A stretch of 64,000 bases of DNA, from the NCBI GenBank assembly GCA_040954595.2, contig CM082586.2:1183124-1247123 (forward strand), read 5' to 3'. This document shows positions 1-64,000 of the stretch, piece after piece. Source of the stretch: Balanoglossus misakiensis. Its lineage: Eukaryota > Animalia > Hemichordata. Both the position numbers and the translations under genes were made by a program. The notes under the pieces are model-generated. The model searched no databases. It had not been told where the DNA came from and saw only the letters and a list, made by a program, of their open reading frames with translations. The stretch's first letter is position 1; the number at the start of each line of letters is the position of its first letter.

Positions 1-3000
1 GGAAAATCGTCAAAAAAATGCGAATTTTTCGACTTTGCGAATTTTCAAAAATTGGTCGATTTTTGAAAAAACATGGGTTATAGCTCAGGAAAATCGTCAA
101 AAAATGCCGAATTTTTCGACTTTGCGATTTTCAAATTTGGTCGATTTTTGAAAAAACCATGTTATAGCTCAGGAAATCGTCAAAAAATGAGAATTTTTCG
201 ACTTTGCGAATTTTCAAAAATTTGGTCGATTTTTGAAAAAACACATGGGTTATAGCTCAGGAAAATCGTCAAAAAATGCGAATTTTTCGACTTTGCTTGC
301 GAATTTTCAAAATTGGTCCGATTTTTGATAAAACTGTTATACGCTGAAAATCGTCAAAAGAGAGATACACATCTCGTGAGAGTCTTTGCGAATTTTCAAA
401 ATTTGGTCGATTTTTGAAAAAACCATGGGTTATAGCTCAGAAAATCGTCAAAAATGAGAATTTTTCGACTTTGCGAATTTTCAAAATTTGGTCGATTTTT
501 GAAAAACCATGGGTTATAGCTCAGGAAAATCGTCAAAAAATGAGAATTTTTCGACTTTGCGAATTTTCAAAATTTGGTCGATTTTTGAAAAAACCATGGG
601 TTATAGCTCAGGAAAATCGTCAAAAAATGAGAATTTTTCGACTTTGCGAATTTTCAAAATTTGGTCGATTTTTGAAAAAACCATGGGTTATAGCTCAGGA
701 AAATCGTCAAAAAATGAGAATTTTTCGACTTTGCGAATTTTCAAAATTTGGTCGATTTTTGAAAAAACCATGGGTTATAGCTCAGGAAAATCGTCAAAAA
801 ATGCGAATTTTTCGACTTTGCGAATTTTCAAAATTTGGTCGATTTTTGAAAAAACCATGGGTTATAGCTCAGGAAAATCGTCAAAAAATGAGAATTTTTC
901 GACTTTGCGAATTTTCAAAATTTGGTCGATTTTTGAAAAAACCATGGGTTATAGCTCAGGAAAATCGTCAAAAAATGAGAATTTTTCGACTTTGCGAATT
1001 TTCAAAATTTGGTCGATTTTTGAAAAAACCATGGGTTATAGCTCAGGAAAATCGTCAAAAAATGAGAATTTTTCGACTTTGCGAATTTTCAAAATTTGGT
1101 CGATTTTTGAAAAAACCATGGGTTATAGCTCAGGAAAATCGTCAAAAAATGAGAATTTTTCGACTTTGCGAATTTTCAAAATTTGGTCGATTTTTGAAAA
1201 AACCATGGGTTATAGCTCAGGAAAATCGTCAAAAAATGAGAATTTTTCGACTTTGCGAATTTTCAAAATTTGGTCGATTTTTGAAAAAACCATGGGTTAT
1301 AGCTCAGGAAAATCGTCAAAAAATGAGAATTTTTCGACTTTGCGAATTTTCAAAATTTGGTCGATTTTTGAAAAAACCATGGGTTATAGCTCAGGAAAAT
1401 CGTCAAAAAATGAGAATTTTTCGACTTTGCGAATTTTCAAAATTTGGTCGATTTTTGAAAAAACCATGGGTTATAGCTCAGGAAAATCGTCAAAAAATGA
1501 GAATTTTTCGACTTTGCGAATTTTGAAAATTTGGTCGATTTTTGAAAAAACCATGGGTTATAGCTCAGGAAAATCGTCAAAAAATGAGAATTTTTCGACT
1601 TTGCGAATTTTGAAAATTTGGTCGATTTTTGAAAAAACCGTGGGTTATAGCTCAGGAAAATCGTCAAAAAATGAGAATTTTTCGACTTTGCGAATTTTGA
1701 AAATTTGGTCGATTTTTGAAAAAACCGTGGGTTATAGCTCAGGAAAATCGTCAAAAAATGAGAATTTTTCGACTTTGCGAATTTTGAAAATTTGGTCGAT
1801 TTTTGAAAAAACCGTGGGTTATAGCTCAGGAAAATCGTCAAAAAATGAGAATTTTTCGACTTTGCGAATTTTGAAAATTTGGTCGATTTTTGAAAAAACC
1901 GTGGGTTATAGCTCAGGAAAATCGTCAAAAAATGAGAATTTTTCGACTTTGCGAATTTTGAAAATTTGGTCGATTTTTGAAAAAACCATGGGTTATAGCT
2001 CAGGAAAATCGTCAAAAAATGAGAATTTTTCGACTTTGCGAATTTTCAAAATTTGGTCGATTTTTGAAAAAACCATGGGTTATAGCTCAGGAAAATCGTC
2101 AAAAAATGAGAATTTTTCGACTTTGCGAATTTTCAAAATTTGGTCGATTTTTGAAAAAACCATGGGTTATAGCTCAGGAAAATCGTCAAAAAATGAGAAT
2201 TTTTCGACTTTGCGAATTTTGAAAATTTGGTCGATTTTTGAAAAAACCGTGGGTTATAGCTCAGGAAAATCGTCAAAAAATGAGAATTTTTCGACTTTGC
2301 GAATTTTGAAAATTTGGTCGATTTTTGAAAAAACCGTGGGTTATAGCTCAGGAAAATCGTCAAAAAATGAGAATTTTTCGACTTTGCGAATTTTGAAAAT
2401 TTGGTCGATTTTTGAAAAAACCGTGGGTTATAGCTCAGGAAAATCGTCAAAAAATGAGAATTTTTCGACTTTGCGAATTTTGAAAATTTGGTCGATTTTT
2501 GAAAAAACCGTGGGTTATAGCTCAGGAAAATCGTCAAAAAATGAGAATTTTTCGACTTTGCGAATTTTGAAAATTTGGTCGATTTTTGAAAAAACCATGG
2601 GTTATAGCTCAGGAAAATCGTCAAAAAATGAGAATTTTTCGACTTTGCGAATTTTGAAAATTTGGTCGATTTTTGAAAAAACCATGGGTTATATAGCTCA
2701 GGAAAATCGTCAAAAAATGAGAATTTTTCGACTTTGCGAATTTTCAAAATTTGGTCGATTTTTGAAAAAACCATGGGTTATAGCTCAGGAAAATCGTCAA
2801 AAAGTGAGAATTTTTCGACTTTGCGAATTTTCAAAATTTGGTCGATTTTTGAAAAAACCATGGGTTATAGCTCAGGAAAATCGTCAAAAAGTGAGAATTT
2901 TTCGACTTTGCGAATTTTCAAAATTTGGTCGATTTTTGAAAAAAACCATGGGTTATAGCTCAGGAAAATCGTCAAAAAGTGAGAATTTTTCGACTTTGCG

Positions 3001-6000
3001 AATTTTCAAAATTTGGTCGATTTTTGAAAAAACCATGGGTTATAGCTCAGGAAAATCGTCAAAAAATGAGAATTTTTCGACTTTGCGAATTTTCAAAATT
3101 TGGTCGATTTTTGAAAAAACCATGGGTTATAGCTCAGGAAAATCGTCAAAAAATGAGAATTTTTCGACTTTGCGAATTTTCAAAATTTGGTCGATTTTTG
3201 AAAAAACCATGGGTTATAGCTCAGGAAAATCGTCAAAAAATGAGAATTTTTCGACTTTGCGAATTTTCAAAATTTGGTCGATTTTTGAAAAAACCATGGG
3301 TTATAGCTCAGGAAAATCGTCAAAAAGTGAGAATTTTTCGACTTTGCGAATTTTCAAAATTTGGTCGATTTTTGAAAAAACCATGGGTTATAGCTCAGGA
3401 AAATCGTCAAAAAATGAGAATTTTTCGACTTTGCGAATTTTCAAAATTTGGTCGATTTTTGAAAAAACCATGGGTTATAGCTCAGGAAAATCGTCAAAAA
3501 ATGAGAATTTTTCGACTTTGCGAATTTTCAAAATTTGGTCGATTTTTGAAAAAACCATGGGTTATAGCTCAGGAAAATCGTCAAAAAATGAGAATTTTTC
3601 GACTTTGCGAATTTTCAAAATTTGGTCGATTTTTGAAAAAACCATGGGTTATAGCTCAGGAAAATCGTCAAAAAATGAGAATTTTTCGACTTTGCGAATT
3701 TTCAAAATTTGGTCGATTTTTGAAAAAACCATGGGTTATAGCTCAGGAAAATCGTCAAAAAATGAGAATTTTTCGACTTTGCGAATTTTCAAAATTTGGT
3801 CGATTTTTGAAAAAACCATGGGTTATAGCTCAGGAAAATCGTCAAAAAATGAGAATTTTTCGACTTTGCGAATTTTCAAAATTTGGTCGATTTTTGAAAA
3901 AACCATGGGTTATAGCTCAGGAAAATCGTCAAAAATGAGAATTTTTCGACTTTGCGAATTTTCAAAATTTGGTCGATTTTTGAAAAAACCATGGGTTATA
4001 GCTCAGGAAAATCGTCAAAAAATGAGAATTTTTCGACTTTGCGAATTTTCAAAATTTGGTCGATTTTTGAAAAAACCATGGGTTATAGCTCAGGAAAATC
4101 GTCAAAAAATGAGAATTTTTCGACTTTGCGAATTTTCAAAATTTGGTCGATTTTTGAAAAAACCATGGGTTATAGCTCAGGAAAATCGTCAAAAAATGAG
4201 AATTTTTCGACTTTGCGAATTTTCAAAATTTGGTCGATTTTTGAAAAAACCATGGGTTATAGCTCAGGAAAATCGTCAAAAAATGAGAATTTTTCGACTT
4301 TGCGAATTTTCAAAATTTGGTCGATTTTTGAAAAAACCATGGGTTATAGCTCAGGAAAATCGTCAAAAAATGAGAATTTTTCGACTTTGCGAATTTTCAA
4401 AATTTGGTCGATTTTTGAAAAAACCATGGGTTATAGCTCAGGAAAATCGTCAAAAAATGAGAATTTTTCGACTTTGCGAATTTTCAAAATTTGGTCGATT
4501 TTTGAAAAAACCATGGGTTATAGCTCAGGAAAATCGTCAAAAAATGAGAATTTTTCGACTTTGCGAATTTTCAAAATTTGGTCGATTTTTGAAAAAACCA
4601 TGGGTTATAGCTCAGGAAAATCGTCAAAAAATGAGAATTTTTCGACTTTGCGAATTTTCAAAATTTGGTCGATTTTTGAAAAAACCATGGGTTATAGCTC
4701 AGGAAAATCGTCAAAAAATGAGAATTTTTCGACTTTGCGAATTTTCAAAATTTGGTCGATTTTTGAAAAAACCATGGGTTATAGCTCAGGAAAATCGTCA
4801 AAAAATGAGAATTTTTCGACTTTGCGAATTTTCAAAATTTGGTCGATTTTTGAAAAAACCATGGGTTATAGCTCAGGAAAATCGTCAAAAAATGAGAATT
4901 TTTCGACTTTGCGAATTTTCAAAATTTGGTCGATTTTTGAAAAAACCATGGGTTATAGCTCAGGAAAATCGTCAAAAAATGAGAATTTTTCGACTTTGCG
5001 AATTTTCAAAATTTGGTCGATTTTTGAAAAAACCATGGGTTATAGCTCAGGAAAATCGTCAAAAAATGAGAATTTTTCGACTTTGCGAATTTTCAAAATT
5101 TGGTCGATTTTTGAAAAAACCATGGGTTATAGCTCAGGAAAATCGTCAAAAAATGAGAATTTTTCGACTTTGCGAATTTTCAAAATTTGGTCGATTTTTG
5201 AAAAAACCATGGGTTATAGCTCAGGAAAATCGTCAAAAAATGAGAATTTTTCGACTTTGCGAATTTTCAAAATTTGGTCGATTTTTGAAAAAACCATGGG
5301 TTATAGCTCAGGAAAATCGTCAAAAAATGAGAATTTTTCGACTTTGCGAATTTTCAAAATTTGGTCGATTTTTGAAAAAACCATGGGTTATAGCTCAGGA
5401 AAATCGTCAAAAAATGAGAATTTTTCGACTTTGCGAATTTTCAAAATTTGGTCGATTTTTGAAAAAACCATGGGTTATAGCTCAGGAAAATCGTCAAAAA
5501 ATGAGAATTTTTCGACTTTGCGAATTTTCAAAATTTGGTCGATTTTTGAAAAAACCATGGGTTATAGCTCAGGAAAATCGTCAAAAAATGAGAATTTTTC
5601 GACTTTGCGAATTTTCAAAATTTGGTCGATTTTTGAAAAAACCATGGGTTATAGCTCAGGAAAATCGTCAAAAAATGCGAATTTTTCGACTTTGCGAATT
5701 TTCAAAATTTGGTCGATTTTTGAAAAAACCATGGGTTATAGCTCAGGAAAATCGTCAAAAAATGCGAATTTTTCGACTTTGCGAATTTTCAAAATTTGGT
5801 CGATTTTTGAAAAAACCATGGGTTATAGCTCAGGAAAATCGTCAAAAAATGAGAATTTTTCGACTTTGCGAATTTTCAAAATTTGGTCGATTTTTGAAAA
5901 AACCATGGGTTATAGCTCAGGAAAATCGTCAAAAAATGAGAATTTTTCGACTTTGCGAATTTTCAAAATTTGGTCGATTTTTGAAAAAACCATGGGTTAT

Positions 6001-8520
6001 AGCTCAGGAAAATCGTCAAAAAATGAGAATTTTTCGACTTTGCGAATTTTCAAAATTTGGTCGATTTTTGAAAAAACCATGGGTTATAGCTCAGGAAAAT
6101 CGTCAAAAAATGAGAATTTTTCGACTTTGCGAATTTTCAAAATTTGGTCGATTTTTGAAAAAACCATGGGTTATAGCTCAGGAAAATCGTCAAAAAATGA
6201 GAATTTTTCGACTTTGCGAATTTTCAAAATTTGGTCGATTTTTGAAAAAACCATGGGTTATAGCTCAGGAAAATCGTCAAAAAATGAGAATTTTTCGACT
6301 TTGCGAATTTTCAAAATTTGGTCGATTTTTGAAAAAACCATGGGTTATAGCTCAGGAAAATCGTCAAAAAATGAGAATTTTTCGACTTTGCGAATTTTCA
6401 AAATTTGGTCGATTTTTGAAAAAACCATGGGTTATAGCTCAGGAAAATCGTCAAAAAATGAGAATTTTTCGACTTTGCGAATTTTCAAAATTTGGTCGAT
6501 TTTTGAAAAAACCATGGGTTATAGCTCAGGAAAATCGTCAAAAAATGAGAATTTTTCGACTTTGCGAATTTTCAAAATTTGGTCGATTTTTGAAAAAACC
6601 ATGGGTTATAGCTCAGGAAAATCGTCAAAAAATGAGAATTTTTCGACTTTGCGAATTTTCAAAATTTGGTCGATTTTTGAAAAAACCATGGGTTATAGCT
6701 CAGGAAAATCGTCAAAAAATGAGAATTTTTCGACTTTGCGAATTTTCAAAATTTGGTCGATTTTTGAAAAAACCATGGGTTATAGCTCAGGAAAATCGTC
6801 AAAAAATGAGAATTTTTCGACTTTGCGAATTTTCAAAATTTGGTCGATTTTTGAAAAAACCATGGGTTATAGCTCAGGAAAATCGTCAAAAAATGCGAAT
6901 TTTTCGACTTTGCGAATTTTCAAAATTTGGTCGATTTTTGAAAAAACCATGGGTTATAGCTCAGGAAAATCGTCAAAAAATGAGAATTTTTCGACTTTGC
7001 GAATTTTCAAAATTTGGTCGATTTTTGAAAAAACCATGGGTTATAGCTCAGGAAAATCGTCAAAAAATGAGAATTTTTCGACTTTGCGAATTTTCAAAAT
7101 TTGGTCGATTTTTGAAAAAACCATGGGTTATAGCTCAGGAAAATCGTCAAAAAATGAGAATTTTTCGACTTTGCGAATTTTCAAAATTTGGTCGATTTTT
7201 GAAAAAACCATGGGTTATAGCTCAGGAAAATCGTCAAAAAATGAGAATTTTTCGACTTTGCGAATTTTCAAAATTTGGTCGATTTTTGAAAAAACCATGG
7301 GTTATAGCTCAGGAAAATCGTCAAAAAATGAGAATTTTTCGACTTTGCGAATTTTCAAAATTTGGTCGATTTTTGAAAAAACCATGGGTTATAGCTCAGG
7401 AAAATCGTCAAAAAATGAGAATTTTTCGACTTTGCGAATTTTCAAAATTTGGTCGATTTTTGAAAAAACCATGGGTTATAGCTCAGGAAAATCGTCAAAA
7501 AATGAGAATTTTTCGACTTTGCGAATTTTCAAAATTTGGTCGATTTTTGAAAAAACCATGGGTTATAGCTCAGGAAAATCGTCAAAAAATGAGAATTTTT
7601 CGACTTTGCGAATTTTCAAAATTTGGTCGATTTTTGAAAAAACCATGGGTTATAGCTCAGGAAAATCGTCAAAAAATGAGAATTTTTCGACTTTGCGAAT
7701 TTTCAAAATTTGGTCGATTTTTGAAAAAACCATGGGTTATAGCTCAGGAAAATCGTCAAAAAATGAGAATTTTTCGACTTTGCGAATTTTCAAAATTTGG
7801 TCGATTTTTGAAAAAACCATGGGTTATAGCTCAGGAAAATCGTCAAAAAATGAGAATTTTTCGACTTTGCGAATTTTCAAAATTTGGTCGATTTTTGAAA
7901 AAACCGTGGGTTATAGCTCAGGAAAATCGTCAAAAAATGAGAATTTTTCGACTTTGCGAATTTTGAAAATTTGGTCGATTTTTGAAAAAACCGTGGGTTA
8001 TAGCTCAGGAAAATCGTCAAAAAATGAGAATTTTTCGACTTTGCGAATTTTGAAAATTTGGTCGATTTTTGAAAAACCATGGGTTATAGCTCAGGAAAAT
8101 CGTCAAAAAATGAGAATTTTTCGACGTTGCGAATTTTCAAAATTTCGTCGATTTTTGAAAAAACCATGGGTTATAGCTCATGAAAATCATCCCGAAATGA
8201 CAATTTTTCGACTTTGCGAATTTTAGAAATTTCTTAATTTTTTTTTCAAAAAACGAAGAAATCTTGATTCGCAAAGTCATGGGTTATAGCTCATGAAAAC
8301 TGTCAAAAATGAAAGATTCCAGACGTTGCGAATTTTGGTGTTTTCGAGGTTTTTAAACATTTTTCATAGGTTATAGCTCATAAAAACTTGTCCAAAATGA
8401 AAAATTCCCGACTTTTGTGATTATTGGTGTTTTCGAGGTTTTTAAACATTTCTCATGGGTTATAGCTCATGAAAACTGTCAAACTTGAAAAATTCCAGAC
8501 TCTGCGAATGTTGGTGTTTT
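1..8520. repeat. 87-bp tandem satellite array (~95 copies), running off the window start
   Basis: Unit ggaaaatcgtcaaaaaatgagaatttttcgactttgcgaattttcaaaatttggtcgatttttgaaaaaaccatgggttatagctca (87 nt), near-identical from ~500 to ~8100. Noisy copies at 1-500; diverged copies of the same period at ~8180-8520. Confidence 0.98.
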
Positions 8521-8521
8521 C

Positions 8522-8578
8522 GAGAGAGGGGGGAGAGAGAGGGAGGGAGCGAGAGAGAGAGTGTGTGTGAGAGAGAGC
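8522..8578. repeat. (GA)n/(GT)n microsatellite at the satellite border
   Basis: gagagagggggggagagagagggagggagcgagagagagagtgtgtgtgagagagag. Confidence 0.85.
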
Positions 8579-8603
8579 GACGGAGCTCGCACTACGTGGT
8601 TAT

Positions 8604-8618
8604 GGGTCAATGTGACCT
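8604..8618. promoter_or_regulatory. Nuclear-receptor inverted repeat IR3 (ERE-type consensus) upstream of UGT copy 1
   Basis: GGGTCA-atg-TGACCT matches GGTCAnnnTGACC; motif match only. Confidence 0.35.
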
Positions 8619-9157
8619 CAGGGTAAGTGCCCTGTTTTGACATGCTCAATAGGTCGGCGGGTCAGCGTGTTTTTTTTCTTGTCAGCGAATGCAATTGTCA
8701 TAGTGCGTTACATGAACATTGAATTGCAGCATTTTGACCATTGAGTTTAGAACTTATGACTGTTCCTCAACGGTCTGATATAACTTTGTAAAGTGCAGAT
8801 GACTAATTATAGGTAAAGTTACAGACACGCTACTTCTTCGTGGTGGAAACGACTGAGTGTCTGCACTGAGACCCTGATCGGAATTAAAAAGCAGGTGAGT
8901 TCTTCTTGCCATGAAGCAGGAATGAATAGTCAGTCTCTATTTTTTATTCATTTTGGCGAGATTTTGACTCTTATATCCTACAAACGATATGGAAGTTGTC
9001 TGTGGTCGAACGTTGATTCGTTATATATCCACATGTAAAATAACATAAACGGTGTCTTGTATCAAACATAATGAATGGAAAAAGGGCGACAAGAGAGAGA
9101 CTTTGTCCTTTTAATCGGAGTCCTATATTTTCAGATACTGCACAACCTGGGAATACA

Positions 9158-11358
9158 ATGAGTTGCTACAAACAGTTGTGGTTATTTATAATCCTGTTCC
9201 ATGCGGGTATAGACAACTCGTCATCTAGTAACATACTGCTAGTGCCGAGTGCCAGCTACGGCAGTTTATTCCGTTTTATCGCCAAGATGGCCGACAATCT
9301 TGCAGAACGCGGTCACAATATAAGTCTGGCAGTGTCCAGTGAATACCACCAACACGCTGCTGACAAGTTAAAAAGTAGTGGAATTCACATAGAGAGTTTT
9401 CGCAGCTCTTTTGGCTTCATCGACGATGGAGACGATATCACGGACATAGCTTTGGCGGGTAAATTGGACTGGCCGACGCTTCGACATGTTTACCGCATTA
9501 TGGCCAAGATTTGTGATGACCTCTTTGCGGACGTGCAGTTCCTGCAGCGTTTGGGTGACAGTAACTTTGATTTAATTATCGCTTGTGACGTTTCGCCTTG
9601 TAGCGCCCTCCTTGCCAATTACCTGGAACGACCCTTTGTAATGGTAGCAGATAACCGTATTTGGCCAATGTGGGATGCTAACAGATATTCCATTCCGAAT
9701 AATCCTGCTTACATACCGTGTTTCACCTCAGGTTTAACTGACAAAATGAATTTTGTGGAGAGAGTCTACAATTTCGGGTACTGCTTAATGATGTACTACA
9801 CTTGCAACGAGGTGTTTGGTTATTTTGGGGAAGTCAAAGAGAAATATCACATCAGGCCAGATTTGGGAATTAACGATGTATTCAAGGCAGCACAGTTGTT
9901 TATTTTCAACGCCGATTTAACATCAAGCTATCCTCGTCCACTGATGCCAAACGTGATCTTCCTTGGTTCAGGATATGTCGCCGAACCTGCTAAACCATTG
10001 AGTAAGGTAAGTAGCATGTGTTCAAACTTACAAAAACAGTGATGTAAAGACCAGGAAGGGGCGTGGCCCTTAAACTTGTGCAAGGGGAGGGGTTCGATTG
10101 TAATCGGGTTACAATCGAATTTAGCCTCTAAACCTTACAGTCTACAGCGCCCGCATCACATATAACAATATGTCATTTATACTAATAACACCAGACTATT
10201 TTTATCCAAATAGGACTTGGAAACTTTCATTGAATCGTCCGGAGACGACGGCGTTGTGATATTTTCCCTTGGTTCATTTACTTCACTTACGGAAGACCAT
10301 TTCAGAAGATTTGCGGCGGCATTTGAAAAGCTGCCACAGAAGGTAATCGCTAAATACGAGGCTGACAGAGAGCCTGAATATCTGAAGAACAGCTCAAAAT
10401 TCAAACTTCTGAAGTGGATACCACAAAATGATTTACTTGGTAAGATATACAGCACTTAACTAAAGAAGTATATGTATGTATGTATGTATGTATGTTGTTG
10501 TTGTTGTTATTGCTGCTGCTTCAAAGTGACATGTGCCACAAAGGCATATTTGGTGGGTGTCGTGTATGTATTCTGTAAAAATCAAATCAACTAACCTACC
10601 TTATGCGTATTTTCTTTCCTTTGTCAAGGTCACCCGAAAACAAAGGCATTTATCTCCCACTGCGGTGTCAATAGCATTCACGAAACCATCTACTTTGCAA
10701 TACCTGTCGTTGCCATACCATTGTTTTTAGACCAGAAAGATAACGCGAACTTTCTCGCTGACAAGGGACTTGCAGTTACATTGGATGTTGGCACAATGAC
10801 GTCAGAGGACTTGTACCAAGCCATTGTGACAGTTATTTCGGATCCAACGTTAGTAGTAGTTTATCAGCTTTTTTATCGTCGAAATTTCACTGCCCAGGTG
10901 TTTAACAATAAAGAAATAGCGGACACAAGTAGAAAAAGCTCATCCGAATAGAATAGCCTTCGCATTAGTTTAGAAATCCAAATACTCTAAATATGAAGCT
11001 ATGAATTTATCCGGATTATCGATTTATGGAAAATTTTATTATGTCCCCTGTGTAACATTATCGTAATTGCTCATACTTTTCTTGCAGCTACAAGGAGAAT
11101 GCTGAACGTCTGTCTCGTATTCAAAGAGACACACCCCTGTCGCCTAAAGAAACTTCCATCTTCTGGGTTGAATACATCATTCGTCATGGCGGAGAACATC
11201 TGAAGTCGCAGGCAGCTAACTTGAATTTCTTCCAATACCATTCTATCGATGTTATTGCTTTTTTGTTGATAGTTCTTGGATTGTTAACGTTGGCTGTTGT
11301 CAAACTGTGTTCTCTGTGCTGTCGGGGCTTTCGCAAGGAGAAGTTAAAAAGGCAGTAG
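9158..11358 (+). CDS. UDP-glycosyltransferase (UGT1/2-like, GT1), copy 1; exons 9158-10006, 10214-10439, 10629-10848, 11088-11358
   Basis: Signal peptide; PxNPAYIP and PRPLMPN motifs; UGT signature [21 protein letters not shown]...PLFLDQ; C-terminal TM and KxKxx ER signal (KLKRQ); GT-AG introns in consistent phase. Confidence 0.95.
10470..10520. repeat. (TATG)n(TTG)n compound microsatellite in UGT copy 1 intron 2
   Basis: tatgtatgtatgtatgtatgtatgttgttgttgttg. Confidence 0.8.
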
Positions 11359-12352
11359 TCACAACAATGGCGTTTTTAAGATTCACACGTCTGTTGATTA
11401 TGAATATCGTTGGTTGATTAATTACTAATTTTGGACCATGATGTGTATTTTGTATTTTGTATTAATTTCGGTGGAAATCTCAAGGCTCTACAGATAGACG
11501 CACTATAGGTTGCGTACTTGCCGTTGCTCTAACACACTTTGATGCGCACCAATGTTCTGTTAAATATTTCTCAGTCAAATATTAAATAAGACATATAACG
11601 AAACGTGTTGTAGACTTGAATAATTGTAAACATGCAGAGTGCGTTCAACAGCCTGATGCGACCTGAGTTCAATCGCCGACTGGTGAACCAATTGGGTCAA
11701 CTTAACACAGTGACAAAAGTCTGATATAGATATTCCCAATGACCTTGAAGAGTGACCTGCGACATCAGTATACTGTTTGTCTTGGGTACGTGATTGTCTG
11801 CTAGGGCATTCAGTGGGTGGAGTCGGTACTGAGCAAATCCTGGGCAGATAAACACCTCTCCTGGTGAGTGACTACTGGTTTCATTCGTATAGTATGTAGG
11901 AGTTTTACTTAATTAATTTTCCAAAAGTTGCAGCTCATAGAGCTTTTACTGTACCAAACAATTGTTATCATTCACTCTAAGTAAATACTACAAATTCTCA
12001 CGTAGAACGTTATTGCATGTAGTGACAGTTAAGTGTGTCAGTAAAAAAACATTGGTCTTGAGAATACAAAGCACCGCCTGTTTCGGCTTCTTATTTGCTG
12101 TGGAAACGCAGCTGTTCCACCGAGGGGAGTATATGCTAATTCGCTCATATCCCCCCCCCCCCCCTGATGGAACAGCTAGTTTCCACAGGTCTGTTCTTAT
12201 GTGCCTGTATGGATGTACCGAAATGCTATTAGAATTGCTTTGAATCTGCAATACACAGAAAATTATTAGAAGTGACAGATACATAACATATAACACTCGT
12301 TCTTCTGTTTATCATTTAGGCTAATTCATAATAAGTTCCAATTCAATGCGAG

Positions 12353-14566
12353 ATGCCTAGCGTCCACGTGATATTGTTTGTCCTGGTAGTTCTGACCGGC
12401 TCCAGGAATTCTTCAACGAACAATATTCTCCTTGTGCCAGAAGACAGCGTTGGTAGTGTATTGTCATTTATGACGAAGATGGCGTGCAATCTCAGAGATC
12501 GGGGACACAACGTGAGCCTTGTTGTCTCTGGCAACCGCTACAATGACGTCATCAATAGAACAAACACAAATACAACTGGTATTAAGTTGCAGCCTTTCTC
12601 TACTACTGTTGGATTCGAAACGGTTATTACAAGCTACACAGAAACATTACTTGCTGGCAAAATGAGTTGGTATAGGCTTTGGAAAGACTATTTTCTTCTC
12701 ACTGACTATTGCGATGACCTATTTTCCGATTCGGAGTTCTTGCAACGTTTGAAAGACGAACACTTTGACCTGATAATCGCATGTGCAATTACTCCATGTA
12801 GTGCTTTACTCGCCCATTATTTGAACCGACCATTTGTTATAGTTTCTTTTACCAGACTTCTTCCTATTTCAAACGCCGATATGTATTCTATCCCCAACAA
12901 CCCTGCGTACATACCTTGTGTCGGTACAGGATTGACAGACAAGATGGACTTTTTCGAGAGAACTTATAACTTGGGTTATTTCTTCATGAGGTACATCACA
13001 GTCTATATGCGATTTGCCAAATTCGGGGAGTTGAAAGACAAACATAATATCAGACCAGATTTGGGAATTCGTGATGTGTACGCCGAAGCCGAATTGTTTT
13101 TCATCAACACGGACACAGCTTCGAGCTACCCTCGTCCCCTGATGCCAAATGTTGTGGCCCTGGGTTCCGGTTATCTCATTGATTCTGTGAAGCCTTTGAA
13201 CAAGGTACACTGCATTTTACTAATGCTAAACAGCGACATCTGGTAATTAAAACAGCGAGTGACTATAAAACTGCATGCCCTAACAAATTATACAGGGGAG
13301 ACTATCGTGTTTTTTGTGGATCATGTTTGTACAGCTTGTTAACTAGTTTTTAAATGTTTCAAAATTGAACCAACGCTCCGTCTTTTATATTCAAACAGGA
13401 CTTGGAAGACTTTATCGAGTCTTCAGGAGATGACGGTATTGTCATATTTTCGTTCGGTACCTACGTCGAATTTACCAGCAGCCAGTTCAGAAGATTCGCC
13501 ATGGCACTGGAAAGGTTACCACAGAAGGTGATCGCCAAATATGGCGGTGACGAACAACCCGAGTATCTGGAGAACAGTGTGAATATCAAACTTTCGAAGT
13601 GGATACCCCAGAATGATTTGCTTGGTAAGAGAGCCGTTGAAATTATTCATCAATTGAGATTCAATGATAATTAGTACCTAATGAATATCAGTAACAGGTT
13701 GGACTTCTTCCTATCAATTATCGCTTAAACTTTAATTTTGGAGCGCCTTCTACGATCGCGCAATACGATATGTTTCTCTAATATCTCTACAAAACTTCTT
13801 TACTTTCTCAAGAACATCCAAAGACTAAAGCGCTCATCTATCATGGTGGTATGAACGGAGTCCAAGAAGCTATTCATTATGCCGTTCCAGTTGTTGGAAT
13901 ACCTTTAGTCTATGATCAACATGACAACGTGCAGTTTCTTGTCGACAAGGGGATGGCGATTGCATTAGATGTTGGCACAATGACATCAGAGGACTTGTAC
14001 CAGGCGATTACGAAAATTATTACAGACCCAACGTTAGTAGCATTTCAACCAGTTTCACTGTATAACAAATTCCATTGTGTTGTAGGGAACGTGCGTCAGA
14101 GGATAGATATATGTGGCCAGGATAAAATGAAATCAGTGTGTAATTAAACTATATTAGTGGCTCATCACAGAATAATAATACCTCGACGTTATTTTGAAGA
14201 TATGAGATCTGAAACATTTATTTTCAATTATGACTTACCAAATTGTCATTATTCTCTTACAGATACAAGGAGAATGCTGAACGTCTTTCTCGTATTCAAA
14301 GAGATACACCGTTGTCACCCAAAGAAACTTTCATCTTTTGGATTGAATACATCATTCGACATGGCGGAAAACATCTGAAGTCGCAGGCAGCTAACTTGAA
14401 CTTCTTTCAGTATTACAGCATCGATGTCTGTGTATTTATATTGGTGATGTTCAGCATAGCAATATTCATGTTTGTCCAAATTTGTCGATATTGTCGCAAC
14501 GCGTACGCCTGTCGTAATGTAATCAACTGGACCTGTTATAAGAAGACGAAGTTCAAACGACATTAA
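12353..14566 (+). CDS. UDP-glycosyltransferase, copy 2 (tandem paralog); exons 12353-13204, 13399-13624, 13813-14032, 14263-14566
   Basis: Same intron positions and phases as copy 1; signature [21 protein letters not shown]...PLVYDQ; TM and KFKRH C-terminus. Confidence 0.95.
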
Positions 14567-15804
14567 TAACCTGAACGTTAGCAGCCGCATTTAACAATTA
14601 TAGCCCGACTTCAAAGGTTCTTGTGGCATTTTAATTTGACATCATATTGCAGTCACGATGTACTAGACTTATTTCAGTTTAGGTTTATCCAGATTAGAGA
14701 TCGCCAGTATTTGTGATTTTTCATCAACTGTCAACGGCTTGAACAGGTGTGACCTTGGTGTGACCGTGTTTCAAGTTGTTAGTGTCAGCGCCCTCTATAG
14801 TAACAGTTGCATTGCACTCGTTTACGAGTATACCATGTGCAATCGACTGGAGCGACCTCACACAACTGCAGGAACAATGTTATCTGGTGCTTTTGTCCAG
14901 ATAACTGGCAAATTCTTCATTTTTGGTGGTTTTTCCCCCAGTCTATCATTTTTGACTTTTTTCAGATTGTTGTATGTATGTCAACCATGGTTTCTTGATC
15001 TGCTCCGAGGCAATGTTAAATGCCTGGTGTGTATCTTCTCAACATAGCCATGTGTAGAAAATCAACATTGATATAATGGAAACAAATTACCTTTAAGTCC
15101 GGACTTGATCCATTTGTCAATAAGAGGGGTACTCATGATAACTTGCTGGGAAACTGACAACCAGGCACTGGAAGGAGAACAAGAAAACATATTGATAAAA
15201 AAACTAAAAAATAAAGGTTAATATTTTTGCCATTTTACAACTTCCTGGTTCAGTTTTTGGAGCTTGGTGGTCACATCTATTGTCACTATGGAGACAATGA
15301 AACAAAGGAATACAAATAGAGCTAGCTGTACTTGGATGCAAGCAAATGTACTTTATTATTAACCCTTCCATAATCATCACCTCACATGTACAGAAATGTG
15401 GGACATTTAAAAAACAACTAGGGCAGCAAATACTTTAAAAGTGATCTTCATGAGAACTTCTAGGATCTCAAATAGCAAGGCAGTTACATTCTCATGGGAC
15501 ACAGGACAAACAACACATGGCCCATCATATAAAACAGCAAAAAAGTTGCAAATTCGGTTAAAATCTGCACCTATTCTAGTAGTAATGCAGAATATCTTTT
15601 ATTGGTATGCTGTGAGGAAACCATAGAAACCATAGACGAATAAAACACAATTATTACAAAGTATAGTAATGCTTATGATAAAGTTTAACAAATTCACAAA
15701 AATTAAAAAAGTGTCATTTCCTTGTAGCAGTCACATACATTTTCAAAACAGAGTGAAGATTCAGTCAATATGGCGTGCATACAATATTAAATGTCAAAGT
15801 CTCA

Positions 15805-18800
15805 TCACACTCCCGTATGTTTCTTCTTTTTATGGCGAGACAGATAACTCTGGTGTGAGAATGCAGCGTCACAAATTCCACATTTGAAGGGTTTCACCCC
15901 AGAATGCATATTCATGTGTTCAGCCAACGTTTTCTTCCACATAAACATCCTGTGGCAGATAGGACAGCTCAGTTCGTTTTCCTGATGCATTTTGGCATGT
16001 GACACATAATCGGATAATTTTCCAAAGACGCTACTGCACAGCTCACAAGTGTATCTCTGGCCAGTATCTTCCTTGTGGATTTCATGTGTAGTGCTTTCAG
16101 CATAGTCTTTGGGATCCTGGATAACTGGCACATATGCACTGTTTTCGCCATAGTTTGCACTACCTTGGCTGTCATGAACATTACTCTCACTGCAGTCTCT
16201 GCCATCTTGGGTTACTGGTATGTACACAGTTTCTCCATAGCCTGCTGCATCTTGACTTTCCTGAACAGCCATTTCAGCGTAGTTTCCGCTGCCTTGGGTT
16301 TCACGCAGATCATTTTCAGTACGGGGACTGTCCTGCACACTGCTTCCCCCCGACTCTTCTATAAGAATCACAGGATCTTGGTTTCTGTGTGAATTTCTTT
16401 CTGTGCCATCTTTGATAACGGGGTATTCGTTTCCATCCATTTCGACGCTGTCTTGACTGCCTCCATGTCCCAGAGAATAAGAGTCTGGCTGATTAGCGAT
16501 CACTGTGTGAGGTGTTAGATCCTCCGGCCTCTCAATGGATTCCCCGCGCACGTTTGTGGATTTTTTCTGGGAGTGATACAGCCTCATATGGTTGTAGTAG
16601 GTTTGCTGTCGGTGGAAGACTTGTCTGCAAATTTCGCAGGTGAGAACTTTCCTTTTGTGTGAGTACAGGTGAACCCTGAGGACCTCCTTGCGGCCGAATG
16701 TCTTACTGCAGTAGTGGCAGCTGTACTTTGGGTCCTTGCGGTGAGTTGCATAGTGTTGGGTTAGAAGACTGGGTTTGCTGAACTTGCTGTTGCACTCACT
16801 GCACGGGAAGAGTTTCTTGGCTTGCTGTGGGTGCTTCTTGTTTCTGTGGTGCATCAGTTGACTGCGCCACTTGAACGCCTCTCCACACAGGGGACAATTG
16901 TAAGGTTTATTGCCATAATGGACTCTCAGGTGATCCTTGTAGGCACTCAGGCTGGAGAATATTTTCCCACAGATGACACAGACTGGATTTTTGCCTCTGT
17001 GGCTCTTCAGGTGAACCTTGTAAAGTGTCTGCCTTCCAAATGCCTTGCCGCAGACCCCACAGATATATTTTGCATCGCGGTGGTTTGTCTTGTAGTGGTC
17101 CTGTAAGAGATTGTGGCTGTCAAATTTCTCTTTGCACTCACTGCAAGTGTATGTTCTGCTCGCGTTGTGTTTCCTGATTTTGTGCTCTCGGAGCTGACAA
17201 CGCCACTTGAAGTTCTCTTGACAGATTTTGCACTGGTAAGGTCGCTTGCCAAAATGACAAACCTGTATGTGGTGTTGACATGCTTCCCTGCTGGAGTATA
17301 TTTTGTTGCAGTACATACATACATTGCTGCTGAAAGCATGCCTGTATTGGTGAACTTTATAAATGTCCCTTCGACCAAATGTGTCCTGGCATTCCTCACA
17401 CTTGTACTTGGATTCCCTATCGTGCATTGCATAGTGTTGTTTCAGTAACGCCGCTTCACTGAATATGGCCCCACACTCCGAGCAAAACAAAGGTCCTTCA
17501 TGTTTACTTGATATGTGACGGTTAAAGCTACACTGCCATTTGAACACTTCGCCGCACAAGTCACACTCGAACAGCTGACCTGGAGAGTGGTTCATTTTGA
17601 AATGGCCTTTCCAATCGTCTTCATCCTCACACACTTCGCCGCAACCCTGGCACGGTGAGACAGAGCTCTCAGTGTGAGTTTTGCAATGCAGCAAATACAC
17701 AGCCTTCCTACCGAAAGATTTCTCGCACTGACTACAATTGTACTTTGCTTTCTCATCGTGACTTGCATGGTGATGTTTCAGCAAGTATACACTGTCGAAT
17801 CTGGCATCGCATTCATGACAGACAAAATCACTGCCCACTTTATGCTCAGTCTTGATGTGCTTAATCCTCTGACATCTCCAATTGAACTTTTCACCGCACA
17901 AATCACAGCTGCACAATTTCTTCCCCTGGTGGGTGGCCATATGACCTCTCATCGAATCTTTGCTTTTGAGAACTTTGCTGCACAGCTCACACTTGTAAAA
18001 CTTCTGCTCAGTCATCATGATTTCCTGCATTTTGCCACGGTGCAGAACTGAATTTCCCTGGCTGCCCTTGCCTGCTGCCGGGATGTTCTGCAACACAACA
18101 TTGCTGCCATCGTGTGACAGAGTGGAACGGCCACCAGCAGAATGCCCATGTCTGTCATAACCAGCCATTCCATCACCCAGAATCACCGGCACACCATTTT
18201 CATTATAGCAGAGGGCAGTTCCTTTGAGGTTACAAAGCAAGTACCCGGAAATCATTTTTTCTCCAACAAGACCTGTTTCCTCATGCTGCACTGCAGCTTG
18301 ATGTTGATAAGCCTGGTGCCCTGTTGTCAGCACTAGTGAATTTCTATCTGCATTGACACGATCTGATTCGCCGCTTGTACTTGGACTATCCCATTCTTCT
18401 GGAGGAGGAGACTGTGCTGTTTCTGCTGCATGTGCCACATAGAAGTCGCTTGGAACCTCTTCCTTTATTCTGACTGTGGGGCTGCTATTGGTAGCCATGG
18501 CAACATCATCCTGTGGCAAATTTGATGTTACACCCACAGGATAACTATCTGTTCTGGATGGGCTTTCCGGTTGGTTCCCGTCTTCAGTTGACATGTTACC
18601 ATTCTCTGTCTGGGGTGGTTGATCTGCATCTCCATTTGGTCCCCTGTCCCTGGGGACTTCAACAATCGTACTTTGATTCGCTTCAGATTCGCCATCACTT
18701 GTTCCCAATTGAGCGGGTAAAGTTGTTCCCGAGGGTGAATTAGCATCGGACTGCAAATATTTGTCCCGGAATTCAGCACACCCGTCTCCGAGCTCCTCTA

Positions 18801-19122
18801 ACTGGAAAAGCACAGCAGCCAGTTTCAAATCCTCAACATTTCCATCACTGATCTGAATTCTGCCAGTGTACATAAAATCTAGAAGACATGGCACCAAGTC
18901 AGCCTTCACCAGCTTGAAGAAGTCTTCCACCCGCACCTTGTTATTACTGCTTGAAGTCGACACGCTGTACAGCAATGGACTTGAACTTGCCAGGACGACT
19001 TGGTGACAGGGGAAAGTTTTTTCCCCAATGTGAAGTTCAATGTCAGTAAACATAGACTGTTTTCGTAAGGTGTTGAGTTTTGACAGCATCAAAGTGGGAC
19101 TATTTGATGCTGTGAATTCCAT
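15805..19122 (-). CDS. BTB/POZ C2H2 zinc-finger protein (ZBTB-like), 1105 aa, single coding exon, ~20 fingers
   Basis: N-terminal BTB (FTDIELHIGEKTFPCHQVVLASSS...LLDFMYTG); 17 central and 3 C-terminal C2H2 fingers, the last joined by an HSGVKPF linker. Confidence 0.93.
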   Translation of the reverse strand: MEFTASNSPTLMLSKLNTLRKQSMFTDIELHIGEKTFPCHQVVLASSSPLLYSVSTSSSNNKVRVEDFFKLVKADLVPCLLDFMYTGRIQISDGNVEDLKLAAVLFQLEELGDGCAEFRDKYLQSDANSPSGTTLPAQLGTSDGESEANQSTIVEVPRDRGPNGDADQPPQTENGNMSTEDGNQPESPSRTDSYPVGVTSNLPQDDVAMATNSSPTVRIKEEVPSDFYVAHAAETAQSPPPEEWDSPSTSGESDRVNADRNSLVLTTGHQAYQHQAAVQHEETGLVGEKMISGYLLCNLKGTALCYNENGVPVILGDGMAGYDRHGHSAGGRSTLSHDGSNVVLQNIPAAGKGSQGNSVLHRGKMQEIMMTEQKFYKCELCSKVLKSKDSMRGHMATHQGKKLCSCDLCGEKFNWRCQRIKHIKTEHKVGSDFVCHECDARFDSVYLLKHHHASHDEKAKYNCSQCEKSFGRKAVYLLHCKTHTESSVSPCQGCGEVCEDEDDWKGHFKMNHSPGQLFECDLCGEVFKWQCSFNRHISSKHEGPLFCSECGAIFSEAALLKQHYAMHDRESKYKCEECQDTFGRRDIYKVHQYRHAFSSNVCMYCNKIYSSREACQHHIQVCHFGKRPYQCKICQENFKWRCQLREHKIRKHNASRTYTCSECKEKFDSHNLLQDHYKTNHRDAKYICGVCGKAFGRQTLYKVHLKSHRGKNPVCVICGKIFSSLSAYKDHLRVHYGNKPYNCPLCGEAFKWRSQLMHHRNKKHPQQAKKLFPCSECNSKFSKPSLLTQHYATHRKDPKYSCHYCSKTFGRKEVLRVHLYSHKRKVLTCEICRQVFHRQQTYYNHMRLYHSQKKSTNVRGESIERPEDLTPHTVIANQPDSYSLGHGGSQDSVEMDGNEYPVIKDGTERNSHRNQDPVILIEESGGSSVQDSPRTENDLRETQGSGNYAEMAVQESQDAAGYGETVYIPVTQDGRDCSESNVHDSQGSANYGENSAYVPVIQDPKDYAESTTHEIHKEDTGQRYTCELCSSVFGKLSDYVSHAKMHQENELSCPICHRMFMWKKTLAEHMNMHSGVKPFKCGICDAAFSHQSYLSRHKKKKHTGV

Positions 19123-20312
19123 GGTTTGTATTGTACAGGCCCACTATGACCACCGCCACACAGATGTTCTTGTTTTTGTCTGAAAGCCCAATAAGAGAAT
19201 GCTCATCAGAATCGTGTACACCGACGAGCTCGAACTACGTGGTCAAGTTCCACTTCTTGTCAAAGATCGGGAAACGTCTCATGCAAATATCGGGTTCGCA
19301 CAAACCCAACAGAAATTTCACTTCTTTTAACGAGTGCTTGACGTGTGCTTACATGCACCCGTCTTTGAAAGAATTCCCTTTGTCGCTCGAGAATGCTGCA
19401 AAAGACAATGGTGGTAATCTTGGCTGTACATTGTACAGTGCACATATATAATTGAACTGCCTGAATGAATGAATATACAGGCAGTGCCAAACTCATAGGC
19501 GACAGAATCAACTCTTTCAACCTCTAGACAAACTTACCTCTGCTATTTTAAGGTTCTCCAAACATTATCTTGATTATTACACTTCATTCAGGCGTTGGTT
19601 GTGAATTCGTTTGACGAGAGATACACTGAGTTATGACCTGGTCAAAATCCCCTAGCAACAGAATAAGCTTCATTCCGGATTCCAGGTACTTCGAAGGCTG
19701 CAGGCTGGATATCTGTGGAATCGGTGGATATTGCCACGTCCAGCTATAACTAAATTGGAGCATGTATAATTACGTTGTAATAATGTTTTAACTTGAACTC
19801 CTACATTTTCGTGACATGTCAAAGATCTGACAATAGCACCTTTGATATTTTCAATCCGATTCAGAATCTGTTCTGACCTGATCGTCTAGCCACCAACGTT
19901 CAACTTGAAAAATGTTTTGTTTACTTTCTCTGGGCTTTTGTTGCAGGGTTTCAGATATGCAAGAAAAAAAAGGGGGGGGGGTCTTTAAAAAAAACATTGC
20001 GAGGGCACACTCAAGAAGTTACACAACAGAAAGACCACAAGGGATATGAATGTCAAACACTTCATTTTTATTTCACTGAAAACTGTGATACATGTACAAT
20101 GTTTGAGATTACAATTTGAAGATACAAGTTTCATTCCTTGGCTGTTGCATTTGGTCATGTTGACATTGAATGTTTATGCAGTGTCAAACCACAGAAATAT
20201 TTATTGCTGAGTCATCTTTTTACATTATGATAGAGCTAGTAATGAATGCAAAACACTTTGTCAATTTGTGAAGTGATGTGCATCTCTGATATATTAGCAA
20301 GAGTGTGCATAT

Positions 20313-20397
20313 TAACTAAGTATTTAAAGCCGCATCACTTCGCTCATGGATATGCCTATTGTTAAAGGAATGGGTCTGGGCTTTTGGAGGCGCATCC
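20313..20397 (-). repeat. Split direct repeat B2 (element 3' terminus)
   Basis: taactaagtatttaaagccg...ggaggcgcatcc, identical to 20637-20721. Confidence 0.95.
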
Positions 20398-20532
20398 ATA
20401 GCGAAGTGTAAAACCTCTTATATTCAAAAAGCGGGAGGGCGGGTGGGAATACATTCGCAAAGGATTTACCGAGGGGGCTGGTCATATAAAAATCCCCACC
20501 CTGTCCCGTTTACGCACATAGCCCTGCTCTCT

Positions 20533-20638
20533 TGGCCTATTGCAAGGGAGGGACAGACTGTACGTTGCTCGTTGCTTTTATACTTCGGCTCATTTGCATA
20601 TGGCGGATGGATATCGCTCTGTGCTGCGGTTTTGAATA
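20533..20638 (-). repeat. Split direct repeat A2 (internal)
   Basis: tggcctattgcaaggg...gcggttttgaata, identical to 26587-26692. Confidence 0.95.
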
Positions 20639-20721
20639 ACTAAGTATTTAAAGCCGCATCACTTCGCTCATGGATATGCCTATTGTTAAAGGAATGGGTC
20701 TGGGCTTTTGGAGGCGCATCC
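20637..20721 (-). repeat. Split direct repeat B1 (internal, abuts A2 and shares TA with it)
   Basis: Identical to 20313-20397. Confidence 0.95.
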
Positions 20722-21035
20722 GGACGCAAAGCCTATTCTCCTCGCGCTTGAGCCCATTATTACCTAGTTGGGTATCCCCCCAATCCTTAAAATACAGTCA
20801 ACCAAAGTAACAAACAAGCTTCTACTACAAACACACCCAACCTTCATCCAACCATAAATTACGGCTGGAAATGAAAAAGAACGAAAAACGGTACCTTCAT
20901 TTTATTGTGCTTTATTCCGTTATAAGTACTTGAAAATTGTCTGGTGCACTCTTCCCTGTCGGGGGTATAGTGCGAGAGAGAGAAAACAAAGGGGAAAAAA
21001 TAAATTTACTGTGTCAGAGAAATACATCGGGAGGC

Positions 21036-22319
21036 TCATTTTTTCTCAACAAAAGCCTTGGAAAATCCAATTAACTCATTGAGGTTCTCATATCTTTTTG
21101 TGTTCTGCTTTTCGTCGTTGGCTAACTCAGATAAGGTGCTTGCTGGTGATCCCCAACTAATGACCTTCCCTAACTGCATATAGTACTGTGCCGTTTCTTC
21201 CGCTCTCCAACCCACATGGGACATAAGAGTCTTAATGTCCGTGCCTGCCATGGCCAAAGAAATAGCGCAAGCACTTCGGCAGCCATGTGGGGTTTCGCCT
21301 GCGTCGATTCCTACATCTAGTAGGTATGTTTTTAACCGGTGATAAGCTAATTGCGATGAGAACGGCTTTTGCTCTGGCACTCCCTGTGAGTTTGTAGGGC
21401 GAAACAGGTAACCTGTTGTAAGGTCGATATCGAGGCTGGATGCAAGCTCGAGATATGCCTCCAAAGTGTTAATCGGACACATGAGAGTATCTTGGCATCG
21501 CTTAACTGCGAATAGGTTTGACCCCGCCCCCCGGAGCGTTTTACCAAAGGTGTGATTGAAGAGCAGGCCTGAATTATCGGGTAGCCGCAAAATTTCCTGC
21601 GTTTTCACGTGTCCTAAATCATGCGCCCTGTCACCAGAGAAGGCTAGTAGTTTAAAAAATGCCATATCCCTGGCGAGAATGTACAATTGTTGAGCAGTTT
21701 GTGGGCTCTTCATTTTGTCTATAATATGACGGTAAATTAGCCGCATCTTATCTAGAAAGAGAGGTTTCGCCTGCTTTGGTGTCAGGAGTGCTCTGGCCTG
21801 TTCTTCAGATGTTTTCTTAATGTACCTTTCTATTATAATTGACTCCAAGGGGTTAGGGGTGGCCTTACCGGCTACCACTGCCTGGGACTGATAAAATGTC
21901 TTTAATTTGGAGACCATATTTCTGACTGTATTGGCACGGAGCCTTTTTGGACAAGCACACTGCTGGAGTCCAGATGATCCTAAATGTGCACAATTTACCT
22001 CATGTACCTGAGTTTTCGCGTCTTTATCTTTAAAAATAAGGAACCTAGTGATATCTTGGGGTGTTGCCGACCAGATACTTTTTTTGCTATCCAACTTAAA
22101 AAGGAACGACTCCAGTTGTTGGACGAGACGGTCCTTTTGTATTTCATGTTGAGAGCGATCGCCGAGAATGACTTGCATACGCTGATCGATTTCCGGCAGG
22201 TTAAAACCAGTTGGGAGACTTCCCTGGGCATGTTCACGCTGGCGAGAGTAGTGAGTCTTGGTGCCACAGTTATGGCAGTAGTTTTCGTGATGATTGTCCA
22301 ACCCGCACATCCAGCAGTC
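21036..22319 (-). CDS. Tyrosine recombinase with an N-terminal CxxC...CxxC motif; reading frame opens at splice acceptor 22319 (first ATG 22310)
   Basis: Catalytic R (SGDRAHD), K (FGKT), HxxR (HGCR), H/W (HVGW), Y (AQYY); DCWMCG...YCHNCG. Confidence 0.93.
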   Translation of the reverse strand, partial: DCWMCGLDNHHENYCHNCGTKTHYSRQREHAQGSLPTGFNLPEIDQRMQVILGDRSQHEIQKDRLVQQLESFLFKLDSKKSIWSATPQDITRFLIFKDKDAKTQVHEVNCAHLGSSGLQQCACPKRLRANTVRNMVSKLKTFYQSQAVVAGKATPNPLESIIIERYIKKTSEEQARALLTPKQAKPLFLDKMRLIYRHIIDKMKSPQTAQQLYILARDMAFFKLLAFSGDRAHDLGHVKTQEILRLPDNSGLLFNHTFGKTLRGAGSNLFAVKRCQDTLMCPINTLEAYLELASSLDIDLTTGYLFRPTNSQGVPEQKPFSSQLAYHRLKTYLLDVGIDAGETPHGCRSACAISLAMAGTDIKTLMSHVGWRAEETAQYYMQLGKVISWGSPASTLSELANDEKQNTKRYENLNELIGFSKAFVEKK

Positions 22320-22469
22320 CTAAGCGGGGAAAATTGGACAAGCACGTGAAGACGTACAGTGCGCATGATTTAGTCGCTTGTATATAAAAAAAAAATACGT
22401 ATATTTATCCGTTGAATAAAATTATTTTTGTTTCTTTATTTTTTGTCTGTCTGTCTCCATAATTAAGAC

Positions 22470-24644
22470 CTAAGGGGCGAATGTAGCGACAAAAAGGTCG
22501 CACTGTAGCTTATACGGATGATAACCCGATCGTGTTGGCCCAAGCACGACGCCGACCTCCCCTCGACTGGCGAATTTGTTGAAACTACGTGCCGCCCTCT
22601 GGATTGACGGCCAGAACGGAGGGTAGTGGCTCCGAGGAACGAGTACTGTTGCTTTTAGTGCGTTTTGGACGATGTGGTTCACAACAGCATGCACCAGCGA
22701 GAATGGAGGGTAGACATATAGGTTCTCATCTGGCGCGAATTTATAATTAAAGAAATTTACACCGGTGTTTTCGGGTTGTGGAAAAGCGGAAATGAATTTG
22801 GATAATTTAGCGTTAGACTTGTTTGCCATAGCATCGATTGTGTGTGGGCCAAATTGCCTGTCTATTTTCTTCCACGCCTCATCCGAGAGTGTGGCCTCTG
22901 ACAAGGACAGGTGCCTAGATGGCTGATCCGCGGGATTTTCATGTGATCTGACGTGCACTATCCTTAATCGAATATTCGACTCAAAACACAGGTTGAAGAT
23001 CTTTTTCAACAGTTCGTTTAAACGAACTGATTTTGATCCGGGGAAGCCGCCATTCCATGCGTGGACTAGGATTGCGGAATCTGAGTGTATGTCCACCCGC
23101 GCGTCGGCTAGTTCTAACTTGAAAGCAACAAGTGCTCTGGCGAGAGCCTCGGCTTCCTTTTCTGCTATTGGTCTGGGCATCCACTCGGTTTCCCACGAGT
23201 CACTGACTACTTGTCGCTGTTGCGAATTTGGCTGCAGTATTGCGGCCCATTTGAACGAGCTGGCGTCGGTGTATACATGTATAACGTTGTGGCTTTCTCG
23301 AGGCCAACGAAATGGGGGAGCGTTACGTACAATCTGGAGCCAAAATTGCACTTCCTCCCGAAGGGGACCTTTAATGCGCACCAAGTTCTGTGCCGATACC
23401 TGCATCTTAGATATGGCATGTGCCATTTGTCTTATATATAAACGCGCACAGGGGATTGCGAGAGCGAAAGAAATGCATTTCCCCATAACTTTTTGCAATA
23501 AAGTAACTGGAATAGTGGGTTTGGAAAGTACTAACTCTGCCGTCTCGAGGAAGCGAGCTACTTTCTGTTCTGGGATGATGAAAGCTTGAATTTCCGTGTC
23601 TACCGTCATTCCTAGCATTATTAGCGACCTAACGGGGTGCAGTATGCTCTTTTCTAAGGCAATGAAATACCCTGCATCGATGCACATAGCTAACAGGATG
23701 AATGCAGCAGCCTCCGCTAGTTCCAAGTCAGACCAGGAGCTGTGTTGTCTGCTTACGGTATTAGCCGTTGCTGGCAATCTCAGGGGGCCACCGTGTCTGT
23801 CGTCAATATATTGGAGGCACGGAACTCCTAACATTCTTGCATAACTAGTTATCGCATAGCCTAAGGTATGGTAGATGTAGGCGGACAATTTCCACCCAAA
23901 CGGTAATGAATTGTTCACGTACCAACGGCCTCCCCATTGGAAACCAAAATACCGCCTGTCGTATTCCCTAATGAGAACATGATCATAGCCGCTTTTATCA
24001 TCACACTTGAAGTGGTATTCTCCTTTTTTCATATACCTTGAAACGTCTATTAACTTGTCCAGTTTAAAAGGCATGTCTCTGATCCATAGATTCAGGAAGC
24101 GCATGTCTATGCACATTCGCGGCTTCTTCGGTTCGACTGTTATCGGCATAACTATGTGGGGAGGTGGGTCCCTCCCAACTTCACCAAAGACAGAAATGGC
24201 CCCAGTCTGGAGTCTATCATGTATGGTTTTGGAAATGAAACCAACGAAATTTTGACATGAGGGGTTATTAGCAAAAATCTTTGCCGGTGGAGATGGTCCG
24301 TCATATTGACAGCCCTTAAACGTGCCCCGAAAGTGCTTAAAGTACTGTGAAACGGTAACTTTGTCACATATCCAGTGCATAACTTGAGCCGGATTCTCTG
24401 CTGCCGTCGATAGGCGATTCCACACCTCCTTGTGTTTATGAACCTCCCCGGCGACAAATTCATGTGGGTTTCTAAATGATAGTAGTGCGGGCGACACTTT
24501 CTTGTTGGATTTAGCGACCTCATCGACATTGATAACGGGTCTCCTTGGTTCCTGTCGAGGGGCGCCCTCAAGAGATACCCATGTGTACGACTTTCTGGCG
24601 ACTGGAAGTTCCTCAGGGCCGGTTTCCCATGCGTAGGGAGTGAA
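22470..24644 (-). CDS. Reverse transcriptase-RNase H-methyltransferase-like polyprotein; frame open from splice acceptor 24644
   Basis: RT motifs DDKSGYDH, LPFG, YIDD; RNase H YTDAS, EKEAEA, HSDS, NPADQPSR; MT-like IDAMA..N and LYVYPPF; frame extends 49 codons upstream of the GTG called by the ORF track. Confidence 0.93.
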   Translation of the reverse strand, partial: FTPYAWETGPEELPVARKSYTWVSLEGAPRQEPRRPVINVDEVAKSNKKVSPALLSFRNPHEFVAGEVHKHKEVWNRLSTAAENPAQVMHWICDKVTVSQYFKHFRGTFKGCQYDGPSPPAKIFANNPSCQNFVGFISKTIHDRLQTGAISVFGEVGRDPPPHIVMPITVEPKKPRMCIDMRFLNLWIRDMPFKLDKLIDVSRYMKKGEYHFKCDDKSGYDHVLIREYDRRYFGFQWGGRWYVNNSLPFGWKLSAYIYHTLGYAITSYARMLGVPCLQYIDDRHGGPLRLPATANTVSRQHSSWSDLELAEAAAFILLAMCIDAGYFIALEKSILHPVRSLIMLGMTVDTEIQAFIIPEQKVARFLETAELVLSKPTIPVTLLQKVMGKCISFALAIPCARLYIRQMAHAISKMQVSAQNLVRIKGPLREEVQFWLQIVRNAPPFRWPRESHNVIHVYTDASSFKWAAILQPNSQQRQVVSDSWETEWMPRPIAEKEAEALARALVAFKLELADARVDIHSDSAILVHAWNGGFPGSKSVRLNELLKKIFNLCFESNIRLRIVHVRSHENPADQPSRHLSLSEATLSDEAWKKIDRQFGPHTIDAMANKSNAKLSKFISAFPQPENTGVNFFNYKFAPDENLYVYPPFSLVHAVVNHIVQNALKATVLVPRSHYPPFWPSIQRAARSFNKFASRGEVGVVLGPTRSGYHPYKLQCDLFVATFAP

Positions 24645-25284
24645 CTGAAAAGGATAGATATAAACTGTGGGCTACTACATGTAAAAATGTTCTCTTGAGG
24701 GGGCCCCTAGACAGGACCTCAGTAAGGCGAGGCTGCATGAATGCAAAGGACTGTTTTAGTCCTCCCTGCGTTCGGGGCGATGTTTGGTGTATGATAGATA
24801 CGGTATATCCGCTACTGGTTGAGTGGGGCCAATCTAGGAAGGCGAGATAAAAACAAAAAAAAAACATTTTTTTTTATTTTTTTTTATTTATTTATTTTTT
24901 TTTATTCTCAAGACAACCTTTTTAATTGTCACGGAGGGTTGTAAGCAACCTCGACTTTTCGTACATATCAAGTTATCAAAAGCATCACAGCAAGTTCTTA
25001 ATCGTGGGTGTGCGTGTAGCGTTTGCTGAAGCCCAGTTCCTCAGGCACGTTTTTTGCGACTTTATGTATATGCGTGAATGCGTTCCGTCCATAGTGCGAG
25101 TGGTTGTGGAAAGTATGCGATTGTGCAGGTGTGCATGAAGGCGTCAATTAGTGTGCAGGCGACCGAGAGGAGTATGCGTGTAAGTGTGCATGCGTGTACG
25201 TGGATGAGTAACCCATGTTTACTTGCTGTGACGAAAAAATATCCACGATCAACAAGAAAAAAAAAAAACAGCAATGTGGTTACA

Positions 25285-26572
25285 CTACTTTCTATTTGGG
25301 CAGGCTCTGGCAACATGCCCTTTCTCACCGCATACAAAGCATGTGACTAGTTCATCTTTGTTTCTTCTCTCGTATGGTCTAAATCGTTCGAATTGTGCTC
25401 TTGGGCGACGATAGCCGCCATGGCCGCTATCCCGCATAAACTTCGACACTTTCGACGCGATTTCCTCCTCTTCTTTATTTCCCAGTAGTAGAACTATCAA
25501 CCTCCCAGCTTCTTGGCCGAAATCATTTGATTCAAACTGAGCTAGGACCGCCCGGAAGCGATGTAACTTTGGGTGAGCTGCTACCGTCGCCCTATCCACC
25601 AGGGCCCTCAGGGCGGCGATGAGCTGGGATCGTGAGGTTAACGATGGAGTATGGGCCAGGTGCATGACTTTTTCCAAGGCGTCATCCACAGATGCGGTTT
25701 CTGTCAATTCTTGCAGTTTTTTCACCTGCTTCTTTAGGTTCTCCAACTCCCCTTTCTGCAATAAACGTACACATACAATAACTTCTCTGCCCATTACCAC
25801 GGGTGGAAAGTATACTTGCTCTCCCGTACTGAATACTCCCCTTTTGTTTACAGGGCGAGCGCCTTATTACATAGGCATCAGCAAAATTCAAGGCGAACAT
25901 GCTTCTGCCACGTAAATGACCGCTCACATTGCTCCTCCCTCGAGCCTATGTATTTCCTTTAGCCTCAGCCACAATAATTCGGCGCTCTCGCAGTCATCAC
26001 CGGATGAACTGCCTGGCCGGTCTCCTTGGCACTCATGGGTATAACCCACCCAGCTCTATTTAACAAACAAATGTTGGCGCTCTCGCAGTATATCACACTG
26101 CCTGGCCTGCCGCTCACTCCTGTAACTCCAAGTATTCGACGCATATTGCATAGAATTTTTTTTTTTTTTTTTTTTTTTCAACTGGCGAAACAGGTGGTGT
26201 CAGGCCTAACAGGTGGCGGAGTTTCAAAATGGTGATTTGGCCTTCCACCTGCACTAGGAAAATTCGGAAGGCGAAACAAAAGGACAAACACGAGGAGAGA
26301 AGTTTTGGTGGACCGTAGTGCATAAAAAAACTGCACTGCAACAAAACCGAAATGACCGGCGGCATACAAGGGGGAATACTAACCTGGGTAACACTGCTGC
26401 TGACGCTTGTTGCCTCTCCACTTGCTGGTGTTGGTGCAGGCTTAGGCGCTGCTGCGGCATTTTGCTGGGGTGTGGCACCACTAGGACCGGGTCTTGGCTG
26501 GGGAACGGAAAGTTCTGCGGAGTCCTGGTGTGAGTCCACAAAAGCTCGGGCTGCGGGACCAGTATGAGCCAT
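25285..26572 (-). CDS. Gag-like protein, predicted spliced: leader exon 26572-26384 plus exon 25755-25285 (219 aa)
   Basis: CFVCGEKGHVARAC zinc knuckle and coiled-coil-like N-part; donor CAG|GTTAGT and acceptor TTGCAG|AAA, both phase 0. Confidence 0.8.
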
Positions 26573-26586
26573 GGTTCGTGCTATCG

Positions 26587-26692
26587 TGGCCTATTGCAAG
26601 GGAGGGACAGACTGTACGTTGCTCGTTGCTTTTATACTTCGGCTCATTTGCATATGGCGGATGGATATCGCTCTGTGCTGCGGTTTTGAATA
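26587..26692 (-). repeat. Split direct repeat A1 (element 5' terminus) containing the putative promoter
   Basis: Identical to A2; sense strand has ATGCAAAT (26653-26646) then TATAAAA (26636-26630), ~60 nt upstream of the leader ATG. Confidence 0.9.
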
Positions 26693-26973
26693 CACCAGAA
26701 ACTTTTTAAAAAAACACACTAAGTCTAACATATACATAAAATGTACAATCAGTAAAATTGAAAGTATTGTAATTTCTTTAAATTGCAGACTTTTGGATTC
26801 TTCTTTTCTAAGAGTTATCAAATTCATATTAAAAACAGATCACCAAGCTCATGAAATATTAAAGTAAGGTTTAACTTTAGCTGAGTCATCTTTTTCACTG
26901 ATAGTTTTTATGTGGGCAAATACATTCAATTTAAACTATCAACAACGACAAAATTGTGACAGATTCTTGGTCT

Positions 26974-29900
26974 TTAATTTTGTGAGTCACTTGTGGAAAC
27001 AAGGGCAGAGTTTTCTGCGCTTGCTTCTTTCCCATAATGGAATTTTCTGAAGTGATTTCTGAGACCCATCAAAGTTGAAAATTCTGAGAGGCACTCCGGA
27101 CAGGTCAGGTTGGGAAGACCTAGCTCGTGTTGCTTTTTGTGAAATTGGAAGACCCAGGACGACTTGAAGGATTGCCCACACTCTCGGCAACAGAATGGAA
27201 ACCTGAATTTGGAGAATTTAGGGCGCATTGGGGAGGATCTCTTGGGAGATTCACTGACACTATCTGTTGAGATCTCATCGTTTCGAGAACACTTGCTACC
27301 GACACTTGGCTTCTCCGTTGCCATGCGGCCATCTTGTGAACTGCTTTCAGCTCTACTCTCCTCACTGCTCAGATCACCTTTGTGGAATTTCCTAAAGTGG
27401 ATTATCATGTTCCAAAACGACGAAAATTCCCAGCGACACAGCGGACATGTCTGGCTCGACAGACCCAACTCATGTTGCTTCTCGTGAAGTTGGAGAAACA
27501 GCAACAACTTGAAGTACTGACCACATTCTGGGCAGCGGTACCGGAATTTGGAATTTGGTGGATTGAAGAAAATTTGGTTGCTTTCAGAATTGTCATTGTC
27601 AGTAGACATCTGGTCACTGTCGCTTTGTGAACTGATGCGGTCTGACACTCCGTCTAATTCTGCATTTAATTCTCTTGCATTGTGATCTCTTTTGAAGTGA
27701 CTGCTAACACTGAGATAATTAGAAAAATGTTCAAGACACACTGGACATGTTTGGTTTGATAGGCCTAGCTCATGTTGCCTGTTATGTAGTCTGAACAACA
27801 ATGTACACTTGAAGAACTGCCCACATTCTTGGCAGCGATATTGGAATTTGGAGTTTGGAGGATTTGTGAAAATTTTCCGGCTTCCTGAGAATTTTCCGTC
27901 ACCTGGAGAGCATCCATTCACGTCATTCTGTTCCCATTCTTCTTCGTCATTCTGTGAAGTGTTTTCTAACGACACATCAATGTTTTCTGCACCGGCAAGA
28001 TCTCCTTTGTGGACCGTTCTGAAATGAGTTACAAGATTCACAAATGAGGCAAACGTTCCCAGGCACAGTGGACATGTTTTCTTTGATAGGCCCAATTCGT
28101 GCTGCTTTTGGTGAAGTTGTAGCAGTAACAGACACATGAAATACTGGCCACATTCTTGGCAGCGATGTGGAAATTTGGAGTTTGGTGGGTTTATGTAAAT
28201 AGTGTCGCTTTCTGCTATGTCGCTGTCAGTAGATAACTGGTCACTTTGTGAGTACATGGATCTGTCTTCAGTGTGCGAGTTGTTTTGGGAAACTTGATCG
28301 CTGCTCTCCATGTTTGCCTGGTCGCTTGAAAGGCTCTCATTCATGTCAATTTGATCATCCATTTTGCTGCCATTTTGTGAATCGTCCTGGCATTCTATAT
28401 CACTGCTTTTCCCATCCTCAATATTATCCATATGGCAGTTTTTAAAATGAGCTGCAACAATCTTCAGCATGGAAAATTCCTGCCGACACACGGGACATGT
28501 AAGGTTTGACAAACCAAACTCGTGCTGCTTTTTGTGAAAGTTGAACACCCACAAGGACTTGAAACACTGTCCACAATCTTGGCAGCAAAATGGATACCTG
28601 AATTTCGAAAATCGTCGGTTTGGAAACTTTCCAGGGAATGTCTGGTCTTGCAGAGAGCTCTCACTCTCATCACCGTGTACTACATCATCAGTTTCTGCAC
28701 TTTCAAGAATGTCCCTGTGAAATCTTTTCAAATGTGTCCCGAGAGACCCCTCACTTGAAAATTCCCACCGACAGACCGGGCAGGTGGACGTTGACAGACC
28801 CAACTGATGTTGTCTCTCATGAAGTTTGATACGGGACCAACTCCTGAGGTACTTGCCACATACTGGGCAGCGATGAGGATATTTGGAGTTGACAGGATTT
28901 TGGTAAACTTGGTGGCCTTTTATAACCTCCCTACCGGTAGATATCTGGTCAATTTGTGAGGAGCTCTCCCCGTCAAAACTTTGTGAGGAAACCTCAGCAC
29001 CACTCTCTGTGTTTGCCTCTTCTTCTTCAAGATGGTATTTTTTACAGTGAGTTCGAAGCGCTGCCTTTCGGGTGAACTCTGCCCGGCACACTGGACATAT
29101 GAGGCTGGGAAGGCCCAACTCATGCTGTTTTTTGTGAATCTCGAATATCCATATTAGATTGAAGCCCTGACCACATTCCTGGCAGATGAATGGGTACCGG
29201 TATCGTCGGAATGATCGGGTTGGGAGGTCTTTATGATTTTCTATGAATTTACCGTCAGCAGATGTCTGACCACAAGGAGAGAACTCATTCACATCACTTT
29301 GTTCATCAACTTGGCTGTCGTTCTGTGAGCCATTTTGAGATTCCAGGTCACTTTGTACATCTGGAAATTTGGAACAAACAGGATTTTGAGTTTTTTCACA
29401 GTTTTCTGACGAATCACTCTGGATGCTAGTAATGAGTACTGTGTCACTTTGGGTGCCAATATTCTGTGCTGCATCACCCTCAGTGATGTCCCCCAGTAGT
29501 ACAGTGCCCAGGGTAATATCACTGACTCCTGCATCACTCTGGGCGTTAGCACACAACACTCCACCATTTTGGGCGTTGGCAAGCAGTACTGTATCAATCT
29601 CTGCATTGGGGCCATTTTGCCTCGGCGTCGAGTCATGCTGCAAACCACCTTGATGTGCGTGTTCCAAGGAATCCCTACCGTCCTCTGTTCCCACAGTATT
29701 TGGGGATGCGGGAGAACTTTGCAAACTGTGCACTGAGGAACCACCACTGACGGTCACCTGGTTGAATGCAGTCGAGTCGTTCTGCCCATCAACACCGACA
29801 TCACCTTGAGGTCTATCTTGCGGAACTTCCCAACTGTCGCCACTATTTGTCATCTCACTGCTGTGGTACTCTTTGAAGTGCTTTCCGAGGTTCATAAATG

Positions 29901-31602
29901 TTGAAAACTCCTTGCCACATGTCGGACACGTCCGGGTAGACAGACCTAAGTCGTGCTGCCTTTTGTGAAGTTGGAATGACCACATGTACCTGAAAAACTG
30001 TCCACACTGTTGGCAGCGATACGGAAATTTGGAGTTTAAAGGATTTGTGAAAGTTTTAACGCTTTCTGGCGATTGAGTGTCACTTGGAGAAAGTTCGCTC
30101 CCGTTTTGTCCCCACAAAGCATTAATGTTTTCTGCCTTTTTGATGTCATGTCTGTGAAATCTTTTGAAATGATTTCCAAGATTTGGAAATGAAGAAAATT
30201 TAACTCGGCACAGGGGACAGGTTTGGTTTGACAGACCCAACTCATGCTGCTTTTCGTGAAGTTGAAATAACAACGGGCACTTGAAATACTGTCCGCATTT
30301 TTGGCAGCGATGTGGATATTTGGAGTTCGATGGGTTGAGGTAGATGTGGGTACTTGTTGTTGAATTGCTGCCTGTTGATGTTTCGTCTGATGGAGGGCGG
30401 TTGTCAGCTTGCGGTGTCTGCTCTGAGTCCACAACTGTGCTTTTGTTGGATTCGCTTCCTCCTGAGCTTCCGTCACCCTCGGTTACTGCTGCCATGTGAT
30501 GGTCTTTCCGGGAATGGTTTCCAGCATGCCCCAAACTGGGGACGGTCGATAGCGTGAGTGGTGTGACAATACCTGTAGTCTCGAGTGCTGTTGCAGAGGG
30601 ATTATCCCCCTGGTCCATGCTTGTATCCAGTTGTTCAGGTCTCCAACCACTTTGCTCGGTTGCTGTGTAGTACTCAACAGAATTGTCCATCATCGTGTCT
30701 TGGCCTGCAGCCTCAGCAGAAGATATCTGAATTGCTGTATAGAACTCTACGTTGCCATCCATACTTTCATCACAAAAATCATTTGAAGACAAAGTCTCTC
30801 CTTCATACTCATCTGCAGGCTCAATTTTCACTGACACGATTTGTCCAAGACCGCTCACCTGACCCTCAGTATTTGACTGTACATTGCAAGAGGGCACACT
30901 ATCAGTTTGACCATTCGCAGCTATTGTACCTGCATGTGTTGGAACAGGAGAGCAGTGGTTGTCATGCATACTGCTAGATTCCCACTCCATACCGTCACAA
31001 CCACCTCTGTTGTTTCCAGACTCTTTCCTCCCAACCTTTTCGTTTTTAATCCTTGTCTCTGGGATCCTTGTGGAACTTGCACCACTGTCAACACGATTTG
31101 AAACTGATCGTGTGACGAATACACTGTCCCCGCTCTGTGACAGTTCCCATGAAACCGACTGCTCGGTCTCTGCCTCACTAGTGACAGATTGTGTTGCGTC
31201 CTCTGTTCGCTGTGGCACCCCCTGGAGGTCCTCGCATATTTGACTCAAACGACGGACCCTGAAGAGCTTGGCGGCAGAATGAAGCTTTCTCTCTTCTCCT
31301 TGCTGGACTACCACCTTTCCTTTGTAGACAAAGTCCAGCAGCTGTTTCAGAGTATCTGCAGAGATGGCAGTCATGTGAACCCGCTGCACTTTGCTGTTCT
31401 CCAAGAAAATCTTGTAGAAGACGTCGCTGCAGCCAGACAGCACTAACTTGTGACAAGGGAACTCTTGGTCTCCTACGCAAATTGTCACATCCGTCATGAT
31501 GGACCGATCCCGGAATTTATCCAGAGACTCAAGCATTGTGTCTGCCAAGTCTGGTGCCACCAGACAGATGAAAGCACTGTTATCACCAGCAATGGTCGCC
31601 AT
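26974..31602 (-). CDS. BTB/POZ zinc-finger protein (~1542 aa) with nine spaced C2H2 finger pairs
   Basis: BTB (TDVTICVGDQEFPCHKLVLSGCSDVF...LLDFVYKG); nine CxxC...H...QHELGLS...CPxC...H doublets; acceptor ttcag|gttgc at 31614 just upstream of ATG 31602. Confidence 0.92.
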   Translation of the reverse strand: MATIAGDNSAFICLVAPDLADTMLESLDKFRDRSIMTDVTICVGDQEFPCHKLVLSGCSDVFYKIFLENSKVQRVHMTAISADTLKQLLDFVYKGKVVVQQGEERKLHSAAKLFRVRRLSQICEDLQGVPQRTEDATQSVTSEAETEQSVSWELSQSGDSVFVTRSVSNRVDSGASSTRIPETRIKNEKVGRKESGNNRGGCDGMEWESSSMHDNHCSPVPTHAGTIAANGQTDSVPSCNVQSNTEGQVSGLGQIVSVKIEPADEYEGETLSSNDFCDESMDGNVEFYTAIQISSAEAAGQDTMMDNSVEYYTATEQSGWRPEQLDTSMDQGDNPSATALETTGIVTPLTLSTVPSLGHAGNHSRKDHHMAAVTEGDGSSGGSESNKSTVVDSEQTPQADNRPPSDETSTGSNSTTSTHIYLNPSNSKYPHRCQKCGQYFKCPLLFQLHEKQHELGLSNQTCPLCRVKFSSFPNLGNHFKRFHRHDIKKAENINALWGQNGSELSPSDTQSPESVKTFTNPLNSKFPYRCQQCGQFFRYMWSFQLHKRQHDLGLSTRTCPTCGKEFSTFMNLGKHFKEYHSSEMTNSGDSWEVPQDRPQGDVGVDGQNDSTAFNQVTVSGGSSVHSLQSSPASPNTVGTEDGRDSLEHAHQGGLQHDSTPRQNGPNAEIDTVLLANAQNGGVLCANAQSDAGVSDITLGTVLLGDITEGDAAQNIGTQSDTVLITSIQSDSSENCEKTQNPVCSKFPDVQSDLESQNGSQNDSQVDEQSDVNEFSPCGQTSADGKFIENHKDLPTRSFRRYRYPFICQECGQGFNLIWIFEIHKKQHELGLPSLICPVCRAEFTRKAALRTHCKKYHLEEEEANTESGAEVSSQSFDGESSSQIDQISTGREVIKGHQVYQNPVNSKYPHRCPVCGKYLRSWSRIKLHERQHQLGLSTSTCPVCRWEFSSEGSLGTHLKRFHRDILESAETDDVVHGDESESSLQDQTFPGKFPNRRFSKFRYPFCCQDCGQCFKSLWVFNFHKKQHEFGLSNLTCPVCRQEFSMLKIVAAHFKNCHMDNIEDGKSSDIECQDDSQNGSKMDDQIDMNESLSSDQANMESSDQVSQNNSHTEDRSMYSQSDQLSTDSDIAESDTIYINPPNSKFPHRCQECGQYFMCLLLLQLHQKQHELGLSKKTCPLCLGTFASFVNLVTHFRTVHKGDLAGAENIDVSLENTSQNDEEEWEQNDVNGCSPGDGKFSGSRKIFTNPPNSKFQYRCQECGQFFKCTLLFRLHNRQHELGLSNQTCPVCLEHFSNYLSVSSHFKRDHNARELNAELDGVSDRISSQSDSDQMSTDNDNSESNQIFFNPPNSKFRYRCPECGQYFKLLLFLQLHEKQHELGLSSQTCPLCRWEFSSFWNMIIHFRKFHKGDLSSEESRAESSSQDGRMATEKPSVGSKCSRNDEISTDSVSESPKRSSPMRPKFSKFRFPFCCRECGQSFKSSWVFQFHKKQHELGLPNLTCPECLSEFSTLMGLRNHFRKFHYGKEASAENSALVSTSDSQN

Positions 31603-31905
31603 CTTAAGTGCAACCTGAACATTAAAGAAACAGAGAAAAAACATACTTAATGAACAGATGTGAATTCTCATGTTTCAATACACATGATATGAGTCAGTGT
31701 AAGGCCAGTGACACACATGTACATGATAGCCAGACACCTGATTTTAAACACTGCCCTGTTACACGAAAATCATCACACCCAGTGTTTTGAAATACAACTT
31801 TGACAGTGCATTGAACCAGAACAACGCAGCTCCGAACATGGAGCTACCTAGCTGCAGTTCCAAAGCTCGAGATTTGGCCTTGTATGCGGCTATGACAGAA
31901 TGAAC

Positions 31906-31962
31906 CATAGACAGTAGAGGGGGGGGGGGAGACGGTCCGTCTTCCCCCCTCTACTGTCTATG
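31906..31962. mobile_element. 57-bp palindromic MITE with CATAG...CTATG termini and a 7-bp TSD (P-element-like)
   Basis: catagacagtagagggg...agacggtccgtct...cccctctactgtctatg, flanked by aatgaac at 31899-31905 and 31963-31969. Confidence 0.75.
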
Positions 31963-33540
31963 AATGAACTAAGATACTCTAATCTATTACTGGGACGTTG
32001 AATGATCCCTCAGAGCACATACTTTGCTTCATTCATTCATTGCATGACAGAAACAAGATGGCGCCATCCATGTTTATTACAGTAAATCATTCACCTATCA
32101 TTCGTTGTGAAATCGAACGCCCATAGTCTGCCTTTTCGTAGGTCTGACACTGACAAAAGCACCAGTCGACGACGAATTAGTAACTGCGGTCAATCTTCTT
32201 CCACACTATCATAACCTGGACTCCGGAGTCAAGGTCTGAAATAGCGTCCCTTCCTTTCACGAGATCAACTGATGACCTGGATGACCCCTCGGATGACCCC
32301 GGCGTCTGAGACAACGCCGCCAACGGTGACATGGTAAAACCCTATCCTCTATCCTACTACAATGTACATTTCCACAGACATCTATGTATTAACATAAAAA
32401 CTGAAACCCTGACAATGAGACCGTCGTTTTTTCTGTCGTTGTCTGGCCAGTCAGAACGAGTCAATTCAACGGGGTGCATTGGACTAGATACCAAGCCAAA
32501 ATACTGTGGAGGAAGTATGTCAAGACACACACAAGTATATGATGCATTGACAGTAGATTGAAACTGACCAGACAAAAAATTGTTTTAAAAAAATCTGGTA
32601 CACGTCCTAACCCCATTTTGGGGGTTAAAGCCATAAACATTTTATTTTTTTCTTGGTCTATACAAGTAAACACCAGACCATTATTGTCCGATCTTGAATG
32701 GGAGCACGACCCTGAGGTTCACTAGACCGAATTTCCATTCATCCTACGAATGAGTGAGCCTACTGCTTTGTAACTTGAATTACTGTCAGAATTTAATGGA
32801 CGTAGAAAGTCCTCGCCGATAATATAGCTCACAAACATCATCAATCACTACAATCTACATGCACATGCAGTCACTCTATCTCCTTAACCGCAAATGCCGA
32901 GGGGAGCGCATGAGTGGTATTCGCGGCCAACAGGACTATATACTTTTGTATATCACGAGTTATTTAAAAAAATCAATCTATATGTAAATTAATAAAAGTT
33001 GTCGACAAAAAGCTACAAACTGTCTGTGTACTCAGCCCAATCTATGCGAAAACAGTTGACTTATGCAAATTAAACGTCAATAGTATTAACACGAAAGTGC
33101 TAATTTCCCATTACATGTACATTTCAGATGTCTGTGTGAGATCAATATCTATGACATGTTTCAATTTTTTCACCGAGAATTAGTTTAAGTAGAGTTTGAT
33201 CGAGATCCGGTCCGTGTTTTTACATGTATAATTTATTATCTGTATTAAAACGAGCAAAAATCATCACTTTTTTTAGTCATTTATTGTATATTTATATTCA
33301 CAAACAAATGAACAGGTCAGTATCGAGACCAGTATAATCAGAACGCTATGATGATTCAATGAATTTGGTCTACAGACAAAAAAAAAAACACACGACAAAA
33401 TGTTTGCCAACGTGATCGCAGATACTAGAAGCTTCCTTTATCTTGTCTCTATAACAGATATATCTTTGTGTTTCTATGTAAGTGGTGTGACGCAATCACG
33501 CAAAACTAAACGTCGCGCTAAATCAATCTCGTCACTATTC

Positions 33541-33551
33541 TGCTGAATCAT
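33541..33551 (-). promoter_or_regulatory. Antioxidant response element (Nrf2/CNC-Maf type) upstream of GCLC
   Basis: Minus strand ATGATTCAGCA fits RTGAYnnnGCA, ~460 bp upstream of the GCLC ATG; GCLC is a classic Nrf2 target. Confidence 0.5.
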
Positions 33552-34005
33552 GATTAGTCCACCCTCACGTATCACCCCTGGATGCAAATGGTACAAACCA
33601 ACCAGTTTGTTGGAGTTGGCCCTAATCATACATGACCTTTGACCGGGGACCCACAGTACGATACGTACGCTGTCGTGATCGTAATGTATTGGATGTGATA
33701 TTTTCTAGAATAGTAATCAACATAGCCATAAGATTGCAATCGACAACATACATTGACGGAATAAAACGTGTGGGCTCGAAATGATAACGTGGGATAAGCA
33801 TTTTGTTGGTCTGGGCTTGTAACCCCCCGGCAGGTGACATGAGAGGAGTGTTGAGGTCCTTTGAAATGAGGAGACATCTACACTGATCACTCACACATGC
33901 CGATATTTACACGATACCTGCCTAATCACTTTCAGAGGAAGGTTTCTTTCCGCCGGTGACGCGCCGTGAAATCGACATCATTTACTGAGCCACTAAGGTA
34001 TCGCG

Positions 34006-37000
34006 ATGGGACTACTGTCCGAAGGCTCGCCCTTGACTTGGGAGGAGACGAAAAAATACGCCGATCACGTCCGCAAACATGGCATCATTCAATTTTTGAA
34101 CATCTACGAGAAGCTGAAAGATCGACAAGGGGACACGCTGAAATGGGGAGATGAGGTAAATAGTGTATTCTGTAGTGTAGTGATGTCTGATGACCCATCG
34201 CGATCGAGGGGGGGGGGGGGGGGGCAGCATCAGTAGTCACTGCAATGAACCTCGTCGTAGTCGTATATATCCACGGTCACTGCCAACCTGAAGTGAAGCT
34301 GAGCAGCCATTGACAACGTTTAATGTTGCCCTTTTCACTATGATGCAAACACTGTGTACTGTTTCATTGTATTGCGTTTTACATATTAACCCCCCCCCCC
34401 CCCCCCTTATATGTATCATCATGGGGTACAGCCTTGGAAATAACTGCAATTTTAATATAGGTCTCTGTGGTCGGTGGTCATATGCTATGCTGACATGGGG
34501 ACTGCTGTTGGCTCCCATCAAATTGCATCATATCACTGCACTGGGAAATTTCTCTCGTCCTGATGACTTGACTGGTCGTACTGATACCATACACCGAGAG
34601 CTGTGCTTGTTGTAGATGCTCACATGGCTGTTCAGTACTGTAGCTCGATCTTTGCCCAGTGTTTTAGTCTGGGGTTGGAAGGTATACTCTAAAAGCAAAA
34701 TTTGTTTCCCGAAGGATGATTATCCCCCCTCCTCCTCCTCTCCCCCCCCCCCATATTCTGGCCAACTTCAAAGGGGACAAATTCTTTCTAATGTTCTGAT
34801 GAATCCATATATTTCCTCAGACAGGAAAATTAAAATACATTTTATTTGGAAGTGACCTTTACAAAGCCTTGACCCACTGAAGAACTAAAATCTTGTGACT
34901 GCCTTACGGACTTCGTTCTCCATCAAAGTGAAACTAAACTTATTGACTTTGCTGTCAGCTTGCTACAAGGAATCTCAAAAGAGTTCTTGGAAGATGATGG
35001 AGGTTCCAAAGTACATGAGTTTGCTGCATCGGCCGGCTGGACAGTTGCTGTATCTAAGTGGTCCAGGTCAAGTCGAGATCATCTGGCTAATCTGCTAAGC
35101 TGGTTCAAAGTCATTTGGTATTTCCAAAAAAAAAAACAATTCTGCCTTGAGTCAAATCCAGAAACGTCAGTACATATGTTTCATTATTGGCTTGTCAGTT
35201 TTGTGAAAGCATTTCTGAATGCCACAGGATGGCTTTTTGTGTGTCCGTGAACAGTATACCTTATAATTTATGGCTATGTTTTGCGATCAAAAGGGCAAAG
35301 ATCTGTACCAGCATTTGTATAATAATTAATTCACACAATGCGTCTCACTTACTTGAAATAGTCAGTTTCGTTGTATATGTAGTGAAATGAACATTTGTTA
35401 ATCCTCACACTGTTTTCACCCAGGATTCAATTTGCAAAACAGTACATACTATTGCAGCTATGTAAATAGTTTGTGTATGAATCAATTGTACTCCAGTTAT
35501 ACAAAGAAAACATTACCACTACATAAAACTGCCAGCGAGAATGACTTGCAATATTTCCTTTTATAAACATGACAGTTTGACTTGTTGACTTCATGACAGC
35601 CTCGACCTGACATCCAGCCACTTCTGTTTGCTTAATTTAACAGGTCACATGGGTCATGAAACGACCAATTGAATTTGACTAATTTTTAAAGTACAGTGAT
35701 GCACCAGTCAGAGTGTGTCAGCGAAATATTTCTCGATCTCCCATTTCCTCAATGTAACATTGAAAACATTGACGACTTGGCATCTCTATTTTGACTACAA
35801 AGCAAACCCCTGAGATAGTTTGATAATTAGAATGGTAGTTGTATGGTAGGGAAATCTCCCACAGAGATAGTAATAACATTTCATTGTATTTCAGATTTTC
35901 TATCAACAAAATGATGGCTGAATACAGTTATGTGTATAGTATTGTAAGAAGCCTGATTAGAGATAATTGAAAAAATGCATTGACAATTGGTATACTGTAA
36001 CCAGCTAGATTGGCACTTTGAGATAACACCCAACCTGATGATGCCATTGGCCTGCCTTATCCAAAGTCAATCGTGATAACTTGTACTAATATTAGCACAC
36101 TAGTGACTACTGTGTAGAATCTGCAACATATTGTGTTTATGCCAACATTATTACATTGAAGGAAGACCTCCCAGGGTATTTAATTTGATGGGCCAATGAG
36201 CTCATCTGTAAGAATTGAAGGCTTAGATCCCCCCCCCCCCCATCACCCAGGCAAGCTTGTGGCAAGTTTGAAATGAGTCCAAAGTAACCCCCAGAACTAC
36301 CTGCACACAAGACGCCTATGAAATGCTGTCCATTGTGCATGTAATTTATCACTAGCAAGATTTGCCTGATTGCAAACTGTTCAGGAACATTCAAAAGAGA
36401 ACAAAAACCAGAAGTTAAGTGGTCAGTCAGTGTTGGATCATGTCAGACCAATAGTATACACATTTACATTTGGTTAAAAACGGGTGATATGAAGGCTTTT
36501 CAGCAAAGGTGCATAACCTCAGCCAAATGTATCAAAAGCCTGTCAGTCTTGGTGGAACAAACACTTTATAGAACTTTATCGAGTTTTATGACTCTGATAG
36601 CCCTGATCTGGCTGGGAGTCAGCCAGCTAAATGACCTGTCAAGTCTCTAGACAGTCACTAGACAGTGAAATGCCAAAACTGACCTTTGATTGGAGTTCAA
36701 TTTCATCTTGACAGGTGGAATACATGCTGGTGACCTTTGACCACGAGAATAAAACTGCCAAGTTGAATCTGGATGGAGTGAATTACTTGAAAACACTGCA
36801 ACAAGAGGAAATCCATAACCCTGAGTAAGTAAGAGTACTTGACCTCATCTAGAATCTGTCTGGTTGATTTTAGGGCCCAGAAAACAATAGTGAAGAGTGA
36901 GTCTAGATCAGTATTTGGACAAGATTGTGATTGTAATGGAGTTCTGTATGTCAGTGGTGAAGATGGTATGTGATGGTGATGATGAGCAACATCACAAAAT

Positions 37001-40000
37001 AACACACGCTGAAAAATGCCTGTCTGTTGTCTTTCATTCAAGGTACAATAGTGAATACAAAACAAAATAAAAGTCGGTCATTAAAGCCCAAAATAGTTCC
37101 TGTGGAATTTCAACAAAGGTTAATGATATAAACTGTGTCACCAACTGACCCTCGCAGTACAAAGTACAATTGGGGGTTACATGCACTTCCAGGGTACCAG
37201 TAATGTAGTGCAATTTGTGAAGTTACAGTTATTGACAAATACCTGGTATGTTTTTTTTATAATTTCAGTGACAATCCAGCGTTATGGAGACCCGAGTATG
37301 CTTCCTACATGTTGGAAGGCACACCAGCCAAACCATATGGTGGTCAGATGGCCCATTTCAACATGGTGGAGGCTAGCATGAAACAGAGGTGAACATTTCT
37401 GTCTTTCTCTACGAGTACATCATCTTAGCACAATCACAGAAAACGGCAGTTCATTTTAGCAGAAAATAATCTAGATAGCATAAGCAAATATTAATATGGA
37501 GATGTCAGTATGAGTGAAAGCAATGTCGATCACAGTCAAGAATAATTAGGAGGCATGATTCAAGGACAATGACTGAATACAAAGTTATGCAATATCTCTC
37601 TAGACATTATCTATTTACCTTGGGGTGGAAGAGACCCACTTTGGCAAGTTTGAGTCAACACCATATGTCCGCTGGCAGTGGCCATTGTGTGTTGTAATGT
37701 CAAGGGATTCTGTGCAGAGTCATTGTATGCCTATACAGCCATTGTCCTCCACGGCACCAGTTCACTGACACCTACAGTACAAGTATAAGAAAGCAAGAGA
37801 AAATATCCTAAGGCTCTGGTCATTGTCCATGGGACCTGGTATTTTGTGTACAGATGATTAACAGCTGAGGTGATCAGAGGCATCATTTTTAACCCTTTCA
37901 CCCCCAGTTGCCTATTTAGACGTCCAACCTTACCATTAAAAGCAATGGGTTTGGACTGAACCAGTGAAAGGGTAACGATCAGTTAATGAGATATATTTCT
38001 TGTTCACTTGCCAGGAGGGAAGAAGTCATGAAACTGATCACACCCAACGACTCTCCACTCAGTGTGACCAGCTTTCCACGGTAACGAATCTTGCTAATGT
38101 CTACATAACATCTCAGAATGATCATTATTTCTTGTGATATCAACGTTGTTAAAACATAAAATACGTCATTTTTAAGCACTGAAATGTTTTTTATCTATAA
38201 GGATTGGCTGTCCCAACTTCACATTTCCTAGCTATCCACCCACCCTGACAGCAGACGGAGCGTCTCAATCTCTCTACTTCCCAGACCAGGCTATCAACGG
38301 CACACATCCCAGGTTCAAGTTAGTATCATTCTGTACAAGTCATACTCTAACCCTCAATTATGTACCACCTCAATTAGGAACTGAACTTCATTGAGACAGA
38401 CATTAACATTGACAACCTAAATGACTCCCTTTTCAGAACACTGACCAGAAATATCAGAGCAAGAAGAGGGGAGAAGATAGCCATTAATATTCCTAGTAAG
38501 TCAACTGTATTTTGAGATTTTGTGGGTGACCTTACAAACTGCAGCAAAACACTCATAAACATCAAGGAATTTGTTAATAAACATCTCCATAATGTATATT
38601 CCTCAACTCCCAGTTTATAAAGACAAAAACACGCCGTCACCATTCCTGGAGAACTTCGACGTGGATGTGGAAGGCCAAGGAGCTAGGGCATCCAAGCCGG
38701 ATCACATCTACATGGATGCCATGGGTTTCGGAATGGGCAACTCGTGTCTACAGGTGACATTTCAGGCTTGTAACATCAGGGAAGCAAGGCACCTGTATGA
38801 CCAACTGGCACCGATGTGTCCTATTTTGGTGAGTAGGGTGATAACCCTCAATGCTGTCACCCCCTTTACCCATATGGATCATTCCACACCATCTAAAAAG
38901 AAACCACATTATGGTCATGTCTAGAAAAAACATTTTCAAATGAATAAATAGAATTTTCATTAACCTTCAAAGTGCCATGTGTGTTCTTCTATGCACATGT
39001 ACAAACAACTGACATCATCTGATATATTTCAACAGCTGGCGTTGAGTGCAGCTTCCCCACTGTACAGAGGATATGTATCCGATATCGACTGCAGATGGAA
39101 CATCATTGCAGCATCTGTAGATTGTAGAACCAAAGAGGAAAGGGGATTAGAGGTAAGAAACAGACAGAGACAGAGATATTGACAGATAGCCTGATAGACA
39201 CTGTCAGGCAGACACAGGCACTCACAGTAATACAACTTTCTTTTGTTGTTGTTTTCTTTTTCTTTAGCCTTTGAAAAATGACCGCTATGTAATCCCCAAG
39301 TCAAGGTATGACTCTATTGACAGTTACATATCAGAGGAGGGCGAGAGGTACAACGATATCAATTTGATCTTAGATGAAGACATCTGCCAACACCTCATGA
39401 ACTCAGGTAAAGTGGATGTTAACTAACCCACATGTATTTATTTGTACTGCTATTGCGTGACTTATCCTGCATCTATTTTGCAGTCTATATGTAGTATTTT
39501 ATTCCTTTAGTCTGTGGAATCACCCTATATCATTTATATACATATTTATATGCCAGTACCAGTAACAACATTTTATGGTAGTCTCTGAGAGCGAGAAAAC
39601 ATCAACTTTTAAATTAGACAAGATATGAAAAAATTGTTAATTATAACAAAATAAATTGGCTTCCAGACTTAGAATGCTTTGAATGATAATTCAATATAGA
39701 CATGCTGGCACATGTAAAGTAAAAATAAATACAGTAATCCGAACAATTGCCATATTGGGTAGATGAATTAGCAAATATTGTTAGAAGCTATAAAGGGAAT
39801 GAAGAGAAAAATGTGACTGAAATACTAGTGACCTAAAGAGGTGAAGAATCAATTTATATTTTTTTAAACGTTTCTGTATTTCTTTCTGCTCTGTTTAATA
39901 CAGGAATAGATAAATTACTGGCAAGACACATTGCTCACTTATTTATTAGGGATCCAGTTTCACTCTTCAGTGAGAAAATTAATCTCGACGATGAAAACGA

Positions 40001-41569
40001 CACAGACCATTTTGAGGTAAGTTAATGGTATTGCCTAGCTCCTAGATGGCTTTATATGCAAATGGACAGATATAGCTAAGTTAGTGAAAATTGGTTTCTT
40101 TTTGTATCATGCACAGAACATCCAATCAACAAACTGGCAGACGATGAGATTCAAACCACCACCTGCCAATTCACCAATAGGGTGGCGAGTTGAATTCAGG
40201 CCTACTGAAGTAAGTTTCTGTTTGTCAATCAGATTGTCATTATATCAGTTATCACGACATATGTAAAGGCTACATGTTTTGGTTGGTAGAATTAGAAAAG
40301 TATTGGAATGGGTTAGTGGTAATCTCACAAACATTGCAAGACAGATGTACCATCAAAACTTGTTCCATTTCTTGCAGGTGCAAATAACCGATTTTGAAAA
40401 TGCAGCATATGTTGTCTTTGTTGTCCTCCTGACAAGAGTGATCTTGTCCTACAATTTGAATTTTCTCATGCCAATTTCAAAGGTAAGTCAGGCACATGTT
40501 ATTCAATTCATCACAATGTAACATCTATTATTAATTTTAGGCTAGTAGAAGGACTGCAATTCCCATTAATACACTGTGGTGATGTTGATATTAACTGAAG
40601 CAATAGCAATGGTATATATAATTATATGATCTCCCCTCTTCTTCTCCATCTCCTTCTGTCTTTCATGTTGCCTCCCCTCTTCCTGTTACAGGTTGATTAT
40701 AACATGCAAGAAGCTCATAAAAGGGATGCTGTTGGACAATGCAAGTTTTATTTTAGAAAAGACCTGCGTTCCTGTCGTAAGTAGATTGCGAAGCATGTTT
40801 TCGTTCATTGGAAATATGAATTTGGGTACTCACTTTCACACTGCGACTTGTAACTCGGTCAAAATGGCCACCTACATGCATACATGTATATGACTGGTTT
40901 CACCTTTTGGTTATCCCATCCCACAGATGCTAACGACCCTCAGTGCAATAAAGCGGACATCCAAGAGGAATGTGCCTTGATGAGCATCGACACAATCATC
41001 AATGGTGGAGACATTGATGGAGTCGAGTTCCCTGGAGTGATTCCTTTAATCAAAGAATATTTACACACGGTGGAGGTTGACGTGGACACATCCTGTACAA
41101 TCCTACAGTATCTAGATCTCATCTCCAAGAGAGCTTCAGGTTAGGTTTCAACATTTAACCCTTTCACCACTGTGGTCCAGTCCAAACCCATTGTTTTCTA
41201 TGGTAAGGTTGGACCTATCTGTGATCAGTAGAAACTTATGTCATCCCTAAGAAATCAGTGCAAGTGTTGATGGAATGCTGACATTTTTTGTTTCTCCAAT
41301 TTATAGGGAAACTAATGACAATGGCAAAATGGATCCGGGAATTTGTCAGGAAGCATCCCGACTACAAGCAAGACTCGGTCGTATCAGAACAAATCAACTA
41401 CGATTTACTCCTCGCTTGTGACAAAATCACTAAAGGGGAGCTGCAGGCACCAGAGCTCATCTTCACACCAGTTCCCAAAACAAGGGAGGATCTTCCTCCC
41501 CTCTTCAAGAAACTGGAAGAGAAGTACGCTGCCGAAGGAAAGCAAAGAAACCAGGAGAATGCAACTTAA
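34006..41569 (+). CDS. GCLC: Glutamate-cysteine ligase catalytic subunit; 15 exons: 34006-34155, 36715-36824, 37269-37388, 38015-38080, 38202-38318, 38437-38495, 38614-38828, 39036-39152, 39268-39406, 39904-40016, 40117-40209, 40378-40482, 40692-40776, 40927-41139, 41307-41569
   Basis: [85 protein letters not shown]; GT-AG junctions in phase. Confidence 0.96.
37889..37975. mobile_element. ~90-bp piggyBac-type MITE copy (GCLC intron 3)
   Basis: TTAACCCTTTCACC...GTGAAAGGGTAA; internal similarity to the copies at 41155, 41566 and 45155. Confidence 0.7.
41155..41220. mobile_element. Truncated copy of the same piggyBac-type MITE (GCLC last intron)
   Basis: ttaaccctttcaccactgtggtccagtccaaacccattgttttctatggtaaggttggacct. 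Confidence 0.65.
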
Positions 41570-41656
41570 ACTTTCACCCCCATTTCCCTGTTAGAGGTCC
41601 AACTTTAACCTAAAAAATAATGACTTTGGACCAAACCACTGTGGTGAAAGGGTTAA
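41566..41656. mobile_element. piggyBac-type MITE copy whose left TTAA overlaps the GCLC stop codon
   Basis: TTAAactttcacccc...ggtgaaagggTTAA. Confidence 0.72.
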
Positions 41657-42568
41657 AGTGACCGATTTACAGAACAGACTTGTACCCAGCGCACACAAGA
41701 GATGTAAATTTTATACACTAATTCTTTCTATGACATCCAGTCGAAATAAGACACCGTACTTACATTTTGATTGGATTTGTCTTTTTCTGTGCCATAATCA
41801 CTAAATGACAAACTTTACAAAAATGAGGGGAATAAGTTGATAGTTCTATTGAATTAAAACAGACAATTTTCATTTGCCTATTAAATTTATCAAGTACTGT
41901 GAAATTGAAGGTATACTGTATACTTTTATGAAATTAAATGTGTACATGTAGTCATAAATCCCAGTGTTACAATAACTGACAGCACATGTCTCAGATGAAA
42001 TCACACTTCTACCCTTACGTTCACAAATTGCGAACACTGGTTGTCAGACTTTTGAAATTAATTAATTAATTGAGGTGTATACGCGTATCCGCGTAGTGAT
42101 TTTTCATAAGTCAGAAATAAATGGTTGTCTCCTTTCAGAACTAGCTTATAAATGTCTTGTGTATTGAGTTGAGGTATGTGTGAGACAGATTGTGGTTGTG
42201 TGAATAGAGTTTTCGATGGAATGGATTCTATGTGTGCTAATAAGGAATATCAATCATAATACTATCGTTCCAAATACAATGTTGCCAAGGCTAGATAATG
42301 CTTGACTTTCAACCAGAAATCTTGCATTTTTGCATTACAGGAAAAAAACTGGATTTTCAAAGGTTCTCGAGAATGGATGTCATGTGACCACTGTATCAAT
42401 AATGATTGGGTGCTGTACACGGTCAGGTTCCCTTACATCTGAGCTTAAAGAAAATATATATTAAACTTTTGGGGTTTTAGGACTTCGATTATGCATAGGA
42501 AAACTACAATTCCTGAATTCCTATTTTGTATGCCGTATCCCTTAACAACTAAAAGAAGGTCCGTAACA

Positions 42569-42583
42569 GCGCCTCCTAGTGGC
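42569..42583 (-). promoter_or_regulatory. CTCF-like motif between convergent GCLC and RIMS
   Basis: Minus strand GCCACTAGGAGGCGC is close to the CTCF core consensus. Confidence 0.45.
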
Positions 42584-45154
42584 AAAAGTTGCGAACCACA
42601 CAAGTGCGACGATGGTACACCGTGGGTACTTTTAAAACCTTAGAAAGTTTACACAAACGCCATAAATACTTTTAAGTTTACATACATAAGGTTTTTATCT
42701 AGTCTCAGACGTTCTTTTTCTCGTGTTAACAAACTTGGTTATATTCAAACATCCACAAAAAAGTAGTGCTGCCCACGTGGGCCAGTCCGAGATAGCTGGT
42801 ACATGTATATCATAAGTTAGGCCTGCAGCCCTGAACCGTCTACACAGTCATGTAGTCGCTTTGTACTCGACTACACGATAGCCGAGACGTGGGGACTGGG
42901 AGAGAAACGTGTCCGGCTATAGAAATTCATCTCGCCACTGATATACAGTAGCTATACAGCATGAGAAAACAACAACAACAGAAACAGGAAGTAGGGTATA
43001 ACCTGTTCGCTGAGAAGCATTTCAGTCTAAACGCACACATGTAAACACTTAGTGACTTACCGAACATAACTGTATCGGCTGCTTGATGTGGTTTGAAAGC
43101 AGGAACAGATTTCTCTTCGTATTTCACAGTTTTAGGTGTACAAAACCCCAAGTTTACCATAGATACGGCTGAACGTCGTCTGGTCCATTACCACACTTCC
43201 GCCGGAAGTGCCTGTTTGCTGTCTTCCAAAAATCCATGCGCGTTCGGAATGCGTGCTTTGGTTTGGTTTGTAAATTAAGTCCCATGTATTTGAGGATGTT
43301 TTTGACACAGGTTTTAAGAAGTTAATTCTCAAAAGCTGTCCAATATGTGTAAAATTTGGTCAATGTCCACAACAATTATAAAATACATGTAACAATATTG
43401 ATCTCTTTTAGGTAACTTCCCTATTGCCATTGCTTTGAATTTTGGTTTGCGGCGACCCAGGACTGTTCTCCATCAGATCTATTTGTCCATTTTTCTTTTG
43501 TATTATTATACACATATCTAATACGAGCAGTAGACATGTCCAACAGTATGAGGGTATAGAATATATGCTCCAGTTCTGATCAGATGGTGTCCAAAAAGTG
43601 GCTTTTATCAGAACAAGTAGTTGATGTCAAAACTGAAAACTGAAAACACAACAAACAATTTTAAGATCCAGTAACAATTGAAAAATCTTTATTGAAAATC
43701 CTTGGCAAGCAAAACAAAACAAAACAATAAAATGACAAGACAGTGCATAATTTACTGTAATAAAAACTAAGAAATGACAGAGGACAAAAAAACTGACAAA
43801 GTGATTATCACATTTCTGTTTGCGAGCCAAACATAAATGATTATTGTTGAAGTTCTTTGCCAACATCAGCTACTCGTAGAAAGCTGTTAGAAGTATTGCT
43901 TTTTTGGGAAAGTCAATTAATGAGGCAGTGGTTATGCGAAATGGTGCTGTACCAAAAATAAACTTACAGAGTACACATTAAAATCAACTTTAGTCAACCT
44001 AAATTCCTTGCAGACTGGCCAAGATTACCAACAGTATAAAAAGTATGTTTATGCCATATGGATGGTTTTGTGACAATCAATGGTCACATTACTTTCTCTT
44101 TGCATGGGATATCAAAATGGCTATCTATGGGCCACTGTCCTGAATTCTCACTACCTTAAATACACTTTTGCTACCTAGGTGAATGAAAAATCTCATGAGT
44201 GTGCCCGGAACTTCAAAATGGTAGAAATCTGCTGGTTTAAACAAAAGGATGTGAATGACATAAATAGAAATTTGGGTCATACTAAGCCTTTTTTACCGGA
44301 AAATTGTTCTTGATTCCCCACATTCCGACTAAAAAGTTTTAGAGAGTCTTAAATGAAGCCCAATTTGTATAGTAACGACAAGGAATCTTGGAGAGTCTGC
44401 AGAAATTGGGAACCCTTTCATGGCAAAAACACACCAAGCAGAAACCCCCTCCTCTCCATCACCTAAGCTGTCCCTCCCAAACAAACATCCCCCTCATGAA
44501 CAAATGGAGCAAACCATTCGCAACGGTCAAGTTTGGTCATCCCAAAATTCTGACGGTCGGGGGTGCGTGGACAGGCTAAGAGTCATGAGAGGGGGGCTGG
44601 TTCACCCACTGGATACAGTTTTGCTTTGTATGAAGTGGGCTACCACCGAAACCTGAAAACAAAGTTCTAACAAGGCAGGGTTTCCTATGGCAGCTAGCAC
44701 TGGCCGTGTGTTCAACGACCACTGCTTGCTGCGTTACTCAGATTCACCATAGAAAAATAAAACAACACACACGCTACAAAGTCTGTTGCATTTTTTGACT
44801 TCATATTACACATCAACTTCAGGAAGAAAAAAAGTTTTGGGCTAAAGTCTCTTGAGTTTTTGTTCATAATGTTGAAATTCATGCAGATTTTTTTTTTACT
44901 TTGTCCTTTTCTTACAACTCTCTCATGGAAAGTTTCACTACACTGTATAATCTGTATAGTACATGCAAGATATATTTGGATAAATTGGAATAAAATGACT
45001 GTGGAGTCAAGTTTATGATATTTTCTTGGTATCAACTTTGAACTCTGCTTAAGGAATACACAGGGGAATTGGACTAAAGTGTGACAACGATCATTCCTGC
45101 TTATTGTGGCCATAGAAGAGACCATCGAAACCTGTTACATCAACAAGATAGAGT

Positions 45155-45249
45155 TTAAACCCTTTCACCACCATGATTTGGTCCAAACCCATTGTTTTAT
45201 GAGGTAAAGATGGACCTCTATAGAGGGAAATGGGGATGAAAGGGTTTAA
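45155..45249. mobile_element. piggyBac-type MITE copy
   Basis: ttaaaccctttcacc...gatgaaagggtttaa terminal inverted repeats. Confidence 0.7.
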
Positions 45250-48019
45250 GCTATCTTGCTGAAGCTGCCCACATTTACAAAGAAGCTGCACAAAATGCTG
45301 TATTTTTCCAGAGAAAATTCAAATTGGAGACTGATTTGGAATTTTGATTTGAAATTTCAACTTGCCGAGGCTACCAACATAAAAAACATGACCGATGGAA
45401 GTGATAAAGAAAGCTGGCCTGGAGAGTATGTAAGGCCAACCCTGTTTGGCTATTTTTTTGTTGTATCCTCAACAGAGCTTCCGAACAACCAATCATCTTC
45501 TGGCTCACTGTTGTGATTAGGCTGTAAGGCTTTCCAAGTTAATACAAGAAAAGATCTGACCTGAACAGCGGTTTAGAGTTTCTCTAAGTGGTTTGTGTTT
45601 TTAATTATCTAGAATCAGGTAATCCTCTTCAAAAACTCTGAGAAGTTTGGGTGAGGATTCATTGTTAAGGCATCGTAAAACATTTAACTTCGGAAAAGTG
45701 AGAATATACACATATCGGAAAAATTTGACTCTTACTACACTGTCATGATGAAAAAAATAACTTTAGTACAAGAAGCATATTTGTAATCAAATTCATAAAC
45801 TTCGGATCTCCTTAACAAAAGGGCAAAGCTACTCACTGTTGACATTATTATGGGTATTTTAGATTCTTTTGATAGGTTACTTATGTTTTTTATGATCTCT
45901 TGCATACAATATTGTCAACAGTGAGCGATTCTATCCATTTAACAACTGACTGACTTAACATTTGTCTGTGGTGGTTTTGTTCCCCATGGAAAAGAAAAAA
46001 AAACACTAAACCAGATCTATCTTCTTTCAAATCACTTGGAAAATATTAACAAATATCTTGTATTGCATCGATTTTTGGATATAAAATCCATGTTTCTGTT
46101 GTATGTGGACACACTCAAGAAAATTCTGAGCTGGAATTTATTGAACTCTGTTATAGTTTTTGTTTGATTTGACTTTTTCGTTCTGTCCCACATTCATTTC
46201 GAGAAATCTGTTTGACAAACTGATAAAATCACACACAACATTTGCCTGACTGTGAAGCAACCAATCATATTAACCATGGATGTCATTTAAATATGATTGA
46301 CAGGCAGACTTCACTTTAAGGGACACTATACTTGTTGGCAGTAATGACTGGTAGCTGCTTTAAAAAATTACGACTTGATAAAATCTCCCTCATCTGCAAT
46401 CTTACACCATGATCCATAAAAAGGCATAAAACTGGCTACAACTATTGCCAAGTAATACACATTTTGTACAACACAAGAAAGAATGCTACAGTCCTTGAAT
46501 TTAAAAAAAAAGTGATGCTATTCATTAATTATTCACACATCATTGAATATTCACAAATGTACACCATCTAATTTGCATTAATGTATGCATACATTCCATT
46601 AGGAACAAATAGTCATAATTATGTATTTGATTGACATAAATAATTATTAATTAGCGTATACTGTCTTTCTGGTAATACTTGCTGCTAATAAATTAATATT
46701 TACAATATGGAAACATATTACAATTCAGGCTGAAAATGTATTCAGACAACTGTCACATCGAACAGATTCACCCCACGTAAATGTCAAACAACAGAAGCTA
46801 ACGTGTAATAAAATAAAAACATTTAAATGTCCTTTTTATGCATATGTACAAAATAACTTACAAACATATTTAAAACAAACATAAAGCTAAATTTGCATGA
46901 ATACATAGGTACAGAAAAAACAAAACCTTATGAATCTACTTAATCTACATATTTTCAAAGTGTACCGAGAGATAACCAATCAAAGCCTGCAGTGATTCTA
47001 CAAGAGGCACTGTGATTGGTCATCAGACTCAGCTAATGTTGTAAAGCTCAATGCGATTGGATAACAATTATGAAAATGACAAATTCATCTTGCACCTTTA
47101 GTCTAGTGACTTGAAATTGACACAATAATTACTTTACCTACTTTGCTGCTATATGAACTAACTACTTGGATCTCAAGTTCAAGATCCTAAATTTTCATCA
47201 AATTTTGAGTGGAAAAAGTTAAAAGGAATGTATAATCATAAAAAATTTAAAATGTAAATTGATAAATCATGTAAAGTGTTAGTTGCCTACTCGCTAAATT
47301 CGACCTACACTATTTGTTAGTTCTGTTTCATCTTATATTCTGATGAAATACAAGCTTACTCAAGAAATCACCTACACTAGAGGTACCTGGGCTACTTAAG
47401 TTAGCAAAGCCCAATAAAGGCACCCAAACTAGCAAGAGTTTGGTCATGGTTCAAGTCTTTGTGAGCTGTCAGCCATAGTAAGAAATATCATCAACTTAGG
47501 GTAGTTATACCCATGACCAATCACAAGCACACATTATTGCAACAGTGTTGTAAACAGTGATTGAAAGTTCAAGAATATTCAATTTTTGTTAAGTAGAGTG
47601 TAAGTCTAGTATCTGATGTTTATCACAGCACTGTCTTTAATTTCAATCTCCTGAATTTAAACTCCTCCACTTTTGTGACACGATTATATTAAAAATGTCC
47701 TGCTTTGGAACTGAAGTTGCCTAAGAATGACTTTGTACTTTGATCTTTCCTCATTCTTCATGCTCCGTTTCCATGCACCTCAATTTTCAACTCTGAAGGG
47801 GACGTCTAAAGAGCAGTGCGACCTGCCCACATCACCCCTCAAATAAAAGCAGAGTCCTCTTGAGACGCTGGTGCCAACATAAAGACACCCCTTTCGCTTT
47901 CCTTGAAAAACTCCTCTTTTCTGATCAGAAAAACTTGGAATTTTCCGAAGGGGATTCTGTCGCCCTTTTGTAGACACAGAAAGACGAATAAATCATCTTC
48001 TTCAACGTAAAGTATTCAT

Positions 48020-51000
48020 CTAGGTTATTCTATTGGCAGTAGGTAAAGTAGAAAATGAATTGGAACTTTCCATGGATGTCACAGACGATCGGTGAGGCGT
48101 ATCTGCTAACGAGGAGGTTGTAAAGAGTTTATACCAGCCTAGAGTGTTACTGGAGAGGTCTATATCATCTAGAAGTATTTGTGAAACGCCCATGAAAACC
48201 TTGCGGTCCATACGACCGTAATCACCCCAAACTGTAATCTGTTGAAAAAATAACAGAGTACAGAAAGTTAGTTAATTCCATTCTCAGAAGAAATACTGAC
48301 ACAAAGGTAGTGTCATTGCTACTAATATGACTACATGAAAAATACATATACAACAGTCATGCCATTTTGTTCACTGGGTTCGAGATAACAGCCAGGATGT
48401 AATAGGCCAACTTACTTGCAGTACTTTCCCCTTGTGCTCCTCTTCAAATGTGAGTGTCTGTTGGTACAAGGGATCCAGCGTTCTCCTAGCGATCTTCGTC
48501 TTTCTCTTACCAACACAGCGCTTACCATCCATCAGGTACACTTTTACATAGGGAGCTGCAGATTGTGTATAAAGGACAAAAGCATAAGTTGAGTTGGGAA
48601 GATTGGCATTGGCTTGTTAATGTTAGCAGCAAACAATCGCAACACCAATACACCCCTGCCTGAGTCACCATTCAGAGTGAGCCAATCAGAATTTGTTTCT
48701 CACAAGCTATCAAGCCTAGTGTGTAATTTGCACCTTCTTAACGGGATTGACTTGGTACTCATATTTGATGGTTTTGATGAATTGAAAGGCTGCAGCTCGT
48801 ATTACAAATGTCATTCTGAATGGTGACAAAGGCTGAAGAGCACATTAAAAAATCATTAATCGCATAAAGAGAGTAAAAACATGGAAAGCAAAATGGTTTT
48901 TAGTTAATATTTTAACCAGATATAAAGAATGGAAATAAGAATCACTACAAACAGCAAAAACAAATCACACAAATCTAAGTTTACCAAAACAAATATTTAC
49001 CAAACAGCTCTACAGCCACTGGGTGCATTACTAATTACATGTAGCTGTGGAAATGGTATGTGGGGGAACAGCAAGGGACAATGTTGTAAATGGCCAATAA
49101 ATCATTTTATAAAATAAATATCAGGTTCCAGTAAATATTTAAAAAAAAATAATATATAACTGGACAAAAACATCTGTATGATACAATGGTCATACTTGGG
49201 TGAAGGAAGAAATTATACAAATGAAAATGAAAATATCATTTATCAGATGGTGCTGTATTTGCTAAAAAGCAGCATGGCACTCTCTTTAAAATAAATGAAG
49301 TATAAATAACCGATTCAGTGAATGAAGAGGTAACTTCTGACAACCAAATGGGATGGACACTGACCTGGCAGAATTTTGGCCCCAGGTTTGGCCATCAAGC
49401 CTCTGGCCCTGACCACTTCAACTTCCAAGTGACCGTTCTTCTCGCAGATACCAACTTGGATGTCTCCCAGACAGGGTGATCCCAACACTTGCCGGCCGAC
49501 CAACTGCGCTGGACCGAGGCCATCAATGAAGTCTCCGAAATGTCCTTCAGGACCCAGTCGTAGCCCAGTCGGCAACCACATTCTGTGGGAGAGCGAGAGA
49601 AGAAGAACCGGTTACATGGATGCAATATAACAGCGCATTCAGTAACCTGAAAGGGTAGTATTAATTACACACATATGCACAAAAATTAGTTTGTAAGGTT
49701 GATAATAGAAAGTGAACCATTTTATTCACATCTATAGCTGACATAGGAGATAGAGTTCAAGAACAAAAAGTTTGAATGGAATCAACATAATATGATAAAT
49801 TAAACATGGAAATAATGCTGAATAAATTTAAAAAAAAGTTAAAGTAGTAGTAATAGTTGCAAGATCTGTAAGGTAAGAAAGAGTAAACCTTTAAAGGATG
49901 GTAAAGACAGTGCTCTGAAATTGTAACCATGCAGTTGTGAAAAGCTTGCTTTCGCATCAGGTAAAGCACCCCTCTCCCTGCAGTACTCTGATCCAACCCT
50001 CACACCCTTCAGTCAGTGAGGTTGGGTCCATGTACATAATTTGTGGGAGTGAGGGGGTTTCAGGAAAATTGCAGGAAAGATGAATAAGAGGAAGATATAC
50101 ACGCATGCGTATGACTTGGCTGCTGCTGAGTTTGGACTTACCGGGTGAAGTGAGACAAGTAACTATCACTAGTGGTTGTCTCACTTACAGCTAAGCTAAT
50201 GGTTGGAAGGAGGGAAAGAAGGAGAAATGAAGACACCGGTTATACCAGATGGGAGGAGGGTCGATGATCTTGCCAAGGCATGAGCACAGTTACAAACACC
50301 AAGGATAATTTTTAAACAAATACAGGGAATATATGGCTTTGAGGTGGATTGGATTGCAGCTCTGTTGTAAAGCAATACCACAAATGATGGCACAGAATCC
50401 TGTTAGCTGCACTTACATAATCTCTGGTTTTATGGACTCACAACCAACCTTACACCCCAATGAGCATGCAAAGTGCTGTTTAAAAAAATGAACAGATATT
50501 TGGTACTTACGAGGAAGAACTCTCAGAGCTGAGACTGCAAATACTGCCATCTGTACTTTCTCTGCTCGTCTGCTTGACCATGCGGTTTCGCATTTCGAGT
50601 GGAACACCCACCTCTTCACTTCTCACGATCGAACTGCGAGGTTTCTTGCCTGACCCTTCTGCAAATATTCAAAAAAGAAAGAATCCGTGAAAATCATTCA
50701 TGGTTTGTGGGTGGGGGAGGAAGGAGGGATTAAATTCAACAGGTGGTTGCGCTTTAGAACCTGCAGCTGGTGATTGGCGTCTCCAGATGACTCATCCGGA
50801 AGATCCGTGGATTTGAGAGAAATCTCCTTGAAACAAAAGCTGTATTAAGGAATAAACATGCTCGAACATGACAGAGGAAAGATTAAAAATGAAATGACTT
50901 TTTTTCCTGACAATTTGTCTAGGCAGGGTCATCTATCTTAAACAACCAAGTTGGCTCCATTTCTACTGTTAGGCTCACAACTACCGGTATATTGCATGCC

Positions 51001-54000
51001 ACTGAAGCAATCATGGATAACGAACACTAATTAAAGAACAAAGATGACAAAGCTTGGTCACACATGGCTGCTCATCACACCCTCCCTCAAAAATACATTG
51101 GCAGCAAAGTTCTTTTTCTGTCCTCCTGAAAAGCTACAACCGTTTAATCAGCACCAACAATGGCAGAATGGCAGATTGTAAAAATACAACACAACAGTAT
51201 GGTTTCTATTTTTGTGTCTCTTTCTCTTTGCGAGTGACACACTGTTAATTATGCACACACCAAGTGCTGAATTCACAGCCTCGTGCGAGTTAAAACACCC
51301 AAATGAAAATTCGTTCCTAACTGCATTCTGCTTTCTCTCTCACTAACAGCACAATGCACCGTAACAGTACGTACCCCTTCCCAAGAACGCTCATAGGGGT
51401 TACGTAACCACGGCCGTGACGTGACATATGCCCAAGTGTCTGCACAATCAACAGTGATCAGGGGGTAGCTTTTTCATCTGGACCTAAAACCTCCCCTAGG
51501 AGATTACACTGCTTTCCAATTCCCTATTGTCCCCCCTCCCCTTTGTCTCTGCTGCAACTCTGACGATTCAAAACACTGCACCCTGACGTAAATCTGACTG
51601 AAAAAACAACAGAACATGCTGACGTCTACCATTCCCAGCTTATGCCCATTCATCCCCAGCAAAACACCATCCATTCTGTTTTTGTTCTCACTATGAAACA
51701 ACCAGTACACACTGCTTGAACAAACTGATGCCCTCGTGGCCAAGTTCCCTGGAGTGGGGTTGATACAAAAATATTGACAAATTGGTGGAATTTTTCCTCC
51801 TGCTTAATCAGAAAAGTACTGAATGCAAAGACGCTAATCCCTAAAATAGGAAGAAAGATGTGATGCTTTTTCTCATAATTTGGACAATTCTGAGTTGCCT
51901 GAGATTTGAAAACAAGGCCCTTTTTGGTTACTTTGGAAACTGGCAACTGATGACCGAAGCACATGAATTGTTACTGCGATTAAATGCAAACCCAAAAATA
52001 AATATATGATGTCTGGTATCACCCATATTGTAGCCGTCGATCAATTTGACTCTGACAGTGCTGTCCGGGTGCAAAAGTATGACAATTAAAAGACTTCGCA
52101 GACGACGAGAGAGCCTGGGACTAACTTGAAACGACAACACTCATATTACAAAAAAGTCATAACTGTTGATTCTTACCAGTGGCACTGAGCTGCGATGTAC
52201 TATTGCTTTTCCTGGAGAGTCCCACCAGGGCGGCCATCTTGTATCCAATACTGGCCCGTCGCTTCTTGCCCTCCCGTGTGTTGGGCTCAGCGGCCGAGTC
52301 AGAAATACTGCCATCCTGTTTCTCGTAAGTGTAAACATCACTGGAGCTGGAGCTGCGATTCAGGGGTTTCTTATTGGGAGCATTGCTCTGCATTTTGGCA
52401 CTAAATGCACTGAAAAACAAAAACCAAAACATTTCTTTTAAAATATTGCAAAAAATTCTCCGGGATGAGAAAAAGAAAGAAAAAGTTGTCTGTATTAGAC
52501 CTAGTATTTGTTAATAGAAATATGTAAATGTATGCACTAAATATGACTTTATTCATATTACTATTTATAGGCATATAGATCTTTTGTTTTGGGCATCTGG
52601 TTTTTTTTAAAGAAAAGTCTGTTAGTATGGAGAATAATGTTTCTGTGAAGAAAAATTTGACATTAATCAGAAAAATTCAACTGGCTACAAAATCTTTCTC
52701 TACAGCATAAGCTAACAAATTTTACTATATTATCTCAACTATTAACATTTAACCGTAACACTTTATGAGAGAGCTACATGTATTACTGTAGTCAGGGCTG
52801 AGACTTATTTATTTTTCAGAGCCACTATGACGTTTGTAAAAAACCTACTTTTGAATAATTGAAGAAAAAATCTCTCAACCACCTGAAGTATTACTGACCG
52901 AACACACAACAATTTGTCTGTCAACATTTCATAAAAAACAGGAAACACTCATGCCAGTTGCAGACATCGCGAGATTGATTCCCAGTACATGGGAATGACC
53001 AGCTGAAGCTGAAGCCACATCAGTTGTACTCAAATAACAGGAACTTAATTAAAAAGACGGCCTAAATTTAGGTGCGCATTAAATTTCCATTCAATTGATG
53101 GCCACTTGTTGGTTAAATTTAGATGGTAAGAGCTATTTAAAACTTTAATATTGCATTCACCACTGTCGTTAAGGTTTCAAAAACAAGTCATCAACAGGTT
53201 TTTATGTCCCGGGAATCTGTACCATTTCCGATATTTTCAAAATCCACTCGGCGATAGATTTTACCAGGGGAAAAAAACAAACTCTATCTGATCAGCATGA
53301 ATGTACACAGGGCTTGTTTCCACATATTGCCTACAGATTCTGTTGTAGCTGCAGATACATGGTTAACATTGAGCTTGATGTTGTGGGATCTACTGGTACA
53401 TGTTATTACAGTTTAACTGTGTCTTTGTCCTGTCCACGACCTTTGTGTGAGTATGTATGAGAGGGGATTAGCCGCAAGATTGTAATGGCTCATTGTCTCC
53501 AAACAAATGGACGGGCAAGTGGAATGCTGGATGTGCATGTATGTGCCCCGAATAGAGTGACTACATGTATGTTTGAATGTTGGCTATACATGTAGATGTG
53601 TGTGTAAAATTATAGGCAACACTTTGTTTTGTTAAACACACAACTCCAGAGATATAACAAATAATTTCATACCATGAACAGACAAAGTGATGTTACGTGT
53701 ACGTGATACGAAATGAGCATGATGGAGATCAGGGCATGCCGGTTTACATACTGATATTCAGTGATTTTAAGTTGCTGGTGAGATGGATCACATGCTATTC
53801 TGTGACGATTTGAAACTGTATGACAGTGAATGACGATTACTATGAAGTTGTCCATAATGCATGATGGTGAAACAAGACATAATGTATTGTCTTTTATTTC
53901 TGGGAATGCTATCACGGTATAAGGGGGGGGGGGGGTTCCAAAAAATGCATAAATGAGTCAATATCTGACATTCACTAAAAATACAACGAACTTTTGACGA

Positions 54001-56703
54001 GATTTTTTACAAGTACAAATGAGAGTGTATTTCACTTGACACGGACGTCGAGTAAAACGCTTCAAAACTAACTTTGAGAGCCTCTTTTTGAGGCTTTTTC
54101 GCAGGCTTTTTTGTCTGTTTAGAGATCCCCTGTGTCTGATGGGAAGTGGAGAATCTGAGAGGTTGGGAACGCTAGAGCTGTAATAAAAAACAGAAAAGCA
54201 AAAAAAGAGAGATACTATTGAAATTAACCGTGCGATAGCTGCAACTCTATACAATTGTGGTATTTACATAAATACAACGCTGTTCCACTCAGTAAAGCGC
54301 GTGTGTTGTCTTTCACTGCCAGAAGTCAAAAGAAGTTTCTGTCAACTTTTTTCCCTGAGGCTTTTTTAGCCTGCTTTGACAGAAGTTAATGCTGCGTTCA
54401 GCAGAGAAAAAGTTTCGACTAGTTCTGAAACAGAATTTCTTTTAAGAAGTGCTGCTGGCAGTGAAAGAGCTTAGATGCAGAAGCGATGGGTATTAGGACT
54501 TGAATGGATTAGTCTAAACACTGCAATGTATGCCAATCAGTGGCAATCCACTGTGTGCAAGAAAGGGTTAGCAAAACTGAAGAAAAAATCAAAACAATTG
54601 AGAAGTTAAATTTAAAACAAAACACACAAAAAATGAAAGCAGATAAAAGTAAAAAAAATCATAAATACATGCATACTCTGAAAACATCCAGGACCAAAGA
54701 TCATTGCCAAGTTCTTTGCGGAGGTTTCCCATGGCGAACAAGGGAAAAGTAGCGGAGTTCAAATTCAGGAGTTGGTGGTCTTCATGCATCTAAGTGGTGG
54801 GATCGATAGGACCTGGAATATTCACATCCAGGGAATATCAAAGAGCATGCAGTTACTGTGGATGACGACACGAAGGAATATACTACAGTGATGCCTGTGA
54901 ACTTCAAGACTTTCTGAGTGAACGTTGGATTTCACACTAAACAACGCTGCGTGGAGAGCCTCCCTAGGCTAGGCAAAAAAAGATCATTGTTGTTTGTCTT
55001 GACCGACTTCCAGACAAAGCATCATCACAGACAATTCACACACGTGGTCACGGCCGTCAAGGACATATAATTAACAAGTGACGTCACTGTGACGTGGAAC
55101 ACAATCTTTTCTATTCTCTGAAACCGTACAACTGACGCAGAATTAACTGCAGCACAATTAAATTAACTAGTTCACAGTTCATTATTCGTGACGACAACAA
55201 AGCGTCATAGGGAATATTATCAAAATTTGTTCATGGCCAGAGACAGTTATTAATATTGGAAAATAATAATAAAAATAGAAATGTTTGTACCACCTACAAC
55301 AAAATTAATGTATACCATCCACCCACGTCTTAAAATGAAATATACTTATGAATTATTCTAGAGCCAGTTCAGTTCAAATGTCCAATGACTCACCTCAGTT
55401 TGCGAGTGGCTTTCTGGCCGGGTACGGCCTGTGACTGGGTGGACATGGTACTGATGCGCGACGTCTCGCTGACCTGTGTGATGCCGGACACGTCGCTGGT
55501 GCTGGACACGTTGCTATCGCTGGACTTGATGGAGATGTTGTCAGGGCTCTGTTTGCGCATGCGTGGTTTCTGTTGGATCTCTGACATGGTCATTCCCAGG
55601 TGGGGGGATAGGGTGTTGGCAGAGGCTGCCTGCTTGTACTGGTTCATTTTCATCTTGAGTTTCATCTGGCGAGCTCTTTCTTCAAGTTCTGCTTGAGCTG
55701 TTTGTTTGGGGAAGTCCAGAGAGAATTATCAGTGAGACTTGGAGGATATGAAGAAGTTTCTGCAAATACAAGAATTAGTGTATCTTTATGTCAGAGAAAA
55801 AAGCACATTAGATATTTTAAATGAGAACTAACCTCTGTCTCCTCTGGTTTGATGTACTGGCAACTGAGGCAACTGACGGTGTTTTCTGGGGGTCGAGGGA
55901 GTCGATGACGGTGATGATCTAGCGGGTGATGTGGCTGGGTGTCGGATCGGGGAACTTGGCAAACTGGTGACTGGGGAACGCATATCCGGCGGTGACATTG
56001 TGCCAACCATTGCGTTATGATACTCGCGTTCGAGTTCACGGTTTCCTCGGATTTCAGACTGGCTTCTTCTGTGCAGATCGCCGCGTGGAATATCTGATCG
56101 TCGAGTTGGGGATCGCGCCCTGTCGATGTCAGATCTTCGTGTTGGAGATCTTGATCGTTCGATTTCAGACCTGCGTGTCGGCGACCGAGATCGTTGGATG
56201 TCGTATTCACCTGGTGGAGGTCGCCCTCTACGGCCTGGTGATGGTGATCTTGACCTTGGTCTTGGAGGTTGATCTGGCACTGTTAGAGTGTGTGGTGGAG
56301 GCCGATCGTTTAATTCCTCTCTTGGTGGTGGCAGAACTGAGGAAAGAGATCAAGAAGTTTGGATTGAAAAATCAATTACAAGAACACAAATAAAACACAC
56401 ACAATACTTTCACTGAACCCAGACTTTCACCAGATTTTATTCTCATTTTGCCTAACTACATGCATGCACAGCATGGCTAATAAGAGCGCTTTTTACCATC
56501 AATGATCTCACCTGTCCCAGTCCGTCTCCTTGGTGATGGCGATACTGGCTGTGGTGGTGCGTGTTGTCTTCTGTCTGGAGCCCTCGTTGGTGCTCTCTGC
56601 TGCTGACTATGATCAGAGTTTCCTTCGCTTCTTGGTGGTGGACTACAACTGCTTCCGTACGATGAAACGCTCGCACCGTCTCCTACTCCAACAACTGTTG
56701 AGC
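48020..56703 (-). CDS. RIMS: Regulating synaptic membrane exocytosis protein (RIM/unc-10), 3' part; exons 56703-56512, 56336-55833, 55697-55394, 52409-52177, 50658-50511, 49582-49365, 48555-48416, 48238-48020; 5' exons probably outside the window
   Basis: RQLPQLP RIM-BP-binding motif, KQDGSISDSA, FIDGLGPAQLVGRQ, C2B domain (LEVEVVRARGL, APYVKVYL, VWGDYGRMD, GWYKLF). Confidence 0.92.
54309..54468. repeat. 14-bp inverted repeat pair (probable degenerate MITE) in a RIMS intron
   Basis: tctttcactgccag (54309-54322) and ctggcagtgaaaga (54455-54468). Confidence 0.5.
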
Positions 56704-59700
56704 CTATACAAAATTGAAGAAGAAAAAATCATATTATGATTAAGTTGTAACAATCTGAATCCGTGCAACTCTCATGAGCTCACTCACACGATGTTGTTTG
56801 TTCCTTCGTCACAAACAGTCATTCCCCAGACTTTATATTTCAAAGAACTCTGCAAGATTCGTGCAGGCAGTCACGCTTACGTACATGCATATCATCCTCA
56901 TGGGAGACGGGCAAGTCTACACCTCCGTCTGATCACATTACATATACAGCTAAGTCATAAATCCCTATGCCCCTTCCAGCTATGCTTTGCATCACACGCA
57001 GTACAGATACACAACGCAAATAAAAAATTCACACACGCTCAATTCTCCAACAATCTTAGTTTCCCTCACCACAAACAAAAGCATGCAAGGAAACCATTTT
57101 TTCTGTGGTTAAACCGTTATGCTTGTAGACTTGTATGGGATAGTAGACCAGACAATGTAATTAGCACAAAAAAGAAAAAAGCTTCACGGCCTGGTTTGTG
57201 TGACCGCATCAAATCAGCCTTCACAATGAGTCCTACATCTTACAAACTCAATTATATTTTAAGTAGTAGCACACTTCTCCAGATCATGCAACAACTTGCC
57301 ATCAGTTAAAGTAGATAAAGGCTAATTACAAAAAAACCCTCAGGCACTGAGCATCAATTTATCATCAGTTAACAAGACTTTAAAATATCACTCAATAAAA
57401 AAAAACACTTATCTGGCCGATAGGCTTATCTTTATTCTGATTGGTTTAACAGATAGTTTTTTTCTCTCTTAAAGAAAGTGTGACATGATTTCCCATGAAC
57501 TGCAACTAGTTTTTTTTTTGACGAGATGCGTTTTAGACAACTGGCACAGAATTCCACAACAATTGTATGGTTTACAAGTCTCCAATCACAGATGCAGCAC
57601 CACATCCTGCTTTTTTTTAATCAAAAACACTTGTTCCCAATTAAATCGATAAAAAAATCTCATCATCAACATTGCATTCTTGGAAAAACACCCTTCTCTG
57701 AATTCCAACAGTCTGCCTTGGCACAATGCCAATGAGGTTTTATTGGTTGGATATCACGCAGACAGCGTTATCTGTCTTTCTGTTTACCACGAAGAAGTAC
57801 TCTCTCACTTTCCAGTATATGATAAATCATACCGGAAATCTCCGTGTCCTTGAACAAAGCCAACACAAGAGGCTGGTTAAGATGAGTTGTGTCATTAAAT
57901 CAGACATGTTCAAGAATTGTTGTCTCTCTCTCTCTCAATCTCTGAAAAACAATTCCACTTTCGATGATCCTTCCCATATATAGTTATAGTTCTGGGAATT
58001 TTTCTAGCGTGTCGACTCAACTGATATAATTTATGTCGCACGTACCAGCACAAGTGAGTGTGGATATTATTTATGAGAAGACTACCTTTTGTAAACTGGC
58101 TTTTAACAATGCACATCCACTATGAGATCTTTAACCTATAGGGGTAGGGAAGAATATATTATTGCAGTGATGGACGCTGGTGGGAGGGTGGGGGGCCATG
58201 AGGTGGGGGAGGGTGGGGACTGAGAGCATTGTAAGACTAAGAGGCAAGTTATCATCGTTTTTTTTAATCAATTTTTAATTTCCTTGCATGTGGGATATGG
58301 ATATCTGGGTAAATCCATTTCTGATGAGTAACTTGTAGGTCAGATTAATGCCATCAGTGGGCGCACAGTGTATACTGTGTTCCAATTAAAACAACAATGC
58401 TGTCCCGGGAATATCGTACAAGAACTGCTGCGAGGTCGACAGACGGGAGGGAAGCTGTGTGTAGGTTTTACAAGTCATGTGTATAGATCGATTGTGAATA
58501 AATCATTTCATCGACACATACAGCTTGGGGGGGACAAGCCAAGGTAATTGGTTCAGAATTAAAAATTGGGAGGTGGGTGGTTGCGTGGGGGGTCACAGGT
58601 GATCTAGGGTGGGATTTCTTGATAAAATCATCACCGGTCATCATATGCTCAAGGTGCCAGATTGATAATGGAAGCGCCCTCTCTGTAACTTACCGATATC
58701 GGACATCACAAAATTCACATTCAGAAGATTTTACTAAGACTAATTTTCCAATACTTTTCCCAAGAATGTCATCAATTACCAAATGCATGTTACATTTGAT
58801 CGACTTCTCTGTTGGCATGACTACCAGTCATCACAAGGAAATCACAACATTTCTAGGTTTTCTCCACAAATTGTAATTTTCACCTGACTTCTTTTTTTGC
58901 CCCAAGAATTCTGACAAGTGTCTCACTTTAGTCCTCTTTCATCAACACATGAAATAAAAATTGAAGAACAAATTGCTACCTCATGCAGGTTTAATGAATT
59001 TTATCCATTTGGGAACACAATATATTTGGCAGATAAAATATAATTTTCTCTCTGAAGTGAAGATGTCATGTACACAAATCCCATATTGGGAGCATCTGAT
59101 TTATCTGGCCAAGTCCAGGTAAACGTCAGGACTAAATTATTAAAAGATGATGTGAGTTGATAAGTCTTGAACAAAAGCACCTATACACATGAGATTACAA
59201 TATTCAATGAACAACAAGCTATTATAAAGATGCTGAGATGCATGCTAGACATGTACATGTTGCTACAAAATTCTTAAAATCTGCAATTTCTGTCAATGCT
59301 AAAGCTAAAGATTGGTTTTCACTATCTTCTTTTCATAGACTTGTTATTAATTTCCCAACTGATTCAATCTATCGCAAACGTTATCTTCATTCCTTTTGAA
59401 GAAGACAAACACCTATTTCTCAGGTGTAAAATTTCAACATTACGGTAACTTCATTTGTTGCTACGGCAATCAATCAAGGTAGTTAATGTTTCCCTTCACT
59501 AACAAAATCCGCACATCTGTAAAATGATACGCACTGGCAAACAATGCGAACTTTTAATTTAGAATTTCATGAAATGATGAAACAGGAACGGTAAGATGAG
59601 ATCTGTGGGAACAGTGGACTATGATCACATCTGGATAATTTTCCCTCAACGCAATAAATGTCTTGAATCTGTCAATAACACTTCTTCAAAAAATATGTTG

Positions 59701-62700
59701 GATCACAGCATTAATTTCTAACATGAAAAGTCCATTTGAGGTTTAACCTCATTGAACAAAAAAATCCGATGGGTGAAATTTCTGAGAACTGGCAAAACTC
59801 GATAAACGGTGAAGAACATTTAGTCTTTTACATTTCATGGAAATGGAAGTGTAATATATGATCAATGTGAAGTATTAATACAATCAATTTCAAATATTTG
59901 GAAATTCTATCAGTGAACAGATACAATGTAAGCAGGCCTGATAGCTTCCCTTTCAACACTGATGAAAATCATTTTCTGAGCAGACTACTGACTTGAAACT
60001 GCAGAAACAGACACAATTTTATCTGCATCACTCACATCAAACATTTATCTACATTTTAAAACTTTTTACTCCAGAAGCAATCTACATGATACACCTATCG
60101 GTAAAATTGTCCGATGATAATCATGCTGAAATTTCACAGTGCTATCCTCTGATTATACACTTACAATTTTTCATCCACCAGAAATTAAAATTTTCACAAT
60201 AATAAATTGAATATATAGAGCCGACATTAATGTTTTGTGTGTTGATAGAATGAAAGTAATAAAATGTATGTAGCTTACCAAGTAATAACTGGAGTCACAA
60301 TTCTGCTGTTCAGTGGATTCAAACGCTGAGAATGTTTCGCTTGTGTATGCACGTTTAACCGTCATGTAAAAGTGTCATGGATGTTATGAATGGGAAACAG
60401 TCCAGAACCGCTTATATACAACAGACCGCTCAGTAATCCAGCATAATTTATTCATCACATTCACGACATCACAACGTCCACCCACGTCATAACCCCCATA
60501 TAAGGATTTCATTTGAATATTTTATAATGTCATGCATCTCATTAACCATATAAGGGGAAATGTGCTGTATGCGTGACTTCGGAATTACTGCGGCTCTCAG
60601 AACATCAACCTACAATCCTGAAATGTTAGATTTTTTCTCTGTCCTCATTCCGCATTACATTTGACCTTTATTACTCCTTGAAAAATGTAAATTTTTCATT
60701 GAGATCACGCACACAAAAGACCACAGTTGTAATTTCATGATTGTATCGAATTCTGAATCTAGGCACCCACCAGCGAGAGCGCTGGAAGCTTTGAAGACTT
60801 TGACTCCGCATCATCCAAAGCTGGAGCTCAGATTCAATAATTTAAAATATTGTCAACACGAAAAAACGTTCGTTCTTTGACTGTATGCTCACAATCCATA
60901 AGCTATTTTTTTCCTTCAAACAAGAGGACATGGTATCAAAGGTTAATTTAATTAAATTTCCTTCTGGTAGCTAAGTAGATGTTTGCAAGTAATCTGAAAA
61001 CAAGAGATATTTCATTCAAATTTGTCATTCAGCTCAAGCTAGCAGTTGATATGATAGTTGATGCTACCAATTTCTGACAAAATTAAATTACATGAAATTT
61101 TCTGAACGCAAAAGACAGACTATCAGTTGCAGTTTGTTCTGTGATATCTCATCGAGCACAGCATGTCCTTGACAAGTACATGTGTAAATAAAATCTTCCC
61201 TCATGAGCTTAAACCAAAATCATCCATCAGCAAGCTCGGCACAAACAGAAAATATTGCTTTGGGTTACAGTGGTTGACAAAAAGGGAAAAATCTGACAGG
61301 CACACAGATATTTTTTGAATAGAGGATGAAGATGTGACTACTGAAACTCTTCTTTTCCGTCGGCAATCTCTCCAAAACGACATCAAAGGAAACCAATATA
61401 TTGCACTCTACACGAAGATTACCCACAACTGCAGACTTGAAGGTCATCTATGATGTATCTCTGAGATTGCTTAACTATCAATGTTCATGTTGTTAGTTCT
61501 TGTTTCTTTGTTCTATACAAAATCTAGTTGTGTTACATTCTTTGCAAGCGAAAAAGAGATTACCCTCATCACTAAATATAAAACACAGAAAATATGAGTT
61601 CAATTAATCTCTCATACCAATTTTTTTTTATAGTGACCAGAATACCTTATTTTTTCTAATACATGTTTAATCAAAGACAAGTTTCCTGGTTTGTAAGGAA
61701 ATCCTTGTTTTTAAACAAACACCCTGTTATTTTTAAGCTTCCTGCTACTAAAATGTAGCTGCAAAGTTCATTTAAACGTGCAACGATATCAAACTACAGT
61801 TCCCTGGCAGAGAAATAAAAAAGTCAGTTCCAAGAAGGGAAATCAGACAGTACCCATATTTGGTTTTCAGCGTTTGTTGTGAGTGTTGAGTCATACAAAT
61901 CTACTATCTCCTATTACATAGCCATAAGCTGTTGGCAGAATATATGAATAATTTTGTTCACCCCTACACCATGTACTATATGAGGGTCCCTATCCACACA
62001 AAAGATACTGGGTGGGTATATAATGATATGCAAGATCAAATTAACACATGCTAAATATATTATAGGTTAATTACACTGCATACTGGTTGCATTTACATAT
62101 TTTGGGTGTTATGCTATATGCATCTCTCTCATATCACGAAGTATACTGGAATTCCAACTTCAGTTATTGGAAGCTTAAAAGAACGAACAACCCCAACGTC
62201 ATTTAATCTAAAACTTCATTTCAGATGAAGCCACAAAAAAATTCATCTTGATCATCCTCAGTCCTGTTTACATCAGATTTTTCTCTGTGACATTCCTCTG
62301 ACAGAAAGAAAAAAATTGACATCAACGAACAGAAAACACACAAACTAATCAATTATTTCATGTTATGTCACTGAATCCAAGTGATGGATGTTCTTTGTGG
62401 CAATTGGATATTGCATTTCCTCCAAACCACTGGCCTGTGCCCACGTGAGCCTTGCTATAATATAGCATAGTTGTTCAGGACCCCCAATTTTACTCTTGAC
62501 GTCATTTCCTGATGTTGCAAATGAATTGGGCAGGTGCTCCGACTGATCTCATTGAGGAAATGCAGTCCTGAGGACATGAATGGCGTAATCTTACTCTTCT
62601 AGTTTTACCGAGACATAACTACCGACGATTTATAATCACGCTCATCATCAAAAGTCAGGAGCCGAGTTCAGCCATGAGTTTCATACTCATTTTAGTTAAC

Positions 62701-64000
62701 TTAAAATTTATGTTGTCTGCAATCACATTATGCCAGAGTAGAACTACTGGGTTTCACATCATGATCAAGTTAAAACTCAAAGCATAACTCAACAGAGTAG
62801 GATAACAGGTTTTTTATCTGCAAACAGTGATTTAAAAAACATGATCATAACAGCATTAAAACCTAACTTTTCAGAGATACATTTGATGAAAAACTAGAAT
62901 CAAGGTTGTGATATCATGGCTTCCTGTTTTTGCACTCGAATTCCATTTCTGAAGTTGACATTGAGATTTTTGTATAATTGCATTCTGTAGTACACTGCAG
63001 CTGAAGCTTGTTAAATGCTGGGTGTTCAGATGTCTATACGATCAATGCCCGAGGTCTTTAACACTGAGAACGTCCATTCATAGCAATTACAGAAGGATCC
63101 TACAACACCGCACACATTTCCTGTTTTTTAGAAGTTTGGACTCCAACATTTTTTTATTGAAGAAGTAATTAGTTTGATGTTTTTTCCTGCAGCAATAGAG
63201 TTGCCAGCTAGTGCTGGGGCAACCGTACTGAGCCATTTCAATATGAGACTCAAGGCAGAGTTCATATACATCTGGGTCTACAACAAAGATGCAGTTCATG
63301 AAATCTGGGTTGCAAAAGTATGAAATTGCAAAATCACAAATGTAGTCGAGTATGACTATCTCTGATGAAGATCTGATGCTCAAAGTATCTACTTAAATGT
63401 AATGGGGGATTTATACAATCTCTTTATTCTATCAAAGAAATTATTGGAGCACTTAGATTTATTGAAAGTTGTCTCTTAACAAGCAGTGTATATACCAGAG
63501 GACGGTTGGGAATAATAAAAATGATTTCTCCACAACATTACATATACTTATACATATAATACTCTATGCATGCTGCTCACACAAAAAACATAGAACTTAG
63601 ACTGCTCTTTGGTTGTTGGTAATGCTGTTTGTTGGTGCGAACACATGTCATATGCTCACAACCATGACTTTGTTAATGGAAGCACTAACTGCAAGCTTTA
63701 ATTGCATTTCCTTAGATATTGCACGACACAGAGAGAATGGACGGCTACAAAATAATCCATCATTGCTGAGAGACGCTTGAAAATTCACACATCCGTGACC
63801 GATTAGAAATTGGATCACACCGCTGATTTCTCTGGCGTTGTTGTTTTTTCTTTTGGAATTACGATTATTGACACATGAAAGTGTGTTAACAGCGCGATGA
63901 TTCCAAGAAACAGCGATGCATTGATAGTGTCCATCTGATAATCATCGGAAGCTCGCGTTTCATCAATGTTCACATCTGCAACGCGGGTTCTATGAATTCC

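Follow-up and report, generated by a model that had tools for sequence, protein, structure and literature searches.

A PAT-like retrotransposon of the acorn worm Balanoglossus misakiensis that probably splices one coding leader onto separate Gag, Pol and recombinase exons

Results

The window analyzed here, a 64,000-nucleotide stretch of the Balanoglossus misakiensis genome, contains a complete tyrosine-recombinase retrotransposon on its minus strand (26692-20313), flanked by two long single-frame BTB zinc-finger-like genes. The element comprises, in this order, a leader, a Gag frame, a Pol frame with reverse transcriptase (RT), RNase H (RH) and methyltransferase (MT) domains, and a frame for a tyrosine recombinase (YR) with an ALOG domain, the last three being intact, stop-free and non-overlapping. 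Its split direct repeats follow the layout A1…B1-A2-B2, with terminal repeats in direct orientation only. Repeat A1 (114 nt; 26579..26692, minus strand, as for all features below) forms the left end and is 98.2% identical to A2 (20525..20638), which abuts B1 (85 nt; 20637..20721) and shares a TA with it, whereas B2 (20313..20397), identical (100%) to B1, forms the right end, separated from A2 by a spacer of 127 nt. The TA at the B1-A2 junction recurs at both outer ends of the element, and no target duplication was seen there. With three open frames and repeats that are 98-100% identical, this copy is both intact and young.

The presence of Gag, RT-RNase H and a tyrosine recombinase, together with the absence of a DDE integrase, places the element in the order DIRS, and motifs of the YIDD and R-K-HxxR-H-Y types were located in its proteins. 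The split direct repeats and the MT domain behind RNase H are those of PAT-like elements, while the Gag zinc finger, the same-orientation YR and the internal repeats behind YR match the echinoderm Pat1 form, the last trait being deduced from the relevant text passages of the source. In addition, the combination of a zinc ribbon, an ALOG domain and a YR catalytic domain is that of the ALOG-type DIRS1 retroposons. Two other assignments were rejected: the DIRS1-like superfamily, because the element has direct terminal repeats only and lacks inverted terminal repeats and an internal complementary region, and the Ngaro-like superfamily, whose members lack an MT domain. Judged by its repeat and domain features, the element thus belongs to the PAT-like, ALOG-bearing group of Iyer and Aravind. 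Among named relatives, those closest to it come from other acorn worms, with 59% identity for Pol in Ptychodera flava, 53% for Pol in Glandiceps talaboti and 51% for YR in P. flava. A scan of viral contigs with Pol gave five pattern matches and no relative.

The leader exon had been predicted to start with an ATG at position 26572 and to end after 63 codons at a phase-0 donor (exon end CAG, intron start GTTAGT; 26384/26383), and recomputing the coordinates bore this out. Its coding part (26384..26572) is rich in Ala, Pro, Gln, Ser and Thr, resembling in composition the leaders of relatives, and its start codon lies in the context ACCATGG. A TATA box in repeat A1 (26630..26636), 58 nt upstream of this codon, may act as the promoter; the leader ATG is the first one behind it, and two other ATGs, in repeat A1, precede it. 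Scored with a generic donor matrix, the predicted donor (26378..26383) ranks third among 291 GT sites and first among those upstream of the YR exon, and the T content increases across it from 0.12 to 0.40. Because 34 and 80 ATGs intervene between the start of the element and the Pol and YR acceptors, respectively, simple scanning to these two frames is excluded.

The original prediction placed three phase-0 acceptors ahead of the main frames, with 25755 (Gag), 24644 (Pol) and 22319 (YR) as the first exon bases. The frames behind them are indeed free of stops over 156, 724 and 427 codons, which together with the leader gives the expected products of 219, 787 and 490 aa. The Gag exon (25285..25755) encodes a CCHC zinc knuckle (PF00098, E 2.9e-06), and its predicted acceptor has a register common to relatives. 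The Gag frame is open for 36 codons upstream of this acceptor and contains an in-frame ATG of its own (25792..25794, first base 25794), 13 codons ahead of it, which escaped the original prediction and could provide a leader-independent start. The predicted Pol exon (22470..24644) specifies an RT domain (YIDD), RNase H and a Dam-like methyltransferase with a YPPF motif, the corresponding matches (RVT_1, 3.5e-06; RT_RNaseH, 0.0013; Dam, 0.0028) all lying under the curated Pfam cut-offs. As previously described, an in-frame TAG precedes its acceptor by 10 codons, and the first Met appears only at codon 89. The predicted YR exon (21036..22319) encodes an N-terminal zinc ribbon (CxxC…CxxC), an ALOG domain (E 3.6e-14) and the recombinase domain (Phage_integrase, E 2.1e-09). 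Here, the acceptor TAG is itself the in-frame stop, and the first Met (codon 4) comes after the first Cys, again in agreement with the earlier reading. Gaps of 640 nt (Gag-Pol) and 150 nt (Pol-YR), both containing stops, separate the three frames.

When the 345 AG sites of the window were ranked with a matrix trained on the YR acceptors of relatives, the YR acceptor came second and the Pol acceptor tenth; the Gag acceptor fell outside the 14 best sites, yet was the best of its local 190-nt stretch. Two competing sites that the original prediction had overlooked, at 24833 (first) and 22469 (third), are also in phase 0 and lead to a stop after 25 and 15 codons, respectively; the former (24833..24860) is a possible decoy. 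A further in-phase candidate for the Pol acceptor lies at 24671. The modest scores of the Gag and Pol acceptors of the window, which rank below sites that would give short products, speak against the scheme considered below.

Phase and conservation of these signals can be read directly from the DNA of relatives. A metagenome scan with a YR alignment yielded 282 relatives, and the analysis continued with the top 80, which represent 42 families at 80% nucleotide identity; relatives that share about 40% identity with the element keep the splice signals. For YR, 58 loci offered the anchor plus 80 nt of upstream sequence, and the 48 of them with an intact first CxxC (26 families) were evaluated, the other 32 loci being dropped. 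A phase-0 YAG was found 36-45 nt before the first Cys in nearly all of them (25/26 families, 46/48 loci; exactly 42 nt in 22), compared with 1/26 and 0/26 families in controls shifted by 1 or 2 nt. The acceptor triplet is TAG, and thus an in-frame stop, in 18 families and CAG in 7, the 20 nt before it have a mean pyrimidine content of 0.83, and the conserved N-terminal peptide of YR starts directly behind the AG. Only two of the 26 families have an ATG between the upstream stop and the first Cys, both in addition to the acceptor, and the first Met of YR in relatives is often more than 100 codons in.

Similar phase tests were conducted for Gag and Pol, using an acceptor matrix trained solely on YR sites. 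For Gag, 25 loci had the anchor and 23 of them extended far enough upstream; the best AG was in phase in 10/15 families (p = 0.0085). For Pol (33 loci anchored, 29 usable), this was the case in 10/17 families (p = 0.027), and among longest-frame representatives the result went from 10/17 to 6/9 and 5/6 as the required frame length grew, with 5/6 (p = 0.018) for frames uninterrupted over at least 400 codons. The families that missed the phase (7/17 for Pol, 5/15 for Gag) are mostly represented by frameshifted copies, the true exception being an intact distant family (L075/L076) with a Met-started Pol of 927 codons and no in-phase site. A Met occurs within 11 codons of the Pol acceptor in three of the ten in-phase families, and at codon 3 in the Gag of one relative (L007). 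The distance from the Pol stop to the YR acceptor is 24-338 nt in 16/19 families; in the remaining 3/19, the two abut or overlap and the acceptor is kept.

Leaders were sought in 18 loci by rule and then by eye. Five families (L008, L012, L016/L054, L024 and L050) have Ala/Pro/Gln-rich leaders of 41-54 codons that end at a phase-0 GT, with the T content rising across these donors from 0.10-0.23 to 0.50-0.60; three of the donors are good and two (L008, L050) are weak. Other relatives vary this arrangement: in L080, a good donor follows a leader that is longer and frameshifted, the donor of L013, from a mollusc-type group, sits within a continuous leader-Gag frame, L006 joins leader and Gag in a single continuous frame with no strong donor in the available DNA, and L044 has a stop codon at the donor site. 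No leader with a donor was found in L001, L019 and L028. A search for a conserved second phase-0 donor in the 5' part of Pol, covering 33 anchored loci and scoring 12 of the 42 families, was negative, with sites above threshold only in L008, L023 and L031, at differing places.

Automatically predicted RefSeq gene models of acorn worms and bivalves place a common leader in front of Gag, Pol or recombinase, joined at positions that correspond to those in the window. In P. flava, P0235 and P0240 consist of a 70-aa low-complexity leader and Pol, and P0111 and P0116 combine the same leader with 84 aa of Pol and YR. The latter two part from P0235 at residue 154/155; the next residue of Pol is Val there, which is what a phase-0 donor is expected to yield, and the YR part of P0111 and P0116 begins one residue before the first Cys, exactly as in the window. 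A member of another P. flava family, P0236, has a 77-aa leader, enters Gag within one residue of the window register and jumps from mid-Gag to Pol. Overall, the exon starts in the P. flava models lie 0-2 residues from those of the window. Among the bivalve models, a leader precedes Pol in Argopecten P0222 and P0230, and YR in P0038, P0042, P0045, P0032 and P0049. In Mytilus P0127, leader and YR meet at a point where the genomic frame P0131 has Gln, corresponding to an acceptor codon, and where the Gag-type model P0101 continues with Val, corresponding to a donor codon. Lineus P0065 consists of a leader, a piece of Pol and YR; P0117 and P0232, models of the same kind, are plain Gag-Pol-YR fusions. 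For the closest relative of the window YR (P0001 family, P. flava, 51%), the model reaches YR via a second donor inside Pol. The window has no GT at this position, and the only phase-0 donor in that stretch of its Pol, at 24426, is weak. The N-terminal 145 residues of oyster P0032, used as a query, retrieved only this protein among 695 candidates, leaving no three-product set for a single mollusc family. As predictions, these gene models fix the exon starts independently and also show extra internal exons.

Several hexamers in the element could serve as poly(A) signals. Six of them lie between Gag and Pol (24873..24926), an AATAAA follows 30 nt behind the Pol stop (22435..22440), and two AATAAA are located between the YR stop and B1 (20901..20916); none is found in the first intron, and three lie inside coding frames. 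The hexamer counts in the gaps of the window do not exceed those of shuffled sequences (probability of one or more, 0.57 and 0.38). Among relatives, hexamers are present in 8/10 Gag-Pol gaps (3.1 expected; 4/14 loci dropped for want of a knuckle), 10/16 Pol-YR gaps (2.5 expected) and 12/28 stretches behind YR (5.8 expected), with corresponding values of 7/10, 6/16 and 5/28 on the opposite strand. These data suggest alternative last exons with their own poly(A) sites. They are no more than suggestive because the opposite strand is nearly as rich in hexamers in the Gag-Pol gaps.

Discussion

Our findings make it quite probable that Gag, Pol and recombinase are produced by splicing the leader in frame onto three downstream exons. 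The narrower proposition that the window copy uses exactly three direct junctions is one we moderately favor, and the splice scheme is likely family-wide. The comparison of donor, acceptors and phase in relatives that was proposed as a check on the original prediction came out in its favor, strongly for YR (25/26) and with p = 0.009 for Gag and p = 0.027 for Pol. Conversely, the pattern that was to count against it, ATG-started frames lacking these sites, is not the rule, as only 2/26 families have an upstream YR ATG and both keep the acceptor.

In the proposed scheme, one promoter in repeat A1 would drive the whole element, with the 63-codon leader providing both the start codon and an N-terminus that is disordered and common to all three proteins. 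Competition between the acceptors would generate leader-Gag, leader-Pol and leader-YR and set the Gag:Pol:YR ratio, so that acceptor choice would take the role assigned elsewhere in the order DIRS to overlapping frames or a frameshift. Since poly(A) hexamers follow each exon, every one of the three mRNAs may have its own 3' end before B1-A2, the exons thus being alternative last exons. The unspliced read-through RNA would then be the only transcript complete enough to be reverse transcribed and to give rise to circles. Circles may form via the A and B repeats and be inserted by YR, following the published model for the order. More tentatively, it is tempting to speculate that the marine ALOG-type PAT lineage as a whole follows a splice-and-terminate programme, in which one coding leader serves three alternative last exons with their own poly(A) sites ahead of B1-A2. 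Only unspliced read-through RNA, and none of the spliced mRNAs, could then be copied back, and the leader would mark all three proteins for a common particle, taking the place of the Gag-Pol fusion known from LTR elements.

A rather unlikely alternative, although the one to be taken most seriously, is that splicing is real but not cleanly three-way, with YR, and perhaps Pol, being reached via an extra internal Pol or Gag exon, or with Gag starting from its own ATG. The pattern may indeed exceed three forms, because the P0001 family uses a donor in Pol and P0236 leaves Gag midway to enter Pol. The split of P0111/P0116 from P0235 at residue 154/155, the Pol piece between leader and YR in Lineus P0065 and the donor within the leader-Gag frame of L013 point in the same direction, and the ATG at 25794 would allow the Gag variant in the window. 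However, the 33 loci searched have no phase-0 donor in common within the 5' part of Pol, and the window lacks a GT at the P. flava position.

Models that dispense with splicing or with the leader fit the data less well. Internal promoters or re-initiation at each first ATG, with the acceptor-like sites as by-products of T-rich intergenic DNA, would suit frames that lie 640 and 150 nt apart without overlap and the Met near the start in some relatives, and a window YR started at codon 4 would lose just three residues. We nevertheless regard this reading as improbable, given that both position and phase of the YAG are fixed in 25/26 YR families, as opposed to one and none for the other phases, that 24/26 families have no ATG ahead of the zinc ribbon, with a first Met often beyond codon 100, and that the window Pol would lose 88 residues, including a conserved FR[DN]P stretch. 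In trans-spliced operons, acceptors are arranged in series, with poly(A) signals behind the preceding cistron. The element has this layout, with an acceptor before each cistron and poly(A) hexamers behind the previous one, and a host leader joined in trans could resolve a polycistronic RNA. Such a leader is non-coding and brings no start codon, so that nothing would preserve phase 0 and each frame would require an ATG after its acceptor; moreover, a coding leader with a donor exists in cis in the window and in relatives, and the RefSeq models carry it, making trans-splicing very unlikely. Least probable of all, to the point of being hard to credit, is a frameshift or read-through mechanism of the kind suggested for Ngaro elements (Poulter and Butler, 2015, quoted in PMC13003380). 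There is no gap between the Pol stop and the YR start in 3/19 families, but these keep the acceptor. The frames of the other 16 are separated by gaps, and in the window the stop-containing gaps of 640 and 150 nt exclude such a route for this copy, unless it makes a Gag-Pol or Pol-YR fusion protein.

If true, the leader-splice scheme provides a testable answer, in the form of named junctions, to the question of how one widespread DIRS-order lineage translates its RT and recombinase, for which the passage quoted in PMC13003380 offers a guessed frameshift in Ngaro as the prior proposal for YR. It would also correct the protein boundaries, because ORF callers cut Gag, Pol and YR short, in the middle of the zinc ribbon, and miss their true N-termini. 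Moreover, it raises the question of how a retroelement retains introns that its RNA intermediate could lose. The intact, young copy described here represents a ready model for such studies.

The passages of the DIRS-order literature consulted here report frequent overlapping frames and a probable frameshift for the Ngaro YR (PMC7192593, PMC4157794, PMC2632668, PMC9341512, PMC13003380, PMC6681497, PMC9210276, PMC3266345, PMC12477816, PMC5890265, PMC9940879, PMC5633606). Our full-text search of the literature retrieved no description of spliced expression for an element of this order; possibly relevant to priority are the family notes of PMC12477816 and Additional file 1 of PMC3537659. The element group and splicing as such, in foamy virus Pol and Copia Gag, are known, and we did not find the leader-splice scheme in print for the order DIRS. 

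Among described elements, the ALOG-containing DIRS1-type retroposons (Iyer and Aravind, 2012; PMC3537659) resemble the window element in their Gag zinc knuckle, RT-RNase H, inactive-type adenine methylase, YR with N-terminal zinc ribbon and ALOG domain, direct repeats and marine hosts. That paper dealt with mostly broken metazoan copies and interpreted MT as fused to ALOG-YR, and the strings 'splic', 'intron' and 'exon' do not occur in it; the frames in the window, by contrast, are intact, separate and located behind predicted acceptors. The PAT-like echinoderm form (Szitenberg et al., 2014; PMC4157794) shares the A1…B1-A2-B2 layout, the MT domain, the zinc-finger Gag and the same-strand YR. 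The pertinent part of its description does not mention splicing, and the window differs in its non-overlapping frames and 127-nt A2-B2 spacer. A PAT-like family common to Nematostella and Saccoglossus is recorded in the relevant passage of Piednoel et al. (2011; PMC3266345). Ngaro-like elements have the same repeat order and a YR downstream of Pol, but lack MT and are thought, according to the quotation in PMC13003380, to use a frameshift for YR.

Parallels in expression are found outside the order. As outlined in the cited part of PMC3705302, foamy viruses produce Pol apart from Gag from a spliced mRNA, using a 5' donor common to another gene, and the Pol ratio is thought to be set by a suboptimal acceptor. 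Their leader is non-coding, however, with Pol using its own start codon and Gag being made from unspliced RNA, whereas the coding leader of the window element, which is no retrovirus, would fuse in frame to all three proteins. Similarly, the short Gag mRNA of Ty1/Copia elements (Oberlin et al., 2017; PMC5580714) is described there as using splicing coupled to early termination to set the ratio of structural to catalytic products. In that system, unlike in the scheme proposed for the window, a single splice makes Gag only and Pol stays in the unspliced polyprotein.

Leader and Pol organization in related elements

In a mollusc-type subgroup of relatives (metagenome locus L013:3-719 and proteins P0117, P0118, P0223 and P0226), the leader encodes a folded-looking domain of 130-170 aa that is continuous with Gag, and the donor lies within the Gag frame. 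Gag would be produced from unspliced RNA in these elements, and Pol and YR from spliced RNA. The first intron, between leader and Gag, spans 1-2.5 kb and is packed with T-rich tandem repeats in the relatives at seven other loci (L008, L009, L010, L012, L016, L050 and L054).

Three relatives of Pol (P0151, P0175 and P0190) carry the methyltransferase plus a C-terminal extension, and P0151 contains the SGNH-like domain PF13472, which is mostly associated with Ngaro elements. In a distant intact family (loci L075 and L076), Pol comprises 927 codons and starts with Met; the test using a matrix trained on the YR acceptors of relatives detected no in-phase acceptor before this Pol frame, and a TAG-G site precedes YR.

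Additional acceptor-like sites and genomic setting

On the minus strand of the window element, strong phase-0 acceptor-like sites lie shortly 5' of the Pol acceptor (24833) and of the YR acceptor (22469), the latter coinciding with Pol's own stop codon. Joining the leader to these sites is predicted to add 25 and 15 codons, respectively, before a stop, and both may act as decoys that lower enzyme expression. A tandem TAG-TAG on the same strand (24677-24671) could provide a second Pol acceptor, nine codons 5' of the proposed one.

The retrotransposon is flanked by two very long single-frame genes on the minus strand, of 1566 codons (26974-31674) and 1112 codons (15805-19143), both resembling genes for proteins that combine BTB with C2H2 zinc fingers, with domains named by eye; it lies ~280 nt past the stop of the former. 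Elsewhere in the window, an AT-rich tandem array with strong GC skew comprises ~90 copies of an 87-nt unit (322 to about 8000). Within the element itself, a 127-nt spacer (20524-20398) separates A2 from B2, whereas these repeats abut in the usual scheme.
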